Below are positions 1 to 64,000 of a stretch of DNA of 64,000 nt, piece by piece. Source of the DNA: a virus. Numbering within the stretch: the stretch's first letter is position 1; every line of letters begins with the position of its first letter. The position numbers and the translations under genes are program-made. Under the pieces are notes generated by a model that saw only the letters and a list, made by a program, of their open reading frames with translations, was not told the origin of the DNA and did not search any database. The DNA lies in IMG/VR virus record IMGVR_UViG_3300017991_000012, positions 16,108 to 80,107 of that record; one strand, written 5' to 3'.

Positions 1-54
1 CCGCCTATGCTACCCACCTGCTGCTCTTCGTTTTCTGTCACCATCGTCGTCTCC

Positions 55-357
55 TCATTTCGCTGAACATTCTCCCCGCACCTCGTACTTATGAAAGCCC
101 CGTTTGCAATGGATGCACATCACGCATTGGTTGCCAGGAAACTCAGGATGCTCCACGCATGGACCGTGCGGCTTCTTCGCAGGCTTGCCCATGAATGAAA
201 ACGGAACTGAGCCGCCGCGCTCGTGCAGTTCATTCTCTATTTTCAGCCGCTTGTTCTCTGCACGCAATTCACGCAGCTCGCGCTCCTGATCCGTTTCGTG
301 CATCATCTCAAGAAATTCGTGGCTCATCAGCTCCTTCTCATTTGTGTAAAAAGTCAT
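55..357 (-). CDS. hypothetical protein (coiled coil LRAENKRL, Cys/His-rich C-terminus)
   Basis: ORF in a tightly packed operon; start moved to MTFYTN. Confidence 0.6.
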   Translation of the reverse strand: MTFYTNEKELMSHEFLEMMHETDQERELRELRAENKRLKIENELHERGGSVPFSFMGKPAKKPHGPCVEHPEFPGNQCVMCIHCKRGFHKYEVRGECSAK

Positions 358-574
358 CTGCCCGCCTGATCTCAATCTTGTTCTCGTGTCGGTTCTCGCA
401 CACGACAGTGCCTGGTCCGCTGCCTACTAGGATGTGTCCACAGCTGTTGCTGTGGCCCATCATGCAACAGAACTTGAACCGCATCTCATACTCGGTCAGG
501 AAGCCCCGGTATTCGCCATTGACATAGATCTTGTATCGCATTGACACTCCTATTCTCAAACCCAACACTGTCAT
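338..574 (-). CDS. hypothetical protein
   Basis: ATGA overlap with upstream gene. Confidence 0.5.
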   Translation of the reverse strand: MTVLGLRIGVSMRYKIYVNGEYRGFLTEYEMRFKFCCMMGHSNSCGHILVGSGPGTVVCENRHENKIEIRRADDFLHK

Positions 575-813
575 CTACCAGGGCACCATATTGGCAGTGC
601 TCGTCCAACAACGCCCAGGTCTCCGTGCATCTGATAGTCGAACATCGACGTGAACTTCTCAGGACACGCAACCTGCCCATGCGCCCAAACTCCTTTCTTC
701 GATCCATACCAGTAGTCCCAGACTCCTGGGCATGCATATTCTTCACGCCTTGCGCCATGCCGCTGGATGCAGCGGAAGCACTGGCGTCTGTTCTTCAGTC
801 GTTTGGTGCTCAT
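571..813 (-). CDS. hypothetical Cys-rich protein
   Basis: ORF; start at MSTKRL just after the upstream stop. Confidence 0.5.
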   Translation of the reverse strand: MSTKRLKNRRQCFRCIQRHGARREEYACPGVWDYWYGSKKGVWAHGQVACPEKFTSMFDYQMHGDLGVVGRALPIWCPGR

Positions 814-820
814 AGTCGCC

Positions 821-1111
821 TCAGTCCGTCGTATCGACAGTCCGGTATCCCATGCGTCCGTCCATTTCGATCCTGGCGCAGATTTCATCGAGAAGCTGTC
901 GCGTGGTCGCGCATCCAAGGTTTGGTTGTGTTCCTGTATCGATTCTCGCATTCCACGACCGCATTGCTGATTCTGGTCGGAGGAAATCCTGCGTCATCGC
1001 ACAACATTGGATCGCCATGCATTCAACCGCATGTACAACGCGCTCACTCACGACTCTCTCTACCACGTGCGCTTCGTTCCCGCAAAACGGGCATGGCTTC
1101 AGTTCTTCCAT
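821..1111 (-). CDS. Lar-family (restriction alleviation-like) zinc-finger protein
   Basis: MEELKPCPFCG...C..C...AMRSWN motif. Confidence 0.7.
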   Translation of the reverse strand: MEELKPCPFCGNEAHVVERVVSERVVHAVECMAIQCCAMTQDFLRPESAMRSWNARIDTGTQPNLGCATTRQLLDEICARIEMDGRMGYRTVDTTD

Positions 1112-1320
1112 CGTCGTCTCTCCTCCATCTTCTCCGTCATCTGCTCCATGCAATTCTCGTCCTCATCCACGTGCGAGATGGCCGTCACCAGCTTGCAGCT
1201 GAAGTCGGCCGGTACGTCCATGCTCGACAGCCGTACCTCCGTGGCGTCGAACACAACCACACGCCCGCCGCTCGCGTACAGCCTGACCTCGGCTCGCTTG
1301 ATGCCGTCAACTGGTCTCAT
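1099..1320 (-). CDS. hypothetical protein
   Basis: ORF with GGA-type RBS, packed in operon. Confidence 0.5.
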   Translation of the reverse strand: MRPVDGIKRAEVRLYASGGRVVVFDATEVRLSSMDVPADFSCKLVTAISHVDEDENCMEQMTEKMEERRRWKN

Positions 1321-1331
1321 GCGTTCGTCCT

Positions 1332-1991
1332 TTACGCCTTATACGACTGCTGCTCCGCAACCTTGAAGTCAATCACCCAAACCCACGGGTTCCTATTCCA
1401 CTCGTAGCCACGCTTGGCGTTGATAGAATCCCAAAGCAACCTGAAATGCTCAATTGGATCATACCACTCGCCATCATTCGGCTCAGCGTAATCCACGCCT
1501 TCAGCCAAAGCATCCTTTGTTGAAATGCGCTGCACTCGCTCAACTCGGATTCCCTTCACCTTCAAGTCAAGACGACTAGCCCAACGCGGCATATGAATAG
1601 ATGGACGCTTGCGCCAGAATGGTCGATACGCCTGCCCCGGCCTTGCATCTTCACTCCCAAGCTCACATGTCGCGGCATACTTGACTTTCTTTGTCCCGCT
1701 CCAGGTGGCATCCTCGTCATCTGCACCATCCCAGGGCGGCATGGAATACCGACCAAGCTGATACCACGTTTCGCGCACCCACAACTGGTCAAATTCCCAC
1801 GGGCAGTTCACATCAAAGTCCAGACATTGCCAACACGGCTTGCCATTTGCTCGCTCTATCTCGTTCAGCAACTTCCATATGGCTGGCTTGCACACACGCC
1901 GCGTTTGCGTCTTGACCCCATCCAGAATCGCCCGCACCATCGAGCCAGAGAACAGAATGGGTTTTTCGTCTACAGCCTTCGCCTCATCCAT
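1332..1991 (-). CDS. ASCH/PUA-like phage protein
   Basis: PILFSGSMVRAILDGVKTQTRR, LWVRETW, PSIHMPRWASR and NPWVWVIDF motifs of a widespread phage family. Confidence 0.8.
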   Translation of the reverse strand: MDEAKAVDEKPILFSGSMVRAILDGVKTQTRRVCKPAIWKLLNEIERANGKPCWQCLDFDVNCPWEFDQLWVRETWYQLGRYSMPPWDGADDEDATWSGTKKVKYAATCELGSEDARPGQAYRPFWRKRPSIHMPRWASRLDLKVKGIRVERVQRISTKDALAEGVDYAEPNDGEWYDPIEHFRLLWDSINAKRGYEWNRNPWVWVIDFKVAEQQSYKA

Positions 1992-2026
1992 TCGCTTATC
2001 CCCTCACGCCTTTTCGGAATAGTCGA

Positions 2027-2221
2027 TCAAAAGCCCAAATCAAAACACTCAATAGCAAGCCTCAAAGCCTTTTCTGCTTGCGCCTTTGCCCCTCGTCCGT
2101 AGAAATTTATCTCGCCACGGTAGGCTTCTAAGATGCGCTGGCCTAGCGGGGTCAACGCTTGGACGAAATAGCATGTCGATTCGCCTCTTACCTGTTCACG
2201 CTGCACATGTAGATCATTCAT
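2027..2221 (-). CDS. hypothetical protein
   Basis: ORF flanked by 16-bp RBS-containing direct repeats. Confidence 0.55.
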   Translation of the reverse strand: MNDLHVQREQVRGESTCYFVQALTPLGQRILEAYRGEINFYGRGAKAQAEKALRLAIECFDLGF

Positions 2222-2230
2222 GCTATTCGC

Positions 2231-2548
2231 TTATCCCCTCTTTTCAGAATACTCCATGCCCTCAATCTTTTCCTCTAGTTCATTGATCTGATCCTGTAGC
2301 CGCTGCGTAAACTCATCCGCATCTTTTCGGTATCGCTCAAATTCATTAACGTTGTCCGCAAGCGCGTGGCTCAGCTTTTGGCATTCTTCTGCCAGCCGCT
2401 CATTCTCTGCGCCTAATTTTTCGGCCAAAGCGTGATCTTGTTCATGTAAAAACTTTTCGCGTTCCAATTGTTCAAAAACATCTGACTTCTCTGCGCGAAG
2501 CTGCCGCCTTTCTTCGTCTAATCTTTCATCTGTTGTAGGTGTCATCAT
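2231..2548 (-). CDS. coiled-coil hypothetical protein
   Basis: Heptad-rich ORF. Confidence 0.6.
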   Translation of the reverse strand: MMTPTTDERLDEERRQLRAEKSDVFEQLEREKFLHEQDHALAEKLGAENERLAEECQKLSHALADNVNEFERYRKDADEFTQRLQDQINELEEKIEGMEYSEKRG

Positions 2549-2556
2549 TCGCCTTT

Positions 2557-2985
2557 CTATTCTGGATGCTTGGCGCGGTAGGCAGCGATAGCTTTAGACA
2601 CCTTCGTAAACGTCATCAGTCCATCTCGGTATTCTTCTGCGGCCCGTATTACTTCTTCCGCGTCTGCTTTCAGCCGCTCATTCTCTGCGCGAAGCTGGTC
2701 ATATGCTTCCATTAACGCAGGCCCATTGACGCCACACCTTGGGCATAGTGCCGTATCGTCTGGTCTGAACTGTCCATTTTCAATTCCCATACCATACGCC
2801 TTTTCGGAATGCTCGCGAATATACTTGCACACTCGCGCCTCAAACTGCGGTTCGGCCACGCGCAACTGTTGGATGCTTTCAACTGCGTCCTTCCTGTAAC
2901 GAAATACTGTTGCCCGATGACACCACTTCCCGTTAAGGCGTTGTTCAACTACCCACACATACGGCCTTGCAAACGAGTTAACCAT
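2557..2985 (-). CDS. hypothetical protein (CPRCG, coiled coil)
   Basis: ORF with GAGGGG RBS. Confidence 0.6.
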   Translation of the reverse strand: MVNSFARPYVWVVEQRLNGKWCHRATVFRYRKDAVESIQQLRVAEPQFEARVCKYIREHSEKAYGMGIENGQFRPDDTALCPRCGVNGPALMEAYDQLRAENERLKADAEEVIRAAEEYRDGLMTFTKVSKAIAAYRAKHPE

Positions 2986-3406
2986 TCGTCTTTCCCCTCT
3001 TCTCCGAATACTCTGGCTCTACAACCTTCGATGCCGCAAACCTCAATTCCTTAGGCGGCACCAACACCTCGCACCGATCAAAATGCACATTGCCGAGAAT
3101 CGTTATCTCTCCACAGCAACTCGCATCAAAATGCGCAGATGACATTATGGTCAAACTGGCAGCGCAAATCTTCTCCTGGTTCACCGTGACGTGATGGCAG
3201 AGCACAACATCATCATGCGGCCCTGGCACAGATCGCCGATCCCATGTACACGCATCGCTCCACAGGCCGGACTTGCGCGATGTGAATACCTTGCCGCCAT
3301 GCGTAGGCGCTGCCGTGATCTGGCTCGGTATGTACTGCCAGCCCTTCGGCATGAATAGCGCCACGGCAGAAAGGCTCGCGCCCTTCAGAAAGGTTCGCCT
3401 CAGCAT
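2978..3406 (-). CDS. twin-arginine signal protein with G8-like N-terminal motif
   Basis: MLRRTFLKGASLSAVALF signal; SGLWSDACTW...VPGPHDDVVL motif. Confidence 0.6.
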   Translation of the reverse strand: MLRRTFLKGASLSAVALFMPKGWQYIPSQITAAPTHGGKVFTSRKSGLWSDACTWDRRSVPGPHDDVVLCHHVTVNQEKICAASLTIMSSAHFDASCCGEITILGNVHFDRCEVLVPPKELRFAASKVVEPEYSEKRGKTNG

Positions 3407-3708
3407 TGCTTACCCTCCAGCAGTGCCTTTCGCTTATCGATCCTCTCCTTGCAGCCGTTGCACACCCGCCCCACGCACAGCATCGGACGCCTGCCGCCTG
3501 CCAGCATCCGCTGGACCTGGTCACCGCGGAAGCGTGTCTTCTGCTCATACCACGGGCTGCTCTTCTTCTTCGGCACGCGCTTCTCGCAGACCATGCAGAC
3601 GACGGTCTTCTTGCCCTTCCTCTCTAGCTTCTGGCGCTCGTACCGACGCACGCGCTCGTAGTACAGCTTGCGCTTCTGGCGCTCGGTCAACGGCTTGTCG
3701 CTATCCAT
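3400..3708 (-). CDS. basic zinc-ribbon hypothetical protein
   Basis: CMVC...CNGC, Lys/Arg-rich. Confidence 0.6.
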   Translation of the reverse strand: MDSDKPLTERQKRKLYYERVRRYERQKLERKGKKTVVCMVCEKRVPKKKSSPWYEQKTRFRGDQVQRMLAGGRRPMLCVGRVCNGCKERIDKRKALLEGKQC

Positions 3709-3709
3709 C

Positions 3710-4219
3710 TTATTTCTCCCTGGCTCCCCTCGCCCTCTGCATCAAGACGTTTTTGACCGCAAAGTCTGCTAAAGAAATCGCGTCACTCATATCGCCCCCA
3801 CGGTCTTTGGCCGCCCATTTCGTATACTCCGGCCACAAGTGCGGCGCGATCAGCTTGCGCTCTTCCTTGCCCGTGCCGCGTGTCCACTCATTCACGCCCA
3901 CGCAGTCAACTGTATACCCATCCCAGATCGTGTAGCAGTGCCACCAGATCGCGCCCACGGCCATGCCATAGATACTCATGCCGCTGACCTTCTGTCTGTT
4001 CAGCCTGCCGTGGATCTTACCCTCCGGTATCTCAATCACGATCCTCTCCGGCAGTCTGGCTCGTACGATCTCACCTACCTTGCCGCACATGATTTCGATC
4101 CTGGCCAACGGCGGCAGACTTGCCTTCGGAATGATCAACCCGGCATCGACGATGTCAATGCCTTCGGCCCAGGCCCAGCCAGTTCTGAGACTGCTTGGAT
4201 CAAGCGCGAGGATCTTCAT
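3710..4219 (-). CDS. RuvC-like Holliday junction resolvase
   Basis: MKILALDPS..TGWA, IVIE and DMSDAI acidic RNase H-fold motifs. Confidence 0.8.
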   Translation of the reverse strand: MKILALDPSSLRTGWAWAEGIDIVDAGLIIPKASLPPLARIEIMCGKVGEIVRARLPERIVIEIPEGKIHGRLNRQKVSGMSIYGMAVGAIWWHCYTIWDGYTVDCVGVNEWTRGTGKEERKLIAPHLWPEYTKWAAKDRGGDMSDAISLADFAVKNVLMQRARGAREK

Positions 4220-4553
4220 CCAGCTCCCTTTCAATGCGATATATCATGTCATCAATCTCTTGCCGCAGCTTCCCGCATACGTGTTTGTTCGCTGGCGACC
4301 CGCTTTCTGTCCATGCGCCTGAAACGAATTCGTCGACAGCCCGCTTCAGGTTCATGAACTTCTCGCCAGGAAAGTACACCTGCTCTGCTCCAGCCTCTGC
4401 GAAATTTTCATTCAGCAGACCGTTGCTCGTGCGGAAGTCCGACATTCCGGACGCCAGCTCGATCGAAAGCTCCGAAATGCCTGATAGTGCACTTCGCATG
4501 CGCCTCAGTTGTTCTTTCCTGTCTTTGAGCAGCAACCTCTCAATGTAGTTCAT
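4200..4553 (-). CDS. hypothetical protein
   Basis: ORF packed in operon. Confidence 0.55.
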   Translation of the reverse strand: MNYIERLLLKDRKEQLRRMRSALSGISELSIELASGMSDFRTSNGLLNENFAEAGAEQVYFPGEKFMNLKRAVDEFVSGAWTESGSPANKHVCGKLRQEIDDMIYRIERELDEDPRA

Positions 4554-4752
4554 GTCTCTTCTCTTTCATCTGGATGGTCTCGATCTTCCGATCCAGATCC
4601 ATGCAGGATCCGGACACGCACAGCAAAACGCTGGCCTTGCATTCCGGACACTCGTACTGATCGCCAGGATACACATGCGCCTCACCCCACCTGGCACCCA
4701 GGCCGTTCTTGATGCACTTCATCTCCACCTGGCATAGTGCGCAACAGATCAT
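4540..4752 (-). CDS. small zinc-ribbon protein
   Basis: CALC...GDQYECPEC; start moved to MICCAL. Confidence 0.55.
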   Translation of the reverse strand: MICCALCQVEMKCIKNGLGARWGEAHVYPGDQYECPECKASVLLCVSGSCMDLDRKIETIQMKEKRHELH

Positions 4753-4762
4753 CAGATTTCTC

Positions 4763-5119
4763 CTACTCTTGGGTCGCGATCGATTCCCAGTACCGGATGT
4801 GCTTGCCGGTGCTCTTCGCATATTCGATCTCTCGCTTGGTCGAATATCCGACATAGCCACCGACATTCAAAACCAGGATTTCATCAGCCATGTCGATCTT
4901 GCGCAGGTGTAAGACATCCAATCTGATCTTGTCATCGTCCGTGTGCTCGATGCCATTGTGGTGCAGCCATCGCCCGTGAGATCCTACGCTCAGCACGATA
5001 TTGCCGGCCTTGGTCTCTTCATAGTTGGCCATGTCGTACGCTTCATCAAACCTGGTCGATCCACATAGGCAAACGACCTTTGGCCTGCCACTGAATATCA
5101 TGAAAGTATCGTCGCCCAT
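4763..5119 (-). CDS. nucleoside 2-deoxyribosyltransferase-like (DUF4406-like) protein
   Basis: VVCLCGSTRF...HLRKIDMADEILVLNVGGYVGYSTKREIEYA. Confidence 0.7.
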   Translation of the reverse strand: MGDDTFMIFSGRPKVVCLCGSTRFDEAYDMANYEETKAGNIVLSVGSHGRWLHHNGIEHTDDDKIRLDVLHLRKIDMADEILVLNVGGYVGYSTKREIEYAKSTGKHIRYWESIATQE

Positions 5120-5508
5120 TATCTATCCTCCAAAACAAACTTCGCGTGGTTCGCCATATCCTTGATCGCTGCCTTCAGCCTGGCTACGTCCTCATCCCGC
5201 GCCTTCAACTCCAGGCCAACGCGGTTCAGCATAGGTCGCCGCTGCCAGTCGGCGATGAACATCTTGACCTGGTGAATTTCACACGACTGGTTGCTGCATC
5301 TCACGCGCCCGACATCCACTCGCTCTGCCGCATGGTCACAGAACGGACAGGCTAGGACTTGCTCAATATTCGGCATCACAGATCCTCCACATGAATCGCC
5401 ACCGTGCAGCAGGACAAACAGCTCTGTCATCACCCAGTATGCCCGGCTTGACTTGCTGCTTTCCTCGTATAGCTCGGTGAGCAAATCGCATTTCCGACAG
5501 GTAGTCAC
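5119..5508 (-). CDS. hypothetical protein with Lar-like CPFC module (possible internal start near 5376)
   Basis: LACPFCD...VRCSN..C; internal RBS repeat. Confidence 0.5.
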   Translation of the reverse strand: MTTCRKCDLLTELYEESSKSSRAYWVMTELFVLLHGGDSCGGSVMPNIEQVLACPFCDHAAERVDVGRVRCSNQSCEIHQVKMFIADWQRRPMLNRVGLELKARDEDVARLKAAIKDMANHAKFVLEDR

Positions 5509-5699
5509 AGATCCTCCACTCCGTCCTTGAACCCCATGAGCCACGCCTTCCGGAAACCCCAGCCGCCGGCCTTGCGCTTGTACTGGCAGTCAGCTGTTCC
5601 CTTGCCGGTCATCGCAGCATCGTATCCTTTCAGGTATCCAGCCTGGTGCGCCTTGCTCGTGATCTTGTCCACGCCCTTGAGAAACATGCGCCTGGTCAT
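5505..5699 (-). CDS. Rmf/CrpP-fold (ribosome modulation factor-like) protein
   Basis: AGYLKGYDAAMTGK...CQY...RKAWLMGF resembles RMF RGYQAG..G....CPY....WLGGW. Confidence 0.6.
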   Translation of the reverse strand: MTRRMFLKGVDKITSKAHQAGYLKGYDAAMTGKGTADCQYKRKAGGWGFRKAWLMGFKDGVEDL

Positions 5700-6310
5700 T
5701 TCATGCGCCTATCAACGTCAGGCAGCTTGATCTTCTGAAAAGACGCCAGCCTGGACGCTATCCGCGGCTGCCATCGATGGATCCGGTCCAGTCCCATCTC
5801 GGTCGTCACGATCGTCTCGCGCATACGGTTTATCCGGTTACTGAGGATCAGGTAGAAGGTGCTTACCGAATAGTCGCTGCGCTTCTCGGCGCCGAGATCG
5901 TCCAGCAGCAGCAGCGGAACCTTTGAGTATCGATCGACCACCTGCATTTCGCTTGTCTCTGACTTGGCGTCGAACGACGACCGGATCCTTAGCATCAACT
6001 CCGGCACCGAGATCCAAAGCCACTCCTGGTCCTTGATGCGATCGACGAGTATGGCTGTGGCCAGGTGCGTCTTTCCAATTCCAGTCGGCCCGCTCAAAAA
6101 GAATCCGCCCTTGTTCCAGTCCACCTTGATGCCGTCGAAATCAGCCAGCCTTGCCTGCCTGTACCTTTCCGGGATCCCTCTCAGGTCTGGGATGGACTTC
6201 TTGATCTGGTTCGACGTTGGCGAACTTATCTGGACGTTCTGCAGCACTCTGCGTGCCAGCTCGTTGATTGGACGAGCCTCTTTCTCCGCTGTCATTATCT
6301 GGACCTCCAT
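5696..6310 (-). CDS. DnaC/IstB-like AAA+ helicase loader
   Basis: IPERY, Walker A GPTGIGKT, Walker B LLLDDLGAE, RIASRL. Confidence 0.9.
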   Translation of the reverse strand: MEVQIMTAEKEARPINELARRVLQNVQISSPTSNQIKKSIPDLRGIPERYRQARLADFDGIKVDWNKGGFFLSGPTGIGKTHLATAILVDRIKDQEWLWISVPELMLRIRSSFDAKSETSEMQVVDRYSKVPLLLLDDLGAEKRSDYSVSTFYLILSNRINRMRETIVTTEMGLDRIHRWQPRIASRLASFQKIKLPDVDRRMK

Positions 6311-6968
6311 TCTTCATGTACCGCTGCAGCGTGCTATTCATCCAAGACATCGGGTTGTTTGGTTTGCGCCTCTCAGTGTTTGCCAGCGCCTCGTAGATCC
6401 AGTCTTCTGGATACATCTTCAGCCAGTTTCTCAGGTTCACCAGGCAGTCGCCAAGTACTCTGAAAGCATGCTGCTGTAGATCTTTCGATATATGAATTTG
6501 AGACTCCGACTCGTCCTCTCCCTCCTCTCCTTCCACTCCTTTCCCTCCCTCCCTCTTAGGCGCTACCTCAGGTTCTTGCGGTATACACGCGGTATCCTCC
6601 AAGTGCCTATCAGATGGATACTGGATGCGCACCCATCCAACTTCTTCGCTGGCGCAAACTTCCAGAGTATCGACTATCGTTTTCTCTGAAAACCTTGTCA
6701 TCATCGCGATCTCTTCTGGTGTCCACGCGGTACCATCTGGGTATCCGTCATGTGTCATCCAGCCGTCCCTCGGCTGCTCTTGACGAGAACACAGGAGAAC
6801 CATCGCGCACCAAGCACCGTACATAGCTTCACCGCTTGGCTTCGACAGCAGCTTGCAGTAGCCAAGACCATTCTGCTTGTTTGGAACGCTACACCAACTC
6901 TTCCTTGCGATCGTCCGAGACTTCGCATTCTCAAAGTGCTTACCCCAGTTGACGATCTGATATTTCAT
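6141..6968 (-). CDS. phage replication initiator (replisome organizer-like)
   Basis: Directly upstream of the DnaC-like gene; IVNW..F N-terminus, HTH-like centre, DnaD-like C-terminus (NPMSWMNSTL). Confidence 0.65.
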   Translation of the reverse strand: MKYQIVNWGKHFENAKSRTIARKSWCSVPNKQNGLGYCKLLSKPSGEAMYGAWCAMVLLCSRQEQPRDGWMTHDGYPDGTAWTPEEIAMMTRFSEKTIVDTLEVCASEEVGWVRIQYPSDRHLEDTACIPQEPEVAPKREGGKGVEGEEGEDESESQIHISKDLQQHAFRVLGDCLVNLRNWLKMYPEDWIYEALANTERRKPNNPMSWMNSTLQRYMKNGGPDNDSGERGSSNQRAGTQSAAERPDKFANVEPDQEVHPRPERDPGKVQAGKAG

Positions 6969-7453
6969 TTTTGTTCCTCGACTTCCATGATGCGCTGCCC
7001 GTGGTCCCTGCAGCTGTCGGTCCATTCTCTTGCGACATCCATCATCATGCTTTTCATCGCGCTCATCTGATCAAGGTGACTCCGTATGGAAAAGAGAAGA
7101 GGAACCCATCGATCCAAGTCACAAGATCCTCGCGCCCCCACAATATCATCCTTGACGAAAAACGCGAATTCATGCATGGCTTCGTCGTTGAAAATGCATC
7201 CGAGTGCTTTCATCACATATTGCAGGTCATCGTCACCGTGATGTTTGCCGTGGCACTGGCTACACAGACAAACCAGATCGTTCACCGTTTCCGTTCCCCA
7301 TTCCTTTGGGTAACGGCGATGATGAACGTGCTTTGCCTTCCCTCCACACAGCACACACTCGCCGTTATCCATCGCCAACCGTTGCGCCCTGATCGTCTTC
7401 CACTTGTCGCTCTGCAGGTACTTCTGATAAGCGGCTTTTCCGTTCTTGGACAT
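6965..7453 (-). CDS. HNH endonuclease
   Basis: YL.SDKW..IR...CVLCG...HVHH..Y...NDLVCLCSQCH. Confidence 0.85.
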   Translation of the reverse strand: MSKNGKAAYQKYLQSDKWKTIRAQRLAMDNGECVLCGGKAKHVHHRRYPKEWGTETVNDLVCLCSQCHGKHHGDDDLQYVMKALGCIFNDEAMHEFAFFVKDDIVGARGSCDLDRWVPLLFSIRSHLDQMSAMKSMMMDVAREWTDSCRDHGQRIMEVEEQK

Positions 7454-7576
7454 GCCGATCTCCGCCAAAAGGCCCTCCCCAGCTGGACGGACCAACAGAG
7501 GATGCTGGTAGGAAGCTGGGTCAGGCCAGGAATAAGTCCGGTTGAATCCTTCCTCTGTTTTTTCCGTCCAGGTTCA

Positions 7577-7607
7577 ACTATACTCGGAAGCGCTCGTTTG
7601 TCAAGTG
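7577..7607 (-). promoter_or_regulatory. sigma70-type early promoter (CAC-TTGACA-AA ... TATAGT, 16-bp spacer)
   Basis: One of 7 copies of CACTTGACAAA with a -10 box. Confidence 0.75.
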
Positions 7608-7948
7608 CCCAACTCTGTTTTCCACTCAAAAATCGTAGAAATCGGAATCTTGATCCCGTGCACGCGCTCCATCTCGATCGCAGTCTGCTCCAGTGTCCTG
7701 CTTTCCAGCATCCGTAGTGCCTCGTCCATCACCCGATCCATATATCTTGCGCTGTCACGTGCGCCCGGCACTCCGGCATTGAAGTACTTGCGACACAGCC
7801 TGCAGTAGTGCTTGCTGTATCTAACCCTCCATGTTGTGTGCTGCAGGTCTTTCAGCGTGCGTCTGCCAACGCTGTGTTTTTTGCATGATGCCCCACATCT
7901 CGGACAGTCCGCGTACTTCTTCACCGCGTCGTGTTCTTTTATCTTCAT
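7601..7948 (-). CDS. zinc-finger/HTH protein resembling an ISL3-type transposase N-terminus
   Basis: CPRCG...GRRTLKDL...HYCRLCRKYF followed by an HTH; no DDE domain. Confidence 0.55.
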   Translation of the reverse strand: MKIKEHDAVKKYADCPRCGASCKKHSVGRRTLKDLQHTTWRVRYSKHYCRLCRKYFNAGVPGARDSARYMDRVMDEALRMLESRTLEQTAIEMERVHGIKIPISTIFEWKTELGT

Positions 7949-8913
7949 CAGCAGACCTTCTTCAGCTGGTTCTCCTCGGCGTACTTCACAAGTTGTGCAA
8001 TCGCTTCTTCCTTGGTGTCGACAGGCGGCATGGCCGCCTTGTCGTACAGCTCATTTCCTGCGTTCTCACCCTTGCTTGTGTAACTGCAGAACTTGCTCCC
8101 AGTCTGACCATCGCTGACAAAGATCTGCCGGCCAAGTCCGTCCTCGTAGACCGGCCCTCGATCCTCACCGGAAGCGTTGGGAAGCTCTGTCTTATCTCCA
8201 TCTTGATCGCCTCCAGTATCTTCATCATCGGATGCACTGGCATCGCCGCTCTCGTCCACCTGCTCGCCCTCCTCGTTCTCCTTGAAGGGCAGCTCCTTCT
8301 GGCGATCGGCATCAGTGAACGGCCTGCTGCTGATAATCTCGCCCGTGTCAAGGCGCACCTGCTGCACTTCTTCCGCTTCCCAGTTCTTCCTCTCTTCCAC
8401 GTCGACATACTTCAGCACCTTTCCGATCTGAATCTCATTGTCGATCTTCTCGCGCCTGGCCATGAGTGCGCTGATCTCGGCCTCCAACGTCTTCTTCTCG
8501 GCCTTCAGCTGATCCTCGACCACTTTCAGATGCTCGGTCTTCTCACGCATCTCGGCCGTCAGCCCAGCGGCTTCCATCGCCTTCTCCCTGACCTCGGCAT
8601 CCGTCATGTCGAACCGGAACTGGCGCCTGTTCTTGCCCAGGACTTCAACCTTCAACTTCGCGCAAGCGCAAGGGCTGGTGCTACATACGCCGCAGACAAC
8701 GCATTTGCAGAAGCTGATTCCATTACCGCAGCCCACGCAGACCTCTTCATCTCCGCTCGCTTCTCCTTCTGCTTCTGCCGCTCCTTCTTCAGCCGCTTCT
8801 TCCTGTGTTTGCTGTTCACGATCATGCTCCTCTGCCATCTCCGCTTTTGCTCGCTCGTCCTCTGCGGCCAGCGCATCTGCCTTTGCCGCGGCCTGTTCCT
8901 GTTCTTCGTTCAT
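7948..8913 (-). CDS. acidic coiled-coil hypothetical protein with Cys cluster
   Basis: Long ORF with GGAG RBS. Confidence 0.7.
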   Translation of the reverse strand: MNEEQEQAAAKADALAAEDERAKAEMAEEHDREQQTQEEAAEEGAAEAEGEASGDEEVCVGCGNGISFCKCVVCGVCSTSPCACAKLKVEVLGKNRRQFRFDMTDAEVREKAMEAAGLTAEMREKTEHLKVVEDQLKAEKKTLEAEISALMARREKIDNEIQIGKVLKYVDVEERKNWEAEEVQQVRLDTGEIISSRPFTDADRQKELPFKENEEGEQVDESGDASASDDEDTGGDQDGDKTELPNASGEDRGPVYEDGLGRQIFVSDGQTGSKFCSYTSKGENAGNELYDKAAMPPVDTKEEAIAQLVKYAEENQLKKVC

Positions 8914-9046
8914 CAGCTCTCCCTCCAAGATCAAAAGCAACCTGGTCCTCTATGGCTCAGGTCTCGACCTGGCCAACGCCCGTAAACGAACGCGGCTGTA
9001 ACCGCGCTCAAGATACTCCTCCACAATTTCCTCTGCCGTTCGCATC

Positions 9047-9667
9047 TCAGTCTCCAAACAGATACCCGAACATCTTGCAGTCCTTCTGTACCCACGGCCA
9101 CAGTGCTTCGAATATCTCGGCGTCGTAATACTCACGGTACGGACGCACGTTTCCAAGATCGTCCCTGCGGCTTGCGCTGACATTCAGGCACGGCAGCTGC
9201 GGCAGATTGTCCAGCTCCATCAGCCTGTACCAGCCGTCGCGCAGATCCTCGAACTTCAACACCGTGTCCATGATCAGCTTGCCGTCGTTATCGCACAGCC
9301 AGCGCCATTGCTGGAACCAGAACAGCATCCACGGCTTGCCATGCCTGATCTCGCCGACGCATTCGCAGCTGACAAAGATCTTCCAGATCCAGTCGCGGAA
9401 GCTCAGGTCCTCATCGCGATCGCGCTTGATACTTCCGTCCTTGGCCTCGTGCTGCCAGGTGTACAAGCTCACGATCCGGTCCCATGGGTTCCTGACTACA
9501 GCCAGCTTCTTGTAGCCGGCCCAGCGTACGGGATCGGCCTTCTGCAGCTCAAGTGCCGTATAGTGCCATTCGGCATGGCCCATCGGCCAGAGCGCCTTGC
9601 AGATACTGAAGCCCGCGCACTTGGGAATGTGCACATGCGCTATGCGGTACTGGTCGCTGAAGCCCAT
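9047..9667 (-). CDS. sulfotransferase (Sulfotransfer_2-like)
   Basis: PAPS-binding HIPKCAG.SI and VVRNPWDRIVSLY motifs; FEDL..., YYD...D..MFGY. Confidence 0.85.
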   Translation of the reverse strand: MGFSDQYRIAHVHIPKCAGFSICKALWPMGHAEWHYTALELQKADPVRWAGYKKLAVVRNPWDRIVSLYTWQHEAKDGSIKRDRDEDLSFRDWIWKIFVSCECVGEIRHGKPWMLFWFQQWRWLCDNDGKLIMDTVLKFEDLRDGWYRLMELDNLPQLPCLNVSASRRDDLGNVRPYREYYDAEIFEALWPWVQKDCKMFGYLFGD

Positions 9668-9861
9668 CAGTCTACCTCCTCGCGAGGCCAGCCATAGCTG
9701 CCTCGATCTCCAGGCTCGATCAGCTCCACACTCTCTACCTTGATCACGCCAGGCCGCCGCTCGGCGATCTCCCTAGCCTCGACCTCGTGCAAAGCATGCA
9801 CTTCGATCGTCTCATCCACGGCCTTCAGGACCGTGACCAGGTACGGTACGTTTGCGCCCAT
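9667..9861 (-). CDS. hypothetical protein
   Basis: Stop/start-coupled ORF. Confidence 0.55.
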   Translation of the reverse strand: MGANVPYLVTVLKAVDETIEVHALHEVEAREIAERRPGVIKVESVELIEPGDRGSYGWPREEVD

Positions 9862-10160
9862 CAGTTTTCCTCCGCGTATTTCTTGCGCCAGGCGTCAATG
9901 GCCTTGTGCGCCATCCTCGCATATACTGGATGCACTTCGTTTGGACCATCCGTGATCTCAAGGCTGGCTTCAAGCGCCTCTACCAGATCCCGCGCCTCAT
10001 CCCGCACACACTGCCTGATCGCCGCCACGCCTGCGGCCTTGATCTCTGCTGCCGTCATCTTGAATACAGGCACTCTGTCTGACATGATGGCGTGCATCGC
10101 CGCGTCCATGCGCCTCTGCTGCAGGTAGGCGAAAACGTCAAACGCTTCTTCTGGTGTCAT
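9861..10160 (-). CDS. hypothetical protein
   Basis: Stop/start-coupled ORF. Confidence 0.6.
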   Translation of the reverse strand: MTPEEAFDVFAYLQQRRMDAAMHAIMSDRVPVFKMTAAEIKAAGVAAIRQCVRDEARDLVEALEASLEITDGPNEVHPVYARMAHKAIDAWRKKYAEEN

Positions 10161-10576
10161 CAGCTCTCCTTAGGTGGACTGATCTTAAACCTGCAGCCAA
10201 GTTTCAGATCCGGATGCGGCATGTAGATCGTGAACGACCACTCGTCTTTGAGCATTCCCAAGTGCGTCTCCGGATCACGGATGCAGCACTCTGGCACGTC
10301 CAGGATCTCAGACAGGATCGCCTTCAGCTTCTCAGGATGCCCTGGCTGCTTATCCCATCTGGCCAGCGTCCGGTTCACGCTTTCAAGCAGCTTCGCCTTG
10401 TACTCGGCCATGCCCTCCGGCGTGTCGTACAGCTCGATCCGGATCATCAGCTGCTCGCCGCACGACCAGCACTTGAACTTGAACGGACGGCCGTCGATCG
10501 CCTTCAGCCAGAATACCTCGCGGCATTTCCAGCAGCGGCGTCTGACATCGTGTACCTTGATCTCGTGCTCGATCAT
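10160..10576 (-). CDS. zinc-ribbon hypothetical protein
   Basis: CWKC...CWSC; ATGA overlap. Confidence 0.55.
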   Translation of the reverse strand: MIEHEIKVHDVRRRCWKCREVFWLKAIDGRPFKFKCWSCGEQLMIRIELYDTPEGMAEYKAKLLESVNRTLARWDKQPGHPEKLKAILSEILDVPECCIRDPETHLGMLKDEWSFTIYMPHPDLKLGCRFKISPPKES

Positions 10577-10812
10577 CTTTTCTTCCTGAACCTGTCGGAT
10601 GCTGGGCAGTCCGCGAAGTGAGAAATGAACGCCTGGCTCACGGGGAACTTCTTGTGCTCGCCGTTCGGCTTCTTGTTCTTGGTCAGCACCCACCAGATGT
10701 CGGCACCGCAACCACGGCACTGACTGCGGTCTCCGATCTGATCCAACAGCTTCGCCATCCGCTCTTCCAGATCAACCAGTTCCTGCTTCGGTACGAATTC
10801 GCCTGCCATCAT
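10573..10812 (-). CDS. small zinc-binding hypothetical protein
   Basis: CRGCGADIWW...SHFADCP. Confidence 0.6.
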   Translation of the reverse strand: MMAGEFVPKQELVDLEERMAKLLDQIGDRSQCRGCGADIWWVLTKNKKPNGEHKKFPVSQAFISHFADCPASDRFRKKR

Positions 10813-11171
10813 TTCTCCTCGTCTGATTGCCAACTCGTTCCGCCTATGCAGATCGCTCCAGGATCTTCTCGCCATTCTACGATGGTTTGATTGAATACAT
10901 TCTCGTCGCGTTCAGTCCACGTTCCTTTGGCCTTTTCGTATGCGCGAATCAGCCTGTACACCTCCAGGTAGTACGGTTCGTCACAGGCCACGACAATGAA
11001 CGGCTTGCCTTTTTTCAGCAGCTTTCCTGCCCTGCTATCAAGAAGGAACTCCATCTCTGCCACTCGCTTCTGTTCCTCGCGGCGAATCTGTGCTTGGATC
11101 TGCCGCTCCTCGCGGCGAATCTGTGCTTGGATCTGCCGCGCCTTTTGTGCCTTCGTCAGCTTCTTTGTCAT
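10809..11171 (-). CDS. hypothetical protein
   Basis: ORF with AAGGAG RBS; contains an 11-aa duplication. Confidence 0.6.
   Translation of the reverse strand: MTKKLTKAQKARQIQAQIRREERQIQAQIRREEQKRVAEMEFLLDSRAGKLLKKGKPFIVVACDEPYYLEVYRLIRAYEKAKGTWTERDENVFNQTIVEWREDPGAICIGGTSWQSDEEK
11074..11139. repeat. exact 33-bp tandem duplication (RQIQAQIRREE x2)
   Basis: tcctcgcggcgaatctgtgcttggatctgccgc repeated twice. Confidence 0.95.
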
Positions 11172-11186
11172 CAGAACATCTCCTTC

Positions 11187-11474
11187 TCAAGGTCTTCGAT
11201 AACCGCCAGCCTTTGCCGAGAACAGGTTCTTCATCGAACTCCATAGAAGATCCCTGAACTCATACCAGGTCAGGAATGTCTTGGCATTACCCTTTCCCTT
11301 CTTGCCTAGCCACTTTCCGTCGCTCCTGACACGGTATCTGGCAGCCATATCCCTATGGAGACCATAACGCCAGCGTTCTATGAAGTCAGTAGCGCGGAAC
11401 AGCTCAACTTTGTGCGTTCTCTTGCCAGGAATCTTGAGCAAGAACGTCATCACCGGCTTTCGCTTCTCTCCCAT
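11187..11474 (-). CDS. basic hypothetical protein
   Basis: ORF. Confidence 0.55.
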   Translation of the reverse strand: MGEKRKPVMTFLLKIPGKRTHKVELFRATDFIERWRYGLHRDMAARYRVRSDGKWLGKKGKGNAKTFLTWYEFRDLLWSSMKNLFSAKAGGYRRP

Positions 11475-11684
11475 TGTAAACCCTTTACAAGATCACGGAT
11501 AGCGATCGCCTCCGAGGCCCGGATCCACCGCGAGGCCACGGCGACAGCCTCGGCGCAACGAGAGCTGCTCATGAACCAGTCGTGACAAGTACTAGTTTTT
11601 TGTGCTCGGAAATCACAGCAATCTTTCCTCGCAAGTCGTTCGCCGTCAACGAATCTTCCCGGCAGCCGTCGAGACGCTACGCAA

Positions 11685-12200
11685 TCAGAACAGCCTTCCT
11701 TCTACCTTCCGCGGCGCCATGCCCATCATCTCCTCGTAGTCGTACTTCTCGCCCAGCGCCTGGCGGATCGACAGCGGCTCGCCCTCAGAGAAGCCCAGGC
11801 AGTGCTTGTTGTAGACGAACGCATACTTCTCGATCGTGATCTTGCCCTCGACGAACTCCCGGCCCTTCTGCGTGATACGCCAGTCGCCGCTGCCGACCTT
11901 CTTGCCGCCGACCAGATCAAACCGCTGTTCGATCAAATCCCAATAGCGGCTCTTGGCAAAGTCGCCCGCGCCTCTGGTGATCTGCAAGATCCGGTCGCTG
12001 CTCGCAACGTGCAGCCAGCCGATTCCTTCCTCATCGACCTTGTACATCTCGACCAGGAACTTGGCCATCGTCCGGTTGAACTTGCGTCGGTATACTTTCA
12101 CGTTCTGCTTGCAAACGCAGCATATGCATCCATCTGGTTCACGTGCCTTCTCGCGGAGGATCTTCCTCGCCTCCGCGACTGTCATCAGATCCCAGTTCAT
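11685..12200 (-). CDS. hypothetical protein (Zn ribbon + winged helix-like)
   Basis: CICCVC...WDLIE...WRITQKGREF. Confidence 0.65.
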   Translation of the reverse strand: MNWDLMTVAEARKILREKAREPDGCICCVCKQNVKVYRRKFNRTMAKFLVEMYKVDEEGIGWLHVASSDRILQITRGAGDFAKSRYWDLIEQRFDLVGGKKVGSGDWRITQKGREFVEGKITIEKYAFVYNKHCLGFSEGEPLSIRQALGEKYDYEEMMGMAPRKVEGRLF

Positions 12201-12402
12201 CTCCCTGCCTCCATAGCCTCCGAATGAAGTTGATGATCATGGTCAAAAAAAGCACCGGCCACAACACCCCCGTGATTATGGCCAGCGCGTCCTGTCTGAA
12301 CTTGTGCTCCTGGCACAGATCCTCGTCGCCTACAATCGCTCCTTGAGCTACGTGGATCATCCAGGCTGCTATCAGCAGATAGGCCACAACTACCAGGCTC
12401 AT
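12139..12402 (-). CDS. small membrane protein (2 TM)
   Basis: Two hydrophobic segments. Confidence 0.55.
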   Translation of the reverse strand: MSLVVVAYLLIAAWMIHVAQGAIVGDEDLCQEHKFRQDALAIITGVLWPVLFLTMIINFIRRLWRQGDELGSDDSRGGEEDPPREGT

Positions 12403-13415
12403 TTCGCCGTCGCAGCCTCCTTCTCGTCGATCAGATTCAGGTACGTCGTGTAAACCGTTGACGCAGCAGCACTATCGCCAGGATGTAGCTCGTCCCAGCT
12501 ATCAAATCCGCACCTGTTCAGCGCCTCGATCACCATATCCGCGTTGTTCCTGCCGGCCTTTACCAGCCGCTGATAGGCCTCAGAAGGCTCCTGTGTGGCC
12601 TCGAACAGCGTGCCGTTGGATTCGGTATCCTCAGCCGCTTTCTTTGCAGTAGCGTCCTCTGGTGCGCCTCCTGTGGGCTTCTGGAAGGTATCCGGTCCCT
12701 TCGGTTGCGTGCCGCTGTCTGGCAACTGTGTCGTTTCGACAATCCTGGCCTCTCCCAGGTCCTCGATCTCACCATCCTGCTGTGGCATTCTGCCGTTGGT
12801 CACGATCTCCAGGATCTCGGCGCCCATCTTGCGCTTGGCCTTGGCTCTCACCGCGTCCGGACCCATCCTGCGGTTGACTACGATCTGGAACGTGCGCTCT
12901 ACCTTGCGCATCTCGCCATTGAATGAGAACTTGGCCCTGACCTGGACCGTCGCCTCGCGCTCGCCCGTGATCTTGTACGGCAAGACCTCCATCTCGTACG
13001 CGTCCATCTTCGGCAAGCGCTTCAGCTGGCTCTTCACCCCGTTCTTCGTCTTATACAGCTGCCCGCTGATGATATTGAAGTGGTTGCCGCAGATCGGCAA
13101 GCCCTGCATCGTGGCATCGATCAACACGTGCTTGACCACCGGCCACGGATACCCGCCCTCGTCGTCCTTGTCTGTCTTGAACCCCAGCGTGTGACCCTGC
13201 AGCCACATCACCGCATCCTTGATCTGAGGCGTGTCAATCAGCTCCGTCAGGGCCTTGATCGCCTCGCCCGTGCGTTGCATGTCGCTGAACGCGCCCACCA
13301 GATCCTCGCTAACCAAGCCGTTCAAGTAGTTCTCGCTGATCTCGGTCGCGATCTTGTCCAGCTCCATCAGCCGCTGCTCTCGCGTCATTACCTCCTGCTT
13401 TTCCTTTTTGGCCAT
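12399..13415 (-). CDS. putative single-strand annealing protein (RecT-like)
   Basis: Adjacent to the exonuclease gene; ATMQGL...HFNII..QLY.T.NG core; acidic tail. Confidence 0.5.
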   Translation of the reverse strand: MAKKEKQEVMTREQRLMELDKIATEISENYLNGLVSEDLVGAFSDMQRTGEAIKALTELIDTPQIKDAVMWLQGHTLGFKTDKDDEGGYPWPVVKHVLIDATMQGLPICGNHFNIISGQLYKTKNGVKSQLKRLPKMDAYEMEVLPYKITGEREATVQVRAKFSFNGEMRKVERTFQIVVNRRMGPDAVRAKAKRKMGAEILEIVTNGRMPQQDGEIEDLGEARIVETTQLPDSGTQPKGPDTFQKPTGGAPEDATAKKAAEDTESNGTLFEATQEPSEAYQRLVKAGRNNADMVIEALNRCGFDSWDELHPGDSAAASTVYTTYLNLIDEKEAATAK

Positions 13416-13462
13416 CGTTGGCTCCTCCCTACACAAAAAAAGTCCTCTTGCCGGATATTGTG

Positions 13463-13494
13463 AGTCTATCAGATGTCCTTCTCTTTGTCAAGTG
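13463..13494 (-). promoter_or_regulatory. sigma70-type promoter TTGACA-17-TAGACT
   Basis: CACTTGACAAA motif copy. Confidence 0.75.
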
Positions 13495-13501
13495 ATTTCG
13501 T

Positions 13502-14464
13502 CTACTCCCAGACCAATTCTCTCCTCACCAGCGTTTCGTCCACCTCCTTCTGCGCATCCTCGCATTGTCCAGGCCAACAGATCGGCTCGAACGGACACGG
13601 CTCGTTGTACATCCCCTGGCATGCGGTCGGGTTCTTCGGCCACTCGCCCGCTTCTTCGTACGATCTGAACAGCCTCACGGCCTGGACGATGATCTCGAAG
13701 ATGTAGTCGAATCGGATCGGTCTGAACCTGACCTCACCCGCGTCCTTGGCCACGCCCTTGACCGTCAGCAGCTTCGGCAGCTGAAAGCAGCCGATGTCGT
13801 TCACATCATCCCCGCCCAACGCAGCCCACAGATATCGGTAGAACGACAGCTGCGTGTTGTACATCGTCATCTTGGCCTTGTTCGCATCTGCCTTGCCGGT
13901 CTTGATATCGCGCAGGCACAGATGCTCATCCTCGGCCCTGACCAGCAGATCCATCCTGCCTCTCATGCAGAAATTCAGATCGGCTATCTCCTGTTCGGAA
14001 ATCTCCAGCCTCTCCGGGTTCGGATTCTGCGGATCGGCCTTGAGCCTGAATTCGCACTCGATCACGCTCTCAGACGGATACCGCTTCTCCTGCCAGACCT
14101 CCATCTGCGCCTGTGCTATCCTCGGCAGCCTGTCCTTCTCCTTCTCCGGCACCTCGACCGGCTCCTGCTCGCCTGTCGCAGGATCGATCGTCGCCTCCGT
14201 CTCCACCATCTGCCTTACCTCAGCCACCGCCAGCGCCGGATCCACATCGCCTTCGGCCGGCACCTTGTTCCCGTCCTTGTCCCTCTTGCTGTACGGTCTT
14301 TCAGCATGCTTGTGGATGATCGATCCGAACGGGAAATAATGCGGCGTCTTGCGCTTGCGCCAGCCGTCCGCGTACAGCTTGCATTTCATCGGGCACTCGT
14401 GTACGTTCATCACACGGACTCCGCTCCCTCCAGTAGGACTCACATACAGCTTCTTCAACTCCAT
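13502..14464 (-). CDS. PD-(D/E)XK exonuclease, AddB/Cas4-like with four conserved Cys
   Basis: ECP...FG..IH...RGRMDL...DIKTG...QLSFY...C...CPF...C. Confidence 0.85.
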   Translation of the reverse strand: MELKKLYVSPTGGSGVRVMNVHECPMKCKLYADGWRKRKTPHYFPFGSIIHKHAERPYSKRDKDGNKVPAEGDVDPALAVAEVRQMVETEATIDPATGEQEPVEVPEKEKDRLPRIAQAQMEVWQEKRYPSESVIECEFRLKADPQNPNPERLEISEQEIADLNFCMRGRMDLLVRAEDEHLCLRDIKTGKADANKAKMTMYNTQLSFYRYLWAALGGDDVNDIGCFQLPKLLTVKGVAKDAGEVRFRPIRFDYIFEIIVQAVRLFRSYEEAGEWPKNPTACQGMYNEPCPFEPICWPGQCEDAQKEVDETLVRRELVWE

Positions 14465-14491
14465 CCGATTCTCCTTGAGAAATCATGAGAC

Positions 14492-14542
14492 AAAAAAAGG
14501 GCAGGTCTGATCAAGATGTTCGCCCGGTTGCCAGACCTGCCC
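14492..14542 (-). terminator. intrinsic terminator (GGGCAGGTCTG/CAGACCTGCCC stem + T7)
   Basis: 11-bp inverted repeat with a large loop, followed by a T run on the minus strand. Confidence 0.6.
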
Positions 14543-14547
14543 AGCGG

Positions 14548-14748
14548 CTACCCCTCCACACCGCCCTTCGGTGGAGGACCCTTTTCTTCCGCGATCAATA
14601 CCAGCCTGCTCTTGCTTCCGCTGTCGCTGAACTCCTGCTCCAGCTTGGCCGATGCAATCGGCACGGCCTTGCCCCCGACAAGGACAAACATCTCAAGCCC
14701 GCCCGTCTCCTTGCCCCTTGCCAACGTTTTCAGCTGCTTGACCTGCAT
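14548..14748 (-). CDS. hypothetical protein
   Basis: GGAGG RBS before MQVKQL. Confidence 0.55.
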   Translation of the reverse strand: MQVKQLKTLARGKETGGLEMFVLVGGKAVPIASAKLEQEFSDSGSKSRLVLIAEEKGPPPKGGVEG

Positions 14749-15023
14749 TTTGCCCTCCATTCTTTGACGACATTGAAAAGCTCGATTCCCATACCAGCCT
14801 GGCACCCTCTTCTCGCCAGCCTCTTTGTCGCAAACACTGCGAACGCCTGCGGTACGAAATGCCTCACGCTCCGCAGTTCGCCAACCTCGATACTGCGTAC
14901 GACACCTGCCATGATGCCACTCACCAGCCAGTCGCTCATCGCCTGCCGGCTCACGCCAAGCATGCTGGAGAATTGGGACAGGCTGATGCAGTCCTGGCCT
15001 TCGATCTGTCGTGGATTTGTCAT
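14730..15023 (-). CDS. HTH DNA-binding protein (excisionase/Cro-like), probably leaderless
   Basis: ISLSQFSSMLGVSRQAMSDWL HTH; ATG lies at the predicted +1 of the promoter. Confidence 0.6.
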   Translation of the reverse strand: MTNPRQIEGQDCISLSQFSSMLGVSRQAMSDWLVSGIMAGVVRSIEVGELRSVRHFVPQAFAVFATKRLARRGCQAGMGIELFNVVKEWRAKCRSSS

Positions 15024-15030
15024 GAACACT

Positions 15031-15062
15031 ACCATACACCCCTGGTCCCCGTTTGTCAAGTG
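15031..15062 (-). promoter_or_regulatory. sigma70-type promoter TTGACA-17-TATGGT
   Basis: CACTTGACAAA motif copy. Confidence 0.75.
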
Positions 15063-15553
15063 AGTTGTGTTGACAAAGTCGGCCTCAACATATCGTCCCT
15101 GACCAAACCACTGCTGAAAGCGCCAGTCCATTACCCTTCGTGGCACACCTGCCGCGCCTGGTCCATCCAAGGCTCTGCAAAGCATCCTCATCCCGCCTGG
15201 CGCATCCCGTCGTGTCATACTATTCCACTGCGGGCCATGTCGCACTTAGCCACTGCGGATCACACCTGGCCTACCCAATCAAACAGCATCACCCCACTTC
15301 TTTCCTCGGTGGCATCTTTTCTCCTTTGCCGGAAAACAAAACAATCGAGTAGTACCACAGTCACCGCTCAATTCATTGGCCCTCCTTCCGAACGATGTTG
15401 CTACTCGTTCACACAAAAAAGCCGGAGATGGTCTTGGTCACTCAGGAGACCCGCTATGTGTAGCAGGTTTTGATATGACTTCCGACCCTCGCGGGTTACG
15501 GCATCTCCGGCAAGATTCTCAGCGCTTCCTCCTGATCAGTGCAAGACAACACT

Positions 15554-15585
15554 ATTCTACTCCGCAGTCTCCACTTTGTCAAGTG
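15554..15585 (-). promoter_or_regulatory. sigma70-type promoter TTGACA-17-TAGAAT
   Basis: CACTTGACAAA motif copy. Confidence 0.8.
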
Positions 15586-15589
15586 AAAT

Positions 15590-15856
15590 TCACGCTAGAT
15601 CGTAGAAAGTCGAAACCCCGACCTTGAACACCGCGCACAGTCCAGCCAGCACATCGCCACGCGGCTGAACCCGCCTGCCGTTCAGTAACTCGCGGATCAC
15701 GTACGGCCCGCACATAACGCCCCTCATCCCCAGCTCCTTCGCCAGGTCATACGCATCCAGCTTGTGTCTGCGCATCAGCGCCTCCAGCTTCTGCCGCTTG
15801 AACGGCGTCACCTGCGCCATGCGCTTCATCGTGCCCTTTGTCGATTTCTTTGCCAT
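15590..15856 (-). CDS. XRE/Cro-C1 family HTH regulator
   Basis: LEALMRRHKL...LAKELG...IRELLNG...P...LAGLCAVFKV. Confidence 0.75.
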   Translation of the reverse strand: MAKKSTKGTMKRMAQVTPFKRQKLEALMRRHKLDAYDLAKELGMRGVMCGPYVIRELLNGRRVQPRGDVLAGLCAVFKVGVSTFYDLA

Positions 15857-15929
15857 CGTCACTCCTCGCCTGCCGGTCCATACCATATCCAATCGGACCT
15901 GTCCTAGTCACTCCTTGACCCGCCTGCCG

Positions 15930-16217
15930 TTACTCTCTCTTCGACTTGCCGATCTCGATGTTCACGCCCTGTCTGGCTCTGATGCTTGTGGCGATCATCG
16001 ACTCATCGGCTTCTGTCGAGAACGCCGGGCAGTCGCCTTCCATCCACAGCGGATCAAACGACTGCGGAAAAGCGAACTGGCCCTGTACCTTTCCTCGTGC
16101 CGTGCTCTTTGGCATCTGGTGCTCGCTCTTGTCCCAGTCGTAGACACACGTGATGTTGATGTCGTTCTCGATCTCACGCCTGTACGCACACCTCGGACAC
16201 TTCGGGTTCTCCTGCAT
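15930..16217 (-). CDS. Cys-containing hypothetical protein
   Basis: CPRC...FPQSFDPLW..C. Confidence 0.6.
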   Translation of the reverse strand: MQENPKCPRCAYRREIENDINITCVYDWDKSEHQMPKSTARGKVQGQFAFPQSFDPLWMEGDCPAFSTEADESMIATSIRARQGVNIEIGKSKRE

Positions 16218-16228
16218 CTGGTGCCTTT

Positions 16229-17260
16229 CTAGTCGTTCACCGCCCTCAAGATCAGCTCGTACTCGCGATCGTCCAATGCGAATTCAGACACCTGCTCCTT
16301 TCCAAACAGCTTGCAGACCATGTCCCAGTTGTGCCCGCCTTTGCCAGGCCTCATCGACAGTCCACGGCTTTGTTCCTCCTTCAGCTTCCGTTCGGCCTCG
16401 ATCCTGGCCTGCTTCTCTGCCACGGCCTTGGCCTCAGCCTCTTCCTTGGCCCTGGTCTCTGCCTCTGCCTTTCGACGTTCCTCGGCCTGCTTCTGCTCTA
16501 GCAACTCACGCTCAGCCGCTTCCTTCGCCTTGCGTTCGGCCTCGATCTTCGCCTCAGCCTCTTGGCGAATCTTGCGCTCAGCCTCCTCTTTCGCCCTGCG
16601 CTCGGCTTCGATCTTGGCCTCTGCCTCTTCCCTGGCCTTGCGCTCCTGCTCCAGCTTCTCCCGCGCAGCCGCAAGCTCAGCCTGCTCCTTCTCGCGATCG
16701 AAGACTCTCACCAGCGCCCGGCCGATCTTCTGTACCGCCTGCGCCTTGATCGCCTCCGCATGCTCGGTAAATTCCGCAAAGTGCTCCTTCGTCACCTCTC
16801 TGGCGGTTACCTCTTCCAGCACCTGGCGGATCTGCTCCGACTTCATATCCTCCAGATCCAACGCCGCGTCGTTCATCTCCTGGATCCTGGCCTTGATTCC
16901 TTCGACTCGCTCGCGTTCGATCCGCTCCTTTTCCGCCTTCTCAGCAGCCTTCCTGTCATCCACCTCCTTCTTCGTCGCCTTCAGCGGCTGCTCGATCGAC
17001 AGCAGCTCGGCCGTGATCCTCTTGGCCTCTGCATCAACTCTGCGGCCCCACTCCAGCGCATCGGCCTTCAGCGCCTTGCGCATCTTCTCCACGCCCGTCC
17101 TGAGCGTCACGACCTCGCCAATCGCCTTGCGCACGTGATCGTAGCCCTCCCTGTCGCTGATCGTCAGGCCCGTGTACCGCTCCTTCAGATCCGCGATCGT
17201 CGCGTCCGTCACATCGTACTTCACAACTGCCGTCATCTTCTCGCCCGTTACCTCACTCAT
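16229..17260 (-). CDS. long coiled-coil phage protein (DUF1351-like N-terminus)
   Basis: RTGVEKMRKALK...GRRVDAEAKRI...IEQPL followed by E/A/K/R-rich repeats. Confidence 0.7.
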   Translation of the reverse strand: MSEVTGEKMTAVVKYDVTDATIADLKERYTGLTISDREGYDHVRKAIGEVVTLRTGVEKMRKALKADALEWGRRVDAEAKRITAELLSIEQPLKATKKEVDDRKAAEKAEKERIERERVEGIKARIQEMNDAALDLEDMKSEQIRQVLEEVTAREVTKEHFAEFTEHAEAIKAQAVQKIGRALVRVFDREKEQAELAAAREKLEQERKAREEAEAKIEAERRAKEEAERKIRQEAEAKIEAERKAKEAAERELLEQKQAEERRKAEAETRAKEEAEAKAVAEKQARIEAERKLKEEQSRGLSMRPGKGGHNWDMVCKLFGKEQVSEFALDDREYELILRAVND

Positions 17261-17380
17261 CATCTCCTCCTTTGCCGAAGGCTTGGGGCGCGGCCCGGAT
17301 TTCATCGCTACGGGACCGGCTGGTTACGGCGATTGCTCTATCCGTACGGCGCCCGAACGCCGCCGCGCCCTTGGCCAAAT

Positions 17381-18430
17381 CTATGCCTGGACCTCCTCGG
17401 CCGTCGCCAGCCTCTCGATCGTTCGCTGGTTCGCATACAGCAGTTGGCCACCCAACTTCTCCAGCTCATACCTGTTCTCAGCCTTCTCTTCCTTCTGGGC
17501 CGCGTTCGTCACGGCATTGACCATGCCGTAGAGGCTCAGTTCGCTCTCGGCACCAAAGGCGATGAACAGGTTGTCCTTCTGCGCCTCGCTCAGTTTGTAC
17601 TCGCGCACGAGGTTGTTGAGGAACACCCCCGCGTCCGGTATCTGGAAGTTGCCGCTCTGCTCGATCTTCTTCGCGATCTCGCCAAAGCTCTCGAACAGGC
17701 CCTTGACCGCCTGCTGCAGCGCGTTGTACAGATTCGCATCATCGCTGAGCGTGCCGCTGCCCATGTGGTATGCCTTCACCGCCTGCTGCTCGATCACAAG
17801 CCCGTTGCTGCATACCTGACGGTAGATCCTGGGCAGCACCTGCGTGCTGCTGTGGCCGGTCTCGCTATTCTTCAGCAGCATGCCGCCAAAGAAATCGTCG
17901 CCAACACGCATCCGGCCTTTCAGTTCATTGAACCTGCAGCTGACGAACATCTGTCGCTCTGTCAGATCCGCTCGCTCAAACACCAGGCCCTTGTCCTGGT
18001 GTCGATCCAGTTCGGCGCCGACGCAGTTGATCACGTCCAGGTTGTCGATCACGCGATAGCGATCGCTCAACAGCGCCCTGGCCTTGTCATCCATCGTTCG
18101 CAGCAAGTACTTCTTCTCCGGCTGCGCCGCGAACAGCGTATTGCACGTCGTCTGCCACAGATCCGGATGGTCGCCCAAGATCCTGTTGTAGAACTTGCGC
18201 GGAACATCAAGCCTGTCGGCTATCTGCTCGTGGCAGCCATCTCCGATCTCGTTCAAGATCGTCCCGCCATTCCACTCGTTCACTACTTTTCCGTCCTTGA
18301 CCTCCTCTCCTCGCGCAAATGAGATGCACGGCCCGTCCGAAGCATCCCTGACCATCATGCCGCTGGCCTTGTAGTCCACTTTCAACTCGTGTTGCCTCTG
18401 CAATTCACAAATCAGCCCTTGGAAATCCAT
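17381..18430 (-). CDS. DUF932/DUF945-family protein
   Basis: LLRT...ARALLSDRYRVIDN...NSETG....RQVCSNGL. Confidence 0.8.
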   Translation of the reverse strand: MDFQGLICELQRQHELKVDYKASGMMVRDASDGPCISFARGEEVKDGKVVNEWNGGTILNEIGDGCHEQIADRLDVPRKFYNRILGDHPDLWQTTCNTLFAAQPEKKYLLRTMDDKARALLSDRYRVIDNLDVINCVGAELDRHQDKGLVFERADLTERQMFVSCRFNELKGRMRVGDDFFGGMLLKNSETGHSSTQVLPRIYRQVCSNGLVIEQQAVKAYHMGSGTLSDDANLYNALQQAVKGLFESFGEIAKKIEQSGNFQIPDAGVFLNNLVREYKLSEAQKDNLFIAFGAESELSLYGMVNAVTNAAQKEEKAENRYELEKLGGQLLYANQRTIERLATAEEVQA

Positions 18431-18459
18431 GGCTTCCTCCTCCTGACTTTGCGTAATGT

Positions 18460-18651
18460 TCACGCGACCAAGACTTTCTGGGCATCTCCCTCGGATACCC
18501 TCACAATCTTCATGTGCTCGCGGCAGATGTGCCTGCGAATCGCCCGTTCGCCGCCAAGACGTACGGCCTGCGTCAGGTCCTGTTTGCACACCTCACAGCG
18601 TACTGTGATCGTGCTCATGTTCGGCCCACCAACCTCGACGCTGATCATCAT
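18460..18651 (-). CDS. small zinc-binding protein
   Basis: CEVC...ICREH; GGAGGAG RBS after promoter. Confidence 0.5.
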   Translation of the reverse strand: MMISVEVGGPNMSTITVRCEVCKQDLTQAVRLGGERAIRRHICREHMKIVRVSEGDAQKVLVA

Positions 18652-18671
18652 CACTCCTCCGATCTGGTTGA

Positions 18672-18703
18672 ATCCTACCCCACCGCCTCCGGTTTGTCAA
18701 GTG
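18672..18703 (-). promoter_or_regulatory. sigma70-type promoter TTGACA-17-TAGGAT
   Basis: CACTTGACAAA motif copy. Confidence 0.75.
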
Positions 18704-18728
18704 AAATTCGCCTCGTTTTGCGCGGAAT

Positions 18729-18998
18729 TTACGGTCCCGCTGGCCCAGCCCTGTATCCTATACTGTACACCTGCACGCTCTCCGTTCCTTCGCGCACAAC
18801 TCTAAGCTCAACCGCAGCATAGAATTCCACCGCCGCCTTGTACAGATCCAGCCTGTCCTTCGCCACGCACCTGTTGATCGGCGCCTTCCAATCCTCCGGA
18901 TCGCAGATCTCGTCAAACGCGCTCTGCAGCTCCACCAGGTCGAATCCCTTGTACGTGCCGGTCGTCATGATATCCAGCACCGTCTCTGCGCTGTTCAT
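18729..18998 (-). CDS. hypothetical protein
   Basis: AGGAGGAGGACG-ATG start; DWKAPI...AVEFY..GYRAG. Confidence 0.65.
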   Translation of the reverse strand: MNSAETVLDIMTTGTYKGFDLVELQSAFDEICDPEDWKAPINRCVAKDRLDLYKAAVEFYAAVELRVVREGTESVQVYSIGYRAGPAGP

Positions 18999-19369
18999 CG
19001 TCCTCCTCCTACCAGGTCCGGGAACCGCTCCGCGAACCAATCCTTGTACGGCTTCTGATTCTGTGCGATCGCCATCTCGATGCACAGATCGCCGTCGGCG
19101 TTCTTCCAGAACTCGTCGGCCTCGTACTTCGTCGCGCCGCAGAAAAACAGTACCTCTGCCTCTGGGTCCATGTCCTCGATCATCTTCTGCAGCTGTCCGA
19201 TGTTCATCACTCGTCCTCCTTCACACACGATTTTCGCCTCCGGATAAGCAGCGTTCGCCTCTGCCAACGATTCGAACTCTGCCTCCACGTCTTCAAACAT
19301 GCATATCGTTCCGCACCTGTCGATGTACAGCTTCTCGTCTCGCACATCGCGAATCACGAAATACGTCAT
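18995..19369 (-). CDS. hypothetical protein (apparent fusion; strong internal start at 19207)
   Basis: RBS motifs at both starts. Confidence 0.6.
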   Translation of the reverse strand: MTYFVIRDVRDEKLYIDRCGTICMFEDVEAEFESLAEANAAYPEAKIVCEGGRVMNIGQLQKMIEDMDPEAEVLFFCGATKYEADEFWKNADGDLCIEMAIAQNQKPYKDWFAERFPDLVGGGR

Positions 19370-19716
19370 TTCTCGTCCTCCGCCAGCTTGGCTCGAATCG
19401 CCTCATCGTACGCTCTGGCCTGGAACCCTCTGCCCAGGCACCCACGGGCCTCTGCGCCTACCACGCTGCATAGCGCACCAAGCACATCCAGGCCATAGAC
19501 GCCCATGCACTTCCAGATGATCTGGCCGTCGTTACCGAACAGCGTGCCCTTGGCCGATCCGTCAGATTCGACCACGTGCGCCACCTTCTTCACCGCCTCC
19601 TTCGGCCAGATTCGAAGAAACGCCTCTGGCTTCCAGACCGTGTGACCATCACCCTTGATCAGATCACACGCTGCCAAGATCTCGTCCCTCGTCAGCTTCT
19701 CCAACGGGTTACTCAT
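19366..19716 (-). CDS. hypothetical protein
   Basis: GGAGGACGAGTG-ATG start. Confidence 0.65.
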   Translation of the reverse strand: MSNPLEKLTRDEILAACDLIKGDGHTVWKPEAFLRIWPKEAVKKVAHVVESDGSAKGTLFGNDGQIIWKCMGVYGLDVLGALCSVVGAEARGCLGRGFQARAYDEAIRAKLAEDEK

Positions 19717-19922
19717 CACTCGTCCTCCTTCACAAGATCACTCGGCCTTACCCAGCGCTCGGCCTGATCTCCAGGCCCGAACTCGACTATCCACTTCTCC
19801 CAGCCTTCGTAATGCGGAAACTCGTGCGTCGACAGCTTCTTGACCAATTTCGCCTGGCCTTCCAGCACGTCCTTGCCTCTGCAGTTCTGGTTCCAGATCT
19901 GGAACAGATCGCCCTTCTTCAT
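19716..19922 (-). CDS. small hypothetical protein
   Basis: GGAGG RBS; stop/start coupled. Confidence 0.6.
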   Translation of the reverse strand: MKKGDLFQIWNQNCRGKDVLEGQAKLVKKLSTHEFPHYEGWEKWIVEFGPGDQAERWVRPSDLVKEDE

Positions 19923-19925
19923 CGT

Positions 19926-20123
19926 CTACCCTCCAAACGTCTCCCGCAACACGTCGACCGCGGCTTGCTTGCACACACACTCTTTCACCAATCCGCGGTT
20001 CGGTCCCAGCGCTCGGTAGGCCGTCTCCTTCGTGGCCCAGCCTCGCACTCCGTCTGCGCTGATCTGCGTGTACTCGAACTCCTCCACGTATCCGATCAGC
20101 TTGCCGTTCTCTCTCACGACCAT
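19926..20123 (-). CDS. small hypothetical protein
   Basis: TAG-GAGGACGAGG-ATG start. Confidence 0.55.
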   Translation of the reverse strand: MVVRENGKLIGYVEEFEYTQISADGVRGWATKETAYRALGPNRGLVKECVCKQAAVDVLRETFGG

Positions 20124-20133
20124 CCTCGTCCTC

Positions 20134-20382
20134 CTATACAAGGTTATGCCCACGAACCGGATCATGCGCGTCCCGCTCGTACTCGGCCTCGTCAACCATC
20201 CAGTCATTTGCCGCCTGGAACCACTCTTGGTACAAGAACTCTCGCTCCTTGGTCGTGACCTCGACCTCGTTGCCATCCTCGTCCTGGATCGAATCGATCT
20301 CAGGCTCGTCGTCCCACGTGCCGAACACCCACAGTTCTGTTCCGTCTGGCATCTCAATTTGCGTGTCGAATTTGCGGCTCAT
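20134..20382 (-). CDS. acidic small protein
   Basis: First gene after a promoter; AAGGAG RBS; Asp/Glu-rich. Confidence 0.65.
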   Translation of the reverse strand: MSRKFDTQIEMPDGTELWVFGTWDDEPEIDSIQDEDGNEVEVTTKEREFLYQEWFQAANDWMVDEAEYERDAHDPVRGHNLV

Positions 20383-20410
20383 AGCTTCTCCTTTTAACCA
20401 AGACATATGG

Positions 20411-20441
20411 AGTATACCACACATGCCTGGTTTGTCAAGTG
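20411..20441 (-). promoter_or_regulatory. sigma70-type promoter TTGACA-16-TATACT with TGn extended -10
   Basis: CACTTGACAAA motif copy. Confidence 0.8.
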
Positions 20442-20467
20442 AAAAAGCGTTTTTTTCGTCTTTCGTC

Positions 20468-20902
20468 CTACAGAATCCCCTCCTCCTGCATCGACAGATA
20501 GCCGTCGCCTACGATCACGCTGTCCAGTAACCTGATCCCCAGCAGCTCCGCGCACTCCTTCAGCCGCTTGATCAATACTCGATCCTCGTGGCTCGGCGTC
20601 GTGTCGCCACTCGGATGATTATGCACGAACGCGATCGCAGCCGCTCCGTCAACAATCGCCGGTCTGAATACCTCTCGTGGATGCACGAGACTCGCGGTCA
20701 GCGTTCCCAGGCTCACCAGGTGCTTGTCGATCAGCCGGTTCTTCTGGTTCAGCGTCACGACCAGGAACGCCTCCTGGCCCAGCTTTGCCGCGTCTTTCAC
20801 GGCCTTCACCAGGTCCCTGGCGTTCTTCACGTACGGTCCCTCGGTCTCGCGCACCTGCATCAGCTTCGCGTTCAAGCTCACTCCGAAGTAGCCTGCGCTC
20901 AT
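20468..20902 (-). CDS. radC: RadC-like JAB/MPN domain protein
   Basis: E.F.V..LN.KN.LI...GTL...LVHPREVF...HNHPSG...PS.ED...LLD. Confidence 0.92.
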   Translation of the reverse strand: MSAGYFGVSLNAKLMQVRETEGPYVKNARDLVKAVKDAAKLGQEAFLVVTLNQKNRLIDKHLVSLGTLTASLVHPREVFRPAIVDGAAAIAFVHNHPSGDTTPSHEDRVLIKRLKECAELLGIRLLDSVIVGDGYLSMQEEGIL

Positions 20903-20914
20903 CGTCCGTCCTCC

Positions 20915-21139
20915 TCACACGCGGATTGCGTCCAGTCCCAGCTCGTCAATCAGCGCACAATAGGCCTGGTACAGATCCTGGCTCGTGAAGCTCAGGCTCT
21001 TGTCCTGCGCTCCGAACCAGCAGTACAGGTACGAATGCACGATCGCCAGCTTGCCGGAATCAGCCAACACGTAGTAGTGATCGTCCCGTCGCGCCTTCTT
21101 CGCCAACTCCTTGATCTGCTCCTTGTTTGGTCCTGCCAT
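20915..21139 (-). CDS. small hypothetical protein
   Basis: TAG-GAGGAAGGACG-ATG start. Confidence 0.6.
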   Translation of the reverse strand: MAGPNKEQIKELAKKARRDDHYYVLADSGKLAIVHSYLYCWFGAQDKSLSFTSQDLYQAYCALIDELGLDAIRV

Positions 21140-21150
21140 CGTCCTTCCTC

Positions 21151-21345
21151 CTATGCAACCGCGGCTGTGGTGATCACCAGCCGACCGTCCCTGACCGCCT
21201 TCTCCAAGTGCTTGCACCACTTGGCGTCACGCCGGCTGAACTTCCAAGCCGGGCACGTGCAGTACACCACGTCGTCTGCTCCGCGCCTGATCTCGTACTT
21301 CTTGCCGGCCTTGCTCGCGCTTTCGACCTCGAATAGTACTGTCAT
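21151..21345 (-). CDS. SWIM zinc-finger protein
   Basis: YCTCPAWKF......CKHL. Confidence 0.8.
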   Translation of the reverse strand: MTVLFEVESASKAGKKYEIRRGADDVVYCTCPAWKFSRRDAKWCKHLEKAVRDGRLVITTAAVA

Positions 21346-21356
21346 CGTCCGTCCTC

Positions 21357-21548
21357 CTAGATCAGCCCGCAGATCTGACCCATGTATACGTTGTAGGCAC
21401 AGACCTCGTCGTCCGTCATCTCGGCCAAGACACTCATCTCGGCCTCTTCGTACTTATCCCACGTGCTCTCATCGTCATCATCCCAGCCACGCCTTCTGGC
21501 CTCGTCGAGCACGATCCTTCTGGTCTCTTGTCCGCTGATGCTCTTCAT
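21357..21548 (-). CDS. small acidic hypothetical protein
   Basis: TAG-GAGGACGGACG-ATG start. Confidence 0.6.
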   Translation of the reverse strand: MKSISGQETRRIVLDEARRRGWDDDDESTWDKYEEAEMSVLAEMTDDEVCAYNVYMGQICGLI

Positions 21549-21559
21549 CGTCCGTCCTC

Positions 21560-21933
21560 CTATGCGTTGTCAATCGCTCGCGCCAGCCCAATAACCTCTT
21601 GTTCAATCTCGTAGTGCCTGATCTTCTCGGCGCCCTTGCCAACCACGTTCTTGCACGAAAAGCAGTATGTTTCTCCCTCAATGCACTGTTGCACCCAATG
21701 CGCTATCTCGTGTGCGATCGTTAGGTACGACGCTCCAATCTTCACCCTGATGATGTGCTCTGCGAGCAGGTTGTCCTTCGTGAAGCCCTTGGCTATGTAT
21801 TCGCCTTCTGCTCCGCGCACGCCACCGACCTCGATGGTTGGGTCGTTCTCGTCCGCTATGCCATAGAACCTTCTTGCGCGTTCGGCCCAGGCCTCTATTT
21901 TGAAGGCTTTGATTTCCTTTTTTCCACTCTTCA
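21560..21933 (-). CDS. HEXXH metallopeptidase-like protein
   Basis: TIAHEIAHWVQ; first gene after the leftward promoter. Confidence 0.6.
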
Positions 21934-21968
21934 TGTCGCTCTCCTGAGTAGTGAACCAAGACAATAGT

Positions 21969-21999
21969 AGTATACACCACAGGCCACGTTTGTCAAGTG
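21969..21999 (-). promoter_or_regulatory. sigma70-type promoter TTGACA-16-TATACT with AT-rich upstream element
   Basis: CACTTGACAAA motif copy; A/T-rich 22001-22045. Confidence 0.8.
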
Positions 22000-22045
22000 G
22001 ATTTGTATTTATTTTGCTGTTTTTTCGTCGAGTTATTTTTGTGGA

Positions 22046-22711
22046 TTTTTGCCTGGAAAACTAATCGCTCTGAGGTGCGCTGGTTTTGCCTGCAAGTACT
22101 CGGTCTCGAAAGCGTACAGCTGTTGCCTGCAAAAGCAGCGTGTCGGATCGTGCGTGGTTTTGCCTGCGAAGCGGTGACCTCGCGTCGCGCCATGTTTTTT
22201 CTGGAAAAGCTGCGTCTCGTTTCGAATTGGATTTTGCCTGGGAAGTGCTCGTCTCCTTTCGTCGTGAGTTTTCCCTGCAAAATCTATCGCTCGGATCGTA
22301 TCACGTTTTACCTGGGAAAGTTTGGTCTCGAATCGCGACGGTTTTTGCCTGAAAATCGGATCGCTCGCTTCGTCACAGGTTTTGCCTGCAAAGCGTGTTC
22401 GTCTGTGCGTCACGTGTTTTTCCTGAAAAAGCTATCACTCGTTTCGGCGCAGGTTTTTCCTGGAAAAGTTCGACGTCAGATCGTGACGTTTTTTGCCTGA
22501 AAAAGCTGCCGCTCCATGCGTCGCAGTTTTTGCCTGAAAAAGCCGTGCGTCGAAGCACGTCAGGTTTTGCCTGGAAATTGTCCTGCTCGCTTCGTCACAG
22601 GTTTTGCAGCCTAGATCAGGCGCTCGGCGGGAGTCGTGTTTTGCCTGCGAAAGCTGCGCGTCACAGACGCGCCAGGTTTGCCTGCGAAGTGACGTGCTCT
22701 CAGAGCATGGT
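22046..22711. repeat. array of 18 degenerate 37-bp units (core GTTTTGCCTGNAAA ... STC ... )
   Basis: The GCCTG-equivalent core recurs at 22051, 22088, 22125 ... 22680, always exactly 37 bp apart. Confidence 0.95.
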
Positions 22712-22721
22712 GCTGTTGCAG

Positions 22722-22763
22722 AATAAAAATGGAGGCCTATCGCCGGGCGAACGATAGGCCTCC
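22722..22763 (-). terminator. intrinsic terminator ending the late operon
   Basis: 12-bp stem GGAGGCCTATCG/CGATAGGCCTCC followed by ATTTTTATT on the minus strand. Confidence 0.75.
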
Positions 22764-22798
22764 GGTGGGTAGCCGCTGGGCTGGCGGCTGGTATGGAA

Positions 22799-23122
22799 TT
22801 ACGGATCGCCCGGCGGATCCTCTTCCAGGACCTTGTTCTTGTTCGCTCTCGCCAGTCGATACAGCTTGCGGAAGGCAGCCGGGCTTAGGACGTAGAACTT
22901 GTCCAGGTCCTTCAGCTGCACCTCGGCCTGGTTGTAGTCGAAGATCTTGCCCTCACGGATCTGGTACGGCACCATGTCTGCCGGCACCACGTTGTTCGCA
23001 TGCGCCGGATTTCTGAACGGATTGCCGCAGCCATAAAAACCGAACAGCAGCGCCACGATCATCAATGCAGTCAGCATTTTGATGACAATGCCATCGGCAA
23101 GCCTGTTGCGGTTCTCATTCAT
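22799..23122 (-). CDS. lipoprotein, o-spanin candidate
   Basis: Signal peptide ending in lipobox-like FYGC; last gene of the late operon. Confidence 0.5.
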   Translation of the reverse strand: MNENRNRLADGIVIKMLTALMIVALLFGFYGCGNPFRNPAHANNVVPADMVPYQIREGKIFDYNQAEVQLKDLDKFYVLSPAAFRKLYRLARANKNKVLEEDPPGDP

Positions 23123-23130
23123 CTGCTCAC

Positions 23131-23256
23131 CTACTTTCTCTTCGGGCATTTCTGTCCCGCAGCCCGCCTTCGTCCGACTCCCCCCTTCTTTCCCTGGTAG
23201 CTCCCCTTGTACGGCCCAGTGCCGTCACGCACGCCACGTGCTGTCTTACCCATCAT
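23131..23256 (-). CDS. small basic Gly-rich peptide (RDGTGP motif, DUF5320-like)
   Basis: GAGGAG RBS; RGVRDGTGPYKG...GRRR...CP. Confidence 0.4.
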   Translation of the reverse strand: MMGKTARGVRDGTGPYKGSYQGKKGGVGRRRAAGQKCPKRK

Positions 23257-23479
23257 CGACTCCTCTCGTTTCTGGCCGTGGATCATCCAGCTCATCCACC
23301 AGCCTGCCCATTTCTTTGAGGTCGCCATCCAGTATGGCGTCATCCATCGAGTCCAGATCCTCGGTCAACGCATCGTCCGCTGCCATGTTCCGCTTGTCGC
23401 GCCTGACCTCCCGGCGCCAGCCGATGAACTCCGTGGCCGCAGCCAGCAAGCCGCCCAGCATTTTCAGGATGGTCATCAT
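23246..23479 (-). CDS. N-terminal TM protein, i-spanin candidate
   Basis: Hydrophobic N-terminus then a charged helix; upstream of the lipoprotein. Confidence 0.45.
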   Translation of the reverse strand: MMTILKMLGGLLAAATEFIGWRREVRRDKRNMAADDALTEDLDSMDDAILDGDLKEMGRLVDELDDPRPETRGVDDG

Positions 23480-23488
23480 ATCGGTCTC

Positions 23489-23770
23489 CTAGATCAGCGG
23501 CGGAGTTGCATCTATATCTGCGCCGCCGTACAACAGTCGGTTTGACATGATGAAAACGGCATAGATCGCTGCTAGATGCTTGGCACGCGCCTCCGTCACT
23601 TCTCCGTCAGCAACCTTCTTATCAAGATCATCGTTTCTGTAGCACAGCATTCTGCCGTCGAATATGAAACTCTCGTGCTCCTGCAGCGAGTGTCCGAATG
23701 CTTTATTCAACCGTTCGAGATGCCCAGGCGCCTCTTCGACAGTAGAACTCGTCAGTCCGAATTTGATCAC
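23489..23770 (-). CDS. hypothetical protein
   Basis: GTGA overlap with upstream gene. Confidence 0.55.
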   Translation of the reverse strand: MIKFGLTSSTVEEAPGHLERLNKAFGHSLQEHESFIFDGRMLCYRNDDLDKKVADGEVTEARAKHLAAIYAVFIMSNRLLYGGADIDATPPLI

Positions 23771-25929
23771 AGCACGTTCTCCCTGTACGCGAACTGGCCA
23801 AGCGGATTATCAGGATCGGTGAACGCATACGGCACGGTCAGCGTCAGATACGGCCCTCTGGTGCTTCCCTGCCTGGCGCAGATCGCGACGTAAACCTGCT
23901 GCTCCTGCGTGAACGGATAATCGTATTCACGCGGCGTCTCGGCCAGGACCGTCGCCGTCGGCTCGCCGCTGGTATTGACCGGACTCGTGGTGCTGATCCA
24001 GATCGCGAAGTCATCCGGCAGCAAGGTCCCGAACTGCTCTCGCCACACCCAGTACAGGACTGTCCTGCTTATCGTCTGGTCATAGGCCGGGCTGCACCAT
24101 TCCAATGCCGGAGGCCTGCTGCCCTCGACTTCGACAATTCCACCAGGGCTTCCCTCGATATGCACCCTCAGCGTCTGGCCCTGCAGCCAGTCCTGCCACT
24201 GATAGCCGGCCAGCCAAAAGCGCAGATCATACGTGCCTGGCGCGAGATTGATTCCGCTCAGCTCCAACGGACTCGCGCCGGCATCGATAAACCCCAGGTC
24301 GGTCACGGCCCCGGTCGCGACATTCACGGCCTCACATGTGTAGCCTGCTTTGGTCCACACCGGACTGTCGGCATCCAGCTGTACGCGCTTCAGGCCATAG
24401 ACCCTGTACTCTGGCGTGAACTGCAGACGCTTAAGCGTTCTGACATTAAACAGCTGGTCTTTTGCCAGTCTGCTTCGATTGCGGCTGACTATCCTTGCGT
24501 CAAGCTGCAATCTTGCTGCACCGCGGCCGTCTAGCGTTGCATCAAAACCAAGCCGCCTTGAGTACAGCAAACTCTTGAAATCCGGCGAGAAGTCCAGTCT
24601 GGCCATCGCCCTCGTATCGAGCACCGGATCGAATGCCAGGCGCTTGCTGTAGCTCACCGAGTACGGTGCCGTCGGCGGCGTGAAGTTGCTGGTCCACCTG
24701 GCCACGTCGCTGTATCTGAACTCGTCGACGTTGCCGTTCCAGTATCCGGCATTGCTTTCGCGCCTGGCCCCGATCTTTAATGTGTCATCAGAAATGCTCG
24801 TGCTGTCACTGCCGGTCGTGGCCTGCGCCACGCCATCGATGTACAGCGTACAGGTCCCGCTGGCTCTGACTGCAGCCATGTGATGCCAGGCATCGTCGTC
24901 AACAGCACTGTCGCTTGTCGCCCTCTGCGCACCTCCGACATAGAAGTCCAGTTTGCCATTCGAGGAATCGATGAGTATCTTTGCATTGTTCCCGCCATGA
25001 TCAAACAGCCTTCTGCTGTAGCCGCCCTGCGTGCTTCTGGTGGCGGTCTTGAACCAGCAGTCGATCGTGAAGTCGCTCGTGCCGACTCCGAAGTCGCCGT
25101 TACTGAACACGGCCGCAAACACCGAACTCCCATTCAGATTAAGGCTTGAAGTCCATTTCTTTGTAGTAACATCGAAAGCGCTATCATCGCGCAAATTGAT
25201 GCCGTGCGGACTCAGTTCAGCCGTTGCATTACAGTGCCAGAGGAAAACGGTATTCGCATCCGATTCATATTCCGCTGTTGCTGGCGTGAATCCGCTTGTC
25301 CATCGCGCCGTATTGCTGATTCTGTATTCGTCAAGATGCCCGTCTACATATTGGCTTGGGCTTGCCTTGCCTGAGCATGCGAATGTAACTTCGGACGATG
25401 CGTTGAAAAGACTGTCTGATCCTATCGATCCCGTTCCCTTCGCAACCCCATCATGGAAGAATCTTATCGTGCTTCCATCTCGCACAACCGACATATGATA
25501 CCAAGTATCGACGGATATAGTCAAACCATCCGAATACATCTGCGTTACGGTTCCCGATCCCCCATCCGTCGAATAAGTGAATTGCAGCTTATACGTTCCG
25601 GAATCATTGTAGAATCGAAATCCGAATGATCGCTGATTTGTTCCTGTCTCATACTTGGCGATCAGTGAAACGTTGCTTCCGCTTCCCGGAAGACTTGTGA
25701 ATCGAACCCAACATTCAAGCGTGAAATCTCCGCTTCCGAAGTCGAAATCAGAATGATCCGCGACCCATGCGAATTCGTTAGAGGCCGGATCGTAACTTGT
25801 CTCTCCGAACTTCTTGACGTCCTTGTCAAACTTGTTGGTGTTCTGTTCGAAGTTAAGCGTATGGCCGGTGTTGCCCACGTCGCCATAGAAGTGCAGCACA
25901 GTCAGCGCATTGGCATCGATGCCAGGCAT
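23767..25929 (-). CDS. tail tip/receptor-binding protein with two LamG (concanavalin-like) domains
   Basis: Two copies of DFG..DFT.ECW...WYH..VVR...G..DE.R.S..ARWT..FTP. Confidence 0.85.
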   Translation of the reverse strand: MPGIDANALTVLHFYGDVGNTGHTLNFEQNTNKFDKDVKKFGETSYDPASNEFAWVADHSDFDFGSGDFTLECWVRFTSLPGSGSNVSLIAKYETGTNQRSFGFRFYNDSGTYKLQFTYSTDGGSGTVTQMYSDGLTISVDTWYHMSVVRDGSTIRFFHDGVAKGTGSIGSDSLFNASSEVTFACSGKASPSQYVDGHLDEYRISNTARWTSGFTPATAEYESDANTVFLWHCNATAELSPHGINLRDDSAFDVTTKKWTSSLNLNGSSVFAAVFSNGDFGVGTSDFTIDCWFKTATRSTQGGYSRRLFDHGGNNAKILIDSSNGKLDFYVGGAQRATSDSAVDDDAWHHMAAVRASGTCTLYIDGVAQATTGSDSTSISDDTLKIGARRESNAGYWNGNVDEFRYSDVARWTSNFTPPTAPYSVSYSKRLAFDPVLDTRAMARLDFSPDFKSLLYSRRLGFDATLDGRGAARLQLDARIVSRNRSRLAKDQLFNVRTLKRLQFTPEYRVYGLKRVQLDADSPVWTKAGYTCEAVNVATGAVTDLGFIDAGASPLELSGINLAPGTYDLRFWLAGYQWQDWLQGQTLRVHIEGSPGGIVEVEGSRPPALEWCSPAYDQTISRTVLYWVWREQFGTLLPDDFAIWISTTSPVNTSGEPTATVLAETPREYDYPFTQEQQVYVAICARQGSTRGPYLTLTVPYAFTDPDNPLGQFAYRENVL

Positions 25930-25932
25930 TCG

Positions 25933-27258
25933 CTACTCCGTGTCTACTTCAAAGTCCACATACATTCTGGCCAGCGCACTGGTCACCGGCTTCTGTCCTG
26001 CGGGAATGTAAAACCGCTCCCACACACAGTATACGTCTGATGCCGCCAGGTTGCCGATGCTCAGCGCATCGGTCGTGTTCATCGGCGTCGTAAATGTCAC
26101 GCCGCTCGGCGCCGTGCTTTCGGTAGCCGGATCCTCGAACAGCTGCAGGTCCGGGCTGCCCATGTTCAGCGGCGCGTCCAGGCCAATATCCATCCACGGG
26201 CATGGAATGATATTGTCGCCTGCATTCCAGGCCGCAGCCGTGTACCCACGCATTCCGCCTGCTGGGTTCATCACGCTGTATTCGTTGCCGCTCTTGTTGT
26301 AGCAGTACCTGATGTCTTGCACCGTACCAGCGCCATCGATCTTCGCAATCCAACCGCTGTCCGGCCAGTTCGTGGCGTCCGTCACCTCCAACGTATCTGC
26401 ACCCGTCCCGATTCCGCCAGGACTACCGCTTGCCACGGTGCTGGCAACCGCGCCGTCGTCAGCATACGGATTCGGCAGGTAGCACTTGAGATCGTACAGG
26501 CTGCCACTTGCATGAACGTTGATCAGGCCAACTGGCCTGTAGATCGTGATCCCGCTCTCGGCCTCGGTGCCGGTTATCGGGCTGACGAACACGCCCAATG
26601 GCCTGGTCAGAACAATCGTGTCGCTCTGATCGCTGCCAGGGAAGGCACTGGCGTTGCGCTTCATCACGCAGTACTTGCTGGTGTTCGACTGTCCGGTGCC
26701 GCCGCCGACAAGCGTGAACTCCTCGTCCGTACTCAGGTTCGTTATGTCTACTCGCGCACCCTCGGTGCCGCCAGGTGGCGTCCATGTAGCTTCGATCGTG
26801 GCCGGACTACCTGAGCCGACATAGATCTTCAGCGTTCCGCTGCCTTCGTCGTTGATCATGTTGATGTTGATGAACTCGATGCCGGTGCAGTTCGTCGGCG
26901 TCAGATCCCAATCGTTCGGCACCATGCCGGGAATGCGCTGGTCGCCGATGAACTTGCCGCCGCGTAAGAGCGTGAACTTATCGCCGGCCACCACATCATT
27001 CGGCAACGCATCATCTACCGTGATCGTGGTCGTGCCGTCTGTGTAGCTGTTGACCCAGCTCCATTGATTGGCGTCTGCATTGTCGCCAACGTCCCAGCGC
27101 ATGAGACCGCCTTCCATGTTGGTCTTGCCGCTGAGCGCAGCGCAGATAGCCGTCCTCGCACTTCCACCGCTGCACGTGTATTGCGTTGGTGTGCCGCCGC
27201 TTTCGGTCAGGTCCTTGTCCAGGTAGCGGAGCACAAGGTCAGATACTGTCGCTCCCAT
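25933..27258 (-). CDS. minor tail protein
   Basis: Gly/Thr/Asp-rich beta protein in the tail module. Confidence 0.65.
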   Translation of the reverse strand: MGATVSDLVLRYLDKDLTESGGTPTQYTCSGGSARTAICAALSGKTNMEGGLMRWDVGDNADANQWSWVNSYTDGTTTITVDDALPNDVVAGDKFTLLRGGKFIGDQRIPGMVPNDWDLTPTNCTGIEFININMINDEGSGTLKIYVGSGSPATIEATWTPPGGTEGARVDITNLSTDEEFTLVGGGTGQSNTSKYCVMKRNASAFPGSDQSDTIVLTRPLGVFVSPITGTEAESGITIYRPVGLINVHASGSLYDLKCYLPNPYADDGAVASTVASGSPGGIGTGADTLEVTDATNWPDSGWIAKIDGAGTVQDIRYCYNKSGNEYSVMNPAGGMRGYTAAAWNAGDNIIPCPWMDIGLDAPLNMGSPDLQLFEDPATESTAPSGVTFTTPMNTTDALSIGNLAASDVYCVWERFYIPAGQKPVTSALARMYVDFEVDTE

Positions 27259-27268
27259 TTTCTTCTCC

Positions 27269-27841
27269 TTACGTTGTCAACGTCAGCTTCAGGCTCGCAC
27301 CGTCAAGCTCCATAACCGCATTCGCTACCAGGCTTGGAAGCCCGGTCAGCAGCCTCGGCCATGGATCCTTGGTGCTTTGCGCCCCACTATCCTTCCTGGC
27401 CTCGACCTTGAACCAGTAATAGATGCCGCCCCATCTCTCGACATCTCTTCCCATGATCCTGCTGTAGTACGTCGTCAGCGGCTCGTTCTCGACCGTCAGC
27501 AGCCTGGTGTACACTGTCTCGCCGGCCTGGCGATAGTAGATCCTGTACCTGTCTGCGTCCGAGACCGGCGCCCAGTAGATGAACGGCTTATCTTCATGCG
27601 GATCCTCAACTGCCTCGACGGTCACGCCGCTATCGACCTCATGCAGTTCTATGTGCGTTACGTCATCACCGGCAATAGGCACGTCCATTGTCTTGCTCGT
27701 GCTCGTGTGCGTAACCGGCCCGGCATAGTAAGTGCCATCGATGAACACCCACGCCAGCTTGTCCACATCGCCAGTCCAGGCAATCCGGATCAAGCTCGCG
27801 CTGATGTACGTGTACGTGATATTGCTTCGCAGGATTCTCAC
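27269..27841 (-). CDS. minor tail protein (FN3-like)
   Basis: WAPVSDADRYRIYY...YWFKVEA. Confidence 0.6.
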   Translation of the reverse strand: MRILRSNITYTYISASLIRIAWTGDVDKLAWVFIDGTYYAGPVTHTSTSKTMDVPIAGDDVTHIELHEVDSGVTVEAVEDPHEDKPFIYWAPVSDADRYRIYYRQAGETVYTRLLTVENEPLTTYYSRIMGRDVERWGGIYYWFKVEARKDSGAQSTKDPWPRLLTGLPSLVANAVMELDGASLKLTLTT

Positions 27842-28203
27842 TTCTGCTTTCTCTTTTCCGCCAGCACGGCCGCAAGTCGTTTTGCTTCCGCGACCATTGC
27901 CTTGTTCGGGTTCTTGCCAAGGAACTCCTTGCTCAGCTCGATGAAGCGTTTGCAGAACAGATCCATCTTATGGCAGGCCCTGGCATGGGCCGGGTCCTTC
28001 TTGCCCTTACCGTAATTATCCGGCACCGTCTTTTCAACCCAGCTGAATGACTGCAGCGCATACGGCAGGAACTTCGCAAAGCGCTTCTTGGTCTTGTCGC
28101 ATGCGAACGCCTGCAGCAGTGCCTTGAGAATCAGAATCAGGCACAGCAGAATCACCGCGCCAGCGCTCAGTCCTTCCGGCGTCAGTAGTTGTTCAAATTC
28201 CAT
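27838..28203 (-). CDS. membrane protein, LL-H-type holin-like
   Basis: N-terminal TM; A...F.WVEK...K...; AAGGAG RBS at MEFEQ. Confidence 0.45.
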   Translation of the reverse strand: MEFEQLLTPEGLSAGAVILLCLILILKALLQAFACDKTKKRFAKFLPYALQSFSWVEKTVPDNYGKGKKDPAHARACHKMDLFCKRFIELSKEFLGKNPNKAMVAEAKRLAAVLAEKRKQK

Positions 28204-28213
28204 CTCGTTCTCC

Positions 28214-29761
28214 TTAGCTTGGCGTGTAACCTTCCCACGGCCACCAATGCGGAATGTTCGACTGATAGACAAATGGGCATGCGATATCAGCATGAAAATA
28301 CCAGCTGCTGCCATCGCCGTTCTTGTCCCACATGCGAGCGTCAACCCCTGCTGGCAAATCTGGACGGACCTGAATGATGCGGTCCATCTGGTCTGCAAAC
28401 AGCGTGCGTTTGTTTCCAGTCATTCCGCTGTTTGTCCATTTCACAGTCCAGCTCAAGCCAGCATCATCGCTGTATTGTAGCTGCGCGGAATTCGATGCAT
28501 TATATACGGAAATCCACACCCTGTCCTTCAGGGCAAGCGGTCCACCGATCCATCCGTATGAGCCCCAGTCACTTGTCTTGTCTGCGATACTACTGTTTGT
28601 GACGAAGTATCTCCCGGCAGCACCACCGACTACGGCTGTCGTCCTCAGATAGGCATATACAGTGCTATCCGCCTGCGGCCAATGTGATTTCCATTGAATG
28701 ATACGAACTCCTGTTTGCGTTGTCGGATTGCCATCTTCATCCTCGTCAGCTTCGCCGATTGTAGTCAGCGACCAGCTGCTGCCGCCATTGCTGCTCTGCA
28801 GAATGCCGTAGATAAGTTTGTCAAGATCGGTTCCCGCATTTGATCCATGCCACCATAGCGTCACGCCTGCCGTTAACACCTGTCCGCTTTTGCTCACGCC
28901 CCAACCATGGATGTTGTACCTTTCATTTTGTCCATAGTCACCATACCAGTCCGGCCTATTACTGCTCAGCTCAGACAAGATCGCACTGTGAGCCAGGCTC
29001 GTCCACGTCCCATCAGGCGTATCTGCGCTTATGATGTCGACGGAGTAATTGCAGTTCGCTCCGTAATCGCTTGAATAGTATCTGACCAGCACGCTTGCAT
29101 AGTACTTCAGATCAGACCCTCGCATATCCACGCCACAGTAGTCAGAGATTGTTCCATAGAAGTACGTGTTGTACCCTGATTCAGGCAGTCCGCTTATGCT
29201 GTGTTCCGTCCAGGTCTGCCCCTTATCGCTTGTGAACCTCACGCTTGGATGCGTGCTCAGGTAGTCATATAGCGTAGGGGTCTCATCGAAAGGACTGCTT
29301 CCAACAAGACAGAAATTTGCGGCCGAGTCACTTACACCATCAGACCATGGCGTGCTGTTTCCTATCTTGTTCGTTCCTCCATTGCTTCTTCTTAAATCGT
29401 CAATGCAGTTGTACAGCGTTCCAGGGTGACTCGACAGATCATTTATCACAAAGTCATAATTAGGCGCCCAATTGACTCTGAACGGCGCCTTGTCGATCGG
29501 ATAGGTCTCTGTCGGAATCACTTTGGCCTCGACAATGTACTGACTGTCTGCTTCGGTCGCATCTAAAAATACATTCATGAATCCAAGCAGATCGGACTCT
29601 TCAACCTTGACAGCGATTCCTTTTGTCCCTCCATATCCTATGGCTGGATAGAGCCTGTACAGCGTTGTCACGTCCCCGACCTTGACCGGGATCGCAAGAT
29701 CGTCCTCGATCAGCGTCGGCAGCCGCACAGTATTTTCCCAGTCGGTATAATATCCCATCAC
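28214..29761 (-). CDS. tail protein with Asp-box (BNR/sialidase-like) repeats
   Basis: TSDKGQTW, SSNGGSSW and SDDAGLSW. Confidence 0.7.
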   Translation of the reverse strand: MMGYYTDWENTVRLPTLIEDDLAIPVKVGDVTTLYRLYPAIGYGGTKGIAVKVEESDLLGFMNVFLDATEADSQYIVEAKVIPTETYPIDKAPFRVNWAPNYDFVINDLSSHPGTLYNCIDDLRRSNGGTNKIGNSTPWSDGVSDSAANFCLVGSSPFDETPTLYDYLSTHPSVRFTSDKGQTWTEHSISGLPESGYNTYFYGTISDYCGVDMRGSDLKYYASVLVRYYSSDYGANCNYSVDIISADTPDGTWTSLAHSAILSELSSNRPDWYGDYGQNERYNIHGWGVSKSGQVLTAGVTLWWHGSNAGTDLDKLIYGILQSSNGGSSWSLTTIGEADEDEDGNPTTQTGVRIIQWKSHWPQADSTVYAYLRTTAVVGGAAGRYFVTNSSIADKTSDWGSYGWIGGPLALKDRVWISVYNASNSAQLQYSDDAGLSWTVKWTNSGMTGNKRTLFADQMDRIIQVRPDLPAGVDARMWDKNGDGSSWYFHADIACPFVYQSNIPHWWPWEGYTPS

Positions 29762-32223
29762 GTGACTCTCACGAATTGAACCAGGTCGCCACTTGCAGTT
29801 CCATCGGCTTTTGATTTGTATGCATAGACATACTGGCTCGTCGTGTAGCTGATCACATACAGTTGCGGAACTCCGCCTCCGGCCGTCCGGATGATCATCG
29901 CAATGTGATCACTGTCCTTATCCGTTCCCATGTACGCGAGAACTGTGAAGCCAGTCTTGTCCTTGACGTACAGGTCCTCACCATCTTCGGTTCCGACCGT
30001 ATCTCCAGGCTCGACCGCTGCGCTTACCTTGGCAATGAACGGATCATAGCTAAAGTCCAGCATTCCAGGCTGGCTGTCCTCGTCCGCGCTTCCTATGCCT
30101 TGATATGGAACATTGAACGCAAGTTCGCTGTTGTCCTCGTTCGGCTTCCTGGCCTGGACAACACCGTCTTTGACTCCACTGCTTTCCGCGCTCGTATCCA
30201 CGACAAGTGGCTTGCCGCCAGTGATAACAGAGTTCTTCTCGGAAGCCTGGCTCAGTTGTGCCGTCACTCCCTGCTCGGCCTGTGCGCTTGTCTTGCGATC
30301 CTCGCCGCTGCTCATGGCCGTGCTCGCGCCAGCGCCTGTGCCTTTCTTGTTGTCGCTGTTCAGGCTCGCCGGCTTGCTGATGTTCTGGTTCCACTGATTA
30401 TCCTGCGCACCGAAATGGTGGCTTTCCATCGTCACCTCAACCGTGTGATCGGTCAGGACCTTTGCCAGATCGATGCTCTTCACCGCGCCGTCTGCCACGC
30501 CCACGTTCCATCCCAGCCAGAACGGCAATCGCCTCGTCCAGCTCGTCTGCATCCATTCGAAGCTGCCGCTGACCTTCGCCCGACAGTAGAAGTCGCGGTA
30601 CATCTGCGCCAGGACTTCCATGTCCTCCGTATCGTCCCAGATCAGCGCCTCTTCGCCGTCTTCATTCAATCCGTAATACTTCACGTAATTGACGAAGATT
30701 TCCTTCGTGCCAGTACCTTTTCCGTCCTTGGCCTCCAGCTCATACTCAAGCTCACTTGTGATCGCAGGATATGTCACGCGGAGAACATCGTCGCTGTCAG
30801 TCGGATCTGCGCTGCCGCCTTTTTCGTGGCCAATCTCCCGATACAGCGTCAGCTTGTAGTTGCGCCTTGTGCGGTTTGGCTCGATCACCTGCCTGACAGC
30901 CATCGGCTGCTTGGTCCAGAATACGCAGTACTGATCGTCGTCGATCTCGACGTTCGTGAACTTGCTGGCCTCGCCGTAGTCTACGATCACGTTCTGCGTC
31001 TTGGTCTGGCCTTCGTTATCCGGGTCGGGCACGGTCTCCAGCTTCGGCCTCAGAACTTTCGTGGCGTCAATGTAGTGCGGCGTGCTATTATCGACCTCCT
31101 TGTCTTCATCCCATTCCGTGTTGTACGCACGCTGATGAAAGTCGGCTCGGTAGAACTCATACGCCGGCCCGCGGATGACCAGCACCTTCCCCATGTCGCC
31201 AATGATGTCGACCTTGCCATCGTCGTTCAGCTCGATGTCATCCGGATCATCGTCGGTCGTATCGCGCTCGCCGATCTTGCGCAGCAGGTGCGGGAAGATC
31301 CTGTACTGCAGTTTGTACTTCGCATACCGCTCGGCCTGCGTCTGGGGATCGTACGCAACTCCCGGATCTTCGTTATCGATCAACCCCGGCCTTTTGTCCA
31401 GCCCAAGGTCCGCAGACGGATAGTCGCCTGCATCGACGTCAGTCTGGCGCACGACCTGTCGCCAGATCTTTTCCGGACTCTCAGTACGTTCGTGCACCTC
31501 GCCCCAGGCCTTGATCTTGACCTTGTTGTATTTCTGACTGCTGTCGGTCGTGATCTGCACGCTCTTGTTATCGGCATAGCCTCTGAAGTCTACCTCGAAA
31601 GTCGTGTTGCTGAACTCGGCTGCATTCAGGATCTTGATCACCTTGTCACCGCTGTTGCTCACATGCCCGTAGAATACCAGCGCCGGGTTGAACGCCAGGA
31701 CCTCGCGCACGACCTGCAGCTGGTTCTTGCCGCCCGGCTTGTAGTTCGGAGGCTGGAATTCGTACGGATACTTGCCTTCGACCTGGTTCAGCTCATCCCA
31801 GTCAAACGTGAAGTCAGCATCCGCGAACTCGCGCTCCAGAATCTGCCTGATGTTTCGCTTCTGCGTGCTCTTGTCGATGACATTCGCCGCCGGCACGTTG
31901 TAGGCATCAATCTGCCGATCGTGATTCTCTCGCTCAAGCTCGTGCAGGAAGTCGTATGCGGTGTACGTCACCTGCTCGCCGCCAAGATTTTCCGGAATGA
32001 TGTAGATCTTGCCCCTGAATGTGCGCTTGCATACCGTGCATTCGATCTCTTCCTCCAGCTCGAACATGTGCGGATTGTCTTCAACCTGTCCCTCTTCGTC
32101 CAGTAGCGTTCCGTCAAACGTGTCGTACGCCGCCTGGAAGGTGAAGACCGCCTTCTGGTTATAGGTCCAGCGCATGGTCTGGATCGTGATATGGTTCGCG
32201 CTCGGATAGATTCTTGTCGCCAT
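29758..32223 (-). CDS. tail tip/baseplate hub protein
   Basis: Large ORF two genes after the tape measure. Confidence 0.6.
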   Translation of the reverse strand: MATRIYPSANHITIQTMRWTYNQKAVFTFQAAYDTFDGTLLDEEGQVEDNPHMFELEEEIECTVCKRTFRGKIYIIPENLGGEQVTYTAYDFLHELERENHDRQIDAYNVPAANVIDKSTQKRNIRQILEREFADADFTFDWDELNQVEGKYPYEFQPPNYKPGGKNQLQVVREVLAFNPALVFYGHVSNSGDKVIKILNAAEFSNTTFEVDFRGYADNKSVQITTDSSQKYNKVKIKAWGEVHERTESPEKIWRQVVRQTDVDAGDYPSADLGLDKRPGLIDNEDPGVAYDPQTQAERYAKYKLQYRIFPHLLRKIGERDTTDDDPDDIELNDDGKVDIIGDMGKVLVIRGPAYEFYRADFHQRAYNTEWDEDKEVDNSTPHYIDATKVLRPKLETVPDPDNEGQTKTQNVIVDYGEASKFTNVEIDDDQYCVFWTKQPMAVRQVIEPNRTRRNYKLTLYREIGHEKGGSADPTDSDDVLRVTYPAITSELEYELEAKDGKGTGTKEIFVNYVKYYGLNEDGEEALIWDDTEDMEVLAQMYRDFYCRAKVSGSFEWMQTSWTRRLPFWLGWNVGVADGAVKSIDLAKVLTDHTVEVTMESHHFGAQDNQWNQNISKPASLNSDNKKGTGAGASTAMSSGEDRKTSAQAEQGVTAQLSQASEKNSVITGGKPLVVDTSAESSGVKDGVVQARKPNEDNSELAFNVPYQGIGSADEDSQPGMLDFSYDPFIAKVSAAVEPGDTVGTEDGEDLYVKDKTGFTVLAYMGTDKDSDHIAMIIRTAGGGVPQLYVISYTTSQYVYAYKSKADGTASGDLVQFVRVT

Positions 32224-32600
32224 CAGGTCAGTGCCTTCACAAACGTCACCGTCGCCATAGCGCTTTTCCCATCCCCACCGACATTGACATCTATCGACTC
32301 AGGATAGACCGTCGTCAGCGTATCGGTCTCGGTCGTCAAGTTCCCCTGGCTTCCGTTGGGCACGATGTACTTGCGTCCGAAATTCGTGGTCTTGACCACC
32401 ATCGGCCTGAAGCGCAAGTTGGTCAGCAGGTTCTCTATCTGCGCCTCGTACCCGCCCCTGCTCGGTTTGGCCAGGATCAAGTCTATCGACCACCGTCTCA
32501 GGCCATCGCTATCAATCGGATTCGCGAAGCCCTTCTGGTCCACATGTCCGATGTTCACCTGGCTGCCGCCGATCCTTTGCCACTTGACTGTATGCGCCAT
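32223..32600 (-). CDS. distal tail-like protein
   Basis: Immediately after the tape measure. Confidence 0.5.
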   Translation of the reverse strand: MAHTVKWQRIGGSQVNIGHVDQKGFANPIDSDGLRRWSIDLILAKPSRGGYEAQIENLLTNLRFRPMVVKTTNFGRKYIVPNGSQGNLTTETDTLTTVYPESIDVNVGGDGKSAMATVTFVKALT

Positions 32601-32609
32601 TGCCGCTCC

Positions 32610-35408
32610 CTACTGGCTCCGAGTCTCCGTTGCGATAGTCTCAACCGTGTTGCTCAGATTGCCTACGTCTCCCTTCAGCCTCGTAACGTATTCGCGCATC
32701 TGATTCATTCCTTCTACATTCAGCTGCGCTACCTGGCTTGTCAGATCAATGGCCTCGATCGTTGTCCTTACTACGTCGGCTTCTGCGGCAGTCGGACCTG
32801 CAGGTGAAACTGCACCAGACGCACGTACGTATGCTGCGGTTTTTTCTGCCTCTGCCTGCGCTTCCCCAGCTTTTGCCGCGCTTACTCCAGCCTGCACCAC
32901 ACGTGCAGCAGCTTGTGTCGCAGCCGGAACCGCTGTTCCGGCCTGTACTGCCTTCGCCTGATCTTCCGTCAATTTCGGAAATGCGAAGCCTGCGCCCACT
33001 TGCTTCAGTCCTCCACGCGCCGTGACTAGAGTCTTTTCCAATTCCTTCGCAGGACACACTTCTTTAAGGGCATTCGCCATCACTCTAGTCGTCGCTTCGG
33101 CTTTTTTGAAGTCCTTATCTACCTGCTTGCCGCCAGCAGTGAGATTCTTTTTCGACTTATCGGTTGCTTTTGCAGCTTCCTCAGCCTGGCGCCGCTGTTC
33201 TTTTGACGCATCCAGTGCCGCCTGGTACTGGCCCTTGGCAAGATTCGTCTCTGCCTCGATCTCACGCAACCGCGCCAGATGTTCAGCCCTTCTGCCTGTG
33301 CCACCTTCTGTGCCGCGTAGTGCGGCGATCGTAGCAACCCGTTCTTTTTCCAGCCGATCCAGCGTGTCCTTGTGCTCTGCCGCTCGTGCCTGCTGCCTGG
33401 CCACAGCTTCCTTTTCGATCGCATCCAGCCTGGCTTGCTTGTCTGATTCAAGAAATCTCTGGCTCTGCTCCTGCGCAGACCTCAGCTTCTGTAGGTCACG
33501 CTGGTACTCATCGGTGTCAATCAGATGCAGCGCATATTGAACATCGAGGAATTCTTCCTGAATTCCCTGCCAGATATTCAGAATGAACTTGGCCACCGCA
33601 CCCATCGCCCTCTCCCATATGCTCTGGAAGCTGGCCGCGATGTCGATCCATACGTCTTCTACCGAATTGCCCACATCCTGCCAGATGCCAAGGAAGGATG
33701 CCTTCAAATCTATCAGCAGCCCCGCAACATCCTCCACGGCAGTTCTGAACAGCTCAGAGCACTGAAAGGTGAAGATCTCCCACTGGCTTTTCAGGTAAGC
33801 AATGGCCTTGGCCCAGACCAGCCTCAGGCCGCTTGTGGCCACCTGAAACGCCAGTTCCAAATCGCCGGCAACAAACGCATCTGCAATCCCTCCAAACGCC
33901 TCCTTGATCGCGTCACCCATGGTCTTGAACGCACCGCTGACGGTATCGGTTACAGCAGGAATCCTTGCCAGCAGCGTGCCCGCCGCCACCAGGCCCGCGA
34001 CCATGATCCCAAGCGGACTGATGACAAGCGCGATCGCGCCTCCAATCGCTGCAATCGCTGTCGAGAATCCGCTTAGTGCCACGCCAAGGACAAAGAGCGT
34101 TGTCCCGACGCCGACCAGTGCAGCTCCAAGAGCACCGACTGCGGTCACGATAATTCCGATGCTTTTCGCCGCACCTTCGTTCTCTTTGACCCACTTCTCG
34201 ATTCCGGTCAGAAACTGATTTATTTGCTTCACGCCTGGCGCAAGCATCTCTCCCATAGCCAGGCTTATCCTGTCAATGATGTTGCCGACCTTCTGCATCG
34301 CAAGCTGAACCTGCGGGCCGAACATCTCGTCCATGATCTTCGCCATCTCTTCTGCAGTTTTGATTCCATCCTCTCTTGCCTTGATAAGTGACTTCTCTCC
34401 GCTTGTCACCGCATCCAACTGCGTACGCAGGATGTCGAATACCTTTCTTCCTTTGACGCCAAACAACTCGGTCAGCAGAATCAGCTCTGCCTGATCGCCT
34501 TTAGCGCCGGCATAACCTTCTCTTGCGGCTTTTACAGCCTTCTCAACCTCACCAATCAGAGCCGGCATTTCTTTGATCCTGCCACCTTCGCCAACAAACG
34601 TCAGACCTGCAAAGGCCTTGTTCGTCTTTGCCAGCTGTTTGAATTTCTTTTCGACATTACCTGCCTGCAAGTCGAGAGTACGCAGCGCAGTACCAGCTTC
34701 AGCTCCGCCGATCTGCTGTCCAAGCACGCCAGCGATTGCAATGACTTCCTCAAACCTTCTTCCTACTCCAAACGCCGTCGCTCCGGCGTTTTCCCAAAAA
34801 GCCTGGATCTTCGGACCATCCAGCTTGAACTGCTTTACTCCCTGCGCGATGACGCCAGCAAACTGATCGCCGAATTCCTGCGCATCTATGCCGCGTCCAA
34901 AGGTAGCCTGAACCGTAGTATAGAGATCTGCGATCTGGTCAGAGCTTGCCTTTGTCGCCTTGGCCACGGTCGCGCTCATCTTTGCCAGGTCGGCGACCGC
35001 AGTCGAGCTTAGGTCTGACATTGCCGATCTGATCGAATACGCGCCGTCGATGATCTCTTTCGCGCCAACACCGGCAAAGGTGCTGCTCATTTCCAACGCC
35101 GCTTCTTGAATTTCTTTCGCCGCCGCTCTCGCGCCTTCCTGTCCAAGATCTATGTACAGGCTTTTCAGCTGTCCCAGACTGCGCTGTATATCGAAGCTGC
35201 TCCTGGCTACCAGCGTTGCCGCGCCAGCCATTGCTCCGCCGATCAGGCCAATGCTTCTTCCAATCTGCTTCAGCGAGTTCGCCGCAGCCGTCATCCGCCG
35301 CGTCATTCCGGTCGTGAATTGCTTTGCAGCATTGGACACCGTTCGCATGGCATTCAATGCCGGTGCTGGATTCAGCGTGATTTCGCCCGCAAGACTTTCT
35401 TCAGTCAT
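32610..35408 (-). CDS. tail tape measure protein (TP901-like core)
   Basis: Ala/Gly-rich helical 932 aa; GAEAGTALR, LFG and central hydrophobic stretch. Confidence 0.92.
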   Translation of the reverse strand: MTEESLAGEITLNPAPALNAMRTVSNAAKQFTTGMTRRMTAAANSLKQIGRSIGLIGGAMAGAATLVARSSFDIQRSLGQLKSLYIDLGQEGARAAAKEIQEAALEMSSTFAGVGAKEIIDGAYSIRSAMSDLSSTAVADLAKMSATVAKATKASSDQIADLYTTVQATFGRGIDAQEFGDQFAGVIAQGVKQFKLDGPKIQAFWENAGATAFGVGRRFEEVIAIAGVLGQQIGGAEAGTALRTLDLQAGNVEKKFKQLAKTNKAFAGLTFVGEGGRIKEMPALIGEVEKAVKAAREGYAGAKGDQAELILLTELFGVKGRKVFDILRTQLDAVTSGEKSLIKAREDGIKTAEEMAKIMDEMFGPQVQLAMQKVGNIIDRISLAMGEMLAPGVKQINQFLTGIEKWVKENEGAAKSIGIIVTAVGALGAALVGVGTTLFVLGVALSGFSTAIAAIGGAIALVISPLGIMVAGLVAAGTLLARIPAVTDTVSGAFKTMGDAIKEAFGGIADAFVAGDLELAFQVATSGLRLVWAKAIAYLKSQWEIFTFQCSELFRTAVEDVAGLLIDLKASFLGIWQDVGNSVEDVWIDIAASFQSIWERAMGAVAKFILNIWQGIQEEFLDVQYALHLIDTDEYQRDLQKLRSAQEQSQRFLESDKQARLDAIEKEAVARQQARAAEHKDTLDRLEKERVATIAALRGTEGGTGRRAEHLARLREIEAETNLAKGQYQAALDASKEQRRQAEEAAKATDKSKKNLTAGGKQVDKDFKKAEATTRVMANALKEVCPAKELEKTLVTARGGLKQVGAGFAFPKLTEDQAKAVQAGTAVPAATQAAARVVQAGVSAAKAGEAQAEAEKTAAYVRASGAVSPAGPTAAEADVVRTTIEAIDLTSQVAQLNVEGMNQMREYVTRLKGDVGNLSNTVETIATETRSQ

Positions 35409-35409
35409 C

Positions 35410-35745
35410 TTACCTCCTGTTGATCAAGCTCGCGAACCGCATGACCTTATCTTCCGGATCGTCAGCCGACCATCTGTGCTCGCCGGTCTCCGCGCCACGC
35501 TTACTTCCCTTGCGAGCCTTCTTCATGGCCTTGATCGTCATGTACCTGTCCCAGTTGATTTCGTGCAGCAGCGAGACAAGTGTGCCAAGGCGCATCCAGC
35601 TGATCTCTTCTACTGACCAGCTGTATTCTTTGCAGAAGGTGTGGCAGAATCTTGACCATTCGATTCCTTCGTCTTCGTCTTCGACGGGTTCTTGTCCTCC
35701 GTCGGCCCATCCGCCACCACCAGTCCCACTGCTTTGATAAAACCC
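35410..35745 (-). CDS. tail assembly chaperone frameshift extension (gpT-like)
   Basis: -1 frame overlapping the chaperone; FCKEYSWSVEEISWM; G GGT TTT heptamer at 35739-35745. Confidence 0.65.
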   Translation of the reverse strand, partial: GFYQSSGTGGGGWADGGQEPVEDEDEGIEWSRFCHTFCKEYSWSVEEISWMRLGTLVSLLHEINWDRYMTIKAMKKARKGSKRGAETGEHRWSADDPEDKVMRFASLINRR

Positions 35746-36146
35746 CGCAGCTGTTCCGGCGTGGCCTCCACCTGGAAGCACGCCATGAGCATCGCCAGGT
35801 ATCGACGCAGCAGGTTGGGCTTCATCACATCCATCAGTTCGGATCGTACGCTGTTCAGCCTCTTGTTGAGCACCTTCGGATCCATGTACGTCTGTTGCGC
35901 TTCCTTCGAATCGTGCTGGATTACCAGCGCCGCCAGTATCCGCTGGACCTCGGCGAACTTGATGTCCGGAAATCCACCGTCTTTTGTTGCTTGCTCCATC
36001 TCCGTGCTCATCGTCAAGAAGCTCTTTCCCGTGACGTGCTCGACGTACATGATGCCGCGCATGGTGATTGGCGACACGTACAGCTCCACGTCTTCAGCTA
36101 TGGGGATTTTCTCGTTGCCCAGAAACTCACACAGCCGCTTGTCCAT
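35610..36146 (-). CDS. tail assembly chaperone (gpG-like)
   Basis: Between tail tube and tape measure. Confidence 0.75.
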   Translation of the reverse strand: MDKRLCEFLGNEKIPIAEDVELYVSPITMRGIMYVEHVTGKSFLTMSTEMEQATKDGGFPDIKFAEVQRILAALVIQHDSKEAQQTYMDPKVLNKRLNSVRSELMDVMKPNLLRRYLAMLMACFQVEATPEQLRGFIKAVGLVVADGPTEDKNPSKTKTKESNGQDSATPSAKNTAGQ

Positions 36147-36242
36147 GGCTACCCTTTCTTACAACTCCGCCCGGTAGGCCTCAGGGCAGGAGGCACGCAC
36201 CCCCTGCCCCGGCCTTATTTGCTACGCTTGTCGCGTTTGGCA

Positions 36243-36782
36243 TCACGTCCAAGCACTGACCTCGATCTTGATCTTGCCAAACTCATTGCCGCTGTTCGCC
36301 GTGTACTCAAGCGCCGTGACCTCGATGTCGGTATCGCTGAAGTCATCGTTCGGGATTTCAGCGTCACCAGTCGGAGACACGCGGCCTTTCCACACGAACG
36401 CATGCCAGTACTTCCCGTCAGGCCGCTCGTGCTCCAGCCCGACCGTGTAGTACTTGAACACCAGCGAAGAGCCAATGTTCACATCACCATCGGCAGTAGC
36501 CGGCTCGTCCACCTGCAGCAGCACCGACAGGTTCTTCTGCGTCTTCTCGCCGACCGAACACCGCAGGCCGAATTCCTTCGTGATGATCCGCTCCTCAATG
36601 ATGTTCGCGCCTTCCTTGTACTGGATGGTCTCGATGTTGATCGTCACCGCCGCACCACGGGCAGGACCAAGATCGCGACCGCCATTGGCCGTTGTCGGCG
36701 CAGCAACTGCGGTCACCGGAGACCCGCTCAGCTCTGCAACCCACATTCGGCACTTCCCAACAAACATACTTTCTGTTCCCAT
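36243..36782 (-). CDS. major tail tube protein
   Basis: Position, size and DLG...G beta-rich pattern. Confidence 0.75.
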   Translation of the reverse strand: MGTESMFVGKCRMWVAELSGSPVTAVAAPTTANGGRDLGPARGAAVTINIETIQYKEGANIIEERIITKEFGLRCSVGEKTQKNLSVLLQVDEPATADGDVNIGSSLVFKYYTVGLEHERPDGKYWHAFVWKGRVSPTGDAEIPNDDFSDTDIEVTALEYTANSGNEFGKIKIEVSAWT

Positions 36783-36793
36783 AACTCTCTCCT

Positions 36794-37189
36794 TTATCTT
36801 GCTGCGAGCAGCCTGTAGTCAAGATGAACCGCGAACTCCGTGTCGCTGTCCACCGAAATCCTGTTCACCAACCTCATCAGGTACGTCACTCCATCGTCGG
36901 CAGAAGGCTTCTGTCCTCTAAGCGCGTCGTAGACCAAATCCGCCACCTGCTCTGCCTCCAGCGAAGTCGCCCTGCTGAATGCGCTGATCTGCAGCCGGTC
37001 GTCATTGATGTCTTTGCTGTCCAGCTCATAGTCGAGCGTCTGAATTCCCTGGCTGATCATCACCCGCGGATAGGTCCTCAGCCTGGTATTGTTCCCCGCA
37101 CGGTTGACGATGGCCTTCGCAGGCACGACAGCCGTCAGCGCCACGTCAGCTTTCAGAATCACGAGCGTGCCTTCGATCGTGTGCAGCAT
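36794..37189 (-). CDS. tail terminator/completion protein (DUF3168-like)
   Basis: L.AD..L...YP.V...LQISAF...A..VAD.V..AL. Confidence 0.75.
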   Translation of the reverse strand: MLHTIEGTLVILKADVALTAVVPAKAIVNRAGNNTRLRTYPRVMISQGIQTLDYELDSKDINDDRLQISAFSRATSLEAEQVADLVYDALRGQKPSADDGVTYLMRLVNRISVDSDTEFAVHLDYRLLAAR

Positions 37190-37590
37190 TACTCGATCCT
37201 CCGCACGCGACTACGCGCCCATGGTGCCTCGATCCTGATCGCCTCGCGCAGGAACGGCCTGCCAGGCACCTCGCTCGTACCGAACTCTACGTACGCCGCG
37301 TATTCCTTGCCCAGCAGAATGACCATCGTAAAATAGGCCAGCCTCGTGGCGTCCACGCGCACGCTCTGGCGCAGATGGCCATGATCGACAGGTGCCTTGC
37401 CTTCTCTCCATCCACCGGTATCGACTCCCATTCTGGTAATACCGCTGTATCCTTCGCGTACCCTTGCCGCGATGTCGTCCGCGGCCTCCAGCAGCATTGC
37501 CATGTACGCCCTCTGGCGCCTGGCCCAGAAGTCTGTCATCTGCCTATCCAGGTTGTTTCGCATCTTGGCCATCAGCTCTGCCTGTCTCCA
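37189..37590 (-). CDS. HK97 gp10-like neck/tail component
   Basis: APVDHGHLRQS...YAAYVEFGT...RPFLR. Confidence 0.85.
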   Translation of the reverse strand, partial: WRQAELMAKMRNNLDRQMTDFWARRQRAYMAMLLEAADDIAARVREGYSGITRMGVDTGGWREGKAPVDHGHLRQSVRVDATRLAYFTMVILLGKEYAAYVEFGTSEVPGRPFLREAIRIEAPWARSRVRRIE

Positions 37591-38264
37591 GCAGCCATCA
37601 AAAACCAATGCCATCTTGTCTCGGCTGCTTCGAAAATCGGCAAGCACTCCGTCACTCTATATCGCATGCTGTTGATCGTGATCTCATCCGGATACGGTGC
37701 GCTCAGCTGGTACAGGGTCTTGAACACCGCATCCACGTACTCGACTCTACCCTGATTTCCAGCACGTCTGAGGCTGACGTTCTGCGTGTCCAACAATCCG
37801 CTCACCTCAATATAGGTCTCGACGAACTCCTCTTCTCCTACGTCATTGAAGCTAGGCGGACTCGCGCTTTCCAGCAATGTCACCGCAGCCAGGTCTCGTC
37901 CAAGAACGCCGCCATAGATATACCTCGTTCCGCTGGCAGTGACCTTGAACCATGCCAGGCCCACTGCCGTCTCGCTGTTCTTTGTGCTGGTGACAATCCC
38001 CCAGTAGGTTCCGTTTGACAGCGCCGCATCCAGCGAGACGTTCTTCGTGATACTGGTCTCTGAACTGTATTCCTCCGTCGCGGTATTGAATGACTTGAAT
38101 GTATTCGTGCTGCCGCTTTCGCAATCGGTCAGCAGTACAGTTGCGCCAGTTCCGTCCTTCTGGTCCGTGACCATAAATACGGGCGTGCTGATGCCAGATG
38201 GCGATCCGCTTTCTTCTGTTACTGGACCGAAGCCAGTCAGCATGCCATATGATGCGCTCATCAT
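37572..38264 (-). CDS. virion protein, possible head-closure domain
   Basis: Directly before the gp10-like gene; D.ITIN..RYRV C-terminus. Confidence 0.5.
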   Translation of the reverse strand: MMSASYGMLTGFGPVTEESGSPSGISTPVFMVTDQKDGTGATVLLTDCESGSTNTFKSFNTATEEYSSETSITKNVSLDAALSNGTYWGIVTSTKNSETAVGLAWFKVTASGTRYIYGGVLGRDLAAVTLLESASPPSFNDVGEEEFVETYIEVSGLLDTQNVSLRRAGNQGRVEYVDAVFKTLYQLSAPYPDEITINSMRYRVTECLPIFEAAETRWHWFLMAAGDRQS

Positions 38265-39322
38265 GGTCCTCTGTAGCCGCCAATCCTATGCGTCTCGGCC
38301 GTCACATTGCTTCCATCTGGCTGCGTCAGATCTTTTCTGAACAGCTCCACATCCGTTCCGCGTTCGTAATACACAGCCTGCCATGGTGTCTGCGTTCTAT
38401 CCACGGCAATATCCATCTCCGTCCGTTTCTGGATTGTGGTCTGATTCGCGGCCGTCGCGTAGGAGGCAGCTACCAATGTCCTTGCCTCCATCTCGGCATT
38501 TGTCGGCCCGTCGTACGTATTCAAAGCTGACGAGCACTGCGCCAGCACATCTGCGGAGGATACGTTGTTCAATGCCGCGATCAGCCCAGGAACAGTCGTT
38601 CCCGTGTCCTCAAGAATGGCCGCGACATTCGTTCCAACCGTGCCTGCCACAACCGCAGAATTGACCGCACTTGCGATCGCTGCCAGCGTTGCAGTCGCAT
38701 CTCCCTCATTGATCAGGAACTCTTCAACCTTGGCCGAAATCGCAGCGAGCAACGCCGTGGCATCACCCTCGTCCAGCATCATCGCTTCCAGCTTTGTTCC
38801 AATGGCCGTGAGCGCCGTGTTGTTCGGCGCATTGACCAAGTCCATCTGTGCGCCTGCAGCTGCCGCCGTCTTGGCCGCGTCGTAGTCGCTGTGCAGCGTG
38901 ATTGACCCGTCGGATAGGGATGCTTCTAGCGCTGCCGTGGCCGCAAGAGCCGCGCTATTCGTGCCGCGCATGTATCGGTTCTCAATGGAGAATGAACCTA
39001 TCCACGCATTGACGGTCTGCCCGTTAATCGTCACGCCTTCGATTCGGACAGCATAATTTGATCCAGTAACCCAAAAATCGGCAACTGTATCATCAGAGGT
39101 ATCAATTACGACTAGGTGATTCCCGGTAATGCCATCATAATCAATAGACACAGTTACTCCGGCTGCGTTATTTCTCTGCGTCAAACCGCCATCTTTATGG
39201 ATGTGAACGTCCGTATTTGCGAAATCCGTAATCGTACAGGATGCACCATCAGAATCGAAGGTGTTAAATGGGACTTCGATTGTGTCATTTTCGTTTATGT
39301 TGCCAAGATATGGAACTGGCAT
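38261..39322 (-). CDS. virion structural protein (Ala/Thr-rich, fibre-like)
   Basis: Composition and location. Confidence 0.55.
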   Translation of the reverse strand: MPVPYLGNINENDTIEVPFNTFDSDGASCTITDFANTDVHIHKDGGLTQRNNAAGVTVSIDYDGITGNHLVVIDTSDDTVADFWVTGSNYAVRIEGVTINGQTVNAWIGSFSIENRYMRGTNSAALAATAALEASLSDGSITLHSDYDAAKTAAAAGAQMDLVNAPNNTALTAIGTKLEAMMLDEGDATALLAAISAKVEEFLINEGDATATLAAIASAVNSAVVAGTVGTNVAAILEDTGTTVPGLIAALNNVSSADVLAQCSSALNTYDGPTNAEMEARTLVAASYATAANQTTIQKRTEMDIAVDRTQTPWQAVYYERGTDVELFRKDLTQPDGSNVTAETHRIGGYRGP

Positions 39323-39337
39323 CGTCTTGCTCCTGTC

Positions 39338-40492
39338 CTATCCAAATGGCCCAACTAATGGACCAGATCCGCCGCCGGTATCTATTAGGTTGCTGCCTTC
39401 TACCGCGCCGATACTCGGCGTGGTTGCGTGGCGTGGCTTGCCAAAGTAATCGTAATCACAGCTTGCGTCCATGCCCGCGTGGTACAGGCTGCTGTCTTCG
39501 GTGATCCCGAAAATGGGATAGTAGTTGCCGTTCGCGTTATCGCGGTGCCAGGACAAATCGTCGCGCGTCTGACTTGGCAAATTACCAGATCCGGTCGACC
39601 AGTTGCCGTTAGTGCAAGACGTATCATCGGCTGCGTTGTTGTAGCCGGTTGCGTTGCCGTGATTGACCCAGGCGTCGCTGCCGCCGCTGAAAGCTACGCA
39701 GTTCCTGAACGTCGCAGTTTCGTTTCCCACGTTGATGTTTTGCGGGTTCGCCCTGGCAAAGGTGCAGTGATCGAATTGCGCATTTGCTCCGCCGTCAACC
39801 CGTAGGTTGTAGCTCTTCGTGTTGCACAAAACCGTGTTGCGAACCGTGAGTGATCCGGTCGTGTTTACATACAGGCAGTAATTCCCGCCCTGGAAGTAAC
39901 ACATATCCACAACAAGCGTCCCGTTGGAGAAGGTGAGTTGTGTCGGCGCCCCAGCGTCATTTGTGCCGACAATACCCACGCCTTTGATTTCCAAACTGGC
40001 GCCGTCAAGATCGCCACGGCAGTCCACCATACCGTATGAATCATCCTGCATGGTGACGTCCATGGCCATGCCGTACAAATTGCACTTCGGGCCGGCGTCC
40101 GCGCCGATGTCGTTCATTTTCTCGTTTAGCCAATCGGTTGACCGGCTCTGGTCTGAATACCACAGCAAAATGCTATCGCCTGCGCTGCATCCTGCTTTCG
40201 CCAACGTCGGCGTGTTGTACTGATAGATTGTACTCTGGCGTTGGGGCGTGCATTCGTCGTCCGTGCTCCAGCCGCTGGCGTCGGATACCGTAATCTCGAA
40301 AGACCCGTCCGACTGCTCGCCGCCGATGGCTGTAATCTGCTGGCTGGACGAATCGGTCACGTTGGCGACATAATCGCCAACCTCGAAAAGCTCCTCCCAG
40401 ACACCGCGCCGCCAATCGCCCTCGGCCCAGGAAATCACGTTCCCGGTTACCGTGACGGCTGCTGGGTTGCCTGCGATACGGTCGTCTGCCAT
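39338..40492 (-). CDS. right-handed beta-helix (pectin lyase-like) protein
   Basis: VRNTV, FDHCTF, FRNCV repeats; DYFGKPR...PSIGAVE C-terminus. Confidence 0.65.
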   Translation of the reverse strand: MADDRIAGNPAAVTVTGNVISWAEGDWRRGVWEELFEVGDYVANVTDSSSQQITAIGGEQSDGSFEITVSDASGWSTDDECTPQRQSTIYQYNTPTLAKAGCSAGDSILLWYSDQSRSTDWLNEKMNDIGADAGPKCNLYGMAMDVTMQDDSYGMVDCRGDLDGASLEIKGVGIVGTNDAGAPTQLTFSNGTLVVDMCYFQGGNYCLYVNTTGSLTVRNTVLCNTKSYNLRVDGGANAQFDHCTFARANPQNINVGNETATFRNCVAFSGGSDAWVNHGNATGYNNAADDTSCTNGNWSTGSGNLPSQTRDDLSWHRDNANGNYYPIFGITEDSSLYHAGMDASCDYDYFGKPRHATTPSIGAVEGSNLIDTGGGSGPLVGPFG

Positions 40493-40495
40493 TGT

Positions 40496-40786
40496 TTACG
40501 GTTCCAGTTGTTCCTGAATCAGTCCGCGCCTGCGGGCTTCTTTTTCCAGTGCGGCCTCGCCCACGTCCTGCAGGTCAAGCGCTTCCGTGTCCGTGACCAG
40601 GGCGCGGTTGATTGCGCTGGCCTGCACAACGTAGCGCCCCACATGGACCTGACGGTCGTCCTCTTCCGGCTGCAGGTCCTCGGTCGTGACGATCTCGAAA
40701 TCTGCAAGGACGCCCGGCATCCACTTGATACCGTGCGGCTTGGCTTGGATGAATTTGCCGTCCCGAAAGCAGGCGTCGTATTTCAT
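40496..40786 (-). CDS. hypothetical protein
   Basis: ORF, start at MKYDAC. Confidence 0.5.
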   Translation of the reverse strand: MKYDACFRDGKFIQAKPHGIKWMPGVLADFEIVTTEDLQPEEDDRQVHVGRYVVQASAINRALVTDTEALDLQDVGEAALEKEARRRGLIQEQLEP

Positions 40787-40820
40787 GCCTCGCCTTTCAT
40801 CTTCCCTGCCTTGCGAATCG

Positions 40821-41294
40821 CTATGCCATTGCCACGTTTCCATTCAAGGCCAGGTTGCCCATGATCTCACGGATCTTCTTCGGCCTGTTCGAGTTGAACC
40901 AGAAGTCCAGAGTCCCGGTGTCATTTGCCGCCTTCTCCCGCTGTTCCTCTTCGCGCACGTAGAAAAAGAACGGCACGTTCGACAGCTCGCTGTGGATCCA
41001 CTCGCGAAAGCTCCGTGCGCCGTTGCCGACGGTGCTCATTTCGACCAGGATGCAGCTGACGTCCTTCGGATCTGTTACCTGCAAGTACTTCATCGCATCG
41101 GCCATACCGGGAAAGCTCATTACGCGCCGGCCGGCACTCAGGACCACGACTTGTAGAAAATCACGAAATTCCTGATTGCTGTCTATAATCAGGAAAATCC
41201 CACTCGGCCTTGCCGCGATTCTCAGCGTCCTGCTCGTCTTGATGTAGGCCTGTGCCGCATCCATTTCCCTCTGCTGCATCTCTTTGAGATTCAT
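40821..41294 (-). CDS. CheY-like pseudo-receiver domain protein
   Basis: FLIID....RDFL...DAMKYL...CILVEM...NG...VPFFF; ATGA-coupled to the upstream gene. Confidence 0.55.
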   Translation of the reverse strand: MNLKEMQQREMDAAQAYIKTSRTLRIAARPSGIFLIIDSNQEFRDFLQVVVLSAGRRVMSFPGMADAMKYLQVTDPKDVSCILVEMSTVGNGARSFREWIHSELSNVPFFFYVREEEQREKAANDTGTLDFWFNSNRPKKIREIMGNLALNGNVAMA

Positions 41295-41569
41295 GGTCGG
41301 CCTGTCCTTTCGCAAATCTCTACAGCCTTCTCTACCCTCGTCAGAAGCGGCTCGACCCGCTGCTGTATATCGAGATTCGATTGCTGCAATTTGAGGTTTT
41401 CGCTCAGGATGTCGATGAACTGATTGTGCCTGTTTTCCAGCAGATTCGACACGTCCTTCATGTATTGCTTCTTGTCGCGCCAAAGCCAGTAGATTACCAA
41501 CATGAGAATTGCAGACAGCCCCCATCCGCCGTTTGAAGCCAGGAAATCAGTCAAGGTCTGCAGGTCCAT
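41291..41569 (-). CDS. holin-like membrane protein (BhlA-like)
   Basis: Single TM (GGWGLSAILMLVIYWLW) followed by a coiled coil. Confidence 0.5.
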   Translation of the reverse strand: MDLQTLTDFLASNGGWGLSAILMLVIYWLWRDKKQYMKDVSNLLENRHNQFIDILSENLKLQQSNLDIQQRVEPLLTRVEKAVEICERTGRP

Positions 41570-41592
41570 GGTGTCTCCTTCGCTATAGCCGT

Positions 41593-41621
41593 ATTGTATT
41601 TTTCACCAGGACCGTTTTCAA
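41593..41621 (-). promoter_or_regulatory. putative promoter TTGAAA-17-TACAAT
   Basis: Intergenic, upstream of the holin-like gene. Confidence 0.5.
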
Positions 41622-41628
41622 CAAGCAC

Positions 41629-42201
41629 TTACCAGAACCATTCCCGGCTGTAGTGATGATAGACGTACAACCCGTCCAGTCTGAGCATTTTGAAGCCGTG
41701 GTTGCGGATCCGCACATGATAGTCGTTATCCACACCCAGGAAGCCATCCTTGAACCCGCCGACCTTGCGCCAGACCATCTTATTCGTCAGCATGAAGAAC
41801 CCGCTGCCCAGATCCTTCCCCATATCCGTGATGTCCGTCACCTGCACGCCGTTCTCGTCCCACAGCTTCTTCGCGAACTGCCGGTGTTCTTCGATGTCAT
41901 TCGACTCAGGCGCATCCGGATGCTTCTGCTCTGTGCGTCCGATCCTATTCGTCCAGCACGTTATCCATCCAGCCTCGTTGCCATGGAACCTTATTGCGTC
42001 CAGGCAGATCTCGTACCAATTCGGATTGCAGAGAAATACATCCTGATCCAGGAACAGCACCCAATCGTCTGCGTTCTCCATGTATCGATTGTATGCCTGG
42101 CCGACCTCGCCTCCAGGCTCGTATGGGATGTTGGTGTCGATGAACAGACCGTCGTCTATCTTGTGCTCGGCCAGCTTCTGCAGGTTGTCTTTGTGGTTCA
42201 T
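41629..42201 (-). CDS. GT-A fold glycosyltransferase (GT2-like)
   Basis: AYN...WVLFLDQD...GFFML...WRKVGGF..GFLGVDND. Confidence 0.75.
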   Translation of the reverse strand: MNHKDNLQKLAEHKIDDGLFIDTNIPYEPGGEVGQAYNRYMENADDWVLFLDQDVFLCNPNWYEICLDAIRFHGNEAGWITCWTNRIGRTEQKHPDAPESNDIEEHRQFAKKLWDENGVQVTDITDMGKDLGSGFFMLTNKMVWRKVGGFKDGFLGVDNDYHVRIRNHGFKMLRLDGLYVYHHYSREWFW

Positions 42202-42806
42202 AGTATCCTCGCTTTGATTTCGAATTCACCAGCCAGCGGCGGTAGAAACTCACCATCTTGCTTCGGCCCATTCGCCGGATCGTGGAACACGGTATCGATC
42301 GGCGCATCCTCGAATACGACCTCCGCATGTGCTGTGTTCATGATCGGCTTCAGCTTGCTGATTTCGACCTTGTGCTGAACCCCGCTCTTTTTCATCGCAC
42401 GCAGTACGTCATCGACCAATACCGGCGCCGTGTGTCCGGTCCATTTCGTCCAGGCGAACCGCAGCCCGAACTCCACCAGCCGCAGCTCGTCATCGCTGAA
42501 GTTCGGTATCCTGATCCAGACCATGTTCGTCGACGCACGCATCATGTTCTCGACAATCTGTCTTGCGTCATCGACGCTCGGAACATGCTCCAGAAAATGG
42601 AACGCCAGGTACGTGCTGGCTTCGATCAGATCCGTCTGTCCATCCACCGGGCAGCAGAGAAAATGATAGCCCTTGTGCTGAATGGTCTGCTCGTACTCAC
42701 GCTTGCAGTCTATTGCCAGACAGGCCTCAGGCGAGTAGCCAAACTGCTTGCACGCCATATCCATCGCGTTGCCGTTTTTGCATCCAAGATCCACTGCGCT
42801 CAGCAT
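42198..42806 (-). CDS. class I SAM-dependent methyltransferase
   Basis: VDLGCKNG, HFLEHV, IRIP. Confidence 0.7.
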   Translation of the reverse strand: MLSAVDLGCKNGNAMDMACKQFGYSPEACLAIDCKREYEQTIQHKGYHFLCCPVDGQTDLIEASTYLAFHFLEHVPSVDDARQIVENMMRASTNMVWIRIPNFSDDELRLVEFGLRFAWTKWTGHTAPVLVDDVLRAMKKSGVQHKVEISKLKPIMNTAHAEVVFEDAPIDTVFHDPANGPKQDGEFLPPLAGEFEIKARIL

Positions 42807-43378
42807 TGCACGACCTCCGGATTGACAATCACCTCATCGTGTCCAAAGTCTGCGAGACCGAATCTCGCATCCTGCTTACCCTTCCACGCGATCACGCCAA
42901 GACTGATTGGTTCTACATCCGTTGGATAGCCGTGCTCGAACACCTCGACCTTGAACCACGGCTGAATCTCCATCAGATTCCTGAGCTTGGTCGCGTCGTA
43001 CAGCGCCTTGTGTAGCTGCTGATCTGAGTAGCGCATGTGCTTCTTGGCCAGCCCGTGCGTGGCCAGGAATACGTTCTGTAGTGGCATCATGCCGCCGAGA
43101 TATAGCGCTGCCACGTGCTTGAAGTTCGGAATTCCGGCAAGCACCAGTCTCCCACACGCGCCCAGAGCCTGATAGCAGCTGCCGACAAAACCAACGGCTT
43201 TGCTGTCCGTCAGGTGTTCCAGGAAAGCATAGCCGAAGATCGCGCTCGCACTGCCCTTCTGTACAAATCCCAGCACATCACTGCAGTCAGCCACCAGATC
43301 AGCTGCGTCGGTCGGTCTGATGTCGACGTTCATAAAGCCAGCAATCGGCCTGTTTCCGCATCCGACGTTGATCTTCAT
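42800..43378 (-). CDS. class I SAM-dependent methyltransferase
   Basis: KINVGCG...GFMNVDI...FLEHL...PN. Confidence 0.85.
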   Translation of the reverse strand: MKINVGCGNRPIAGFMNVDIRPTDAADLVADCSDVLGFVQKGSASAIFGYAFLEHLTDSKAVGFVGSCYQALGACGRLVLAGIPNFKHVAALYLGGMMPLQNVFLATHGLAKKHMRYSDQQLHKALYDATKLRNLMEIQPWFKVEVFEHGYPTDVEPISLGVIAWKGKQDARFGLADFGHDEVIVNPEVVQC

Positions 43379-44076
43379 CCTTGCTCTCCGAACATGTTGA
43401 CCAGCTTCAGCTTATCCCAATCCATATTGGGATCGCGGAACATGCCCCGGCTTTTGAATCCTGCGTAGCCGTCCCACATGCTGCCGCAGTCGATCATCGT
43501 GATCTTGTCACCAATCAGCGGCCACAGCCTGTGCTGCAGGACATTGGTCATCATGCTGCTGCTGAACAGGATCACCTCGCACCACTTGCACGCATCCAGT
43601 ACTCGCTTGAACACGCCATCGACCTTCTTGAAGCAGTCGACCTTCGGCACGTCAATCAGCTGCTCGAACTCCAGGCTGCTGGTTCCAAGATGCATCGGCC
43701 CGACCACGAGCACGCGCTTGGTTTTCAGCGCCTTGACGAACGGCCACAGCCTGCCCTTGATATTCGCCTTATGCAGGCAGTCGCTGTCGTACCACGCCCT
43801 GTCGATCTTGTTCACTGCAAGGTAATCCATCAGTGCAACATTCAGATCCTTCACGGCCTTGCGCTGCATGCCCCAGATCACGCCATCGTCGCTGCATACA
43901 GCCTCTTCAAGCGCCAGCTTCAACTCCGGCATGTACTGGTGGCCATCACAGTTCTTTCCGCCGTATCCAAGAATGCACCGCCACTCGCCGTCTCCGTACC
44001 GGACAAACGTAAACGGCTTCCCTTTCTCCAGCTTTTTCACCAGCTCCAGCACATTCAAACTGTTCACCTGTACCAT
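43375..44076 (-). CDS. GT-D fold glycosyltransferase-like protein
   Basis: PFTFVRYGDGE...VLVVG...IDCGS.WD. Confidence 0.75.
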   Translation of the reverse strand: MVQVNSLNVLELVKKLEKGKPFTFVRYGDGEWRCILGYGGKNCDGHQYMPELKLALEEAVCSDDGVIWGMQRKAVKDLNVALMDYLAVNKIDRAWYDSDCLHKANIKGRLWPFVKALKTKRVLVVGPMHLGTSSLEFEQLIDVPKVDCFKKVDGVFKRVLDACKWCEVILFSSSMMTNVLQHRLWPLIGDKITMIDCGSMWDGYAGFKSRGMFRDPNMDWDKLKLVNMFGEQG

Positions 44077-44078
44077 CG

Positions 44079-44582
44079 TCAGTCCTTTTTATACCAAGGC
44101 TTGAACGCCAGCATCTTTTCAATTTCTGGAAATTGACCAGTGAACATCTGGCAGCGATCATCCAGTGAGTAGAAAGCTGGTGGTTTCGCACGCGGGAATT
44201 GGATCTTGTCCACGATCAGCCTTGCAGCATACCGAACCTCATCCGTCCACTGATCGGCAAAGGCCGTCTCGGCGATGATGCTACGCCACCACTCTGGCGT
44301 CTCGTCGTATTCACACGCATAGTCGCAGTACCACTTGAGCAACCAGGTCCTCATGGCCCAGCGCCCAAACAAGAACTTGCTTCTGCTGCTATAGATCGCT
44401 GGCTGCACATATGGCGATCTTGCAAGCATAGCAAGCCATTCGAGTGCGCCAGCAACCGGAATATCTGGTATCGTCCGCGGTCCCTGCCATCCGCTGGTGT
44501 AGCTATGGATCACGCCGTCGAAGTCAATGCAAATGATCGGCGTGAACTTGGGCACCTCCTGTCCTTTGTTTTCGTTCACCAT
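44079..44582 (-). CDS. HAD-superfamily phosphatase
   Basis: ICIDFDGVIH, IYSSR, KP...LDDR. Confidence 0.8.
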   Translation of the reverse strand: MVNENKGQEVPKFTPIICIDFDGVIHSYTSGWQGPRTIPDIPVAGALEWLAMLARSPYVQPAIYSSRSKFLFGRWAMRTWLLKWYCDYACEYDETPEWWRSIIAETAFADQWTDEVRYAARLIVDKIQFPRAKPPAFYSLDDRCQMFTGQFPEIEKMLAFKPWYKKD

Positions 44583-44594
44583 CGCCCGGCCTCC

Positions 44595-45437
44595 TCAGTC
44601 CTCGATCAGTATGTCCAAGATGTTTGCACGCTCCTCAATCTTGATAGCGTCCACGACCTCAAGCGTGTCGCAGCTGATCTTGAATATCGCAATCTGCCTG
44701 GGCCAACTACGCTCGTTGCGCTTCCCCCTGTGGCTCCCCCCAACATAGAAATGGTCCTTGTACTCGACCAGTCCGCGAAGGTATCGTCCCTCCAGATCTA
44801 TCTTGCGATATACCTCACCTGTATCCCTCTTCTGACACACCATTTGACCAGTTCCACTGCTGAGCGAAAACATATCGTTTCCGCGCACAAGAACGTTATG
44901 CCCGCGATCTCCAACGTCGCGATATATTCGCCAGATCTTGATCTCTCCAGCAAGCAGTCTTGGTAAATCGAGTACGGCAATGAAGCTCGGCCCGTGGTTG
45001 TGGCAGTACACATACAGCCCTTCCTCCCAAATGCACATGCTGTTGATGTGGTTCACGTCCTGTGCTTTGCCGCCTGGAATTCCGAAGTCGATCTTGATCT
45101 TCTCGTGCTTTCCATTCTGAACGTCGGTCAACACAATCTCATTGCTGACGCTGGCGGTAGTCAGAATGTACGGCCCATAGCTGATGATCTGGTGCGCTCC
45201 CTGGCAGGCAGCTATCGTCAACTTGTTGCACAGCGCCATGGTCTTGTCCAGGAACAGCAGCAGCGTCGGGTCTTCCGGATTCTCACCCTGGCGCTTGGCA
45301 AATACGTACATCCCCTCGTACCTGGCAATGCCATAGATGCAATCTTCATTCGGCACCTGGCCTTTGTCGATCACAAAGTCTCGATCGTCCTCGCGAACAT
45401 AGCAGTCAGTCAGCGTGCTGTACAACAGTCTCATCAT
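44595..45437 (-). CDS. beta-propeller protein (DUF4915/arylsulfotransferase-like)
   Basis: HQI, NHINS, GHNV and YLRGL blade motifs. Confidence 0.5.
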   Translation of the reverse strand: MMRLLYSTLTDCYVREDDRDFVIDKGQVPNEDCIYGIARYEGMYVFAKRQGENPEDPTLLLFLDKTMALCNKLTIAACQGAHQIISYGPYILTTASVSNEIVLTDVQNGKHEKIKIDFGIPGGKAQDVNHINSMCIWEEGLYVYCHNHGPSFIAVLDLPRLLAGEIKIWRIYRDVGDRGHNVLVRGNDMFSLSSGTGQMVCQKRDTGEVYRKIDLEGRYLRGLVEYKDHFYVGGSHRGKRNERSWPRQIAIFKISCDTLEVVDAIKIEERANILDILIED

Positions 45438-45984
45438 CGGCCTTCCATATCATCCAGCTTGGATTCGTCCACCCGCGTACAGGATCTTCCGTCACGTGAA
45501 AGCAGTCATGCAGGCCGTGCCTGTCTACAAACTCATTAACGGCCTGGATCACGCCGCACGTGCCCTTGACTTTGTAGTCATGGCCGGCGAGTATGCCGCC
45601 TTTCTTCACCAGTGGCCAGTACAGCGCAATGTCCTTCTTGATGCCATCGTACCTGTGATCGGCATCGATGTAGATGAAGTCAAACGACAGGCTTTCAAAC
45701 TCCATCCACGCCTGGTCGCTCCTGGCCTTGATCAACCGCGCATGCGTTGTCTCTTTCATCTTGGCAATTACATCGCAGCACATCTTCCACCTCTCGTCTC
45801 CGCTGCTGTAATGCAGGTCTTCGAAGATGTCGATTCCGATCAGTTCATCAGCCTCAGCCGCGCCAAGCAACGCCAGGCCCTCGCCCTTCCATACCCCGAC
45901 TTCCATCAACCTGCCATTCAATCCGGCCTCGCGCAGTAACTGCGGAATGTCCTTCCGATACTTGCAGGCCTTCATCAACTGCAC
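45406..45984 (-). CDS. SAM-dependent methyltransferase (Methyltransf_24-like)
   Basis: EVGVWKG, DFIYIDADHRY...D...WPLVKKGGILAGHDY. Confidence 0.88.
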   Translation of the reverse strand: MQLMKACKYRKDIPQLLREAGLNGRLMEVGVWKGEGLALLGAAEADELIGIDIFEDLHYSSGDERWKMCCDVIAKMKETTHARLIKARSDQAWMEFESLSFDFIYIDADHRYDGIKKDIALYWPLVKKGGILAGHDYKVKGTCGVIQAVNEFVDRHGLHDCFHVTEDPVRGWTNPSWMIWKADDETVVQHAD

Positions 45985-46640
45985 TACTCGCGGCTGCCCC
46001 TCATCGGTCTTGGCGCGACGATCGACTTCGGCAGCTTTCTCCTGCTGTGCCATACTTTGATCCTTCCATGCCAATACTGCCATTTGTCCCTGAAATTCCA
46101 GCTCGCAGGCAGGACGAACGGATTGAACTCCATCTCGAATATCGCCCTCGACAGGTGCGGCTGGTCATTGGTCTCGCCACCAACGTGCTCCTCGCACAGT
46201 TCCTTCCATCTATTGAACACGCACTCGCTGTACTTGTGGTCGAAGAAGATCACGCCCGTATTGTACTGAATCCAGTCCTGGTGATCCTGCCATCCAGGCA
46301 CGCTCGCCAGGTCATAGAACGGTGCGATCGTCAGCGCCATCCCATGCAGTTCGGCCATTTTGAATCCGAAGCACAGTTCGTCACAGACAATCGTGTCGCT
46401 GTCGAGAAAGCACGTCAGATCAAACGGCGCCAGTCGGTAGATGTTGCTTGCCTTGTTCAGATGCACGCGCTGGCGATCGATCATCGTATAATGCACGACA
46501 TCGAATTCCGGCCAGCTCACTTCCTCATCAGTCAGCAGCACCGTCTGGTAGCCGTATTTCTTCGCGCTTGCCGCCGATCGCCTGGCCTCAGCCAGCGACT
46601 TCTCGCCCCAGGCGTTGTAGACTATTCCTCTTGTGGGCAT
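45984..46640 (-). CDS. nucleotide-diphospho-sugar transferase (GT-A)
   Basis: PFD.T.FLDSDT, YNTGVIFF, NDQ. Confidence 0.8.
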   Translation of the reverse strand: MPTRGIVYNAWGEKSLAEARRSAASAKKYGYQTVLLTDEEVSWPEFDVVHYTMIDRQRVHLNKASNIYRLAPFDLTCFLDSDTIVCDELCFGFKMAELHGMALTIAPFYDLASVPGWQDHQDWIQYNTGVIFFDHKYSECVFNRWKELCEEHVGGETNDQPHLSRAIFEMEFNPFVLPASWNFRDKWQYWHGRIKVWHSRRKLPKSIVAPRPMRGSRE

Positions 46641-47401
46641 AGATGTACCTCGCTCACATGCAAGCGCTTCAGCTCATCGCGCCTGGCCGCGTACGTATTC
46701 AAATCAAGCCTGCGCCGTTCAAGGTACAGCGCCTGCGCCCGTTCTTCCGTCAGATGGTCCTTGAACGTCACCGCCCTATGGCTGTCGACAAAGACGTTCA
46801 GCATCGGCGCCCGCTCAAAGCAGGCCATGCGCGTGACCTGGTCTTTGAACATCCGCATTCCAGCGACCTCGATCTGGTTCGGCGTCCTGGCCATCGGGCA
46901 GTGGTTCAGGACCTGGATGATCGTGCTCATGCGATAGACCGTGCTGCTTACCTCCCAGCAGTACCCCCAGCTGTGACGATGGTCGAACAGGCTTGGGTTG
47001 TAACGGATGATCCCGCTCTCGTTTTCGAGTACCTGGCCGCGGATGCCGTTCTGCAGCCGGAGGCTGAAGCCAAAGGTCTCATGCTCTTTGATGCAGCTGC
47101 GCACGACCCATTCGTCCACATCCCGCGTGCACAGGTTATCGTCCACAGACAGAATCCCGACATCGCCATTGATATGCGCCCAGGTGCGCACGTGGTCGAC
47201 AAGACTCTTGACCGGCTGGTCCCGGTCCTGATCGATGAATAGTGCCTGCTTGTACTTCTGCTCCAGCTCCCGGTAGCTGTCCACGTATTCGTCCGATGCC
47301 GAATACAGGACCATGACGTCAAACGGCTGCCCTCTCAGGCTCTCCAGGTAATTCCAAACCCAAAACGGACGGTTCTTGCTGAACATCAGCATCGGTATCA
47401 T
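46622..47401 (-). CDS. GT-A fold glycosyltransferase-like protein
   Basis: FSKNRP...LES...LY...LSVDDN...FSLRL. Confidence 0.6.
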   Translation of the reverse strand: MIPMLMFSKNRPFWVWNYLESLRGQPFDVMVLYSASDEYVDSYRELEQKYKQALFIDQDRDQPVKSLVDHVRTWAHINGDVGILSVDDNLCTRDVDEWVVRSCIKEHETFGFSLRLQNGIRGQVLENESGIIRYNPSLFDHRHSWGYCWEVSSTVYRMSTIIQVLNHCPMARTPNQIEVAGMRMFKDQVTRMACFERAPMLNVFVDSHRAVTFKDHLTEERAQALYLERRRLDLNTYAARRDELKRLHVSEVHLCPQEE

Positions 47402-47970
47402 CTGACAGCCCTCACGCCTATCGTCGGATACTGGTGCTCGATACCTTCCCATTTGTCGATCTGGCTGAAGCCAATCGCCTTCAGCACTTCTTCCATCATC
47501 TCGAACGTCCAGCCCCACTTGTGCACCGAGTATTGATCGCGTCCGCTGCAGTAGACATAGCGCATCGCCAGTTCATCCTTGCCTTCCTCAATCATCTTTG
47601 CGCTTGCCAGCACGTCCGGAAAGTCCAGAAGCAGCTGCCCCTTCTCGATCAGGTTCTCCCAGCAGCGCTTCAGGATGTCGATCGCCTCGTGCCTGAAGAA
47701 ATGCTCGATGCCCTGAACCATGACAATCTGCTCGTACGGTCCATCCTCGGTCGGGAAGAACAGCCTCAGATCCATCGGTCGATCCACAAGTCTCAGCTGA
47801 CGCATCGGCACGTTGCCGAACTCGAACTTGTAGTAATTGCCTAGCGTGGTCTTCATCTGCTCCACCAGTTCCGGATTGTGACATGCGTACTTTGTCTTGC
47901 CATCGATGTAGATGTCGACGTTCACATACCCATCCAGGTAGACGTTCCCGCAGCACAGGTGCAGCTTCAT
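47398..47970 (-). CDS. class I SAM-dependent methyltransferase
   Basis: KLHLCCG..YLDGYVNVD...IEHF...L...G.L...PD. Confidence 0.82.
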   Translation of the reverse strand: MKLHLCCGNVYLDGYVNVDIYIDGKTKYACHNPELVEQMKTTLGNYYKFEFGNVPMRQLRLVDRPMDLRLFFPTEDGPYEQIVMVQGIEHFFRHEAIDILKRCWENLIEKGQLLLDFPDVLASAKMIEEGKDELAMRYVYCSGRDQYSVHKWGWTFEMMEEVLKAIGFSQIDKWEGIEHQYPTIGVRAVR

Positions 47971-47971
47971 C

Positions 47972-48658
47972 CTATCTCCTTGTCGCGACGATCAGATGCC
48001 GCTTGATGTCGAATATCCTTTGCAGAAAATACTCCTGAATCTCGACATACTTCAGCCTCTGTTTCCAGGCCACGTAGTTGAACGACAGCTGATCGCGTAT
48101 GCTGCCGTTCTCGATTTCTTTCCACCAGCCTTCCATCGCCTTCTTTACGTCCGGCTCATTGTGCCTGCGCACGAGCACGCCCGTCATCGACAGTCCGATT
48201 CCTTCCGGATAGCCGTCGGCCCGGTATCGTTTGATCTGCTGCTCCATGGTCTTGAGATCGTCTTTCTTCAGCCGCTTGCACGCCTTGTATTCCTGGTAGA
48301 TGCACTTGCGGCCTTCCGGATGCGCGAACATCGCCATATTCGCATACCTCAGCCAGCGCTTAATCAGAGGCTTGATCTGCACCCTGATGTCGATATTGCC
48401 ATCGATCCAGACGCTGACCTCGTACTCCGGCAATATCTTGTGCGGATGCAGCTTATGCCACCTCGCCTCGCGGCTCATCGTCCTCTGCACCTCGACTTTG
48501 CGCCAGGCCTGGAAGTCGCTTATCCCACCACAGTCTCGATCGCTGAAAATGAAGTAGTCGATGCCGTCCTCGTAACTGCTCAGCGGCTGGACCTCGTCCT
48601 TGCCGCCGGTCACGCACGTATAGACCGCGATCTTAGGCGAACTTGATTTTCGGGACAC
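47972..48658 (-). CDS. DUF616 (TOD1/MUCI70-like) glycosyltransferase
   Basis: VYTC.TG..D, K..PH...EYE.SVWIDGN, RDQLSFNYVAWK. Confidence 0.85.
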   Translation of the reverse strand: MSRKSSSPKIAVYTCVTGGKDEVQPLSSYEDGIDYFIFSDRDCGGISDFQAWRKVEVQRTMSREARWHKLHPHKILPEYEVSVWIDGNIDIRVQIKPLIKRWLRYANMAMFAHPEGRKCIYQEYKACKRLKKDDLKTMEQQIKRYRADGYPEGIGLSMTGVLVRRHNEPDVKKAMEGWWKEIENGSIRDQLSFNYVAWKQRLKYVEIQEYFLQRIFDIKRHLIVATRR

Positions 48659-51600
48659 CGCTGTTTCTCCGTCGCATCTGATTGTGGCAGATTTCAAACT
48701 CGGCCTTGTCCGCATCGCTGTCCATCGGCCTGTCTGCCACGTACACGATCTCATTGATCATGCGCCCGACTTCTCCAGCATCGATCATGCTTTTCACCCA
48801 TTGCCACTCCGCGAACCTCGCCACATTTTCAAACTCGACAAAGCACCCGCTCTTGACCAGAAACACTTCGCCGATGTGATTCAAGCGCATTGTCCATTCC
48901 GGATCCATCTCGGTCGTGAACACAACACGATTGGCAAGAACATGATGACCGTAGGCAAACGCCACGTCCTTGTTGTCTCTCAGTTTGTCACGCAAGGCTC
49001 TCACGCCCCCGCGGTCGAGCCTGACATCGCCTGGGCAGAAGAGCACGTATTTGCCTCTCGTAGCCTGGAATCCATCGTTCCATGCCACGCCCTTCCTGCA
49101 GCCAACCGGGACCTCCACCCGCTTCAGCCTGGGAAACAGGTCGTGGCCAATATCCGTCCCCTCCTCCACCACCAGCACAAGCTCCTGAATATCGTGCGGC
49201 ACCGTTGCCGCTATCATGTTCGCCTGCTGCGCATCGCGAATCGGGCCGGCAACGACACTCACGCTTCCCTGCAGCAGATCGCTGCACATTTCCCAGACCT
49301 TCGGCAGCGTCTCCTCCAAAATGTTCTCGTGGAACTTCGGCCGTTGTCTCTGTATCAGCCTCCGCCTCTCCTCATTGTCCGGCAGATAGCGTTCGATCAA
49401 GACCTTCAGCGCTTTCGGACAGTCGAATACCGGCATGTCCGGGAACCAGCGCTTCAGTTCCGCCCTCGTGTTGTCCACCAGCTGAAAGGCCCTGCAGGCC
49501 ACCAGTTCAAAGCAGCGTGGATTTACGTGGGATCCCACGTGGTCGGTCTTGTTGAACCTGCTTTTTTGTACAGTGCAATCATCCCGGTGGATGTTGATGT
49601 TGATCTTCGCCCCGCAGTAGTACTTGATCGCTTCCTCGTTTGGAATCCTGCCCGGTATGATCTTCGCATGCTCGTACCCAAGCCTGCGGAAATCCCAGCC
49701 TATGAGCGTCGTCCCAGGCTTGTCCAGGAACTCTCGCAGCTCCGTAAAGTACTCGATTCTGCGCTTGAATCCCGTCGGGTCCATGCCGCCGATGAAGCAC
49801 ACGTCGCTTGCGTATTCCTTCCCGACCTGCAGCTTCTTGTGCTTCTCGCTATTGGCCGTCAGAGGATAGTAGATGGTGTTCGGAAACCTGCTCACGCAGT
49901 TCTTCTCGTTCGTCAGCCGCAACGTAGCCCTTGCTGCCACAGCGTCGTACCATCCCGTCTCGTACGGCTCATCGGCCAAGACCATGACCGTCGCGCATCC
50001 GCTGGCATGGATGCTGTCGAACACCTCCTGCGTCGGATGCTCCATGTCGAATTTCTGATACCTCGTCTGCGGGCAGAAGAACGCGGCGTCGAAATTCCCA
50101 AGTTGATCCTCTCGTCCAGTGAGGCCCTGGTCACCATCAAATGCCACGACCTCCACACCGTTCTTCTGAAGTCCGATTCTGATTCCGTCAAACGCATGCT
50201 GCACCGCACACTCTCTGTTCGGCCCGAACAGCGCCACGCGTTTCTGTTCGTCATTCACGCGCTCGACCCTTTCCCTCCTTTGCTTTTTGCTCAGCTTCCC
50301 GCCGATATAGCTTGCTGGCTTCCTGGGCCTGATGATCTTGTGCTCAGGCAGCGGCTGGCCTTCCCAGTATTTCTTGATCTCCGGCAGCTTCAGCTCCTGC
50401 GGGCTGACGTCTGCCGTCGACGTACCCGCTATCTTCGACCAGTACGGGCTGTACAGATCGATGTCCGCAGTGCGGCAATACTGCTCCAGCTTCTTCCTCT
50501 TGTGCTGCAGTATTTCGGCCACCGCCTGCTGATTGCCCCTGCCGACAGGCCTGTCGTCTCCAACTGCCTGTTTGCCATTTGCAAACAGCTCGAAGTCGAA
50601 TCCGACCAGCAACGCACTCCTGAATCCCATCCATCTCGCGACTTGCAAGGCCAAGATCGCGCTCCCGCTATCCGTGTGGAAGCCCTGTCTCGGATCGTGT
50701 CCCTTGGCCTTGATCGATGCCCCGCTTGCGAACAGGCAGAACCCGCCGTATTTCTTTGCCCCATCGAATTGATCGACCCCGACACCCTTTGGCGCAATCA
50801 CATATCCGCCGCTTTTGCCGAACTCGATCACGCGTTTCAGCAGTGGCCTGCTCCGGCTGATATGTCGCTTGCGGCTTATGATGCAGTAATCGGCATCACC
50901 GTGGAAAATCGCGCTGTTGACAGCAAACACAGGTCCGATCTTCCACAGCTCCTGCTTGTCCACCTTGCACCCGCCAGGTCCTGGGCCGAGAATCACGCAG
51001 GTGCCGTTTTCCACCTGCCGCAGGCTGTCTGTTGATACCGCCCCCACGGGTCCAGAATCGGCCTGTACGGGCTTTTCATCCTGCGCCTGTTGTCTGGGTA
51101 TCTTTTGTGCCTTTGCGGCCTGTACGGGCGCCTGTGGCGTGCGAGACTGCCGTTTATCGATCATTCTCGGACCCTTGAACACAACCTCGCTTTCCGTCAC
51201 CTTCTCCAGGTCTCGAAGCTGGCCGAACCGGCTCAGGTCGTAGACCTCGCATCCTGCGTCCCTGAGTGCCACAAATGCCAGGCTAAACCAGCTCAGCGTC
51301 TGGACATAGCGATTGTTGCCGCTGTCCAAATACCAACTGTCACCGCTTTGCTCCGGCCTGCTTCCCGCGTACTTCTTTCCATTTGGCGCCAGGCAGAAGT
51401 CAATGCCAACGAGGTAGATCCTTGTCGCGCCAAGCACATACGCCATATGCAGCGCTCCGAACGGGCTGCAATAGCCTACCGCGCACTTGTTGTCGTACGC
51501 CTCTCGCGTCATCGGAAACACGCCCTTGGCATTCAGGTCCAGATCCACCCACCAATCGGCATTGACTTGATTCTGGTTGAATGAAGCTGTAACCCATGGT

Positions 51601-51866
51601 ATGCCAAGCTGATCTGGGTCCTTTACGGCATCCCCCCACCTGAACGGCTTGCGTTCGATGTTGTACATCAAGCTCGGCCTGAAGCACTGCGCGACGGTGT
51701 TCACGCCAACGCTCAGCGGGAATCGTTCATAGAACTTGGCAGGATAGTTGTCGATCGACGGCCCGTTACCGGCCACCAGAGCCGTGCAGCCCATGCACGA
51801 CCCTACGAGGCCGCTGTCTTTGAATTGTTGCACAGTCTCCCCCCCATCGGCTACCCACTGTCGCAC
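48633..51866 (-). CDS. multidomain glycosyltransferase: 2x Maf/DUF115-like + CgeB/GT-B + GT2-like
   Basis: GNGPS..GVN...GATRIYLVGIDF; GPGPG..AVN...GFRSALLVGFDF; DVCFIG...KININIH..NPRCFE; WNDG...RGKYVLF. Confidence 0.82.
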   Translation of the reverse strand: MRQWVADGGETVQQFKDSGLVGSCMGCTALVAGNGPSIDNYPAKFYERFPLSVGVNTVAQCFRPSLMYNIERKPFRWGDAVKDPDQLGIPWVTASFNQNQVNADWWVDLDLNAKGVFPMTREAYDNKCAVGYCSPFGALHMAYVLGATRIYLVGIDFCLAPNGKKYAGSRPEQSGDSWYLDSGNNRYVQTLSWFSLAFVALRDAGCEVYDLSRFGQLRDLEKVTESEVVFKGPRMIDKRQSRTPQAPVQAAKAQKIPRQQAQDEKPVQADSGPVGAVSTDSLRQVENGTCVILGPGPGGCKVDKQELWKIGPVFAVNSAIFHGDADYCIISRKRHISRSRPLLKRVIEFGKSGGYVIAPKGVGVDQFDGAKKYGGFCLFASGASIKAKGHDPRQGFHTDSGSAILALQVARWMGFRSALLVGFDFELFANGKQAVGDDRPVGRGNQQAVAEILQHKRKKLEQYCRTADIDLYSPYWSKIAGTSTADVSPQELKLPEIKKYWEGQPLPEHKIIRPRKPASYIGGKLSKKQRRERVERVNDEQKRVALFGPNRECAVQHAFDGIRIGLQKNGVEVVAFDGDQGLTGREDQLGNFDAAFFCPQTRYQKFDMEHPTQEVFDSIHASGCATVMVLADEPYETGWYDAVAARATLRLTNEKNCVSRFPNTIYYPLTANSEKHKKLQVGKEYASDVCFIGGMDPTGFKRRIEYFTELREFLDKPGTTLIGWDFRRLGYEHAKIIPGRIPNEEAIKYYCGAKININIHRDDCTVQKSRFNKTDHVGSHVNPRCFELVACRAFQLVDNTRAELKRWFPDMPVFDCPKALKVLIERYLPDNEERRRLIQRQRPKFHENILEETLPKVWEMCSDLLQGSVSVVAGPIRDAQQANMIAATVPHDIQELVLVVEEGTDIGHDLFPRLKRVEVPVGCRKGVAWNDGFQATRGKYVLFCPGDVRLDRGGVRALRDKLRDNKDVAFAYGHHVLANRVVFTTEMDPEWTMRLNHIGEVFLVKSGCFVEFENVARFAEWQWVKSMIDAGEVGRMINEIVYVADRPMDSDADKAEFEICHNQMRRRNSGVPKIKFA

Positions 51867-51874
51867 TTCGCCCG

Positions 51875-54800
51875 TCAGGCTATCGCAGGCTGCAAGACTT
51901 CCTGCAGTATTGCATCCTGGAACACGTCCTCCATGATCAGAGTCTCGCTCGCGCCCTCGAAATTCCAGTTGATATTGCCGCCCTCGTCCACCGAGTTTGT
52001 GGCCTGAACTTGACTCGCACTCCCACTCGCGTCACTGTTCTTTGCAGTGACATAGTTGGCCGTGTTTGTTCCCGCCACATCCCAATACCAGACTCCGCTT
52101 GGATTGATCGGCAGCAGGTTGCCCACCTGGCCGTTCAGCGCACCGTTGCCGCCGACCGTGAATCTCGTGCCCACGAGACCAGTCAGTCCAAGACGGCCGC
52201 CGTCTTCCACGGAAAATCCTGCGGCCGTGATCACGTCCTGGCCGTTCGTATCAAGCGTGCCGCCATTCACGGTCATCCCTACGCAGTTTAGATCATCCTG
52301 AAGCTGCTTCGTGGCTCCTGAGTCATCGATCGTCGTGTGCTCGATCGTCTGACCGTCGGTCGTGATCGACTGCGTACCACTGCCCGCCCCAGATGCCTTC
52401 CATGATCCAGAACCATTCGTGTAGTTCACGTTTCCATGAATGTAGAAATCATCGGCAAACGTTACGATGCCATCAGGACCGACCACATTCAGAGTTGCGG
52501 TGGCCCCAGCCCTGAGCCTGATATTTCCGCCAACGGTCCAGTTTCCTGATCCGAAAGTGAAGTTGACTGTCACACTCGCGGCAGTGAGCACGTCCAGAAT
52601 ACCGGTCAACGTCACGTCTGGATTGTTCGTATCAAAGTCGACATCACCCCTGACAACATCGAGGTACGCTGATGTGAACCCGTTCGCGTCGAATACCTTT
52701 GTCGCGCCATCGTCATCTACCTGGATGCCCTCGACGCTCTTGCCAAGCAGCGCGATGGTCTGACTCCCACTTCCTGCTCCGGACAGCTTTATGTATCCGC
52801 TGCCCTTTGTCCACGTCAGCGTGCCACCACCACTTTCTGTAATGGTTACATTATCCTGGAAAACATAGTCAGGATTGTATGTCGCGTTTTCGATCGTGTA
52901 CGCGCCACTGGCAGTGTCATGGTCAAAGGTCACGGGACCACTGAACGTGAACGTCTGGCTTGCCGCTGTGCCCATGGTCACTGTGTTCGTGCTCGTATTA
53001 TCCTGCTCGAACAGCCATGTTCCGCCGTAAGTCGCACCAATGAGTTGCGCCCCACGTTGTACATAGGTATTCGTAACGCTCCACGTACCGTCTTGTTTGT
53101 CGATACTGGCCCCATCTTTGATCGTGATAGATCCAGCACCCGTCAATGTGCCAGTGTTTTCGATTTCGACCGCACCCGCCGCCGTGTCGAAAGTCCAAGA
53201 ACCTGTCATGGTCAATGTTCCGGTCACGTTCAACGTTCCCTTGTTCACGCCGCTTCCGGTCTTTTCGATCGTGCCTGTGATATTTACGTTGGCAATCGCG
53301 TTCGATTCTGCGGAAGGAAGCGCAAGAGTCTTACTTGTGCCTGACATGGTCAATGTCGAATTCCCGCGGGTCAACGTATCCACACCCGACAGATCGACAT
53401 CACCAGCACAATTGTATGTGGACGAACCAGCCACAAAGGTCAAAGCACCGGCCCCGCTTGACTGCATGGTCAGATTGCCGTTGAAGTTCAGCGTCGGGTT
53501 GTTCGTTGCCGCCGTGACGATGTACGCTCCTGCGCCCGTCGTGTCGATGGTCACATTGCCGCTGAACGTGTAGGTTCCTGCCGCCCAAGTGAATGTCTTT
53601 GGAGAACCTCCCGTGTTCCTGATCGTCACAGTTGCAGAGCCATACGTTGCCGGAACAATATCCGCGTTGTGATCTTCTTGCAGATCCAATGATGCAATAT
53701 CAAGAGTCCCGTCCTGCTGACTGATACTGGCACTTGTGCCAATGAGTAGCGAACCGTCACCTGTGAGAGATGCGCCGGTATTGATCTGCAAATCTGCGCT
53801 CGCGCCTGTGACTCTTATTGCTCTACCAGATGCGGCAGTAAATGTCTTGTTGGCATTGACAATCAGATTTCCGTTGACGATCAAAGCCGATTCGCCGTTG
53901 GCAACGGAAATCGTGCCGTCAATCGTCAGGTTGTTGAAGCCCTCATCCCAATATGTTTCTTTTACGGTCTTGCCCGTACCGTTCAAAACAACCGTGCTTG
54001 CGTCTGCGCTCCAACCCCCGCTGATTCCGTCATGACTCCAATTGCCGCTGCAAGTCCAAGTGCCATTGCCAAGCGACAAATCAATATCGCCTGTCCCGTC
54101 CGTGAAAGTCACATCAGACGCGAGATTGACAGTCGGGTTGTTGGCTGAGAAATCAACAGTCCAGGTAAAGGCTGTGTCCGTAGTGAACGTGACCGCACCA
54201 GAGAAAGCAATTGTGCCAGCCGCCGCCGTCAATGTGTCAATGCCGCCCCTACTGTTTTTCAGTGTGACCGAAGCGCTTGCAATCGTACCCGCCGCCAGCG
54301 TGTGCGCAGTCAGATAGTAGGCAATCGTCAACGGACTCACACTGACTGTGCCACCAGAGGCAACAGTCAATGGTGTAGTCACATATCCGTTCAGATTCCA
54401 TGTGCCTGAACCATTGATTGTTCCAGTTGCCCCAACATCCCAATCGCACCGCGTGGTCAATGTCTGGTTGATCGTCAGCGTTCCATTGATTGTCATGACC
54501 GCCGCGCTTGTATCCCATTCTAATGTCCCGTTTCCGGAATCAAGTGTCAGACTTCCAGAGGCTTCAATGGTCAGGTTGTTTTTCATCTGAATGCGCTTAG
54601 ATGCATCTGCGCTTGACCATGTAACCGAAGCGGTTGACTTGATCGTAAGATTGTAGATTGGTTGTGCGTCTGGCGTTTTGAGCGCCTTGCTTGCGCCTGA
54701 CATTTCGATTGTGCTTGTATCGTCATTGAAAGTTGTCACATCTTCGCAATCAAAATCACCCGAACAAGTCCAGGTTCCAGACCCCATATCAACCCGTGTG

Positions 54801-55915
54801 CAATCCATCGTGCAATTGCCGTTGATCGTCAAAGACGGATTGTTTGTTGCGCAATCCCATGTACCCGCCGTGAGCGTCAGGCTGTCGGTCGTGAATCCGC
54901 TTGCATCAATTGTTTTCGTCGCGCCCGAATCATTCATTGTCAGATCTTCGATCGTCTTGCCATCGAAGTCGATCGTTTGTGTTCCAGATCCCGCGCCCGA
55001 AAGCGTGATTGATCCCGTTCCTTTCGTCCAGGTGAGCGTACCCGCGCCAGCATCCGAAAACGTTACATTGCCTTCGAAAATGTAATTCGTGTTATTTACC
55101 GAATTATCAATCGTAAAATTTCCGCTGCTTTCAAGCGAAAAGGTAAACGTACCACCAATCCGATATGTTCCAGCCTGCATAGTATTAGTAAAATTCGATC
55201 CGCTTGTGCTTCTTACTCGAACCGCACAGTCATAATATGCCGGTACGCAATCATCAAAATAATAGTCTGCAAACAGCGTCCCGCTAGGATTCCATGTTCC
55301 ATCCATTTGGGAAATTGATCCACCAGAACCCATGATAATACCGCCGCTGCCATTCCATGTACCTGTGCCGGTTACTTGAATATCACCAGCCGTTTGAATT
55401 GTAATGTTTGAGTTGTTCGTGAATGTACCACTTACAACTAATGGCCCCCTCACTCCGGCAGTTGAGCTACCTCTAGTAATCGTCCCACTAATCGTCAAGC
55501 CATATAAATCTTTTCCCTGCGTTATCGTCTTAGTTGTGCCATCCATAACCAAAGTTGATGTAGCGTATGTGAATGTGGTTTGGTCATAGTTATCAAAGTT
55601 ACCGCTTACGGTAAACGTGCAGTCGCCCATGTCGATTTCACCACTGCCATCGAAGTCAACGTCCCCAGCGCATTGGTGGGCGTATGCTGAATCACCGAAG
55701 TCCAACTTGCCATCGTAGGTACTCTGCACATCTATGCTGGCCACGTCGATCGCCACGTCACAGGTGCAGTTCTGCGTGGTGTACTGATCATCAAAGATCA
55801 CGGCGTCAGATGAAGTTGGGACGCCCGCGCCGCCCGCGCCGCCAGAACTTGACGCCCAATTGCTTGCATCATTCCAATCGCCGTCGGTATCGCCGACCCA
55901 ATAGCGGTCTGCCAT
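51875..55915 (-). CDS. large beta-solenoid adhesin-like virion protein
   Basis: 1346 aa Thr/Gly/Ser/Asp-rich; RYWVG...W.DASNW...GAGVP...D.VIFD start; internal LSGAGSG.QTI repeats. Confidence 0.7.
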   Translation of the reverse strand: MADRYWVGDTDGDWNDASNWASSSGGAGGAGVPTSSDAVIFDDQYTTQNCTCDVAIDVASIDVQSTYDGKLDFGDSAYAHQCAGDVDFDGSGEIDMGDCTFTVSGNFDNYDQTTFTYATSTLVMDGTTKTITQGKDLYGLTISGTITRGSSTAGVRGPLVVSGTFTNNSNITIQTAGDIQVTGTGTWNGSGGIIMGSGGSISQMDGTWNPSGTLFADYYFDDCVPAYYDCAVRVRSTSGSNFTNTMQAGTYRIGGTFTFSLESSGNFTIDNSVNNTNYIFEGNVTFSDAGAGTLTWTKGTGSITLSGAGSGTQTIDFDGKTIEDLTMNDSGATKTIDASGFTTDSLTLTAGTWDCATNNPSLTINGNCTMDCTRVDMGSGTWTCSGDFDCEDVTTFNDDTSTIEMSGASKALKTPDAQPIYNLTIKSTASVTWSSADASKRIQMKNNLTIEASGSLTLDSGNGTLEWDTSAAVMTINGTLTINQTLTTRCDWDVGATGTINGSGTWNLNGYVTTPLTVASGGTVSVSPLTIAYYLTAHTLAAGTIASASVTLKNSRGGIDTLTAAAGTIAFSGAVTFTTDTAFTWTVDFSANNPTVNLASDVTFTDGTGDIDLSLGNGTWTCSGNWSHDGISGGWSADASTVVLNGTGKTVKETYWDEGFNNLTIDGTISVANGESALIVNGNLIVNANKTFTAASGRAIRVTGASADLQINTGASLTGDGSLLIGTSASISQQDGTLDIASLDLQEDHNADIVPATYGSATVTIRNTGGSPKTFTWAAGTYTFSGNVTIDTTGAGAYIVTAATNNPTLNFNGNLTMQSSGAGALTFVAGSSTYNCAGDVDLSGVDTLTRGNSTLTMSGTSKTLALPSAESNAIANVNITGTIEKTGSGVNKGTLNVTGTLTMTGSWTFDTAAGAVEIENTGTLTGAGSITIKDGASIDKQDGTWSVTNTYVQRGAQLIGATYGGTWLFEQDNTSTNTVTMGTAASQTFTFSGPVTFDHDTASGAYTIENATYNPDYVFQDNVTITESGGGTLTWTKGSGYIKLSGAGSGSQTIALLGKSVEGIQVDDDGATKVFDANGFTSAYLDVVRGDVDFDTNNPDVTLTGILDVLTAASVTVNFTFGSGNWTVGGNIRLRAGATATLNVVGPDGIVTFADDFYIHGNVNYTNGSGSWKASGAGSGTQSITTDGQTIEHTTIDDSGATKQLQDDLNCVGMTVNGGTLDTNGQDVITAAGFSVEDGGRLGLTGLVGTRFTVGGNGALNGQVGNLLPINPSGVWYWDVAGTNTANYVTAKNSDASGSASQVQATNSVDEGGNINWNFEGASETLIMEDVFQDAILQEVLQPAIA

Positions 55916-55929
55916 TTATTTGCCCTCTG

Positions 55930-56220
55930 TTAGTTGCTCAGGACACCAACGATCGAGCCACTGCCAAAGCCACCGTCCTTCACGCCAAACCGGACGAGAA
56001 TCTGGCTTTCCTTGCCGATGTTGCCGACCTTCGCCGTGTTGGCTGTGTAGCTGTCGATGTCGGCCCACGTGGTTCCCTGATCGAAAGACCACTGGACAAA
56101 GACCGTTCCCGTCCAGCTACCGCTGAGGCTGAAGTTGAACTTGTCTCTGGCGCTCAGCGGATCAGACCAGGTCCTGTGAGCCGTGATCGTAGCAGTGACG
56201 ATCGTATTCTGAACGGTCAT
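55930..56220 (-). CDS. small virion protein
   Basis: SGSWTGTV.VQ.SFDQG.TW; start at MTVQNT. Confidence 0.55.
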   Translation of the reverse strand: MTVQNTIVTATITAHRTWSDPLSARDKFNFSLSGSWTGTVFVQWSFDQGTTWADIDSYTANTAKVGNIGKESQILVRFGVKDGGFGSGSIVGVLSN

Positions 56221-56221
56221 C

Positions 56222-56743
56222 TCAGTCCTCCATCTCATAGCTTCCAATGCACAGCCATCCGCTCTCCAGCAGCAGGTTGTACGCGACATTGCTCTGCAGA
56301 ATCACGTCTGGATTCTTGGTCGTCTTTATGCCCTTCGTCTGCTCGTGGCTTACCACGCGCTCGATGTTCCAGTTCTGTCTATGTGCACAGGCGATCGCCT
56401 CTTCGCATTGGGCCACCTTGATCTGCCATACGTCGTCGACAGTTACCTCGTAGTCGTCCGCTTCTTCGTACGCATCTCGGAAGCCGCTTTTGGCCGTGGC
56501 CATTCTCGGCCACTCCATCGCCTGATCGGTTTCATATTTGCTGCCCGCAAACTTGACCTGCTCGATATGAGAGGCCGCCAGCACCAGCAGCGCCGCCTTT
56601 TGTCCATCGGTCATCGCATCCCACTCGGTTGTGGCTGGGAAGAAATTCGGACTGCGTTCATCAGCAATGTAGGCATCGACCTCCGCCACAGTGACGTAGC
56701 TGTTCGTGCCTACGGTTACAGATGGCATGAGACTCATCGCCAC
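56222..56743 (-). CDS. head-tail adaptor (DnaT-like family)
   Basis: NSYVTVAEVDAY...Q.MEWPR...IK.AQCE.A; follows the capsid gene. Confidence 0.8.
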   Translation of the reverse strand: MAMSLMPSVTVGTNSYVTVAEVDAYIADERSPNFFPATTEWDAMTDGQKAALLVLAASHIEQVKFAGSKYETDQAMEWPRMATAKSGFRDAYEEADDYEVTVDDVWQIKVAQCEEAIACAHRQNWNIERVVSHEQTKGIKTTKNPDVILQSNVAYNLLLESGWLCIGSYEMED

Positions 56744-56751
56744 ACCTCCTC

Positions 56752-56787
56752 AAAAGAAGCAGGGAGGGAGGTTGCCCCTCCCTCCCC
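56752..56787 (-). terminator. intrinsic terminator after the major capsid gene
   Basis: GGGAGGGAGG/CCTCCCTCCC stem followed by GCTTCTTTT. Confidence 0.6.
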
Positions 56788-56828
56788 GACTTCCATCCGG
56801 CAAAGGACCTCCGTGGGGAGGATATGGC

Positions 56829-58148
56829 TTAGTAATCGACCGCGATTCCCAGCCGGCCATAGGTCTGGCCATCCGCGTACACCTGGCGGAATGCCGTGCG
56901 CTGCGTTGCCACCAGCTTGATCTGATCGGTCTCGATGTCCTCATCGGACTTGATCGTCACATTGCGCCGGTTGCCGCGCAGCCACGTGCGGCGGTTGATC
57001 AAGGCAATGCTGGTCTTGGTCGACGCCGGGCTGGACGTGTCGTACACGCCTGCGGTATCCTGGTTGCTGGCCATCTTGCCCGTAACCACAACCTTTCCAC
57101 CGAAGAGCATGCCGACCTCGCCCTTCTCGATCGTCGCCCCAGCACCGTACTTGTCGACCGTCAGGAACTCGGTCAGGGTGCGGATCTTGTGCAGGCCCTT
57201 GGCATTGCACAGCCAGATCAGATCCTCTGGCATCGAGCCGTAGGCGCCGCACTCGGCGATCATCCGGCTGAGGTTCGCAGCACTGAACGTCGCAAGCGAC
57301 GTTGTCAGGCTGTTCGCCAGCAGCTCCTTGCGGATGCCGTCATACGCATACCGCGCATCGGACACACCGCCTGAACTCGGCCAGGTCTCACCAGGATCGA
57401 CGTCCGCACCGCTATGCGGCGAGGTCGTGTCTCCGTTGACCATCGCGTTCTCGTCGGCCTCTGCCAGCGCACGAGCGATCTCGGACCTTGCTCTTGCGAG
57501 CACGTCGATCACCGTGTCCTCTGTCAGCTCGGTCGACATGATGATCCTCGCGCCAAGCTTCCTGGCCGTCAGCGTTGCCTTGCCGTCGGTCAGGACCGTG
57601 GCAGTAGGCTTCGTGCCACTGTCATCGGTCGACTCGTCGACCAAATAACCGGTCGCGCTTCCAGCCAGCACTGGAGGATCGTAGACCTTCGTCGGCATGT
57701 TCATCTCTTCGAAGAGAGCGCCGACAAGCAGGTTGTACCTGATCATGTCGATCAGGGTGCCGCTCATCTCCGTCGGAACCCAGTTCGACGTGTCGGTCGT
57801 GTCCATCGCGGCCTTGCGCACTTTGTCCCACGACTTCCGTGCAACGAACCGGCGCAACATCTCCGGCCCCTTGATGACGCGCAACAGATATGCCGCGTCA
57901 TTGAAGTCATGGCACTTGCGGATGAAGTGCAGGCGGTTTTCACTCTCGCCGCCGTAACCTTCAACCGGGTCCTTCAGGCTCTTAACGATCTGGACCCTTG
58001 CCAGATCATCGCCGACAACGACCGTGCCATCGTTCATCCCGCCACGCTTCCCCGCCTCTTCTTCGCGCACTTCCTTGCGGATCTTTTCACGCTCAACCTT
58101 CTTGCGGGCTGAGCCAAGCGCTGCCTGCAGCTCTTCAACCTTACCCAT
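56829..58148 (-). CDS. major capsid protein (HK97 fold)
   Basis: WVPTEMS..LI, LTARKLGA...S.EL.ED, E.....NGD, LFG..V; position. Confidence 0.9.
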   Translation of the reverse strand: MGKVEELQAALGSARKKVEREKIRKEVREEEAGKRGGMNDGTVVVGDDLARVQIVKSLKDPVEGYGGESENRLHFIRKCHDFNDAAYLLRVIKGPEMLRRFVARKSWDKVRKAAMDTTDTSNWVPTEMSGTLIDMIRYNLLVGALFEEMNMPTKVYDPPVLAGSATGYLVDESTDDSGTKPTATVLTDGKATLTARKLGARIIMSTELTEDTVIDVLARARSEIARALAEADENAMVNGDTTSPHSGADVDPGETWPSSGGVSDARYAYDGIRKELLANSLTTSLATFSAANLSRMIAECGAYGSMPEDLIWLCNAKGLHKIRTLTEFLTVDKYGAGATIEKGEVGMLFGGKVVVTGKMASNQDTAGVYDTSSPASTKTSIALINRRTWLRGNRRNVTIKSDEDIETDQIKLVATQRTAFRQVYADGQTYGRLGIAVDY

Positions 58149-58372
58149 CGCTATCTCCTTACGGTAAAAAACCAGAACGGGCTACAGCCCACAATGTCAA
58201 AAAATAGGCCGGAAACGAAATGCCGCGCAGAGGTGCAGCCCTGCACGGCTTCACGCTTCCGGCCTTACCTACGGCAGGCGGCCAACCCGCCGCTGGGATA
58301 ATGACCTAATCAGTTGCTGATCGATATTTCCTTGCAGTCAAAAACCAGAACAAGCTACTGCCCACAGAACGA

Positions 58373-58966
58373 TCAGTCTTTCGTCTCCCCGCCGCCGAAG
58401 GCTTCTGCAGCATCGTTTGCAAGCTCGATCGAATCCGTTGCCAGCTCCTCCAGCTTGCCGTTCTCTTCCTTGATGCCTTTCAGCGCCTCCTCCAGCTCCT
58501 TGATGCGAGTATCCTTTTCTGCAAGCTGGCTTTCAAGACCCTTCTTCTCTTCTTTGAGGCCGGCGTTCTCCTCCTGCAGTTTCGCCAGATTTTCGAGAAT
58601 GCCCTGCGTAGCGGAATTCTTTTCCTCCTCTGCCTTCTTCTTCGCCTCTTCCTCCGCCTTCTTCTTAGCCTCTTCTTCGGCCTTCTTCTTCGCCTCGTCG
58701 TCTGGCTCTTCCTTTTCGACCTTGATCACCTCTCCGCAACTGCACGTCACGTCCAAGCCTTTCAGCTGCTCTGCTGCTTTTCTGATCGCCTCCGCGCTGT
58801 GTGTCGCACCGCAGTTCTCGCACAGCACCGTCGCGTCATCGCCTTTGAGGATCGTGAATCGTCTTAGGTTCGCCGGCTTCTCGACCAGATCCACCCGCGG
58901 GATATCCAGCTCCAGCAGTTCCTTCGCCTCGACCTTGCCCTCGCCCGGAACCCATTTGTCAGCCAT
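58373..58966 (-). CDS. scaffolding-like protein
   Basis: VDLVEKPAN.RRF motif, Zn ribbon, (E)EEAKKKA repeats, coiled coil. Confidence 0.65.
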   Translation of the reverse strand: MADKWVPGEGKVEAKELLELDIPRVDLVEKPANLRRFTILKGDDATVLCENCGATHSAEAIRKAAEQLKGLDVTCSCGEVIKVEKEEPDDEAKKKAEEEAKKKAEEEAKKKAEEEKNSATQGILENLAKLQEENAGLKEEKKGLESQLAEKDTRIKELEEALKGIKEENGKLEELATDSIELANDAAEAFGGGETKD

Positions 58967-58977
58967 CTCTCTCTCCT

Positions 58978-59721
58978 TTAGGCCTTAGCCCATGCTTCTC
59001 CGTGCATGCTGAAGCCGTTGATTTTGCCCGCCTCAACCTGCGCCCATTCCTCATCGTCAAAGATCTTCACGCCCATAACCCAACTGCCTGCGCGGATCTT
59101 CTCGCTTCCGAAATGCATATCGACCGGCGCGATGTAGTTCTCAACCACCATTCTCTTCGCGCTCTTTCGGATCTGCTCATTCGATATGCTCTCATCATGG
59201 CCAACCCCGGCCACGCCGTTGTGCATCATGAACCGGTGGCACGCACGCTCGATCGTGTCCGCACTCGCATAGTGACCCTGCGGATCCACCACGTTCGGCT
59301 CGTAGACCACGCCCACGACTACCCTGCTCAGCTTGTTGCGCTTCAAGATCCTGATCTTCGCCAGACCCTTCTGGACGTTTTCTTTGTCCAGGCCCAAAGC
59401 ACGCCTGTGCTGTTGCAGATGGTCGATCACAGCCTGCGGCGCTTTCTTTCCCGTCCTCGATCCCTGCGCAGCCGCCCACGCAAAACCTAGCCCACCTTCG
59501 TGCAGATACATGTCGCCCTCAGTCCACCTGCCCTTGTCATCGGGTTTGCTGCCGTTCACTACCCAATGATGCGGATAGCTCCAGGTGCTCACCGACTGCG
59601 GATCAGTGCCAGTCCGCTGCCATACGTAGGCCCTCAGCGGCAACTTGTTTCTGTTCGTCTTCAGATACGGACCCCAGGTCGGCTCACCCTCGCGGACGGT
59701 GCTGTTGTGGGTCAGCGCCAT
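58978..59721 (-). CDS. XkdF-like prohead serine protease
   Basis: VVGVVYEP..VD.QG...IE.ACH.FM...H...VENYIAP...GSW...W..VE.G.INGFS. Confidence 0.85.
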   Translation of the reverse strand: MALTHNSTVREGEPTWGPYLKTNRNKLPLRAYVWQRTGTDPQSVSTWSYPHHWVVNGSKPDDKGRWTEGDMYLHEGGLGFAWAAAQGSRTGKKAPQAVIDHLQQHRRALGLDKENVQKGLAKIRILKRNKLSRVVVGVVYEPNVVDPQGHYASADTIERACHRFMMHNGVAGVGHDESISNEQIRKSAKRMVVENYIAPVDMHFGSEKIRAGSWVMGVKIFDDEEWAQVEAGKINGFSMHGEAWAKA

Positions 59722-59784
59722 GTTATGTCCTCCAAACCCTTACACTTTTTGTAGTGATTCAAAACCGGGCGTTCAACAACTTTT

Positions 59785-60696
59785 TCAGATTCCTACACTT
59801 GCCGACTCTGCAGCGAACTCGTCAGACTTCTGATCGCCCTGCATCAGTCCCGCTCTCTCCATCCTTCCTCTGATCGTCTGCTTGCTCGTCGCGTTCTCGG
59901 TCGTCGGCTCATTGAACAACGCCTGGCTCTCACTGGTGAAGATGACGTTCGCTACTTTGCCGGCCTCGAAGTCCTGCGGAACGCCAGTGACCAGCCACGG
60001 CACGTCGTTCTTCGTATATGCCTCAGGATAGCCGACCGTCCTTCCCTCCTGTCTGTGCAGCGTAAGATTGGCCGTCACCGCGCCAGGGAACGCAAACTGG
60101 CTGTCGTAATACGTCGCGTTCGCTCCCTTTGTCACCACGCTCTCGATCCCGAACTTCCTGAGCTGCTTGTCAATGACGTCCGCAAACTTGTCAGATTCAT
60201 CCTGCCCTACCTTGAACGCCAAGAGCCTCAGCGGCCCTCCTCGGCGCAGGTTATTCAGCCGCTGTTCTGTTCCTACTTTGCTTTGGTCGATGCCTTCCTT
60301 AGCCAGCACGTCTGTCACAAACCACTGATACATATCCGGCAGCCGTCCTTCGTTTTCCTGCATGCCGCTGCGCACCATCTCCAGTCGCGATTCTGGCGTC
60401 ATGTCCATCCACGCCGGGTGCATGTCCTTCAGCGTCAACACCGCCTCTATCACATCGCCTTCGGTCATCGTCGGGCCGGCTTTAACGCTATCGCCACCAA
60501 TCACGAACTCCGCCGGCCCATCGCGCCTGCCGTACAACAGCCCGCGCAGTCCTACCGGCTGAGGCAAGTGCATCGTCCCTCCTTCGTAGAAGTCCATGCT
60601 CTGCGCATAGTCCACCATCATGCGCCTGTCACCGGCATAGGTGTAGCTGAACGTGCCTGTCGGCACCGCGATCTCGAACTCAAGCCCGTTTGCCAT
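59785..60696 (-). CDS. hypothetical protein in the head module
   Basis: 303-aa ORF with GGAGG RBS. Confidence 0.65.
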   Translation of the reverse strand: MANGLEFEIAVPTGTFSYTYAGDRRMMVDYAQSMDFYEGGTMHLPQPVGLRGLLYGRRDGPAEFVIGGDSVKAGPTMTEGDVIEAVLTLKDMHPAWMDMTPESRLEMVRSGMQENEGRLPDMYQWFVTDVLAKEGIDQSKVGTEQRLNNLRRGGPLRLLAFKVGQDESDKFADVIDKQLRKFGIESVVTKGANATYYDSQFAFPGAVTANLTLHRQEGRTVGYPEAYTKNDVPWLVTGVPQDFEAGKVANVIFTSESQALFNEPTTENATSKQTIRGRMERAGLMQGDQKSDEFAAESASVGI

Positions 60697-60707
60697 CGCC
60701 CGTCCTC

Positions 60708-61745
60708 CTAGACTGCTCCGATCAATTGCAAAACATTAGGCGCTATTTCTGTCTGGAAAACGCTTCGCCCACTACTCAGTCCAACCGGTCTCTTTGCATT
60801 GAACTCAGGCACCCGATTGCCGTGCGCGAAGTGCTCGTTAGGCGGAAGCATGGCAGCGTTCACTGGTCTGTGCAATCCATCCCGCGGATACGGCCTACCC
60901 GCACGCTTGTATGCCTTTTTGATCTGCTTCGGATCCTTGACGCTGTTCGATAAACAGCGGCAATTGCACTCGGACGGAAACAACTGCTGTCCGTGTCCTG
61001 GCACATCGTAGTACTCATCCAGCAACCTGATCTGTCCATGCACGCCCATTGGTTGCGACCTGTGCCATCTGCGCGTGAACTTGTCCAACGTCGCCACCCA
61101 GCGCTTGGCGCCGATCAGCGGGTTTGCGTCATAGCCTGCCAGCAGGCCGGCGTTTTGATAGCGTGTTGTCTCGCTCCGGATGATCAGATTCGCCTTCCAT
61201 CCCTTGACCTTTGCGAACTCGCTCCTGATCGTGCTTCGGATCTTGCCCAGTGGCAGTCCATCACGCACACCCGCCTGTACCAGCGTATCGATCCTGTTGC
61301 TCGTATGCGCATCCAGCCCCTTGTATCTGTTGATCCATGCCGTTCGTCTGAAAGCCTCCTGGCCAATATCAAATCCAGCTCCGAAGACAACGCCCTTGAT
61401 CGGTGCCTCGGCATAGCCGCGTCTCATTGCAGCAGCGGCCACGCCATCCAAGACGCTGTTGAATGCCGCGATGTTCTGCTGCGCCTCGTCTGTCGCTCCG
61501 ATCGGGACCTTGCTGCCAATCCAGACGCGCTGCGGCTCTTTCTGTTTTCTTACCGGAATTCCCCTGGCCGTATACAGTTCGCGGATGATCTTCGTATACT
61601 CGCGCAGGTAGTATCGCTCTATGGCATCGAAGTATCGTATCAGGTGTGGACGCAGCAGGCTCTCGCTGTGTCTGACGATGTTGTGGTACTTGACGGTATT
61701 CCGCCTGTCAGCAGAACGCTGCAGACGTTCCGCTGTAGCAGTCAT
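60708..61745 (-). CDS. minor head protein (Mu gpF/SPP1 gp7-like)
   Basis: A.LI.RSET...N...KRW.AT.D..TR..H...HGQ...NCRC. Confidence 0.88.
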   Translation of the reverse strand: MTATAERLQRSADRRNTVKYHNIVRHSESLLRPHLIRYFDAIERYYLREYTKIIRELYTARGIPVRKQKEPQRVWIGSKVPIGATDEAQQNIAAFNSVLDGVAAAAMRRGYAEAPIKGVVFGAGFDIGQEAFRRTAWINRYKGLDAHTSNRIDTLVQAGVRDGLPLGKIRSTIRSEFAKVKGWKANLIIRSETTRYQNAGLLAGYDANPLIGAKRWVATLDKFTRRWHRSQPMGVHGQIRLLDEYYDVPGHGQQLFPSECNCRCLSNSVKDPKQIKKAYKRAGRPYPRDGLHRPVNAAMLPPNEHFAHGNRVPEFNAKRPVGLSSGRSVFQTEIAPNVLQLIGAV

Positions 61746-61749
61746 CTAG

Positions 61750-63180
61750 CTATTCCACCTCCTGCTTGACCGGCTCCTCCGTCGTCTCCTTCGTATCTTG
61801 CTCTCCGGCCACTCGCTTCTGTTCGCTGCCTGTCGAACTCTGGGCCTCTTCCATTTCCACCTCATCAGACTCGACATCGACCTCGCTCATTGGACTGGCC
61901 TCGATCGTGCTGATCGGCACCAGCTGGCTGTTGACGAAGTACATATCCATCTCCGGAATGTCTTCCTCGCGCTTCATCCCAAGCGCAATGCGCATTTGAT
62001 TCCTTGTCATCGCTCCGCGATCGACCGCGTCATTCAGCTGCTTGCCGACAAGTTGCGGGTCCTGATACTGCTTCTTGACATACTCTTCGTCGTACCAGAT
62101 TTCCCTCCCAGGATCGATTCCCATTTTCGGAAGCACGTCTACGGTCAGGAAATGACACTGCTCATCCAACAGCGATTCGCCCTGCCCGGTCCAGAAACGT
62201 TTTAGCTGCAGGCTGGCGTTGTGGTACGTCATCTCCTTACTCATGCCGATCATAATCGGAGTCACGCCCGTCACAGCCATGATTTCGTCGCGTAGGTCCT
62301 CGCTCAGCCCGCGGTATGCTACTTCTGCCACGTTCGCATCAGCCAGCTGCCCGCCTGTCTCCAGCTTCGCACCCGGCGCATCCAGGATCAACCACCTGCC
62401 AGGATAGTTCGCCATGTTCGTCAAGAAGTAGTTGAGCCTCTTGTACTGCTTGTCCCTCAGCGGATTGTCGAATTTGATCACCCCGCCCGGTCTCGGCCCG
62501 TTCTTGAACACGCCCTGGTTGTACTTGCTCGCCTGGATGTAGAGGCTCATTGTCGTCGCCAGACTCTCGATCGGACTGTGTACATCAGTATCGCTGTCCG
62601 GACTTTCGATCTTCAGCTCAGTTACCTCGTCCAGGCTGTAGCTCTTCGTCCACTCGCCGATCGTCAGCTCATAGCCAAGGATCTCACCCGTGTCGTCGTC
62701 CTTGACCTCCAACATATTGTCCGGCCTCTTCAGGGCGTGCACGCCAACGTACCTGTTCTGCTGCTCGCCAAGCAGGTATTGGAAGTAGCTCGCGCCGAAC
62801 ACGTACCTGTTGATCAACCAGCGCGTCATGTACCTCGACCAGTAGATTGGCTTGCCCTGCATCTTGCCCGGCGCACGCAGAAAGTCATTCAAGAACTCAT
62901 CGTCCTTGATCTGCTCCTTGGTCTTGCAATCGCGTACGATCATCGGGACCTTGACCAGGTTCATGGTGATCGCATGTACGCATGCGTAGTAGTAGGCGCT
63001 GACCTTGTACGCCAGCAGCGGATCGATGTCGGCAATGGATTTCTCGGCATCAGTCGCGGTATCGCCCTTGATCACGTCCTCGATCTGGTTCGTGTCTTTC
63101 TCGCCCTGGCCTGGAATGCGCTTGATTCCGACCGCGCATGAGCTTGCGGCTTTGCGTATTTTGGTCAAGATTCCCGGCAT
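61750..63180 (-). CDS. portal protein
   Basis: YACV..I, SPIESL, FKNG.RPGGVI, EI...GV.P..IG, MT.NQ.R..LG. Confidence 0.92.
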   Translation of the reverse strand: MPGILTKIRKAASSCAVGIKRIPGQGEKDTNQIEDVIKGDTATDAEKSIADIDPLLAYKVSAYYYACVHAITMNLVKVPMIVRDCKTKEQIKDDEFLNDFLRAPGKMQGKPIYWSRYMTRWLINRYVFGASYFQYLLGEQQNRYVGVHALKRPDNMLEVKDDDTGEILGYELTIGEWTKSYSLDEVTELKIESPDSDTDVHSPIESLATTMSLYIQASKYNQGVFKNGPRPGGVIKFDNPLRDKQYKRLNYFLTNMANYPGRWLILDAPGAKLETGGQLADANVAEVAYRGLSEDLRDEIMAVTGVTPIMIGMSKEMTYHNASLQLKRFWTGQGESLLDEQCHFLTVDVLPKMGIDPGREIWYDEEYVKKQYQDPQLVGKQLNDAVDRGAMTRNQMRIALGMKREEDIPEMDMYFVNSQLVPISTIEASPMSEVDVESDEVEMEEAQSSTGSEQKRVAGEQDTKETTEEPVKQEVE

Positions 63181-63207
63181 CTTCTGTCCTCCTAATGGTC
63201 TGTCCCA

Positions 63208-63236
63208 ATTCTACAAATCACCATCTGGCAGGACAA
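63208..63236 (-). promoter_or_regulatory. putative promoter TTGTCC-17-TAGAAT upstream of portal
   Basis: Intergenic -35/-10 match. Confidence 0.45.
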
Positions 63237-63240
63237 GCGC

Positions 63241-63624
63241 TTATGTGCAGAGCGTCTTCAGCACGTCGTTTGCCACGTCCTTCCCTTCCCACAGCCAAAC
63301 GTGCTTCGCTTCGTAAAAGACGTGCACAACCGACTGGCGCTCGATAATCCTTGCGCACTCTATCTGCGTGAAGCTGATCTTGACCGTGTTCCAGTACTGC
63401 AGGTTGTTGTGGTCGTAATGCTCTTCCAGCAAACACGCCTGTTCTTTGAATACCCACAGGCCGACGTTCTCTGCCTTGCCGTCTTCGTCCTCGACTATCG
63501 CCCACAGCACGACATCTGTCCCGCGACTGCCGATGGACAGCATCTGGCGCAGGCCACGGATTCTCATCACGACCTTCGGACACTTGCGCGGAAACGGAAC
63601 GGTATGGCGTTCGATTCTCAGCAT
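63241..63624 (-). CDS. hypothetical protein
   Basis: Start at MLRIER; LSIG....VVLWAIV...VVHVF. Confidence 0.55.
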   Translation of the reverse strand: MLRIERHTVPFPRKCPKVVMRIRGLRQMLSIGSRGTDVVLWAIVEDEDGKAENVGLWVFKEQACLLEEHYDHNNLQYWNTVKISFTQIECARIIERQSVVHVFYEAKHVWLWEGKDVANDVLKTLCT

Positions 63625-63992
63625 CTGCCTTCCAGCTTCTCTATGATGCTCGTGATTCTGACAGTAACCTTTTCGACAGATTGCTGCACCTGGTCTTTTG
63701 TTATCCATCGATCCCATGCCGCTGCATACAGCGGATCGACAAGCAGATGGCAGACCTCGTGCAGTGCTGTAAATCGCGGATGCCTATCATGGATGCCACG
63801 TACAGTTCTGCTATACCAGAAGCTGACGATCGCCGCCTCGCTGTCAGCATCGGTCGTGGCTATGACCGCCTTATCATCATAGTCCTGGTGATAGAATCTG
63901 AACTCCCAATCGAGCAGACCGAATTTCTTTCTGTAGTACAGCGCCCATTTCTTGAATTGCAAAAACTCCGACCTCGATGTGGTCTTCGCCAT
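63618..63992 (-). CDS. HEXXH metallopeptidase-like protein
   Basis: GL.DW...TALHEVCHLL. Confidence 0.6.
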   Translation of the reverse strand: MAKTTSRSEFLQFKKWALYYRKKFGLLDWEFRFYHQDYDDKAVIATTDADSEAAIVSFWYSRTVRGIHDRHPRFTALHEVCHLLVDPLYAAAWDRWITKDQVQQSVEKVTVRITSIIEKLEGRC

Positions 63993-64000
63993 GCTCAGCC

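Follow-up and report, generated by a model that had tools for sequence, protein, structure and literature searches.

Results

Genes and Signals Flanking the Array

The window analysed here is a stretch of 64,000 nucleotides (positions 16,108 to 80,107) of the 80,107-bp IMG/VR virus record IMGVR_UViG_3300017991_000012; coordinates refer to this window unless genome coordinates are indicated. All credible genes lie on the minus strand, and the GC skew is negative throughout. The phage is siphovirus-like, with a portal, a major head protein, a tape measure, TerL and a LamG-domain fibre identified. A 495-aa protein encoded just upstream of two tiny ORFs and TerL (L006:2689-4176 in genome coordinates) has the central domain of the DNA polymerase III beta clamp and no other part of it. 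A terminase small subunit was not recognised anywhere in the genome; the PHROG match to this family traced back to an HNH domain in the ORF at 6965-7495. The 123-bp end repeat of the record (genome 1-123 and 79985-80107; window 63878-64000) sits inside a 124-aa minus-strand ORF spanning the junction and therefore comes from overlap in the assembly of a circular or permuted map; it is no physical terminal repeat.

At 834 bp, the gap filled by the array described below is the longest stretch of the genome free of genes. In coding-strand order, the last late gene is followed by a terminator, the array, an A/T-rich stretch, the early promoter and the first early genes. The last late gene, P0002 (22799..23149, minus strand), encodes a small protein of 116 aa with a membrane anchor and a lipobox-like stretch which, as read from its sequence, may be a spanin. 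The intrinsic terminator of the late unit of tail and lysis genes (22731..22763, minus strand) has a 14-bp stem, a 5-nt loop and the T-run tail ATTTTTATTC, and abuts the array. On the other side, 49 bp of A/T-rich spacer (21997..22045) separate the last core from the -35 box; this spacer holds TGTGGATTT, a 7/9 match to the DnaA box, and could be UP-element-like. The first early promoter, TTGACA-16 nt-TATACT (21969..21996, minus strand), is an 11/12 match and points away from the array. Both the terminator and the early promoter had been called in an earlier, sequence-only reading of this DNA, and both were recovered here (at 22763-22731 and 21996-21969, respectively). The same reading placed the array at the late/early junction, which is correct as a map position, a statement about the map and not about a physical chromosome end.

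The first early gene, P0001 (21560..21934, minus strand), codes for a 124-aa protein with a HEIAH motif that is a sequence orphan among 5.8 billion proteins; language-model and structure look-alikes suggest that it might be SprT-like, which we take as a lead only. It is followed by genes for a RadC-like JAB protein (20468-20902) and a DUF932 protein (17381-18589), and the set formed by these two and the SprT-like P0001 in the first early operon (17381-21934) resembles the anti-defence 'leading regions' of conjugative plasmids. A sigma-70 scan of both strands from 21500 to 23300, to which phage-specific promoters are invisible, revealed no other promoter-like site. Judged by sigma-70 signals, the array is predicted to lie in a transcriptional dead zone.

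Eighteen Units Share an Exact 37-bp Register

The array (22046..22711, plus strand) consists of 18 head-to-tail units, each of exactly 37 bp, which are in perfect register when laid out in steps of 37. Autocorrelation over 22001-22760 reached 0.51-0.55 at lags 37, 74, 111 and 148, while every other lag stayed at or below 0.36. The sequence-only reading, which had also proposed an autocorrelation plot, had reported 18 units, an exact 37-bp period and no indels, and the layout and the autocorrelation agree with it. The unit consensus is GTTTTGCCTGnAAAa-(7-8 drifting bp)-(C/G)TC-gna-TCG-nnnCng, with the core in the same orientation in all units. Column counts gave 18/18 for T4, T5, A13, T24 and C25, and 17/18 for T2, T3, C7, C8, T9 and G10. 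Only C (13 units) and G (5 units) occur in column 23, as expected from the earlier remark that a TC at positions 24-25 of every unit is always preceded by C or G; columns 29-31 lean to (T/G)CG (T10/G7, C13 and G14). The units are highly diverged, their mean pairwise identity being 56%.

When up to two mismatches were allowed, GTTTTGCCTGNAAA matched 17/18 units, all on the plus strand. Outside the array it was found at 2 places in the 64 kb of the window, against about 1 expected by chance, and at none in the other 16 kb. The shorter word TTTTNCCTG has 14 copies in the array and 1 elsewhere in the 80 kb. Unit 10 (22379..22415, plus strand), one of the two units with a zero-mismatch GTTTTGCCTGNAAA core, served as the reference unit. 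The CCTG at its centre makes the core directional and not a true palindrome. The observed 37-bp array is far from chance.

A total of 218 substitutions from the consensus were counted and the net number of indels was zero. The substitutions are spread very unevenly across the unit (chi-square 110.6, df 36, p=1.6e-9), and 11 of the 37 unit positions show at most one change, compared with 0.67 expected under an even spread. Assuming indel:substitution ratios of 0.03-0.1, between 6 and 22 indels should accompany 218 substitutions, and the probability of finding none is 1e-3 to 3e-10. Since no net indel is present where 6-22 were expected, the register itself is under selection. Unit 16 (22601..22637, plus strand) leads to the same conclusion: its core is scrambled (GTTTTGCAGCCTAG...), yet CTC at positions 23-25 is kept and the unit remains in register with units 15 and 17. 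The selection on spacing that the sequence-only reading had deduced from strict length and heavy divergence is thus upheld by the absence of net indels, and the uneven spread speaks for selection on the core.

The conserved patches, as read from the column counts, are centred at about 3.5, 13.5, 24.5 and 35 in the unit. With 10-11 bp between them, they would share a helical face, opposite to that of CCTG (8.5) and CG (30.5). As 37 bp correspond to about 3.5 turns, successive units show their conserved face on alternate sides. A higher-order period of 74 bp (about 7 turns) would split odd and even units into two in-phase sets. A periodogram of A/T tracts had no power at 10.5 bp; the power fell at 12.3 and 9.25 bp alone, both harmonics of 37. 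Intrinsic curvature of the DNA is therefore rejected, and a wrapping platform that depends on it is not supported. Of the phased binding or wrapping platform put forward in the sequence-only reading, the DNA-level interpretation is the best supported; intrinsic curvature lends wrapping no support.

Two further readings were rejected. ORFs across the array exist solely through scarcity of stop codons, and a coding function would place the conserved core in all three frames on account of the 37-bp period. Motifs for sigma-54, IHF, Fis, CRP, LexA and CsrA were checked by eye and none of them fits across the units.

The Drifting Segments Are Diverged Copies of One Another

The segments between the conserved patches are unequal in length (7-8 nt versus about 6 nt) and related between units, with a positional identity of 35% compared with 26% in the null (z=12). 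Tandem Repeats Finder (TRF) reports higher-order periods of 74 and 148 bp; even lags outscore odd lags in the drifting positions, and the best-partner lags are 2, 4 and 6 units. The higher-order periods and best-partner lags show that blocks of units were duplicated as the array grew, which makes the 'variable' parts decayed copies instead of captured spacers. These parts are diverged, as had been noted before, but they are not free, since positional homology is kept. Comparison of the drifting segments with the rest of the phage genome, as suggested earlier, showed no meaningful enrichment of matches.

Growth of this kind raises the alternative that the array is a functionless, decaying minisatellite, which slippage or unequal crossing-over produced in a tolerant gap between genes and which is drifting now. 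Block duplication and higher-order periods, here of 74 and 148 bp, are what satellite dynamics typically produce, no relative found shows a conserved counterpart, and the proteome scans gave no partner protein. Nevertheless, drift would spread the substitutions evenly, which is at odds with the p-value given above and with the 11 near-invariant positions; zero indels among 218 substitutions are very unlikely under neutrality, and unit 16 stays in register despite its disrupted core. In addition, the array is the same wherever it could be compared. We compared four DNA runs from different studies and years as assembled contigs covering part of the array, and contigs of the same phage from three other studies (sediment 2018, seawater 2021) were identical over 22149-22669. 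This identity gives no sign of VNTR-type or other rapid length instability. We therefore consider a decaying minisatellite quite unlikely.

The Array Lacks the Hallmarks of a Guide-RNA Array

The units could also be thought to act as RNA, with the array transcribed and cut into 37-nt pieces that guide or bind an effector, be it TIGR-like, a type III antitoxin or pseudo-ToxI decoy, or a member of an undescribed class. TIGR systems are frequent in phages, a 37-nt unit is close to the 36-nt tigRNA, the unit length is exact, and the units look bipartite, a conserved part being followed by a variable one. Type III antitoxin repeats measure 34-45 nt, a range into which the 37-nt unit falls.

As a positive control we used the array of Salicola phage CGphi29 (NC_020844, 15365-15763), whose TIGR-TasH system has been established experimentally (PMC12045711, PMC13421893). 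TIGR units of the dual-repeat type are built of two alternating 8-12-nt repeats (edge and loop) with covarying box D and box C motifs in common, and of two unrelated spacers of equal length (about 8-12 nt); the arrays adjoin a tas gene, close with a terminator and are processed into RNAs of unit length (Faure et al. 2025, PMC12045711). In the CGphi29 array we found two 10-nt repeats, both AAG...CCA, and two 8-nt spacers, directly after tasH and with a terminator at the end, as the papers describe; one of its units is 37 nt long instead of 36. With a score of 40, TRF misses this array, which is detected by sliding autocorrelation (lag 36, 0.55).

Both arrays are phage-borne, have exact units of 36-37 nt with conserved and variable stretches, and give similar autocorrelation at the unit period (0.54 in the 37-bp array versus 0.56 in CGphi29). 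They differ in the remaining features. CGphi29 shows a half-period signal of 0.45 at lag 18, whereas the 37-bp array reaches only 0.24-0.26 at lags 18/19. The second conserved element of its units, CTCgnnTCG, has no motif in common with the 14-nt core, box C/D-type or other, so that the dual repeat with shared boxes and pseudo-two-fold symmetry is absent. The spacers of CGphi29 are unrelated between units (24% versus 25% in the null, z=-0.7), whereas the variable parts of the 37-bp array are homologous between units and, as described above, unequal in length. A terminator at the array end, as in CGphi29, is missing as well. Half-period symmetry and spacer homology thus separate a guide array cleanly from the 37-bp array, which makes the latter an instructive negative case for programs that search for TIGR- and CRISPR-like arrays: an exact unit length with conserved and variable blocks is insufficient to call a guide array.

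No effector gene was found either. The genes flanking the array encode the SprT-like protein and the small membrane protein, and there is no adjacent tas gene with a Nop domain. Six-frame searches gave no match to PF01798 (E<=1), PF21572 or PF02371 (E<=10), so that neither Nop, Nop5-N nor IS110-type domains were detected, although a very divergent Tas could escape a sequence search; PF13958 (ToxN) had no six-frame match. In tblastn with the TasH of CGphi29 against the genome, nothing better than an E-value of 0.82 was obtained. The array has no promoter feeding it, and on the coding strand a strong terminator stands just upstream. At the RNA level, Rfam yielded no match at gathering thresholds, RNAalifold with the units treated as homologous sequences predicted no consensus pair on either strand, and a pairwise column covariation scan within the array found nothing in register. 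Whole-array folds with z=-4.3 and z=-3.8 were discounted, as the repeats pair with one another. No RNA data set is included among the sequencing runs listed as carrying the phage.

Two related classes were rejected. CRISPR arrays have repeats of about 23-50 nt and unrelated spacers of similar size, with a period of about 55-75 bp; with its 14-nt core, its 37-bp period and the homology of its spacers from unit to unit, the phage array differs on all three counts. ToxI arrays are near-identical tandem repeats of 34-45 nt that lie behind a promoter and are followed by a terminator and a ToxN-family toxin gene, and a ToxI-like or pseudo-ToxI array is not compatible with units that are only 56% alike, no promoter and no PF13958 match. 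As regards mimicry of a host ToxI, the array motif pattern was absent from 185,579 prokaryote species (one genome each).

Because three defining features of TIGR arrays are missing (half-period symmetry, equal unrelated spacers and an adjacent tas gene), the guide- or antitoxin-RNA reading keeps a small residual probability, and overall we judge a processed RNA of any sort to be improbable. Its particular form in which a phage-specific promoter or read-through would supply transcripts cut to 37-nt RNAs, for an effector unrelated to Nop/Tas, Cas and ToxN, seems very unlikely to us; such RNAs would constitute a new class of phage tandem small-RNA systems with units evolving by duplication and drift, not by spacer capture. 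The sequence-only reading had ranked a DNA-level platform above a guide-RNA array. The effector, promoter, fold, symmetry and spacer tests support this order, and the variable segments cannot be regarded as independent spacers.

The Phage Belongs to an Isolated Lineage

The phage is, on sequence comparison, an isolated lineage. Blastn of 20000-25000 against cultured phages and of the gap against plasmids returned nothing, and IMG/VR single-protein locus searches with the fibre protein, P0001 and the major capsid protein yielded no relative. Identity to cultured phages does not exceed 26% in the capsid protein or TerL. Profile searches of IMG/VR with TerL and DUF932 retrieved relatives of at most 33% identity, whose loci, when scanned for periodic arrays, contained only coding or simple repeats. 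The nearest homologues were found on Logan contigs, with 54% identity for DUF932 (P0004), and 67% (P0127) and 39% (P0128) for TerL.

Pattern searches gave a similar picture. The two-core pattern hit 5 unrelated loci in IMG/VR, and the three-core pattern had at least 120 matches in metagenomes, which among the matches listed were unrelated and mostly near-identical tandem repeats. Stricter patterns had no match in IMG/VR or in the 185,579 prokaryote species, one genome each, where a looser pattern produced 2 unrelated matches. Thus, the syntenic array in related phage contigs that the sequence-only reading had proposed to look for was not encountered: no relative found among cultured phages, IMG/VR, prokaryote genomes and the metagenome matches listed has a comparable array.

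Some intergenic repeats came up on the scanned contigs. Two unrelated IMG/VR phage contigs (L003:11800-11960 and L001:4910-5240) contain clusters of TTTTGCCTG words and, with them, inverted repeats of the form TGCCT...AGGCA. These clusters resemble iterons or operators, and their sharing of a word with the array is probably coincidental. In a Prevotella MAG (L291:3240-3370), AAAAACAGGGAAAAAC words and then TTTTTCCCTGTTTTT words form a mirror-like block that resembles an origin or a set of iterons and is unrelated to the phage.

Discussion

A Proposed Row of Protein Sites as the Best Explanation

A directional core, a second conserved patch, free drift elsewhere, strict register and a single orientation within one apparently untranscribed gap are the signature of a row of protein sites. 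We consider it moderately probable, and the best explanation at hand, that the array is a double-stranded-DNA row of directional protein-binding sites under selection for register, the binding itself being what we infer from this anatomy. The array would then act as double-stranded DNA and not as RNA, and its 18 sites of the same orientation would be bound by one sequence-specific DNA-binding protein of phage or host origin. Each site would be read through the short directional core (TTTT-n-CCTG-nn-AA) and the CTC about one helical turn further. Bound protomers would have to touch or to fit a fixed lattice, which would account for a register of exactly 37 bp in the face of drift at about 21 other positions per unit. 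Growth of the array by duplication of 2- and 4-unit blocks would have been followed by divergence under the lattice constraint, and the resulting nucleoprotein track would span the whole seam from the late terminator to the first early promoter.

Besides the absence of a comparable array in the relatives found and of A/T-tract power at 10.5 bp, two observations weigh on this reading. Known iteron and centromere arrays usually repeat at whole helical turns and not at 3.5, which counts against a protein track. Proteome scans of the phage provided no candidate binder, yielding only a Cro/CI-type HTH protein (15590-15892), a sub-threshold ParB_N-like protein and several HNH and zinc-finger proteins.

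Should a protein indeed line up along it, the array would be one of the rare natural examples in which strict phasing over a long stretch is combined with half-integer helical spacing, so that neighbouring protomers sit on opposite faces of the helix. The array also occupies the one site of a one-directional phage genome at which packaging signals, chromosome ends and the first early promoter come together and, if the row of protein sites is real, it would offer a handle on how this seam is organised in an uncultured, taxonomically isolated siphovirus lineage.

Comparison with Known Repeat Arrays

The array belongs to a known kind, the phased protein-binding repeat arrays; its half-integer helical period, its 18 highly diverged units and its orphan lineage are what is unusual. 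In form it is close to sopC of the F plasmid, with long head-to-tail units of about 40 bp, a short conserved motif resembling a protein site within a freer spacer, and strict length. F sopC comprises 12 direct 43-bp repeats, each with a SopB-binding inverted repeat. Its units are near-identical, span about 4 whole turns, contain a true palindrome and lie next to sopAB, whereas the phage array has 56% unit identity, about 3.5 turns, a directional core and no partition ATPase.

This likeness suggests a plasmid-type centromere, bound by a ParB-family protein and segregating a plasmid-prophage. Like sopC, the array lines up direct repeats of about 40 bp, a short near-dyad motif being present in each, and one weak ParB_N-like protein is encoded in the genome (L006:7877-8695; 18.5 bits versus a cut-off of 26.3). 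Its gene, however, lies 30 kb from the array beside a Dam-like/GNAT DNA-modification gene and has no evident HTH region, the core with its CCTG centre is no true palindrome, and no ParA, ParM or TubZ-type NTPase, integrase or plasmid-maintenance family was present among the 70 early proteins scanned. Neither of the components that define sopC or parS systems, a cognate ParB-type binder and a partition NTPase, was found. Given that there are no partition NTPase and no lysogeny genes, a sopC-type centromere is extremely improbable. A fusion of 482 aa, with a phage Dam-like and a phage GNAT-like domain, overlaps the sub-threshold ParB_N-like protein of 272 aa (L006:7877-10064, genome coordinates), and this locus looks like a DNA-modification module.

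Candidate Roles at the Seam

For a row of protein sites, a chromosome-end, packaging or ejection site is the leading, though tentative, role, which we hold to be possible but rather unlikely. This map location is where T7 and other one-directional phages carry their chromosome ends, flanked by repeat arrays, and TerL shows a weak, sub-threshold match to the T7-type terminase model. The SRL/SRR repeats, which flank the terminal repeat of T7 and T3, are likewise gene-free and located at the seam between the last late gene and the first early promoter of a phage transcribed in one direction; a T7-like packaging region would lie at the physical termini or at the concatemer junction beside the terminal repeat. 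The repeats of T7 are short and irregularly spaced, and the p6 protein of phi29 reads bendability at a 24-bp period with no defined motif. The array, by contrast, repeats a defined motif at a period of exactly 37 bp, and the TerL link to T7-type terminases is weak.

The phi29 p6 system, a phased multimeric complex in early-promoter control and end functions, offers a parallel for control or insulation of the first early promoter, a role we regard as unlikely. By analogy, since the array lies directly upstream of this promoter, a repressive or insulating nucleoprotein complex formed in the manner of p6 is plausible. Functions other than ends or packaging, promoter control and an origin appear very improbable.

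A replication origin is a role that we hold to be slightly less likely than promoter control. The adjoining A/T-rich stretch and the DnaA-box-like word would fit an iteron origin, and the direct repeats with their fixed spacing recall theta-type origins (lambda ori with its O-some, R6K, RK2, P1 oriR/incA). In such origins the initiator-binding repeats adjoin an A/T-rich unwinding element, usually together with host DnaA boxes. Iterons are usually 17-22 bp long, occur in 3-9 copies at whole-turn spacing and lie in or beside the initiator gene. The array differs in having 18 units of 37 bp, an atypical size and number, and it has no adjacent initiator: the putative replication module, with a DnaC-like protein at 5696-6310, is about 15 kb away. 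Moreover, the A/T-rich stretch doubles as an upstream element of the promoter.

Elsewhere in the window, a near-exact 33-bp tandem repeat of 2.1 copies lies at 11074-11143, and a Logan assembly made independently for the phage (79,978 bp) seems to be broken at roughly this position. The regions 16229-17305 and 12399-14464 look like a recombination module, with a Glu/Lys/Ala-rich coiled-coil protein of 358 aa, a PD-(D/E)XK nuclease (13502-14464) and a 345-aa protein that, judged by eye only, may be a single-strand annealing protein.
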